20,000 nucleotides of DNA from an uncultured virus (IMG/VR IMGVR_UViG_3300031975_000839) (Duplodnaviria; Heunggongvirae; Uroviricota; Caudoviricetes), in the IMG/VR virus record IMGVR_UViG_3300031975_000839; one strand, written 5' to 3'. The translations under genes were made by a program, and so were the position numbers. Below, piece after piece: positions 1 to 20,000 of the stretch. Under the pieces are notes generated by a model, which was not told where the DNA came from, ran no database searches, and worked only from the letters and a program-made list of their open reading frames with translations. Position 1 is the stretch's first letter. Each line of letters begins with the position of its first letter.

Positions 1-140
1 CCATCAGCAATTGCATGCTGTAAATGTATTACTGTATTATAAGAACCTTTTGAATTTAAAACTCTATCACCAACAACAATATGTTCAATATCTTTATAAT
101 CACCATTTTCAAGTAACACTTTTGTTCCAGCAATAAAACA
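1..140 (-). other. Hint/intein domain N-terminal part (block A), in frame within the VrlC-like protein
   Basis: Translation reads ...STIRENRPASI|CFIAGTKVLLENGDYKDIEHIVVGDRVLNSKGSYNTVIHLQHAIAD. Cys at 140-138 (residue ~1526) starts the canonical CFxxGTxVxxxxGxxKxIExIxxGDxVL Hint signature. Truncated by the window edge. Confidence 0.88.
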
Positions 141-3100
141 AATTGATGCAGGCCTATTTTCTCTAATTGTACTTGTTGATGTAAATTTACTTGTTGTTTG
201 GTTTACTGATGTTTGAACAACTCTCGCATTTCTAGTTGAGATAATTGTTTCTTGCTCAGTTTCTATTACACCCTTTGCAGTATATATTTCTTGTCCGGCT
301 GTTAAAGGTAGTGTTGACCTATCGTCAGTTGAGCTTGATGTTAATCTAAATTCTACATCACCTGATTTAAATTTAGGCACAGCTTGTTGCCCTGCAAATC
401 TATATTCTGGTATTCTAAATGTAAACTCTACTTTACCAGCACCATTTGTAACTAATGCACTACCCTCAACTGGATTATTACTATCAGAAAATTCTGATGA
501 AGATGGAGTAATGAACTGACTAACAGCTGTTCTATCAAAGTATGCATAAAGTCTAGTTCCTGGCCTAAAACATTCACCAGTTATAGTAATAGTTCTTGGG
601 CGAACAAATGGAATTAATGCTCTTGATATAATTCTTTTACCTTGAGATTCATGCTCAACATGTTCAACAACTGATGTTCTTACACCAGTTCTTTTTAAAT
701 CTGTTCTTGATGTTGTAGTCGTTCTAGTGCCTGATCGCACACTTGGAACTTGTTGACCCCAACGACCAGTTGTTGTAGTTCTTACACTTGTTCTTTCAGT
801 TTTTGTGCTAACAACACCAGACCATTGTGTTTCCCAATTGTTCCAAACTGTTCCTAAAGCTCCAGAGTTTTTTAGTGCATTTTTAACGCTGTCAAAGTTA
901 CCCTCACGATTAATTATAAGTGCTGGTGCTTCTTCGGTTTCAAACCATTCATCACCACTTGGTGATAGTGTTATTTTACCAACCCATTCTTGTATCAAAT
1001 AAGTTTGAACATTTTCAACTCTTGTTGCATACGGCTGTTTAATTAATTCCTCATGCGTGTAAGGTAAAGTCAATAAATCACCAGTTTTTTGATAACCAGC
1101 AGATGCTCTTGCAGTGTCTGTAGTTGCAAGCTCAGTAAGTGAAGAATTTCTCATTACACAAATTGGACGAGCTTCATTCTCCTCCATATCAATTGCAATT
1201 TTATAATCCTTATTTAAAGTATCACCAACTTTATGCCCAGAAAAATTATCTACAATGAAACCAGATTTAAATCTGTCTAATCCATTTGCATCTTGAATCT
1301 GGAATGATTCTGCATCTCTTTCTAATAAATTAAGTGCAGTATAAAATTCTAAATTTTCTATTCTTTCTTGTAATCTACCAATATCTCTCATGGTAAATCT
1401 TTGTGTTTTATACCTTTGTATTTTCATTCCATTTGCAACTTCTGTAAATGCTGGAATGTAAATAGTTGCAAGTTTCATTGCATTGTCTATATCTTTTGGC
1501 TCTGTTGGATCTTCAGCAGATACACCCTCTACTACTTTAAATTCACCATCTGGTAGTAAAAATACTGATGCAAATTTATTAAGAAAAAATTCAAAATCAT
1601 TTGTCATTGCAGCACCAGGCTGTGGTGTATCAACGACAACTGCACCAGTTGAATCAAATGTTCTATTTGTGTGATTAAATGAATTTCCTGTGATTTCATC
1701 AACTGCTGTAATTACAGTTGACGCACCAGTTACATTTGAAACAGTAGGCCTAAAGTCTACACTATTTCTAAGTTCAAATGAACCTGATGGCTCTGGATCG
1801 TCTGGGTCAATTTTTGTCGCACTATAGTCTGGTATATCTGCATAATTCATTTGCCCAGAAACAGAGGAATAAGAATCAACAGAGAAAAAGTCTCCAGCAC
1901 CATGCTCAAAAAAGTCATAAACAATTAACAGTCTACCTCTTGGAGCTGCAACGCCAGGTTTTCTAACTAATCTTGAAATATCGTAATAAGTATCTCTTTG
2001 TCCATTGTCTAATGTAAAGTTACTTGTAATCACTTTACTACCAGCAGTAACACCACCAGTATCAATTGTTGCAGTTGCACCTGAGTGAACACCAGTAATT
2101 GTTTCACCAGCAATGAAATCAGTCGCACCAAATCCACCAATTAAAACATATTGCAATGGACTTGCAGTTGTGATTAATCTACCTTTAGCACCAGATGTTC
2201 CACCAGTAATTCTTTCACCTCTTTCAAATACACCAGTTGCAGAAGATATAGTAAGTGTTGGTGCAGTTGCGTCTGTAGAAGTATCCTCTGAATCAAATAC
2301 TGCATTGAGTCTGAATACATCTGCACGGCCAAAAGAAATAGTTTTATCTGCTGGCCTTGTTCCAAATGCATCTGTAGCACCAGTAGTAACTTTCAATTGC
2401 TTCATCAATTGAGTAGTTTTAATCTTTGGTTGCTGTGCAGATTTTGTAAGTGTTGCTAAAACTTTAACTTTTGCACCAGATCCAAATACAGTATTATCTG
2501 TAATTGTAAGTGTTTGTGTTCCAGTTCCAGAAGTATTACCACTTGCAGAAACTATATCACCAGCTGCACCACTACCAGTTCCAGCTGTAATAATTGAAAC
2601 AAGGTAATCTTTTTCTGCAAAAGTAACAAATGTTTCATTTGTTCCAGCACTTAAAGTTACAACACCAGATGCGTTTGATGTTGCGACAAATTGTGTTCTT
2701 GCATTAAATGATGTATCACTTGCACCACTGTTTGATTCTGTTTTAAGTGTCTTAATTGGTTCTTTAGGTAATTTGAATACTGCAATAGATTTTTCTGAAT
2801 CTCTTACTTTAGCTTCTTCTTGAACTTCTAGTCCAACTGCAAAACCTTGAGCATCTGTATTACCTGTTTCAAAAACTATACGATCAACTGGGTCAGCATC
2901 ATTATTAAATCCACCACCTCTAAACACTGCATCATCATCTGTTCTTTCTAAAAGAATGTCAGCTGAAAAGTTTGTAGTAGTTGAACCACCTTGTATTTGT
3001 CTTGCTTCTCTTAATTGATTTGTTTCTATGGAAACAATTGTTAAATCTGTATCAGTAGCATCTTCTACAATTAAATCTGTTTCAGATGAATCTGATGCTT

Positions 3101-4715
3101 TGATTTTTTCTCCAGCTGAAAATTTACCTACAACTTGAGTTAATATAACTTTATCTCCAGATGTTCCAGTTGGGAATACAAATCCTGTCGCACCAGAAGT
3201 GTTGCCTGTAACTTGAACACCACCATTAGAATGATTTGCAAGTAAAGTTGCACTTGGAGTTCCAGACATTGTTAATGTCGTAAACATTTGAGTATCAAAT
3301 ACTGACAACTTATAAACTGATTCTGTATTTGAACTTGTTGCGCCTGGAGTTTGTCCTTGCTCAAATTCCATGAAACGAGCTCGTGTGACACCAATTTGCC
3401 TACCAGCACTAGAACCTCTAGTTGTTGTTCTTTCTGTAAATAAGCCTATTTGACTATAGGGTGTTGTTTCACCTGAAATATTAGATATATCTGGAGTACC
3501 AAATACATTTGTAAGTCTAAGTGTATTACCAACTTCTAAGTTTGTAACACCAGCATTAATTGTTTGAAAATCTCTTGCTTTATCTATGTCTATGAGTTTT
3601 GTTGCAATTTGCTCAACTTCGTAACCTTTTACATATGCTTTTCCTGGCGATACTGAAAGTGTAAATAAAGATTCTGACGCAGTATTACCATCATTAGTTG
3701 TTGCACCAGCAGTATAAGTTCCAGTAAAATCTTGCCCCTTAACTGTTGTGTCAACACTTTCTTTTGCATCAAAAATAAAAGGAACTACTGTATAATCTCC
3801 AGATTCATCAAATGTTCTTCTTGCAAGAGTATCACCTAAAACTGAATATTCAGTTGCTTGAACATGAGAAACTATAACTCCGTTATCTATTCTCATTAAC
3901 TCTATAAAATTTGTATCAGCGGTAGAGTCAAAGTCTAACTTTGAAAGTGTTAATGATACTTTTAATCTATGAGCTCCTTTAGCTGCATAGTTTGATGAGC
4001 CAGTTGCATTGTCTGTAAGAGTTGCATCTATCTCTGGTGTAATAAGTTCCTCTGTAACTGTAAAACCAATTCTTGCAGTTTCTGTTGTTGAATTAACACT
4101 CAATGGTAAAGTTTGCTCTGCACATTGTACAAACTGCCCTCGTATAAAATAAATTCCTTTGTCTACTTTTACTGATGAACCAGTCTGTGATGCGTTAGAT
4201 GAAAAAGTTGTTCCAGATGCAACACCAGAACCATATGTCGTTGTGTGTGTTACACTTGCATCAGCAGTAATATTTTCACTATTTGAAAAGACTCCAGAAG
4301 TTAAATCTGTTCCAGTCTGTATATAATAGATGTATAAAATTGGTTGTGTTGTAGTAGTTGCAGCTTGAAATCCAATTACCTTTGCTTTAACACCAGAAGT
4401 TACGCCTGTAATTATTACTGGTGTAGTTGCATTATAAAATGATTCTGGTTTAATTGTTTCACCAGCAAATGTTGACTCTAATTGTAATGTATCAAATCTA
4501 TCAGAGTAGGATACTTGGCCAGGTATGACCATTGCACCCTCTTTAAACATATGATTACCATGTCTTTCAACTTGATTTTGAAGTATGGATTGAAGTTGTG
4601 TTAATTCTCTTGCCTGAACTGCATATCCAGGCCTAAAAAGAATACGATGAAATAAATCGTCTTGGTCAAAATCGTCATAATAAGGTACTACATTTAAATC
4701 GGTAATTTGTGGCAT
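1..4715 (-). CDS. DUF4815 / VrlC-like large virion structural protein (3'-partial, >1570 aa)
   Basis: Absent from the ORF track because it has no stop inside the window. Manual translation from ATG at 4715 (2 nt after the gp8 stop) gives MPQITDLNVVPYYDDFDQDDLFHRILFRPGYAVQARELTQLQSILQNQVERHGNHMFKEGAMVIPGQ, the characteristic N-terminus of VrlC/DUF4815 proteins that follow gp8 in marine T4-like phages. The same frame is open at the left edge and at spot-checked internal positions. Confidence 0.9.
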   Translation of the reverse strand, partial: MPQITDLNVVPYYDDFDQDDLFHRILFRPGYAVQARELTQLQSILQNQVERHGNHMFKEGAMVIPGQVSYSDRFDTLQLESTFAGETIKPESFYNATTPVIITGVTSGVKAKVIGFQAATTTTQPILYIYYIQTGTDLTSGVFSNSENITADASVTHTTTYGSGVASGTTFSSNASQTGSSVKVDKGIYFIRGQFVQCAEQTLPLSVNSTTETARIGFTVTEELITPEIDATLTDNATGSSNYAAKGAHRLKVSLTLSKLDFDSTADTNFIELMRIDNGVIVSHVQATEYSVLGDTLARRTFDESGDYTVVPFIFDAKESVDTTVKGQDFTGTYTAGATTNDGNTASESLFTLSVSPGKAYVKGYEVEQIATKLIDIDKARDFQTINAGVTNLEVGNTLRLTNVFGTPDISNISGETTPYSQIGLFTERTTTRGSSAGRQIGVTRARFMEFEQGQTPGATSSNTESVYKLSVFDTQMFTTLTMSGTPSATLLANHSNGGVQVTGNTSGATGFVFPTGTSGDKVILTQVVGKFSAGEKIKASDSSETDLIVEDATDTDLTIVSIETNQLREARQIQGGSTTTNFSADILLERTDDDAVFRGGGFNNDADPVDRIVFETGNTDAQGFAVGLEVQEEAKVRDSEKSIAVFKLPKEPIKTLKTESNSGASDTSFNARTQFVATSNASGVVTLSAGTNETFVTFAEKDYLVSIITAGTGSGAAGDIVSASGNTSGTGTQTLTITDNTVFGSGAKVKVLATLTKSAQQPKIKTTQLMKQLKVTTGATDAFGTRPADKTISFGRADVFRLNAVFDSEDTSTDATAPTLTISSATGVFERGERITGGTSGAKGRLITTASPLQYVLIGGFGATDFIAGETITGVHSGATATIDTGGVTAGSKVITSNFTLDNGQRDTYYDISRLVRKPGVAAPRGRLLIVYDFFEHGAGDFFSVDSYSSVSGQMNYADIPDYSATKIDPDDPEPSGSFELRNSVDFRPTVSNVTGASTVITAVDEITGNSFNHTNRTFDSTGAVVVDTPQPGAAMTNDFEFFLNKFASVFLLPDGEFKVVEGVSAEDPTEPKDIDNAMKLATIYIPAFTEVANGMKIQRYKTQRFTMRDIGRLQERIENLEFYTALNLLERDAESFQIQDANGLDRFKSGFIVDNFSGHKVGDTLNKDYKIAIDMEENEARPICVMRNSSLTELATTDTARASAGYQKTGDLLTLPYTHEELIKQPYATRVENVQTYLIQEWVGKITLSPSGDEWFETEEAPALIINREGNFDSVKNALKNSGALGTVWNNWETQWSGVVSTKTERTSVRTTTTGRWGQQVPSVRSGTRTTTTSRTDLKRTGVRTSVVEHVEHESQGKRIISRALIPFVRPRTITITGECFRPGTRLYAYFDRTAVSQFITPSSSEFSDSNNPVEGSALVTNGAGKVEFTFRIPEYRFAGQQAVPKFKSGDVEFRLTSSSTDDRSTLPLTAGQEIYTAKGVIETEQETIISTRNARVVQTSVNQTTSKFTSTSTIRENRPASICFIAGTKVLLENGDYKDIEHIVVGDRVLNSKGSYNTVIHLQHAIAD

Positions 4716-4717
4716 AT

Positions 4718-6217
4718 TTAAAACTCTATAATTAATTTAATATCTTCGGTTTGATCCGAATCTCGTTGAATTGGTTTTCTATTTTCTAAGTAGACAATGT
4801 TTCCACTATCTGGTTGTAACTCTGGATTTGCATATCCTGATGTTAAGGTTAATGTGTTATTATTTGCAAGTGTTACTGTCTCTGTTGTTCCTGATGTTGT
4901 TCCAGTTGCACCAGATGTTCCACCAGTTATTTGGTTTGCTCCACTAAATACAGTCAGTCCACTATTTGTAGCACTAGTTCCAAATCCAGAAAATCTCTCT
5001 TGTTGAAAATATAAAAGTTTGAGTGTGCTATCCCACTCTACCACTTTACCTACTGCTCCTGTAGTTGCTTGAGTAATTTGTTCGTCTGCCTCAAATGTTC
5101 CACTGTTGGTATCAAGTTTAACAACAAAGGTTTGTCTTGCAGTTGTAGAAGATGCAATGGTAGAAGTTCCATATGTTGTTGGGTCTACCACAAGTCCTAC
5201 TTGCCTGAAATCATTTTGAGTCGTTACATCGTCACCCTCTGCTTGTGTAAGTGTTACTGCACTCATTACAAAGTGTCCACCTAACTCCCCAATCGCATCA
5301 TTACCATGCCCACCCTTTGGACTGATGACGACATTAATTGCACCACCAGTTCCACTACCTAAAGTAGATGATGTTGACAAAGAAGCATCAGAAAAAATAA
5401 AATCATCACCAAGATTGACTGTTCCAAAAGTATATCCAGCTCCACCAGCGTGAATTGTTGTATCTGTTCCAGCAGTCAATCCAAAAGATGCAATTGCACC
5501 ACTTGAAACAGTAATTCTAACTATTGCACCAGATGATGTTCCTTGACTTGTTCCATCACCAAACACAGCTGCATAGTATGTTCCGTCTGTATATCCAGAG
5601 CCAGCAGTTACAACTAATGATTCTATTTTACCATCTGTTGCAGCTGCAGCTACAGTTGTATCATTAGAAACAGGCATATAATCAGTGGTTAAATATTTTG
5701 CAGCTTCAGATGCAGTTATGGAATACATATATTTAAGAACATAACCACCTGAAGCAAATGGTGAGGTTGATTCTGATGTCGGTTCAGCACCAGAAAATGC
5801 AGCTCCACCATTATTATCTAAAACTTTGTAAACTCTATGGTCAGAAGTCATAAAGAAAAATGTTGAATCATATAAATTTGATGCACCAGAAGATGAGGTG
5901 TTTGAAGAACTTATGTTATGCTCATACATGTCATAAATTGTTCCGTTTACCCAATTTCTTCTTGGTAATGCATAGGTAATATCTGTTGATGCGATTTTTT
6001 TTGCAGCTAACATAGAATCCCATGCATAAAATTCTGTTTCTCCTACTGCATCAGCAGGAGTTGGTGGAGAACTGTCACTACCAGTTGTAGTTGCAGTTGT
6101 AAATGCAGTTGCTTTTCCTATGAAAAGATAATATGTTGATGCAGATGCTTCTGTGAAAGATTCAAAGAATTGATCTGCGTTGTGTTGCCTAAATTTTTCT
6201 GTTATAATTGCCGACAT
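4718..6217 (-). CDS. gp8: Baseplate wedge subunit gp8-like
   Basis: 499 aa. MSAIITEKFR start, YYLFIGK, PRRNWVNGTIYDMY and VYKVLDNNGG motifs, and C-terminal SGNIVYLENRKPIQRDSDQTEDIKLIIEF typical of marine T4-like gp8. Lies between gp7 and VrlC. Confidence 0.9.
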   Translation of the reverse strand: MSAIITEKFRQHNADQFFESFTEASASTYYLFIGKATAFTTATTTGSDSSPPTPADAVGETEFYAWDSMLAAKKIASTDITYALPRRNWVNGTIYDMYEHNISSSNTSSSGASNLYDSTFFFMTSDHRVYKVLDNNGGAAFSGAEPTSESTSPFASGGYVLKYMYSITASEAAKYLTTDYMPVSNDTTVAAAATDGKIESLVVTAGSGYTDGTYYAAVFGDGTSQGTSSGAIVRITVSSGAIASFGLTAGTDTTIHAGGAGYTFGTVNLGDDFIFSDASLSTSSTLGSGTGGAINVVISPKGGHGNDAIGELGGHFVMSAVTLTQAEGDDVTTQNDFRQVGLVVDPTTYGTSTIASSTTARQTFVVKLDTNSGTFEADEQITQATTGAVGKVVEWDSTLKLLYFQQERFSGFGTSATNSGLTVFSGANQITGGTSGATGTTSGTTETVTLANNNTLTLTSGYANPELQPDSGNIVYLENRKPIQRDSDQTEDIKLIIEF

Positions 6218-6236
6218 AGTTTAAAACCCTTTAGTT

Positions 6237-6244
6237 TATTTATA
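6237..6244 (-). promoter_or_regulatory. T4-type late promoter TATAAATA upstream of gp8
   Basis: Perfect TATAAATA on the minus strand in the short gp7-gp8 intergenic gap, 19 nt before the gp8 ATG. Confidence 0.8.
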
Positions 6245-6251
6245 CAATAAT

Positions 6252-9200
6252 TTATACTGTTATTCCTGTTGCACCCTCTAAATCAAAATTATCTCCAGCA
6301 TTTGATGATGTGCTGTCTGTTCCGTTTAATACTAAATAACCATGAGAAGTTACACCATCTATATTGTTTATAGTTTCGTCCTCTAACGCAATATCACCAG
6401 TTGTCCTCACAACAATTTCTGATGCTTGAACTATTGGTTGAGCCCCTACTGGATTTACACTACTATTTAGTGTCCAATTCTCAATAGGTATCTGTCCTTC
6501 TGAAATAATTAAATTTGTTGACTCAAGTAATAATTCTGATGCAGTATCATTTCGTAATGAATCTTCTAGTAACACTTTATCGCCTGCATTAGGAATTGGA
6601 TCATCAATACCCGTTCCGTTTAATATAATTACATCATCACCACTTGTTCCTTGTATTTCTAGTTTAATACCAGAATCATCTGTAAGATCTTCTTGTGATT
6701 CTAAATTAAGAAGTGAACTGTTTTCACCCTCTAAAAGTATTCTTTCAACAACTGAATTAGAAGAATATTCTTCTTCAATTAAACTTCCAGATAGTTCTAA
6801 AGTAAACCTATTTCTTTTTGTAGTTTCTTGCAACAAATGATTACCAGCATTTGATGATGTACTGTCTGTTCCATCTAAAATAAGTTGTCCAAAATCCTCA
6901 AGAAGAACTCCAGTATTTTCAATTGCATTTGCATTATTTTGCTCTACTGATTTACTAAGATTATCATTAATAATAATTTTACTCTTATTAAGAATATCGT
7001 TAAAAGTTAAACTATTTACATCACTGAGTTTAACTGAAGTGTCATCATGGTCATCTTCTAATAATATTTTTTCATGCTCATTTATATAATACCCAACTGG
7101 AAATGCCCATGTATCTGATTCAGCCATGAGAACAGAATCATCACCACCTTGCTCTAATAGTATTCTATCTTTTAAGCCTCTTGTTACAAAAGTAGAATCC
7201 TCTTGTAATATTCTACTACCATCTTCCATTAAAATATTACCGCCATCATCTGTACCAGATCCATCTGTTGCATTTAATACAACATGGTCTCTATCCTCAT
7301 CACCCTCAAGTAATATTGGAACATTAGGGTCATTAAATGGAAGTGTTCCATCTATGACTAAGTTACCAGACTCAAAAGAACCCTCAGTTGAGTTTTCTAA
7401 TTGTAGTGCAGATTGCCCACTTCCAAAAGGATTTTGTGCAAGTTGTAGTAAAAGATTTCTTGCAGCTCTAACTGTAGGCCTTGTAGATATATCTACCTTT
7501 GTTCTTTTAACTAAAACTCTCTCTGCTTTACCACTCGGTGCATGAGAAGTTTCTGCCATGAGCCTACCACCACCATCATCATTGGTATCTCTTTCTGGAT
7601 TACCCTCAAATAAAATATTGTCTCCAGCATTACTTGATGAAATATCTGTTCCATCAAGAATAATCGTATCATCTCTATCACCTCTATCACCATCTGGTGC
7701 AACTTCTAGTCTACTTTTAATAACTTGGTCAAATATAGTTTCAAATGTAGATGCAAGTATTGGTGAGAATCTATCATCACCAGTAAATCCTGATAATGTG
7801 GCACCAGCATTTGTTACTGCAACTGATATTGCAGATGCAATTGACACTTTACCAAATGGTCTAAATCCAGCTGGGTGAACTGCTTTCTTGAGTTCATTTA
7901 CATAAGTTCCAAATGCTTCACCAACTTGAACCTCATATGAATAATCTTGATAGTAATAAGAGTCTTGAACACGAATTAAATCTTCACCTATTAAACTTTT
8001 TATACCACTATAAGAACCCTCAGAAGTTGATGTTTGTCCTATTTGACTTGATGCAGTTGCAATGTCTGCTTTGATGATTGTTCCTGTTGCACCAGTGTTG
8101 TCAGTTATAACAACATTATCTTTACTAAAATCTATTGCATCTTCATTAATAATATTGTCACCAGCATCACTTGATGAACTATCAGTTCCATCAAGAAGTA
8201 TATCTCCAGTTCCAGTTTCATCTTCTCCTAGTAAATTACTATTTGCATCAGTAGAGTCTGAATCAGTTCCATTTAAAATTAATCTGTTTCCAGCTTCTTC
8301 TATTGCAACAACTTCACCAGCTGCTGTTCCGTCAGAATCAATTCCATCAAGGAGTAAAAATTGCCCTGATAAATTTTCTTGATACCTATCTAATTTAATT
8401 ACACCTACTCCTGACTCTGGTGCAATAAAACTTGAATCACTAACTTCTAAAATAAATCTATCACCAGTATCAGAAAAACCAGTAAGTGTAACTCTTGGTT
8501 CATTTTCCTCCATGACTAAAATGGAATCTTGTCCATCATTAGAACCAACTTCTAATAAAATATTATCATTTTGGTCAACACCACCAGATGCAGTTTGATT
8601 AAATCCTATTCTTGATTCTCTTGTGACTGCAAGACTTTCTTGCATTAAGAAACCAAGTCCTGTATCAGTTCCGTCCTCTAATAAAAGTCCACGAATAGCA
8701 GTTTGACTTGCATCTAATAAAACATTTTCACTCTCATCTTCTATGGTGGTTTGTGGATCTGGTGTATATGCAAGTCCACCCATACCAGAGTGATTTACAC
8801 AATAATAATATAAGTCTGGAGCTCCAGATGCAACAACTATTTGAATATATGCACCTGTTGTTCCAATATCAATATAAGATGCAGAAGTTGTAACACCATC
8901 AGTATATTCAGATCCACCACCATGTGTTCCGTTTGGTGTTATTGAAAATTTAAGTTGATGATTTTTAGATGATACTGCGTTGTACAACGAACTATCTGAT
9001 AAGTCAAAGTAATAAGTGTTACCCTCTGTTAATCTAAGTGTTGGTTGTGGAACACTATCAATTGCAAAAATGTTAGCAGTGTCTGATGCATTTCTAACAA
9101 CAGTAACTTTTTTAGTAATTGTTCTTGTGGATGGTGTTGTAATTGATGTTCCATCTAATAAAACATCTTCACCATCATCAAAGTCTTGTGTGTCCTCTAA

Positions 9201-11315
9201 TAAAATACCACCAGCAATATCACCAGTATTTGTTCCAACCTCTAAATCTATACCCTCATTAAAAGTTGCAGTTGATTCTTGCTCAACACGAATTACATTT
9301 TCAAATTCTGTATCAAGAACATTTGTATTTGAATCAAAACTTTTAACTGTTCCCACATGAGATGTAAGAGTATTTCCATTTGTAAAAGTTCCAGATACAT
9401 CTTTAAGAACAAAGTGAGCTCTAGGCACAACTGTGGGTGCATTATTAGTAAAATTAAAACCAGAATCACTTACTTTTAAAGATTTTATCCCACCAATATC
9501 ACTCGTTGTTGCGAGAACTGATGCACCAGTTCCAGATGTAGTTGTAATAGTGACTGTTGGTAATTTTGTATATCCATCACCACCATTTGCAACATGAACT
9601 TTTTGTATAGCACCAGCCTCTGCTGTGCTAAATGTGTCAGACTCTAAAACAATTTGATCTGTTTCTGTTGTGTGAGTATCCTCTGTTTCAAAAACAGTAT
9701 CAGTAAGAATTTGGTGATTTGCATTTGCACCAAGTCCATCTGTTCCATCTAAAATTAAATTATTAAGAACATTACCACGAACATATATTTTTGCACCATC
9801 TGCTGGTGCAGTGGTAAATGTTAAAGTTGTTCCACTTGCAGTCCAATTAGTTGGTGAAGTTAAAGTATCATCTGTTTCTGGAAAATTAACATCATCAATG
9901 GTAACAATTATTGTATCTGTTGTTGTATTTAAATTTGTTAAAGTAAATACTGTTGTTGTTCCATCACCAATAAAATTATCATCTAATATATTTTCTAATT
10001 GAATATTAAATGATTCTAAATGTGTTTGAGTTCCACTTTCTAAAATTATACTATCAGATGTAAATGTAGGATCATCAAGTGTTCCTGATTCTAATTGAAT
10101 ACCACCACCAACCATACTGACAAAACCAGATGCAGACTCAACTAAATTATCTGATGTGGATTCAGTAAATGTTAAAGTATCACCAACCTCATAACTTGTT
10201 CCAGCGTCATCAACTTTAACTTCACTTACTGAGCCACTATGAATTTCACTTACAAGAACATCACCAAATCCATTTCCTAAACTTTCAACAACTGTTGGCT
10301 CATTCACACTATGAAGAATACCATCATTACCAACACTTGCAGATGAAATAATTGATGAAATTGTAAACTTAACATTTAAATCTCTAGTAGAGGATAAACC
10401 ACTTACAATTTCACCTTTAGAAAATGTTCCTGATACATTTTCAATTGTAAATTCTGTTATTGATTCAGTTCCTTGTTGAAACGATAAAGAGGAAACAACA
10501 GTTGCAGTTGCACCAGATGTTGCACCAGTAATAACTGCATCAATAACTTCAGCGCCAGATACTCCTGATGTATTAGGAGTGACACGCATAGTTGTTGTTC
10601 TTCCCCAATTACCATCTGAAGTTCTTAAAACATTTTCCGTTGGATAAAATATTTCTGGCTGCTCTCCTACGAACAATCTCATAAACAGTTTATGACCCTC
10701 TGATGTTCCTTTAGCTGCATAGAGGTCTTTAATACTTTTTATGAGATTCCTCTTTGATACTCCTGATGCAAGAGTGTTTGGTATTGCGTTCATAAATGAG
10801 TTACGGAACTCATCTAAGAAATCATAGATTGTATTATCTGTGTTTGCGTATTCTAATAACTGCTGAATGTTTTGAACTGGATTTGCACGATACTGCTTTA
10901 TTGCTCCAGTTGCACCAGATGTTGCACCAGTAATTGTTTCACCAGTAATAAATTTTTGCTGAGAGCTAATGTAAAGATAATTGTTTCTTAAATCTTGTAG
11001 TAATACTGTTGCAGTTGCACCAGATGTTGCACCAGTAACAGTTTCATTTTCAACAAAGTTTGAAGTAGAGCCTGCACCAGATTCAGTAACAACTCTGTCA
11101 CCATCTGCATTTAAAATATAATTTGTTGTTGTAGTTTCTTGTATGATATAATCTATGTCTGGAGTATCTAAAGTTATTCTTCCAGCTTCAAGGTATTGAT
11201 AATAGTGCTTAAGAAAACGAACAAAAACAGGGTGGTCTGATTGAACAAAATCAGGAACTTGGCCTTCTATTAAAGGTGAAACTTTTGTAACTAATTTAGA
11301 ATCGTTTTTACTCAT
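6252..11315 (-). CDS. gp7: Baseplate wedge initiator gp7-like, enlarged with inserted domains and acidic repeats
   Basis: 1687 aa. N-terminal VSPLIEGQVPDFV...FLKHYYQYLE and LIKSIKDLYAAKGT...FMRLF motifs, and the conserved QDSYYYQDYSYEV...KKAVHPAGFRPFG block. Syntenic with gp6 and gp8. Confidence 0.82.
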   Translation of the reverse strand: MSKNDSKLVTKVSPLIEGQVPDFVQSDHPVFVRFLKHYYQYLEAGRITLDTPDIDYIIQETTTTNYILNADGDRVVTESGAGSTSNFVENETVTGATSGATATVLLQDLRNNYLYISSQQKFITGETITGATSGATGAIKQYRANPVQNIQQLLEYANTDNTIYDFLDEFRNSFMNAIPNTLASGVSKRNLIKSIKDLYAAKGTSEGHKLFMRLFVGEQPEIFYPTENVLRTSDGNWGRTTTMRVTPNTSGVSGAEVIDAVITGATSGATATVVSSLSFQQGTESITEFTIENVSGTFSKGEIVSGLSSTRDLNVKFTISSIISSASVGNDGILHSVNEPTVVESLGNGFGDVLVSEIHSGSVSEVKVDDAGTSYEVGDTLTFTESTSDNLVESASGFVSMVGGGIQLESGTLDDPTFTSDSIILESGTQTHLESFNIQLENILDDNFIGDGTTTVFTLTNLNTTTDTIIVTIDDVNFPETDDTLTSPTNWTASGTTLTFTTAPADGAKIYVRGNVLNNLILDGTDGLGANANHQILTDTVFETEDTHTTETDQIVLESDTFSTAEAGAIQKVHVANGGDGYTKLPTVTITTTSGTGASVLATTSDIGGIKSLKVSDSGFNFTNNAPTVVPRAHFVLKDVSGTFTNGNTLTSHVGTVKSFDSNTNVLDTEFENVIRVEQESTATFNEGIDLEVGTNTGDIAGGILLEDTQDFDDGEDVLLDGTSITTPSTRTITKKVTVVRNASDTANIFAIDSVPQPTLRLTEGNTYYFDLSDSSLYNAVSSKNHQLKFSITPNGTHGGGSEYTDGVTTSASYIDIGTTGAYIQIVVASGAPDLYYYCVNHSGMGGLAYTPDPQTTIEDESENVLLDASQTAIRGLLLEDGTDTGLGFLMQESLAVTRESRIGFNQTASGGVDQNDNILLEVGSNDGQDSILVMEENEPRVTLTGFSDTGDRFILEVSDSSFIAPESGVGVIKLDRYQENLSGQFLLLDGIDSDGTAAGEVVAIEEAGNRLILNGTDSDSTDANSNLLGEDETGTGDILLDGTDSSSSDAGDNIINEDAIDFSKDNVVITDNTGATGTIIKADIATASSQIGQTSTSEGSYSGIKSLIGEDLIRVQDSYYYQDYSYEVQVGEAFGTYVNELKKAVHPAGFRPFGKVSIASAISVAVTNAGATLSGFTGDDRFSPILASTFETIFDQVIKSRLEVAPDGDRGDRDDTIILDGTDISSSNAGDNILFEGNPERDTNDDGGGRLMAETSHAPSGKAERVLVKRTKVDISTRPTVRAARNLLLQLAQNPFGSGQSALQLENSTEGSFESGNLVIDGTLPFNDPNVPILLEGDEDRDHVVLNATDGSGTDDGGNILMEDGSRILQEDSTFVTRGLKDRILLEQGGDDSVLMAESDTWAFPVGYYINEHEKILLEDDHDDTSVKLSDVNSLTFNDILNKSKIIINDNLSKSVEQNNANAIENTGVLLEDFGQLILDGTDSTSSNAGNHLLQETTKRNRFTLELSGSLIEEEYSSNSVVERILLEGENSSLLNLESQEDLTDDSGIKLEIQGTSGDDVIILNGTGIDDPIPNAGDKVLLEDSLRNDTASELLLESTNLIISEGQIPIENWTLNSSVNPVGAQPIVQASEIVVRTTGDIALEDETINNIDGVTSHGYLVLNGTDSTSSNAGDNFDLEGATGITV
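6291..9760 (-). repeat. Dispersed acidic peptide repeat [IL]xL[DN]GTDxxxx[ND]AGDxhhhE in gp7 (about 9 copies)
   Basis: Copies include LVLNGTDSTSSNAGDNF (~6291-6335), LILDGTDSTSSNAGNHL (~6841-6885), IILDGTDISSSNAGDNI (~7621-7663), ILLDGTDSSSSDAGDNI (~8155-8200), LILNGTDSDSTDANSNL (~8235-8283), LLLDGIDSDGTAAGEVV (~8310-8358) and LILDGTDGLGANANHQI (~9710-9760). The 6291 and 6841 copies are near-identical at DNA level. Confidence 0.85.
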
Positions 11316-11321
11316 ATCTTA

Positions 11322-11612
11322 TTAACCAGAAAATACATTACCAGAGCCTTGTGCAACTTTACTACCACACGCAACTGGATCTCCTATTCTTCCTAATTGT
11401 AAATTATTTGCAAATACAGTTGATGAGCCAGACTCAAGAGTTGATGAGTGACTTGTTCCATCATTTATACAAACATGAACTCCCCAAGTGTCTGTTGCTC
11501 TATGAACTCCAATATTATTTGCAAATACAGTTGTGCTTCCACTAGTGTTGACTCTAGGTGGAAAACACCCATGCCCAGTTCCTAAATCTCCAATCCTAGT
11601 AACCGCCGGCAT
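11322..11612 (-). CDS. gp5.4: PAAR-repeat spike tip protein (gp5.4-like)
   Basis: MPAVTRIGDLGTGHGCFPPR...GSTTVFANN...H...H...GSSTVFANNLQLGRIGDPVACGSKVAQGSGNVFSG, a PAAR fold with His/Cys metal ligands. Start more likely at ATG 11612 (GAGGAG upstream) than at the track's 11618. Confidence 0.93.
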   Translation of the reverse strand: MPAVTRIGDLGTGHGCFPPRVNTSGSTTVFANNIGVHRATDTWGVHVCINDGTSHSSTLESGSSTVFANNLQLGRIGDPVACGSKVAQGSGNVFSG

Positions 11613-12954
11613 CTTCACTCTCCTCTGTTTCTGTAGTTGTTTGCTGTAAACTACTAGTTCTTATACCATCTTTATAATCAGACGAGTTAAAGTAATCACT
11701 TATAAATGTTCCTGTCTTTGAATAGTCTTGTGTGTTTGTAAGATATCCTACTTGCCCACTAGTAAAACCAGTTACAGTACCAATTCCATTTTTTTCATAG
11801 TCTTGTAGACTAGTAAATAATTTATCTGTGCGATAAGGAGTAGCGCCTGTTAAACCCACACTGTATCTATAATCACTACCGCCTAACTCAAATGCTCTTT
11901 GAAACTCTGGCCAATGCTGTCTAGCTTGTATTCTAATTGGAAGAAGAACTTGTTGAGTAGCATCTGGTTTTATTTCATATACCTCTTGTCCTTGTGGTAT
12001 TCCAGATAATACACCACTGTAATTAACTTGATTACCACCCAAAGATATGTTTGGTGTAGATAAATCAGATTCTCCAACAGGAACATATTTTGCAGTTACA
12101 TCAGAAAATAATTCATCATGTGTATAATATCCAGATATAGTTGCTTTTGCTGAGAAAATAACATCACCAGTTACATTTAATGCATTATCAATAATACTAT
12201 TGTATTGAGTATTTTTAGAAACAAAGTCAGCATCACCAGTTCTATCATATCCATTAAAATAACTTACATAATCTCCTAAATTTTGAAAAGTTCTACTACT
12301 TCTTCCTCTAGGAAGTCTGTCTGCATCTATAATTTGTTCAAAAGTACCATCTTTTCTAGGGTCATTTCTAAACATCCAAAAAGGATAAATTCTATTATCA
12401 CCTTGTGATGAAGTATATGATGTGTCTAAAATAAAGTCGTCAACAGTCCAATCATCTTTAAATGCAAAACTGTTGTAAGGTTCAATTCCAGAAGTACCAT
12501 TAAAATAAACTAATGGATCGGTTGCTGATGGAAATGGTGGAATTACTCTTTCATCTACATAGATACTATTTGTTACTGTAATATTTTTTCCTTTAATTAA
12601 AGGGTCTAGCATTAAATAAAATATGTGCTGACCTACATTAAAATCACCACCAAGTGGTATAGTTGTTGGATCAACTTGATACATCCAAAGTGTGTATGTA
12701 AATTCAACCTCTGGAAATATTTGAACAGTATCCACAAAACTATCAGTATCTAGTAAATTCTGATATGCACTTGGTTCATATCTTTGACTAAATCTATCAC
12801 CACTTAAAATATTTGTTATTTGGTCAGTAGTAAATTTTCTTGAAACAGTGCTGAGATTAGTTACAGGAATCATAGGATCAGTTCCAGATTCTGGAGCTTC
12901 ACTTCCTGTGCTCCAAAGAAAATTTGCAGCATAATCAACAGCAACTACTGTCAT
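11596..12954 (-). CDS. Hypothetical protein (452 aa), coupled to PAAR; possibly gp5.1-like in its C-terminal half
   Basis: Long ORF on the coding strand filling the gp6-PAAR gap and overlapping the PAAR start by 17 nt. Function not recognised; the gp5.1-like guess rests on position and weak remembered similarity. Confidence 0.75.
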   Translation of the reverse strand: MTVVAVDYAANFLWSTGSEAPESGTDPMIPVTNLSTVSRKFTTDQITNILSGDRFSQRYEPSAYQNLLDTDSFVDTVQIFPEVEFTYTLWMYQVDPTTIPLGGDFNVGQHIFYLMLDPLIKGKNITVTNSIYVDERVIPPFPSATDPLVYFNGTSGIEPYNSFAFKDDWTVDDFILDTSYTSSQGDNRIYPFWMFRNDPRKDGTFEQIIDADRLPRGRSSRTFQNLGDYVSYFNGYDRTGDADFVSKNTQYNSIIDNALNVTGDVIFSAKATISGYYTHDELFSDVTAKYVPVGESDLSTPNISLGGNQVNYSGVLSGIPQGQEVYEIKPDATQQVLLPIRIQARQHWPEFQRAFELGGSDYRYSVGLTGATPYRTDKLFTSLQDYEKNGIGTVTGFTSGQVGYLTNTQDYSKTGTFISDYFNSSDYKDGIRTSSLQQTTTETEESEDAGGY

Positions 12955-12999
12955 AATACTTTCCAGTTATAATGCTTAGAATTATTTCGTATCCACATA

Positions 13000-14925
13000 T
13001 TAGTAACTTGATGATGTTGGAGTTGAAGATGGTGTTGATACAGTTGTAGTTGTTACTGTTCCACCACTTGTAACTGTTGTTGTATATCCTGTTCCAGTTG
13101 TTGTTGTTTGGTCAACTGAGCCAACAATAGTTGTATTTGTTAAATCTATTTCTAGTATTTGATTACGAACTGGAACAACATCATTTGAATTTGGTATCGC
13201 AGTAATTCTTATTGATACTGATGTTTCATCATCAACATTTGATATTGCAGTAATTGTAAGTGGATTGATTGTAACAGTTCCTTTTGTGTAATCAATTGTG
13301 CCTGCAGCTGAATCAAAATAAACTCTTGCACCAGCAACCACAGAATAAATTCTAAGGTTGCCTGCACCATCATCATCAAAGAAATACTCAGTCGCTCCAC
13401 CAAGAAAAAATCCTGTTGATGCAATAATACCACCAGCAGCTGCATTGTGTCCTGAGTGTGGATTAAAAAGTGCGTTTGCAAAGTTTACAATGAAAGATTG
13501 CTTAGTTGATAAAGTAGGTGTAATAAATTTACCAAGTGTAACTGTTACAGTATTGTTTAATATTGCAGTATCAGTATCATCAATCTGTCCAGTAAGTTTT
13601 GAGTGCCTAAATGGGTTGTCAAAGTTTTTTAAATCTGTATCGTTATATGCAGATATTGTATCACTAATCAAAGACTCTAATCCACCTTTTGTTTGTGTGG
13701 TAGAATTTGAGTCATATGCAAATGAAACATTTAAAATTAAAAATGTAGTTTCTGCATCAACAATAACTGGTGTAACAGATGATACTTTAAATTTTTTTAA
13801 GTCTGTAACTAGTTGAGTTTTCTGTGCATCTGATAAATTTAATCCTGTTGTAGACTTAACTGATATAAAAACTTTACCATATTCTGGTGTATCACTTACG
13901 CCTGTACTAGTGTCATAACTTCCATCTTCTCCACCCCATACTGAAACAGCTTGAGTGTTTGCAAAAAGTTTCTTTATATAAACTTTGTAATCTTCTGTTG
14001 TAACTGCACGGCCTTGAGATGCGTAATCAAGTGGTGCGTTAAGTTTGATTGAAGTTAGTGATTCTGGCTCTGAACCACCAAATGCAGCTGTAACAGTTGA
14101 TGTGGTAACGCCTGTTACACCATCTATAGCTCCAGAGTTTGAAAATGTATTTGCACCATTTGCTAAAGATTTATTTGTTACAACATATGATAATACCACA
14201 ATATTATCATCAGTAAGTGCTTTACTTACAACACCATCACCAAAATAAACTTCAAACTTTCCATTTTCAACTTCTTGTAAATAATAGACTGTGCTTGATG
14301 CATTAAGCTGTGATATATCAGTTGCTCTAGTGTAAGTTGTCGTAGTAGAATCAGAGGCAGAGTTTTGCACCTTAACAGTTAAAGTTGTAGTGTCTGCACG
14401 ATTATCTCTAAGTAAAAATCTTTGCTCTACATTAGATGAATCAACTGTGTACTTTGTCGTTACATAAGTTCCCTCATATATTTCTGTGCTGTCAAAAATA
14501 ACTTTATTACCAGAATTTGATTTTGTAACATCTGATGCAGTAACAAATTGATATGATGTTCCATCTACTGTTGTATTAAACGCAGTGCCAGCTGGCATTG
14601 TTTTAGTTGTATCTCCAGTAGCAAGTTCAATATTTACAGTTGCTTTTGAAGCTCTACAAGAACTCACTTCGTATCCAAGTGTCTTTGCGTGTGATACGAT
14701 ACTTGATCTGAGTGATGCACTATCAAGAAACATTTCATTTGCTAGCATGTTTGCATTAAAACCAAGATAGTGTGTATTGTACGCAAGAGTGTCTAGTAGT
14801 ATTGACATACCAGAACCCTCAAAGTCATAGTCTTTAAATTCTGTCTGTGCTTTTAAAAAATTTTTTAGGTTTGCTTTGATATCATCAAAGTCTAATTCTG
14901 TTACTCTTAATTTAGTGTCTGCCAT
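13000..14925 (-). CDS. gp6: Baseplate wedge subunit gp6
   Basis: 641 aa. LDFDDIKANLKNFLKAQTEFKDYDFEGSGMSILLDTLAYNTHY, NEMFLDSASLRSSIVSHAKTLGY, FEVYFGDG, QGRAVTTEDY and PEYGKVFIS motifs. 1-nt TAATG overlap with gp25. Confidence 0.95.
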   Translation of the reverse strand: MADTKLRVTELDFDDIKANLKNFLKAQTEFKDYDFEGSGMSILLDTLAYNTHYLGFNANMLANEMFLDSASLRSSIVSHAKTLGYEVSSCRASKATVNIELATGDTTKTMPAGTAFNTTVDGTSYQFVTASDVTKSNSGNKVIFDSTEIYEGTYVTTKYTVDSSNVEQRFLLRDNRADTTTLTVKVQNSASDSTTTTYTRATDISQLNASSTVYYLQEVENGKFEVYFGDGVVSKALTDDNIVVLSYVVTNKSLANGANTFSNSGAIDGVTGVTTSTVTAAFGGSEPESLTSIKLNAPLDYASQGRAVTTEDYKVYIKKLFANTQAVSVWGGEDGSYDTSTGVSDTPEYGKVFISVKSTTGLNLSDAQKTQLVTDLKKFKVSSVTPVIVDAETTFLILNVSFAYDSNSTTQTKGGLESLISDTISAYNDTDLKNFDNPFRHSKLTGQIDDTDTAILNNTVTVTLGKFITPTLSTKQSFIVNFANALFNPHSGHNAAAGGIIASTGFFLGGATEYFFDDDGAGNLRIYSVVAGARVYFDSAAGTIDYTKGTVTINPLTITAISNVDDETSVSIRITAIPNSNDVVPVRNQILEIDLTNTTIVGSVDQTTTTGTGYTTTVTSGGTVTTTTVSTPSSTPTSSSY

Positions 14926-15356
14926 TATCGTAATCTTTCTAACAAGATTGTTAAATCTACAAGTTCTGTGGGAGTATTTAAAACATAAAACTCTATACTC
15001 ACATTGTATGCGTTATTATCTAAGTCTGGAAATGCTCTGACTGCAACCAGTCTTGCTCTAGGCTCAAAGTTATTAATTACATCTTCAATTTTTCTAGTGA
15101 GTATAACAGCAGTTGTTGGTGTCATTAGTTCAAATAACATATCTCTTACACCAGAGCCAATCTCTGGGTGAAAAGGTTTCTCATAATGATTAAGAAGAAC
15201 TAAGTTACGAATGGAACGCTTGACTGCTTGGACATCTGTAACTTTACTAATGTCACTATCAGAACTTTTTTTACCAAAGAACAAATCAAGGTCGGTGTAC
15301 TGTCTTGAATTTCTGTCACTATTGTTATTTGATTGTGCATCAATATACGCAGACAC
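14925..15356 (-). CDS. gp25: Baseplate wedge subunit gp25 (GPW/gp25 family)
   Basis: 143 aa. YTDLDLFF...AVKRSIRNLVLLNHYEKPFHPEIGSGVRDMLFE...INNFEPRARL...LLERLR. GTG start with an AGGAG Shine-Dalgarno at 15363-15367. Confidence 0.95.
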   Translation of the reverse strand: MSAYIDAQSNNNSDRNSRQYTDLDLFFGKKSSDSDISKVTDVQAVKRSIRNLVLLNHYEKPFHPEIGSGVRDMLFELMTPTTAVILTRKIEDVINNFEPRARLVAVRAFPDLDNNAYNVSIEFYVLNTPTELVDLTILLERLR

Positions 15357-15386
15357 TTATAACTCCTATTGTTATTATTGTTATAT

Positions 15387-15394
15387 TATTTATA
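15387..15394 (-). promoter_or_regulatory. T4-type late promoter TATAAATA upstream of gp25
   Basis: Perfect TATAAATA in the gp5-gp25 intergenic gap, followed by AGGAG and the GTG start. Confidence 0.82.
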
Positions 15395-15401
15395 CGAGTT
15401 A

Positions 15402-17342
15402 CTAACCATATGAAGTGTTTACTTCTGTGTATGCTGGAACACTATACCCTGCTGTGTTAAAGATATTTCTAAAGTAAGTGTACTGCTCACCACCACCTTG
15501 CCTCCATTCTCTTTGAAGTAAAATATCAAGATGGAATCTACCTTTGTTTGGATTTTGAAAATATGTTCCAATGCCAGTAAATCCAGTATCAATACAAAGC
15601 TGTAAAAAGTCTTGCCTTTGCTTTGTTGTAAGCTTTCCTACAAAGATATCACACGCTTTTCCAGTTCTGTGTGGAAAAGAACCTTTAACAGCTGCATTTC
15701 TACGAATACCTCTAAATCCACTTGTGACAATTATTCTTGGTAAATCTGGATACGCATCTCTCCAAGAAACTGCAAGCTTGTCTATTAATTGACCTAACTC
15801 TGAGCGTATTCTTTTATCTACATCAGTATTCCAATCCCAAAGAGTTGATGTATATTCACTCTCTACAAACGCACCATCTAAATGAGATGAATACAATGCA
15901 AGTTTTGATTCACTCTTAAACCCAAAAGGGTCACCATTCCAAGTTTTACCATTGTCAACTGTCTTTTGTCGTAAAAATGCAACATCAGAATTATTTTGGC
16001 TAATGTAAGTTAAATTTCTTGGATTATCTAATTGGAAGTTTCCATCATAGTCATTCCATGAGCCAAGATATCTTTCACTTTCAACTGGACTATCAGTAAA
16101 GACATCATTGTCCTCTTTTTGCTCGTCTTGTTGCTTACGCAAATCATCAGCTGCAACATAATTGTTTGCAAATCCTTGTGGTATATCTGATGCTGGATAA
16201 GCATCTTGAACTTCTGATGTTGGATCTGATATAATAGTCGTAGGATTTTGAACATCTCTTTCTTGAGATTTATTAAGATGAACTGTTGAAGCTTCTAAAT
16301 CATATTCACCAGTTAAATCTAAATCATATCTGCCTGTGATTTCTGTTGATAAATCTGCACCATAAACTTCAGTAACTTTACCTGTAACATCTGTTCTTTG
16401 CGTTGAGCCGTAAACCTCATCTACTGTTCCATGCACTTCTTGCTTTAAGTCACCTCGCACAACTTCTGTTTTATTACCATCAACAATCGTAGTCATATTA
16501 CCTTGCACATAGGTATTGATATCACCCTCAACTGTAAGATTAACTGAGCCTTTAACATTAACATATTCAGTTCCAACAACAACTTCAAACTTATCACCAA
16601 CTACACGAATGGACTTTGTTCCGTCTGCATCAACCTCATAGAATGTTCCAGAGGTATGATACTCATGGATTCTTTCACTATTTTCTGTATCATCAAATTC
16701 TTTGATATGCCCACTTTCAGTTTCATAGACATGATTCTTTGGATAAACAGATTTGTATCTTGATGATAATTTAAGCGTTAATTCACTTGTTGCAAGCTCA
16801 CCCCACTCATCACCAATTGAAGTCGTTACACTTTTTGTTCTTCCTTTAGGTGCAGTTGCTTCACTAAATTCCTCATCTTTTGTTTCTAAAACTTTATGCT
16901 CTTTTCCAGTATCATTTCTTGCAAGGCGATTTGTATCACTTTCATTTAAGTCATGCCCAGACAAAGTGCTTGGATTTTGAGGATACACTCCATTAGGATC
17001 ATTGAAACCTTTTAACTTATCTGATATAGATTCTGGAACGCCTGGAAGTGTTCCCATAATCATAGGCTGCTGTTTTTGCCTTGCGTCCATGAAGAATCCA
17101 ACAACCCATGCACCCTCAACTAAAAATGATGGAGTCTTTCCCATACCTTGCATAGACGGATCGGTAACAGGATGCATGACATGAGCCCATGGCAAATCTT
17201 CTGTGGGTATTAATTCTTTATTTTCTGTGTGATATCCTAAGCATCTTACACGAACTCTCCCTAATTTATCTGGATCGTTCCTATCTTCAACAACGCCAGT
17301 GAACCAGATAAATCCATCTAGTCCCATGTATTCAGTATTCAT
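15402..17342 (-). CDS. gp5: Baseplate hub / cell-puncturing spike gp5 with C-terminal peptidase M15 domain
   Basis: 646 aa. N-terminal OB-fold (WFTGVVEDRNDPDKLGRVRVRCLGYH...LPWA...GAWVVGFFMD...QQPMIMGTLPG), the YPKNHVYETESGHIKEFDDT motif, 8-residue VxG beta-helix repeats, and a C-terminal TSGFR...HRTGKACDI...GIGTY...FHLDI peptidase motif. Confidence 0.93.
   Translation of the reverse strand: MNTEYMGLDGFIWFTGVVEDRNDPDKLGRVRVRCLGYHTENKELIPTEDLPWAHVMHPVTDPSMQGMGKTPSFLVEGAWVVGFFMDARQKQQPMIMGTLPGVPESISDKLKGFNDPNGVYPQNPSTLSGHDLNESDTNRLARNDTGKEHKVLETKDEEFSEATAPKGRTKSVTTSIGDEWGELATSELTLKLSSRYKSVYPKNHVYETESGHIKEFDDTENSERIHEYHTSGTFYEVDADGTKSIRVVGDKFEVVVGTEYVNVKGSVNLTVEGDINTYVQGNMTTIVDGNKTEVVRGDLKQEVHGTVDEVYGSTQRTDVTGKVTEVYGADLSTEITGRYDLDLTGEYDLEASTVHLNKSQERDVQNPTTIISDPTSEVQDAYPASDIPQGFANNYVAADDLRKQQDEQKEDNDVFTDSPVESERYLGSWNDYDGNFQLDNPRNLTYISQNNSDVAFLRQKTVDNGKTWNGDPFGFKSESKLALYSSHLDGAFVESEYTSTLWDWNTDVDKRIRSELGQLIDKLAVSWRDAYPDLPRIIVTSGFRGIRRNAAVKGSFPHRTGKACDIFVGKLTTKQRQDFLQLCIDTGFTGIGTYFQNPNKGRFHLDILLQREWRQGGGEQYTYFRNIFNTAGYSVPAYTEVNTSYG
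16290..16605 (-). repeat. gp5 triple beta-helix octapeptide repeats (~13 x VxGxxxxx)
   Basis: VVGDKFEV VVGTEYVN VKGSVNLT VEGDINTY VQGNMTTI VDGNKTEV VRGDLKQE VHGTVDEV YGSTQRTD VTGKVTEV YGADLSTE ITGRYDLD LTGEYDLE. Confidence 0.88.
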
Positions 17343-17344
17343 AA

Positions 17345-17899
17345 CTATCCTATTTTTTCAAATGTAACTGTTGTGTATGCAAGTGTTGAGCTACCAAGAA
17401 CATAATTACTATTATTGCTGTGTCCTTTAAACCATTGATAAAATATTTTATCAGTAGATGTATTTTCACATTTAAAAGATGTCACATAAGAGCCAGTTAG
17501 CCGCATGTCATTATCTTCAATATTTTGAGTATTATTCAACACACTAATACTAGTAGAATTATTATCTTTAGTTGCTTTTAAAAACCACTGAGCTTGCCTT
17601 AATTGAGTACCACTAGAATAATAAAATGACCAATTACCACTTATCTTCCATAGTCCAGTTTTTGGAAAAGAAAATAAGCCACTTGTTGAATCAAATGACA
17701 TTGCATCACCTTTAGTTGCACCACTCTGAAACTCGCTAGATAATGTAGTTTCTCTACTAAAATTAAGAATTGGTGTTGATCTATCCAAAAAATTACTTGT
17801 CAGCCACCAGACATCAACATTAGTTGTTTCAATTGAAGTATCCTCAACATTTGTAAAGAAATCACTTGAGCCGTGTCGTAATGTATTATAATCACTCAT
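17345..17899 (-). CDS. Hypothetical C1q/TNF-like beta-sandwich protein (paralog 3 of 3)
   Basis: 184 aa. VDVWWL, SGLFSFPKTGLWKIS and terminal TFEKIG motifs shared with the two upstream ORFs. Ends 2 nt before the gp5 start. Confidence 0.75.
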   Translation of the reverse strand: MSDYNTLRHGSSDFFTNVEDTSIETTNVDVWWLTSNFLDRSTPILNFSRETTLSSEFQSGATKGDAMSFDSTSGLFSFPKTGLWKISGNWSFYYSSGTQLRQAQWFLKATKDNNSTSISVLNNTQNIEDNDMRLTGSYVTSFKCENTSTDKIFYQWFKGHSNNSNYVLGSSTLAYTTVTFEKIG

Positions 17900-18434
17900 T
17901 TATTGAATCACCTATCCTTTCAAAAACTGCAAATGTTCTATTTGGTAGAGTTGAATCACCTCTTACATGATTAGTTCCAGCAGCACCCACTATTCCCATA
18001 GCATAAAGATGTGTAGAAACATTTGGTATGTCAACTGTCATTTGGCTTGTTGTTACTGTTTCATATCCCTCAACTTCTACATAGGCTCTGTCTTTTAAAA
18101 GTCTATTATTTGTAGAACCACCATCAGCGCTGAGATAATGGTAAATGTCTATTATATCACCATCACTGTTTCTTGCATAAATCCACGCACTTAGAGATAT
18201 AGAGTAAATGCCTGTGCGTGGAAAAGTCCAGTATCCAGTTGTTGAACTAACAGACATTGCAGTTCCCTTATGAGCGGTATAAACATCTCCTCCACTCGTT
18301 AAGGTATTTGTCCAATTTTTAAAAAAAGTAGTTCCAGAGTGGTCTGAGTTTAAATGCCAATAATCTATGATTTTTAAAGTAGTATTATCACCACCTCTTT
18401 TTCTACCATATCTTTGTCTATCATATCTAGGCAT
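17892..18434 (-). CDS. Hypothetical C1q/TNF-like beta-sandwich protein (paralog 2 of 3)
   Basis: 180 aa. IDYWHL, TGYWTFPRTGIYSIS and VFERIGD motifs. 8-nt overlap with the next gene. Confidence 0.75.
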   Translation of the reverse strand: MPRYDRQRYGRKRGGDNTTLKIIDYWHLNSDHSGTTFFKNWTNTLTSGGDVYTAHKGTAMSVSSTTGYWTFPRTGIYSISLSAWIYARNSDGDIIDIYHYLSADGGSTNNRLLKDRAYVEVEGYETVTTSQMTVDIPNVSTHLYAMGIVGAAGTNHVRGDSTLPNRTFAVFERIGDSINE

Positions 18435-18435
18435 A

Positions 18436-19056
18436 TTACAATTCTCCTATTTTTCTAAAAATGAGATGAGATTCATTTTCATACGCAGTGCTTCCATAGA
18501 TATTGTTAGTTGACTCATTATTGGATATATACGCTGCAAATCTATCAGTTGATGTATTAGTCACAGCAGCAACCATAGATGGGGATTGTGAAAATTGATG
18601 CCCATGGCCTTCTACATAACTCCTACTGTACCAGCGGTTATAAAAATTAGTGCCACCATCAGTAGACCAATAGAAACCAAAATTAAGATCATCTGCGTTA
18701 CTTGTTGTTTGACTTATTGCAAAATGACCTTCTATTCTGTAAATGCCTTTAGTAGGAAAAGTAAACATAGGGTAAGTGCCTGTGCTGTCAAACTGAATAC
18801 CAGTAGCTTCAGCATTGCCTGTTGAAGTGTTCTGGATTCTCTTTGGAGCTGTTTGCCCCATCAATCTAACTTCAGTAAGACTTGGATTAGTTGTAGACGA
18901 GTAATTAGTTGTATTATCATTTGTTCCTACCTTTTCCCAAGTCTGAGTTGCAGTTGAGCTGTTATAGGCAGCTTGTAAAAGAAATACATCAACTAATGCT
19001 TGATTTGGAGTTCCCCACAATCTTCTTCCGTATCTTTGCTGATTATAATTTGGCAT
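18436..19056 (-). CDS. Hypothetical C1q/TNF-like beta-sandwich protein (paralog 1 of 3)
   Basis: 206 aa. VDVFLL, MFTFPTKGIYRIE and IFRKIGE motifs. Preceded by a late promoter. Confidence 0.75.
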   Translation of the reverse strand: MPNYNQQRYGRRLWGTPNQALVDVFLLQAAYNSSTATQTWEKVGTNDNTTNYSSTTNPSLTEVRLMGQTAPKRIQNTSTGNAEATGIQFDSTGTYPMFTFPTKGIYRIEGHFAISQTTSNADDLNFGFYWSTDGGTNFYNRWYSRSYVEGHGHQFSQSPSMVAAVTNTSTDRFAAYISNNESTNNIYGSTAYENESHLIFRKIGEL

Positions 19057-19083
19057 ACTTTTTTTTCTCTTTTTTTTATTTAT

Positions 19084-19091
19084 TATTTATA
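19084..19091 (-). promoter_or_regulatory. T4-type late promoter TATAAATA driving the paralog trio and gp5
   Basis: Perfect TATAAATA overlapping the stop codon of the 43-aa ORF (GGA ATA TAA ATA), followed by an A-rich leader and the ATG at 19056. Confidence 0.8.
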
Positions 19092-19218
19092 TTCCATAGT
19101 AATATCTTAAGATAATTCTTAATCCTATGAAAGAAATGAAAAGTGGAGTGCATGCCCAAATCCAAAATACCCAATGATGCAATCTGGATTTTTTTCTACT
19201 CCTATGAATGTTATTCAT
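19087..19218 (-). CDS. Small predicted single-pass membrane protein (43 aa)
   Basis: Manual translation: MNNIHRSRKKSRLHHWVFWIWACTPLFISFIGLRIILRYYYGI. ATGA overlap with the upstream 62-aa ORF; basic N-terminus followed by a hydrophobic stretch. Confidence 0.6.
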   Translation of the reverse strand: MNNIHRSRKKSRLHHWVFWIWACTPLFISFIGLRIILRYYYGI

Positions 19219-19403
19219 TTATCTCTAGTTTTTGGGGGTAGGGCTTTATTCATATACTGCAAGAATTTAAATGATTCTTGCTGAGTAGAGAAAAACTTTA
19301 CTGGGCGCCCGTCTGGAACTCCCTCATTTTCATTAGATAAAGTCATCTCCCAAAACCCTAATCTGTTTTGATATACGCACCATTTTTCTAATTTATCCCT
19401 CAT
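19215..19403 (-). CDS. Hypothetical protein (62 aa)
   Basis: ORF-track entry on the coding strand, directly after a TATAAATA and ATGA-coupled to the next ORF. Confidence 0.65.
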   Translation of the reverse strand: MRDKLEKWCVYQNRLGFWEMTLSNENEGVPDGRPVKFFSTQQESFKFLQYMNKALPPKTRDK

Positions 19404-19407
19404 GGGA

Positions 19408-19560
19408 TTATTTATATTTTTGAGGTATCCTTAAATTGTTTGCGTAAGAGTTTGGTATGGTGTATGATGCAAAAGATTTTGATTGATAATTGTAATCATT
19501 GTATATGGGTTTTCCATATTTATCTCTAGGTATTTCTGGTGCAAATGTATACTTTTTCAT
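19408..19560 (-). CDS. Hypothetical protein (50 aa)
   Basis: Manual translation: MKKYTFAPEIPRDKYGKPIYNDYNYQSKSFASYTIPNSYANNLRIPQKYK. ATGA overlap with the upstream ORF. Confidence 0.55.
   Translation of the reverse strand: MKKYTFAPEIPRDKYGKPIYNDYNYQSKSFASYTIPNSYANNLRIPQKYK
19409..19416 (-). promoter_or_regulatory. T4-type late promoter TATAAATA
   Basis: Perfect TATAAATA formed by the last codons of the 50-aa ORF (TAT AAA TAA), 5 nt before the ATG at 19403. Confidence 0.7.
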
Positions 19561-19718
19561 TTTATAAAATCTTTTAACGCTCCTATTTGAACTTGTATTT
19601 CATAAATTAAATCTTCAAGAGATGTATTTTCTGTGCATGATTCAACTGCTAACTCATCTAATTTGTTTTCAATTTCATTAATCTTATCTAGGAAAATTAA
19701 GACTTGCTCGTTTGTCAT
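19557..19718 (-). CDS. Hypothetical acidic coiled-coil-like protein (53 aa)
   Basis: Manual translation: MTNEQVLIFLDKINEIENKLDELAVESCTENTSLEDLIYEIQVQIGALKDFIK. Starts 14 nt after the uvsX stop and has an amphipathic helical pattern. Confidence 0.6.
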   Translation of the reverse strand: MTNEQVLIFLDKINEIENKLDELAVESCTENTSLEDLIYEIQVQIGALKDFIK

Positions 19719-19732
19719 ACTCGTATTTAGTC

Positions 19733-20000
19733 TTATCCATATTTAAATTCTTTTGATGCAGCTTCATTAAGCAAGTCCATAATGTCTTGCGTAAAGTATT
19801 TCTCTGGCTCATTGTTGATAGTTTTTGCGTATTGCTTTGTTCCGTCTGGTAATTCAATGCGAGTAGAGACTTGCTTGAACATTCCGTACTTTAGCGCTAA
19901 GTCTAACAGTCCGTAATACTTATCCAATCCTTTATTATAGGTTAAGCTAACATCAACCATTTTATTTTCTTGCGTTAATCTTTACTTATGATTCTTGCAA
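19733..20000 (-). CDS. uvsX: UvsX RecA-like recombinase, 3' end (5'-partial; in-frame TAA at 19984-19982)
   Basis: [69 protein letters not shown]...AASKEFKYG matches the C-terminus of T4-like UvsX (GLDxYYGLLxL, PEKYFT, terminal EFxYG). Confidence 0.88.

Follow-up and report, generated by a model that had tools for sequence, protein, structure and literature searches.

A tandem pair of Hint domains in the VrlC/DUF4815 baseplate protein of an uncultured T4-like marine phage

The VrlC gene and its two Hint domains

The DNA analysed here (the window, 20,000 nucleotides) corresponds to G000:C1:47438-67437 of a 70,408-bp contig from an uncultured marine phage, which is T4-like and Kyanoviridae-like. 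At the left end of the window, on the minus strand, lies the VrlC/DUF4815 gene, whose reading frame runs off the window edge and appears in the ORF list only with open ends. On the extended contig (coordinates prefixed L001) the frame encodes 2444 aa (genome 44818..52152, minus strand): 873 further codons follow beyond the left end of the window, to G000:C1:44818 (whole gene L001:4818-12152, minus). The full protein matched DUF4815 with 191.4 bits (Pfam cut-off 30), and the gene matched phrog_358 with 1766.8 bits in the PHROG search. The features around the site are listed below.

4718..6217, minus strand: gp8-like gene for a baseplate wedge protein, immediately upstream of VrlC (phrog_438 'baseplate wedge subunit', 420.4 bits)
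3..4715, minus strand: VrlC/DUF4815 gene, first 1571 codons (ORF list with open ends, translation)
141..251, minus strand: Thr/Ser-rich variable linker ETIISTRNARVVQTSVNQTTSKFTSTSTIRENRPASI, residues 1489-1525, ending ...RENRPASI before Cys1 (translation)
3..140, minus strand: first 46 residues of Hint1, CFIAGTKVLLENGDYKDIEHIVVGDRVL from Cys1526 (codon 140..138; translation)
L001:7146-7577, minus strand: whole Hint1, residues 1526-1669, 144 aa (extended contig)
L001:6657-7142, minus strand: Hint2, residues 1671-1832, 162 aa (extended contig)
L001:6627-6647, minus strand: DPLAQTF, residues 1836-1842; VrlC sequence resumes here after Lys1833-Gly-Gly

VrlC is a conserved phage core protein (PMC7029224). 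The homolog in Melnitz phage is 46% identical and adjoins a baseplate wedge gene; the gp8-VrlC neighbourhood and its order are common to Melnitz, Mosig, HTVC008M and P-SSM4. PHROG matches at the present locus revealed a baseplate module with gp5, gp25, gp6, PAAR, a 1687-aa protein, gp8 and VrlC. The host gene encodes the VrlC/DUF4815 baseplate protein and, next to gp8, forms part of a T4-like baseplate module.

A preliminary description, made from the letters of the window, had placed a Hint domain with an intact Cys1 in frame about 1525 residues into VrlC. Both ETIISTRNARVVQTSVNQTTSKFTSTSTIRENRPASI and CFIAGTKVLLENGDYKDIEHIVVGDRVL are present there on the minus strand and the Hint is real, but the extended contig contains two domains, not one. 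Both mini-Hint domains are complete; most of the cassette lies outside the window on the minus strand, and only 46 Hint residues fall inside it. A single residue, Arg1670, separates Hint1 from Hint2. When the contig was searched in all six frames with an HMM built from the two domains, these two copies and no others were found.

Blocks B, F and G, which had been proposed as something to look for downstream, are present in both domains. The blocks read C1526 / TEDH / VYNF..TYY / VHN1669 in Hint1 (blocks F/G, VYNFSLDGDKTYYANGWLVHN) and C1671 / SEDH / LYNF..HTY / VHN1832 in Hint2 (blocks F/G, LYNFVLTGNHTYMVKMKEHDEFIVVHN). The terminal His-Asn that had been sought together with a following Cys, Ser or Thr occurs in both, but the +1 residues are Arg1670 (Hint1) and Lys1833 (Hint2). 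The residues preceding Cys1 are Ile and Arg, respectively, and each domain has one Cys, the catalytic one. The placement of the insert in a variable linker directly before the DPLAQ(T/S)F motif of VrlC homologs was borne out by the alignments, in which a conserved ETEQETI..TRNA.VVQT is followed by a stretch variable in length and sequence; the expected resumption of VrlC was found at residues 1836-1842.

The Pfam search of the full VrlC protein revealed no LAGLIDADG, HNH or other endonuclease model and no toxin family. No neighbouring gene had an endonuclease family as its best match in the PHROG search; the one weak endonuclease match (L001:592-1161) lies under a stronger match to a 2OG-Fe(II) oxygenase. 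No sterol-recognition region follows the Hints: what comes next is the second Hint or VrlC sequence.

Hint models were run on the full protein, as the preliminary description had advised, and five Pfam models passed their cut-offs: Hom_end_hint (64.9 bits, cut-off 32.1), PT-HINT (42.7/27.7), Hint (30.9/29.7), Vint (30.6/27) and Hint_2 (30.8/28.4). This match exceeds chance by far. The 46-residue piece in the window, taken alone, stayed below the Pfam cut-off with all Hint models (Hom_end_hint 30.1, cut-off 32.1; Hint_2 17.6; Hint 13.1). In NCBIfam only the generic model TIGR01443 intein_Cterm just passed (16.6, cut-off 15.6), and no specific family name was found there for this Hint subfamily.

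The AlphaFold2 model folds as two Hint domains (mean pLDDT 79.6), and the 10-residue blocks of both domains have mean pLDDT values of 70-98, most of them at least 86. Foldseek returned 39 PDB matches at E <= 0.001, and the ones listed comprise inteins together with BIL, Hedgehog and Vint domains. The top match was Tetrahymena BIL2 (6y75, E 2.5e-9, TM 0.79), which stands within the top six together with the Clostridium thermocellum BIL 2lwy (E 1.1e-6, TM 0.80); the mini-intein gp41-1 (PDB 6qaz, TM 0.81) was also among the best matches. By sequence, 2lwy was the best solved match (single query E 4.7e-4, profile E 8.6e-15), and BIL2 had a profile E-value of 1.1e-14. Identity to characterised type-A BILs in the fold alignments is modest, about 20-26%.

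On the profiles, the predicted fold and blocks A, B, F and G, both domains are assigned to the Hint superfamily. By sequence and modelled fold, their nearest solved proteins are BIL domains rather than homing inteins, with a small margin, as gp41-1 scores nearly as well as the BILs. The earlier label BIL/Hedgehog-like thus keeps its first half, since BILs are the nearest solved relatives, and loses its second, since the domains end in His-Asn and have no sterol-recognition region. The view that a homing intein fits less well is supported: LAGLIDADG is absent, the domains are only 144 and 162 aa long and no Cys, Ser or Thr occupies +1. Because the domains are short and free of an endonuclease, are followed by Arg or Lys and have BIL relatives, BIL-type autoprocessing fits better than a homing intein.

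The Hint subfamily and the insertion site

The Hint pair belongs to a metagenomic subfamily of 4170 cluster representatives, which often form tandem arrays of 2-7 copies spaced by one residue. The subfamily occurs in many unrelated large surface and structural proteins, including Big_9/cadherin, DUF11, LamG/PKD and FBA hosts. In 129 full copies from 53 length-matched homologs Cys1 was present in 129/129 and His-Asn in 126/129; the +1 residue was Lys in 116, Arg in 10 and Gly in 3. A set of 176 full copies (144 representatives, 50% clustering) had Cys1 in 176/176 and His-Asn in 167/176, with Lys at +1 in 136 and Arg in 11. Cys or Ser at +1 was seen in 9 of the 305 counted copies (6 Cys, 3 Ser), none of them among the 129. 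Cys1 and the block-B His were invariant in all 278 distinct aligned copies, an alignment pre-selected for terminal His-Asn, whose 100% His-Asn is there by construction. The conservation of Cys1, block-B His and His-Asn across the subfamily argues for live chemistry. Arg stands at +1 after Hint1 in the query and its position-equivalent relatives, and also after the last Hint in four VrlC arrays (P0017, P0058, P0062 and P0190).

Twenty Hint-bearing proteins had VrlC motifs. DPLAQ was present in 18, and in 18/18 the array ends 1-13 residues before it. In P0023, P0034, P0055 and P0057, available as proteins only, a conserved tail without DPLAQ follows the Hints, which at the protein level is no proof of a split gene. 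A search with P0034 returned no close relative; the nearest one from the alignment search, L096, has an unsplit gene, in which the array likewise ends just before DPLAQ. A lead from phrog_5986 (a 409-position profile matching residues 1829-1999), that the DPLAQ module might exist elsewhere as a separate gene and so speak for cutting, was dropped: in the two phages compared, Staphylococcus phage ISP (ORF36) and Salmonella phage Det7 (gp210), the module lies within one long gene.

A VrlC match was present in 1680 phage records, and a search of all 50,697 phage records found the Hint pair in the VrlC gene of none (0/1680); the VrlC C-terminal module was present in 1669 phage records. Among site-covering IMG/VR contigs a Hint stood at the site in 1/98 (0/45 and 1/53). 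The relative P0047 has an empty site between flanks that are 84% and 88% identical to those of the query, and P0005, a relative that does carry the Hints, is 83% and 87% identical in the flanks, 89% in Hint1 and 78% in Hint2. GC3 is 0.13-0.16 in the Hints and 0.125-0.136 in the flanks. As GC and GC3 of the insert are the same as those of the host gene, the composition has no sign of recent import, and the P0005 identities together with GC3 suggest that the Hints co-evolve with the host gene.

In a tree of 114 C-terminal modules Hint presence requires at least 9 changes; its sequences with Hints were collected by a search aimed at Hints and those without by Hint-blind searches, and the tree shows patchiness, not frequencies. 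Contigs of three DNA runs from three studies cover all 1601 bases with neither a Hint-less joint nor any other difference; the source sample may be among these runs and rare variants are lost from contigs, which leaves room for Hint-less forms. Seawater runs from at least three studies contain assemblies of the same cassette DNA. One metatranscriptome run yielded a 237-base contig across the Hint1/Hint2 junction; DNA is possible in such libraries.

From these sequence comparisons the cassette is optional, rare and patchy among VrlC genes. The word 'domesticated', used in the preliminary description, is not borne out by this distribution, which accords at least as well with an optional and exchangeable element as with a fixed functional part. 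The rarity of the cassette among VrlC genes makes any benefit to the phage hypothetical.

Predicted activity and alternative explanations

We consider it probable (roughly 70%), on sequence and modelled structure, that the insert is an optional two-unit self-excising cassette of type-A-BIL-like character in the linker before DPLAQTF of VrlC. Its layout is [Cys...His-Asn]-Arg-[Cys...His-Asn]-Lys. In each unit the peptide bond before Cys1 (Ile1525-Cys1526 and Arg1670-Cys1671) would be converted into a thioester, and the bond after the last residue would be broken by cyclisation of Asn1669 or Asn1832. With Arg or Lys in the following position, there is no Cys, Ser or Thr at +1 to which canonical transesterification could proceed. 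VrlC would then either end up as two pieces, the N-part (1-1525) and the C-part (1833-2444), or the freed amino group would attack the thioester and the parts would be rejoined with a short Arg/Lys scar, which a variable linker should tolerate. Thioester attack by the freed amino group, with rejoining, is known for some type-A BILs. Extrapolating from established Hint and BIL mechanisms, we would give about 45% to mainly cutting, 35% to mainly rejoining and 20% to something else. Related phages may exchange or lose the cassette, and recombination within the conserved flanks is the probable mechanism.

The type-A-BIL reading leaves two features of the subfamily unexplained: the near-universal Lys or Arg at +1, which is absent from the published type-A BIL definition, and the one-residue spacing of the tandem copies. 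The first of these, with Lys at +1 in 116/129 and 136/176 copies, is what speaks for an isopeptide or cross-linking device, which we regard as unlikely. Here the Cys1 thioester would be attacked by the epsilon-amine of a Lys, either the +1 Lys or one of a neighbouring baseplate protein. The product, just as doubtful, would be VrlC rejoined through a branched linkage, or its N-part covalently attached to a different protein in the way that Tetrahymena BIL2 acts with ubiquitin-like domains. The best structural match of the query, BIL2 of the Tetrahymena BUBL1 locus, also points in this direction. Arg is a poor nucleophile, however, and it replaces Lys after Hint1 of the query and its position-equivalent relatives and after the last Hint of the four VrlC arrays named above. 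According to PMC8616854, BUBL1 BIL2 forms an isopeptide bond between a Lys epsilon-NH2 and a C-terminus and conjugates its N-flank to other proteins; as described there, the Lys that acts as nucleophile in BUBL belongs to the domain downstream and does not occupy +1.

An ordinary selfish mini-intein pair, with precise class-1 splicing and homing by a free-standing endonuclease encoded elsewhere, appears improbable. It could account for the presence of blocks A, B, F and G, the empty-site allele in a close relative (P0047), the patchy distribution in the tree, the position of the insert right next to the most conserved motif of the region and the TIGR01443 intein_Cterm score (16.6, cut-off 15.6). 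It is at odds with Arg and Lys at +1 in the query and with Cys or Ser there in only 9/305 copies. Moreover, the insert has no endonuclease and no neighbouring gene is best matched by one, the N-side of the site is a variable linker rather than a conserved enzyme motif, and the subfamily is spread over many unrelated large surface and structural proteins, as BIL domains are.

It is very improbable that the domains are relics without catalytic activity, retained as beads in the linker that serve the mature baseplate protein as a structural spacer. In favour of this, the AlphaFold2 model of both domains is of high confidence, and phage fibres and surface proteins commonly contain strings of small beta-domain repeats, but Cys1, block-B His and His-Asn, none of which a spacer needs, are kept in nearly all of about 300 copies in very diverged proteins, and each query Hint has a single Cys, the catalytic one.

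To our knowledge, inteins and related elements have been described in phages almost exclusively as selfish insertions in enzymes of replication and packaging. The BIL-type units described here combine several unusual traits (no splicing +1 residue, a fixed Lys/Arg, head-to-tail stacking and one exact point in a baseplate protein), and their host VrlC is a core baseplate protein of abundant marine phages. Should the units of the self-excising cassette cut, virion proteins would have a new way to mature; should they rejoin or cross-link, phage tails would harbour a new post-translational chemistry, and the units would supply a compact natural toolbox of self-processing tags next to Lys. It is conceivable, with low probability, that the Cys...His-Asn-Lys units are thioester-driven ligation devices that forge covalent (iso)peptide links after assembly, and, at similarly long odds, that phages would use them, as would bacteria that have giant surface proteins. 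In that case the N-part of VrlC would be tied to a Lys within VrlC itself, on an adjacent baseplate protein or on a protein of the host surface, the tandem arrays would provide several 'shots', and virions would have ATP-free protein conjugation parallel to the BIL-mediated ubiquitin-like conjugation of ciliates.

Comparison with known systems

Hedgehog/Hog Hint domains have a Gly-Cys junction, whereas the query has Ile or Arg at -1, and His-Asn is present. The PT-HINT domain of polymorphic toxins (PF07591) matches the query (Pfam 42.7/27.7), is self-cleaving and likewise precedes the C-terminal module of a very large protein, but the downstream module of the query is the conserved VrlC C-terminal module, not a variable toxin.

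The phage mini-inteins of the gp41-1 type share with the query the Hint fold, Cys1, terminal His-Asn, small size, phage origin and empty-site alleles. Unlike them, the query has no +1 nucleophile, has its copies in tandem, lies outside the conserved motif of a replication or packaging enzyme and belongs to a subfamily found in many unrelated structural and surface proteins. Class-1 to class-3 intein mechanisms all require a +1 Cys, Ser or Thr, as stated in PMC4031507. A nested or associated homing endonuclease, typical of canonical inteins but not obligatory, was not found for the query in the protein and gene searches described above.

BIL2 of Tetrahymena thermophila BUBL1 (PDB 6y75, 6tmm) is close in size (about 143 aa from Cys1 to the terminal Asn), and in BUBL1, too, several BIL domains follow one another along one polypeptide with cargo in between. 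The cargo in BUBL1 is a ubiquitin-like domain, whereas in the query just one Arg or Lys takes that place. BUBL is eukaryotic, and its isopeptide chemistry, shown in PMC8616854, is only possible for the query.

Both query Hints end in Val-His-Asn, in contrast to type-B BILs, which have no intein-like C-terminal His-Asn. The original type-A BIL papers are reportedly those of Amitai 2003 and Dassa 2004, known to us through reviews. Type-A BIL domains have been known since 2003 and are defined by Cys1, a terminal His-Asn and the lack of a +1 nucleophile, as given in the reviews PMC4031507 and PMC7765530. Type-A BILs typically autocleave at one or the other end and splice weakly. The suggestion of an undescribed system was therefore too broad with respect to the type-A BIL kind, which is already known; it may hold for this subfamily, its tandem arrays and the baseplate location, which were not found in print. 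Literature searches outside subscription journals turned up no published account of Hints in VrlC or of Hints arrayed in tandem.

The query Hints resemble type-A BILs in having Cys1, block-B His and terminal His-Asn without a +1 Cys, Ser or Thr, in their mini size without an endonuclease, and in a block F of the form YNF...HTY, as in 2lwy (alignments). Their position in a variable linker of a large non-enzymatic protein may be a further likeness, but type-A BILs lie in variable regions of large non-conserved surface or secreted proteins, and VrlC is conserved. They differ from type-A BILs in that the host is a phage virion (baseplate) protein, the +1 Lys/Arg is nearly fixed in the subfamily, the copies form ordered tandem arrays spaced by a single residue, and the insertion point in VrlC is constant, just before DPLAQ.

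Hint domains in the VrlC protein

The DNA comes from a single 70,408-bp contig (33% G+C), of which the window spans bases 47438-67437. The VrlC ORF is open at the left edge of the window. In its translation a Thr/Ser-rich stretch (residues 1489-1525) is followed by Cys1526, which begins CFIAGTKVLL..., and both strings quoted in the preliminary description were found in this minus-strand frame. The window holds only 46 Hint residues, and no Hint model matched this piece at the Pfam cut-off. When the contig was extended, the VrlC protein grew to 2444 aa and showed DUF4815 and five Hint-family models above Pfam cut-offs. The Hint domain that had been proposed is thus present in VrlC, not as a single copy but as two complete domains.

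Features of the VrlC gene and its Hint cassette (first line in window coordinates, others in VrlC residues)
3..4715, minus strand: VrlC ORF, open-ended at the left edge of the window, found only with an open-ended ORF listing
1526-1669 (144 aa), minus strand: Hint1, with Cys1, TEDH and VYNFSLDGDKTYYANGWLVHN
Arg1670, minus strand: spacer, the single residue between Hint1 and Hint2
1671-1832 (162 aa), minus strand: Hint2, with Cys1, SEDH and LYNFVLTGNHTYMVKMKEHDEFIVVHN
Lys1833-Gly-Gly, then DPLAQTF, minus strand: post-cassette stretch; VrlC sequence restarts at DPLAQTF

The block-B motifs (TEDH/SEDH), the terminal His-Asn and the resumption of VrlC at DPLAQTF, for which the preliminary description had looked to the extended contig, are all there. 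It had also considered a LAGLIDADG endonuclease and a Cys, Ser or Thr at +1, the position after the terminal Asn. A Pfam scan of full-length VrlC detected no endonuclease in Hint1 or Hint2, which are too small to hold one, and the +1 residues are Arg1670 (Hint1) and Lys1833 (Hint2).

The two domains share 33% identity (E 1e-22), and each contains one cysteine, the catalytic one. An HMM of both domains, run against all six frames of the contig, picked out these copies alone. An AlphaFold2 model of residues 1485-1884 had a mean pLDDT of 79.6, with values of at least 86 in most 10-residue blocks of both Hints and below 50 for the linker and the opening residues of the downstream module. Run X20, a marine metatranscriptome, contains a 237-base contig that spans the junction of Hint1 and Hint2 with a single difference (L001:7077-7313, in the extended stretch); this records presence in an RNA library only.

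Insertion site and distribution among VrlC genes

VrlC is surrounded by a T4-type baseplate module, in the order gp5-like hub/lysozyme, gp25, gp6, a 452-aa ORF, PAAR, a 1687-aa protein, gp8, VrlC, a small virion protein and fibre genes. Its best relatives in culture are Methylophilales phage Melnitz (46% identity), the Pelagibacter phages Mosig and HTVC008M, and T4-like cyanophages; gp8 adjoins VrlC in all of them. In these phages VrlC is described as standing in for T4 gp7 and as integral to a two-layered baseplate (PMC7029224). The 1687-aa protein (window 6252-11315, minus strand), encoded between the PAAR-like gene (11322-11618, minus strand) and gp8, gives mixed matches, to head closure Hc2, baseplate wedge and virion structural families, and occupies the place of gp7 in T4, even though gp7 is the protein that VrlC reportedly replaces here. 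Downstream of the fibre genes, two adjacent small genes (L001:50-1161, equal to G000:C1:40050-41161, minus strand) have 2OG-Fe(II) oxygenase and 'ferrochelatase' PHROG matches; they may be auxiliary genes within a host-recognition cluster.

Alignment with four cultured and five close metagenomic homologs placed the insert between a conserved ETEQETI..TRNA.VVQT, followed by a linker varying in length and sequence, and an invariant DPLAQ(T/S)F, confirming the variable linker that had been proposed as the site. The DPLAQ-starting module is very widespread, occurring in 1669 phage records, among them Herelleviridae and Ackermannviridae, and lies inside one long gene in both genomes checked. VrlC motifs occur in 20 Hint-bearing proteins; 18 of these have DPLAQ (it is missing from the metagenome proteins P0019 and P0034), each with its array ending 1-13 residues upstream of that motif. 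In P0023, P0034, P0055 and P0057 the HN-K of the last Hint is followed by a conserved C-terminal tail of about 75 aa, which replaces the DPLAQTF module and starts with Cys (C(C)WVARK(V/I)YG...KW(I/L)D.K..LQK..).

VrlC matches were found in 1680 phage records, and a search of all 50,697 phage records revealed no Hint pair in a VrlC gene; it gave only four weak matches to the pair, in inteins of a helicase and a terminase and in one hypothetical protein. Only one cultured-phage match extends over more than 25% of the pair, reaching 53% of the query in two pieces: a hypothetical protein of Achromobacter phage 2-1 (L006:3083-4525), which is encoded two genes downstream of the one for the baseplate hub and has only a weak tail-fibre match in PHROGs. 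Two Hint-blind samples of IMG/VR loci (80 examined in each) gave Hint-bearing loci in 0 of 45 and 1 of 53 loci covering the site. The one positive locus, L096, has a single 143-aa Hint, then Lys-DPIAQTF. By the phage records and both samples, the cassette is rare among VrlC genes.

In the presence/absence comparison of DUF4815 homologs that had been proposed, the cassette is also patchy. Metagenome protein P0005 carries the same pair (identity to the query 83% and 87% in the flanks, 89% in Hint1, 78% in Hint2); in its place P0047, which is just as close (84% and 88% in the flanks), contains a basic linker of 35 aa that is unrelated to it. On a FastTree tree of 114 C-terminal modules (rows kept if they had the strict motif with 450 aa or more beyond it), whose 18 Hint-bearing rows came mostly from a Hint-targeted search, Hint presence requires at least nine changes; P0047 was nested between P0002 and P0005. 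The GC3 of the insert is the same as that of the VrlC gene. Contigs from three seawater runs, each of a different study, match the query DNA without a mismatch, Hints included, though the source sample may be among them; IMG/VR locus L007 also has an identical stretch. The phage carries two intact Hints of the bacterial intein-like (BIL) type with all catalytic residues at a fixed permissive site; the pair keeps step with the host gene in its evolution and is optional among relatives.

A subfamily with tandem arrays

A search with the Hint pair against 1.84 billion cluster representatives matched 4170 proteins at E <= 1e-3, 1435 at <= 1e-10 and 81 at <= 1e-30. Copy boundaries were counted with an HMM from the two query domains. 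In 53 length-matched homologs (129 full copies) Cys1 was present in 129 and His-Asn in 126, and +1 was Lys in 116, Arg in 10 and Gly in 3. The corresponding numbers for 144 representatives (176 full copies) were 176 and 167, with Lys 136, Arg 11, Cys 6, Ser 3 and others 20 at +1. Across 278 distinct copies, pre-filtered for His-Asn, the block-B His never varies, 99% have a Trp eight residues further on, and block F is Tyr-Asn (94% and 97%).

Many subfamily proteins contain head-to-tail arrays of 2-7 copies, most commonly spaced by one residue, Lys or Arg. Hint1 is closest to first copies that are followed by Arg, and Hint2 to 162-aa copies, almost all of them second or later in the array and all with Lys at +1. 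Since array order is preserved by copy type, the pair is an old cassette rather than a recent duplication in this phage.

DUF4815 was found in 7 of 30 scanned hosts; the others are large proteins with Big_9/cadherin, DUF11, LamG/PKD, FBA or no known domain, some with weak matches to phage structural families. Proteins P0003, P0004, P0006, P0009-P0016, P0022 and P0025 (about 1400-1800 aa, without DUF4815) carry 4-7 Hints in fixed order, 146-aa types, then 162-aa types, a diverged unit last, with HN-K-C spacing. Their N-terminal parts match part of the phrog_773 profile ('major head protein'), one also a virion structural family. A related Hint, itself thioester-forming, lies in P0049 and P0054 of the thioester-bearing alpha-2-macroglobulin family, one named from Patescibacteria. 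P0008, a 4119-aa Mucilaginibacter protein, has five tandem 142-aa Hints (spacing K-G-G-x-S), LamG and a type-IX secretion tail; in its annotation, 'Hint domain-containing homing endonuclease', the last two words look like carry-over. In the literature covered by our searches, neither the subfamily nor its arrays nor the Lys at +1 has been described, which makes them of interest to intein and phage-tail specialists.

Fate of VrlC and class of the Hints

By the established Hint mechanism, thioesters would form before Cys1526 and Cys1671, Asn1669 and Asn1832 would cyclise, and the cassette would probably remove itself. VrlC may then be left cut (residues 1-1525 and 1833-2444), or its two parts may be joined again, leaving an Arg/Lys scar; the conserved catalytic residues are compatible with both outcomes, and with a selfish and a useful element alike. 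Rarity and patchiness favour an optional element swapped by recombination in the conserved flanks. The tandem copies could raise the chance of at least one cut, or be a product of unequal crossing-over. Self-removal leaves the near-fixed Lys/Arg at +1 unexplained. The boldest reading, that the cassette might ligate or cross-link, was considered because Tetrahymena BIL2 is reported to make an isopeptide bond with lysine (PMC8616854); however, several arrays have Arg at +1, which speaks against it as a general rule.

The canonical intein route, described as requiring Cys, Ser or Thr at +1 (PMC4031507), is closed for both domains because these residues are Arg and Lys. By sequence, the best solved protein was the C. 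thermocellum BIL 2lwy (E 4.7e-4 with the single query); with a 31-sequence profile it was again best (E 8.6e-15), Tetrahymena BIL2 being a close second (1.1e-14). The top fold match was Tetrahymena BIL2 (6y75/6tmm; E 2.5e-9, TM 0.79), and further top matches were the gp41-1 mini-intein (TM 0.81) and 2lwy (E 1.1e-6, TM 0.80). The margin over mini-inteins in these scores is small, and the BIL assignment therefore depends mainly on the +1 residue and context. The preliminary description, which had preferred a domesticated BIL/Hedgehog-like module to a homing intein, was largely right: the lack of a +1 nucleophile and of an endonuclease bears out the BIL type, whereas 'domesticated' is unproven. 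Type-A BILs, as published, have Cys1 and a terminal His-Asn without a +1 nucleophile, and mostly cleave, sometimes splicing through attack of a freed amino group on the thioester (PMC4031507, PMC7664689, PMC7765530, PMC5874633); Hint1 and Hint2 likewise combine Cys1 and a terminal His-Asn with no nucleophile at +1.
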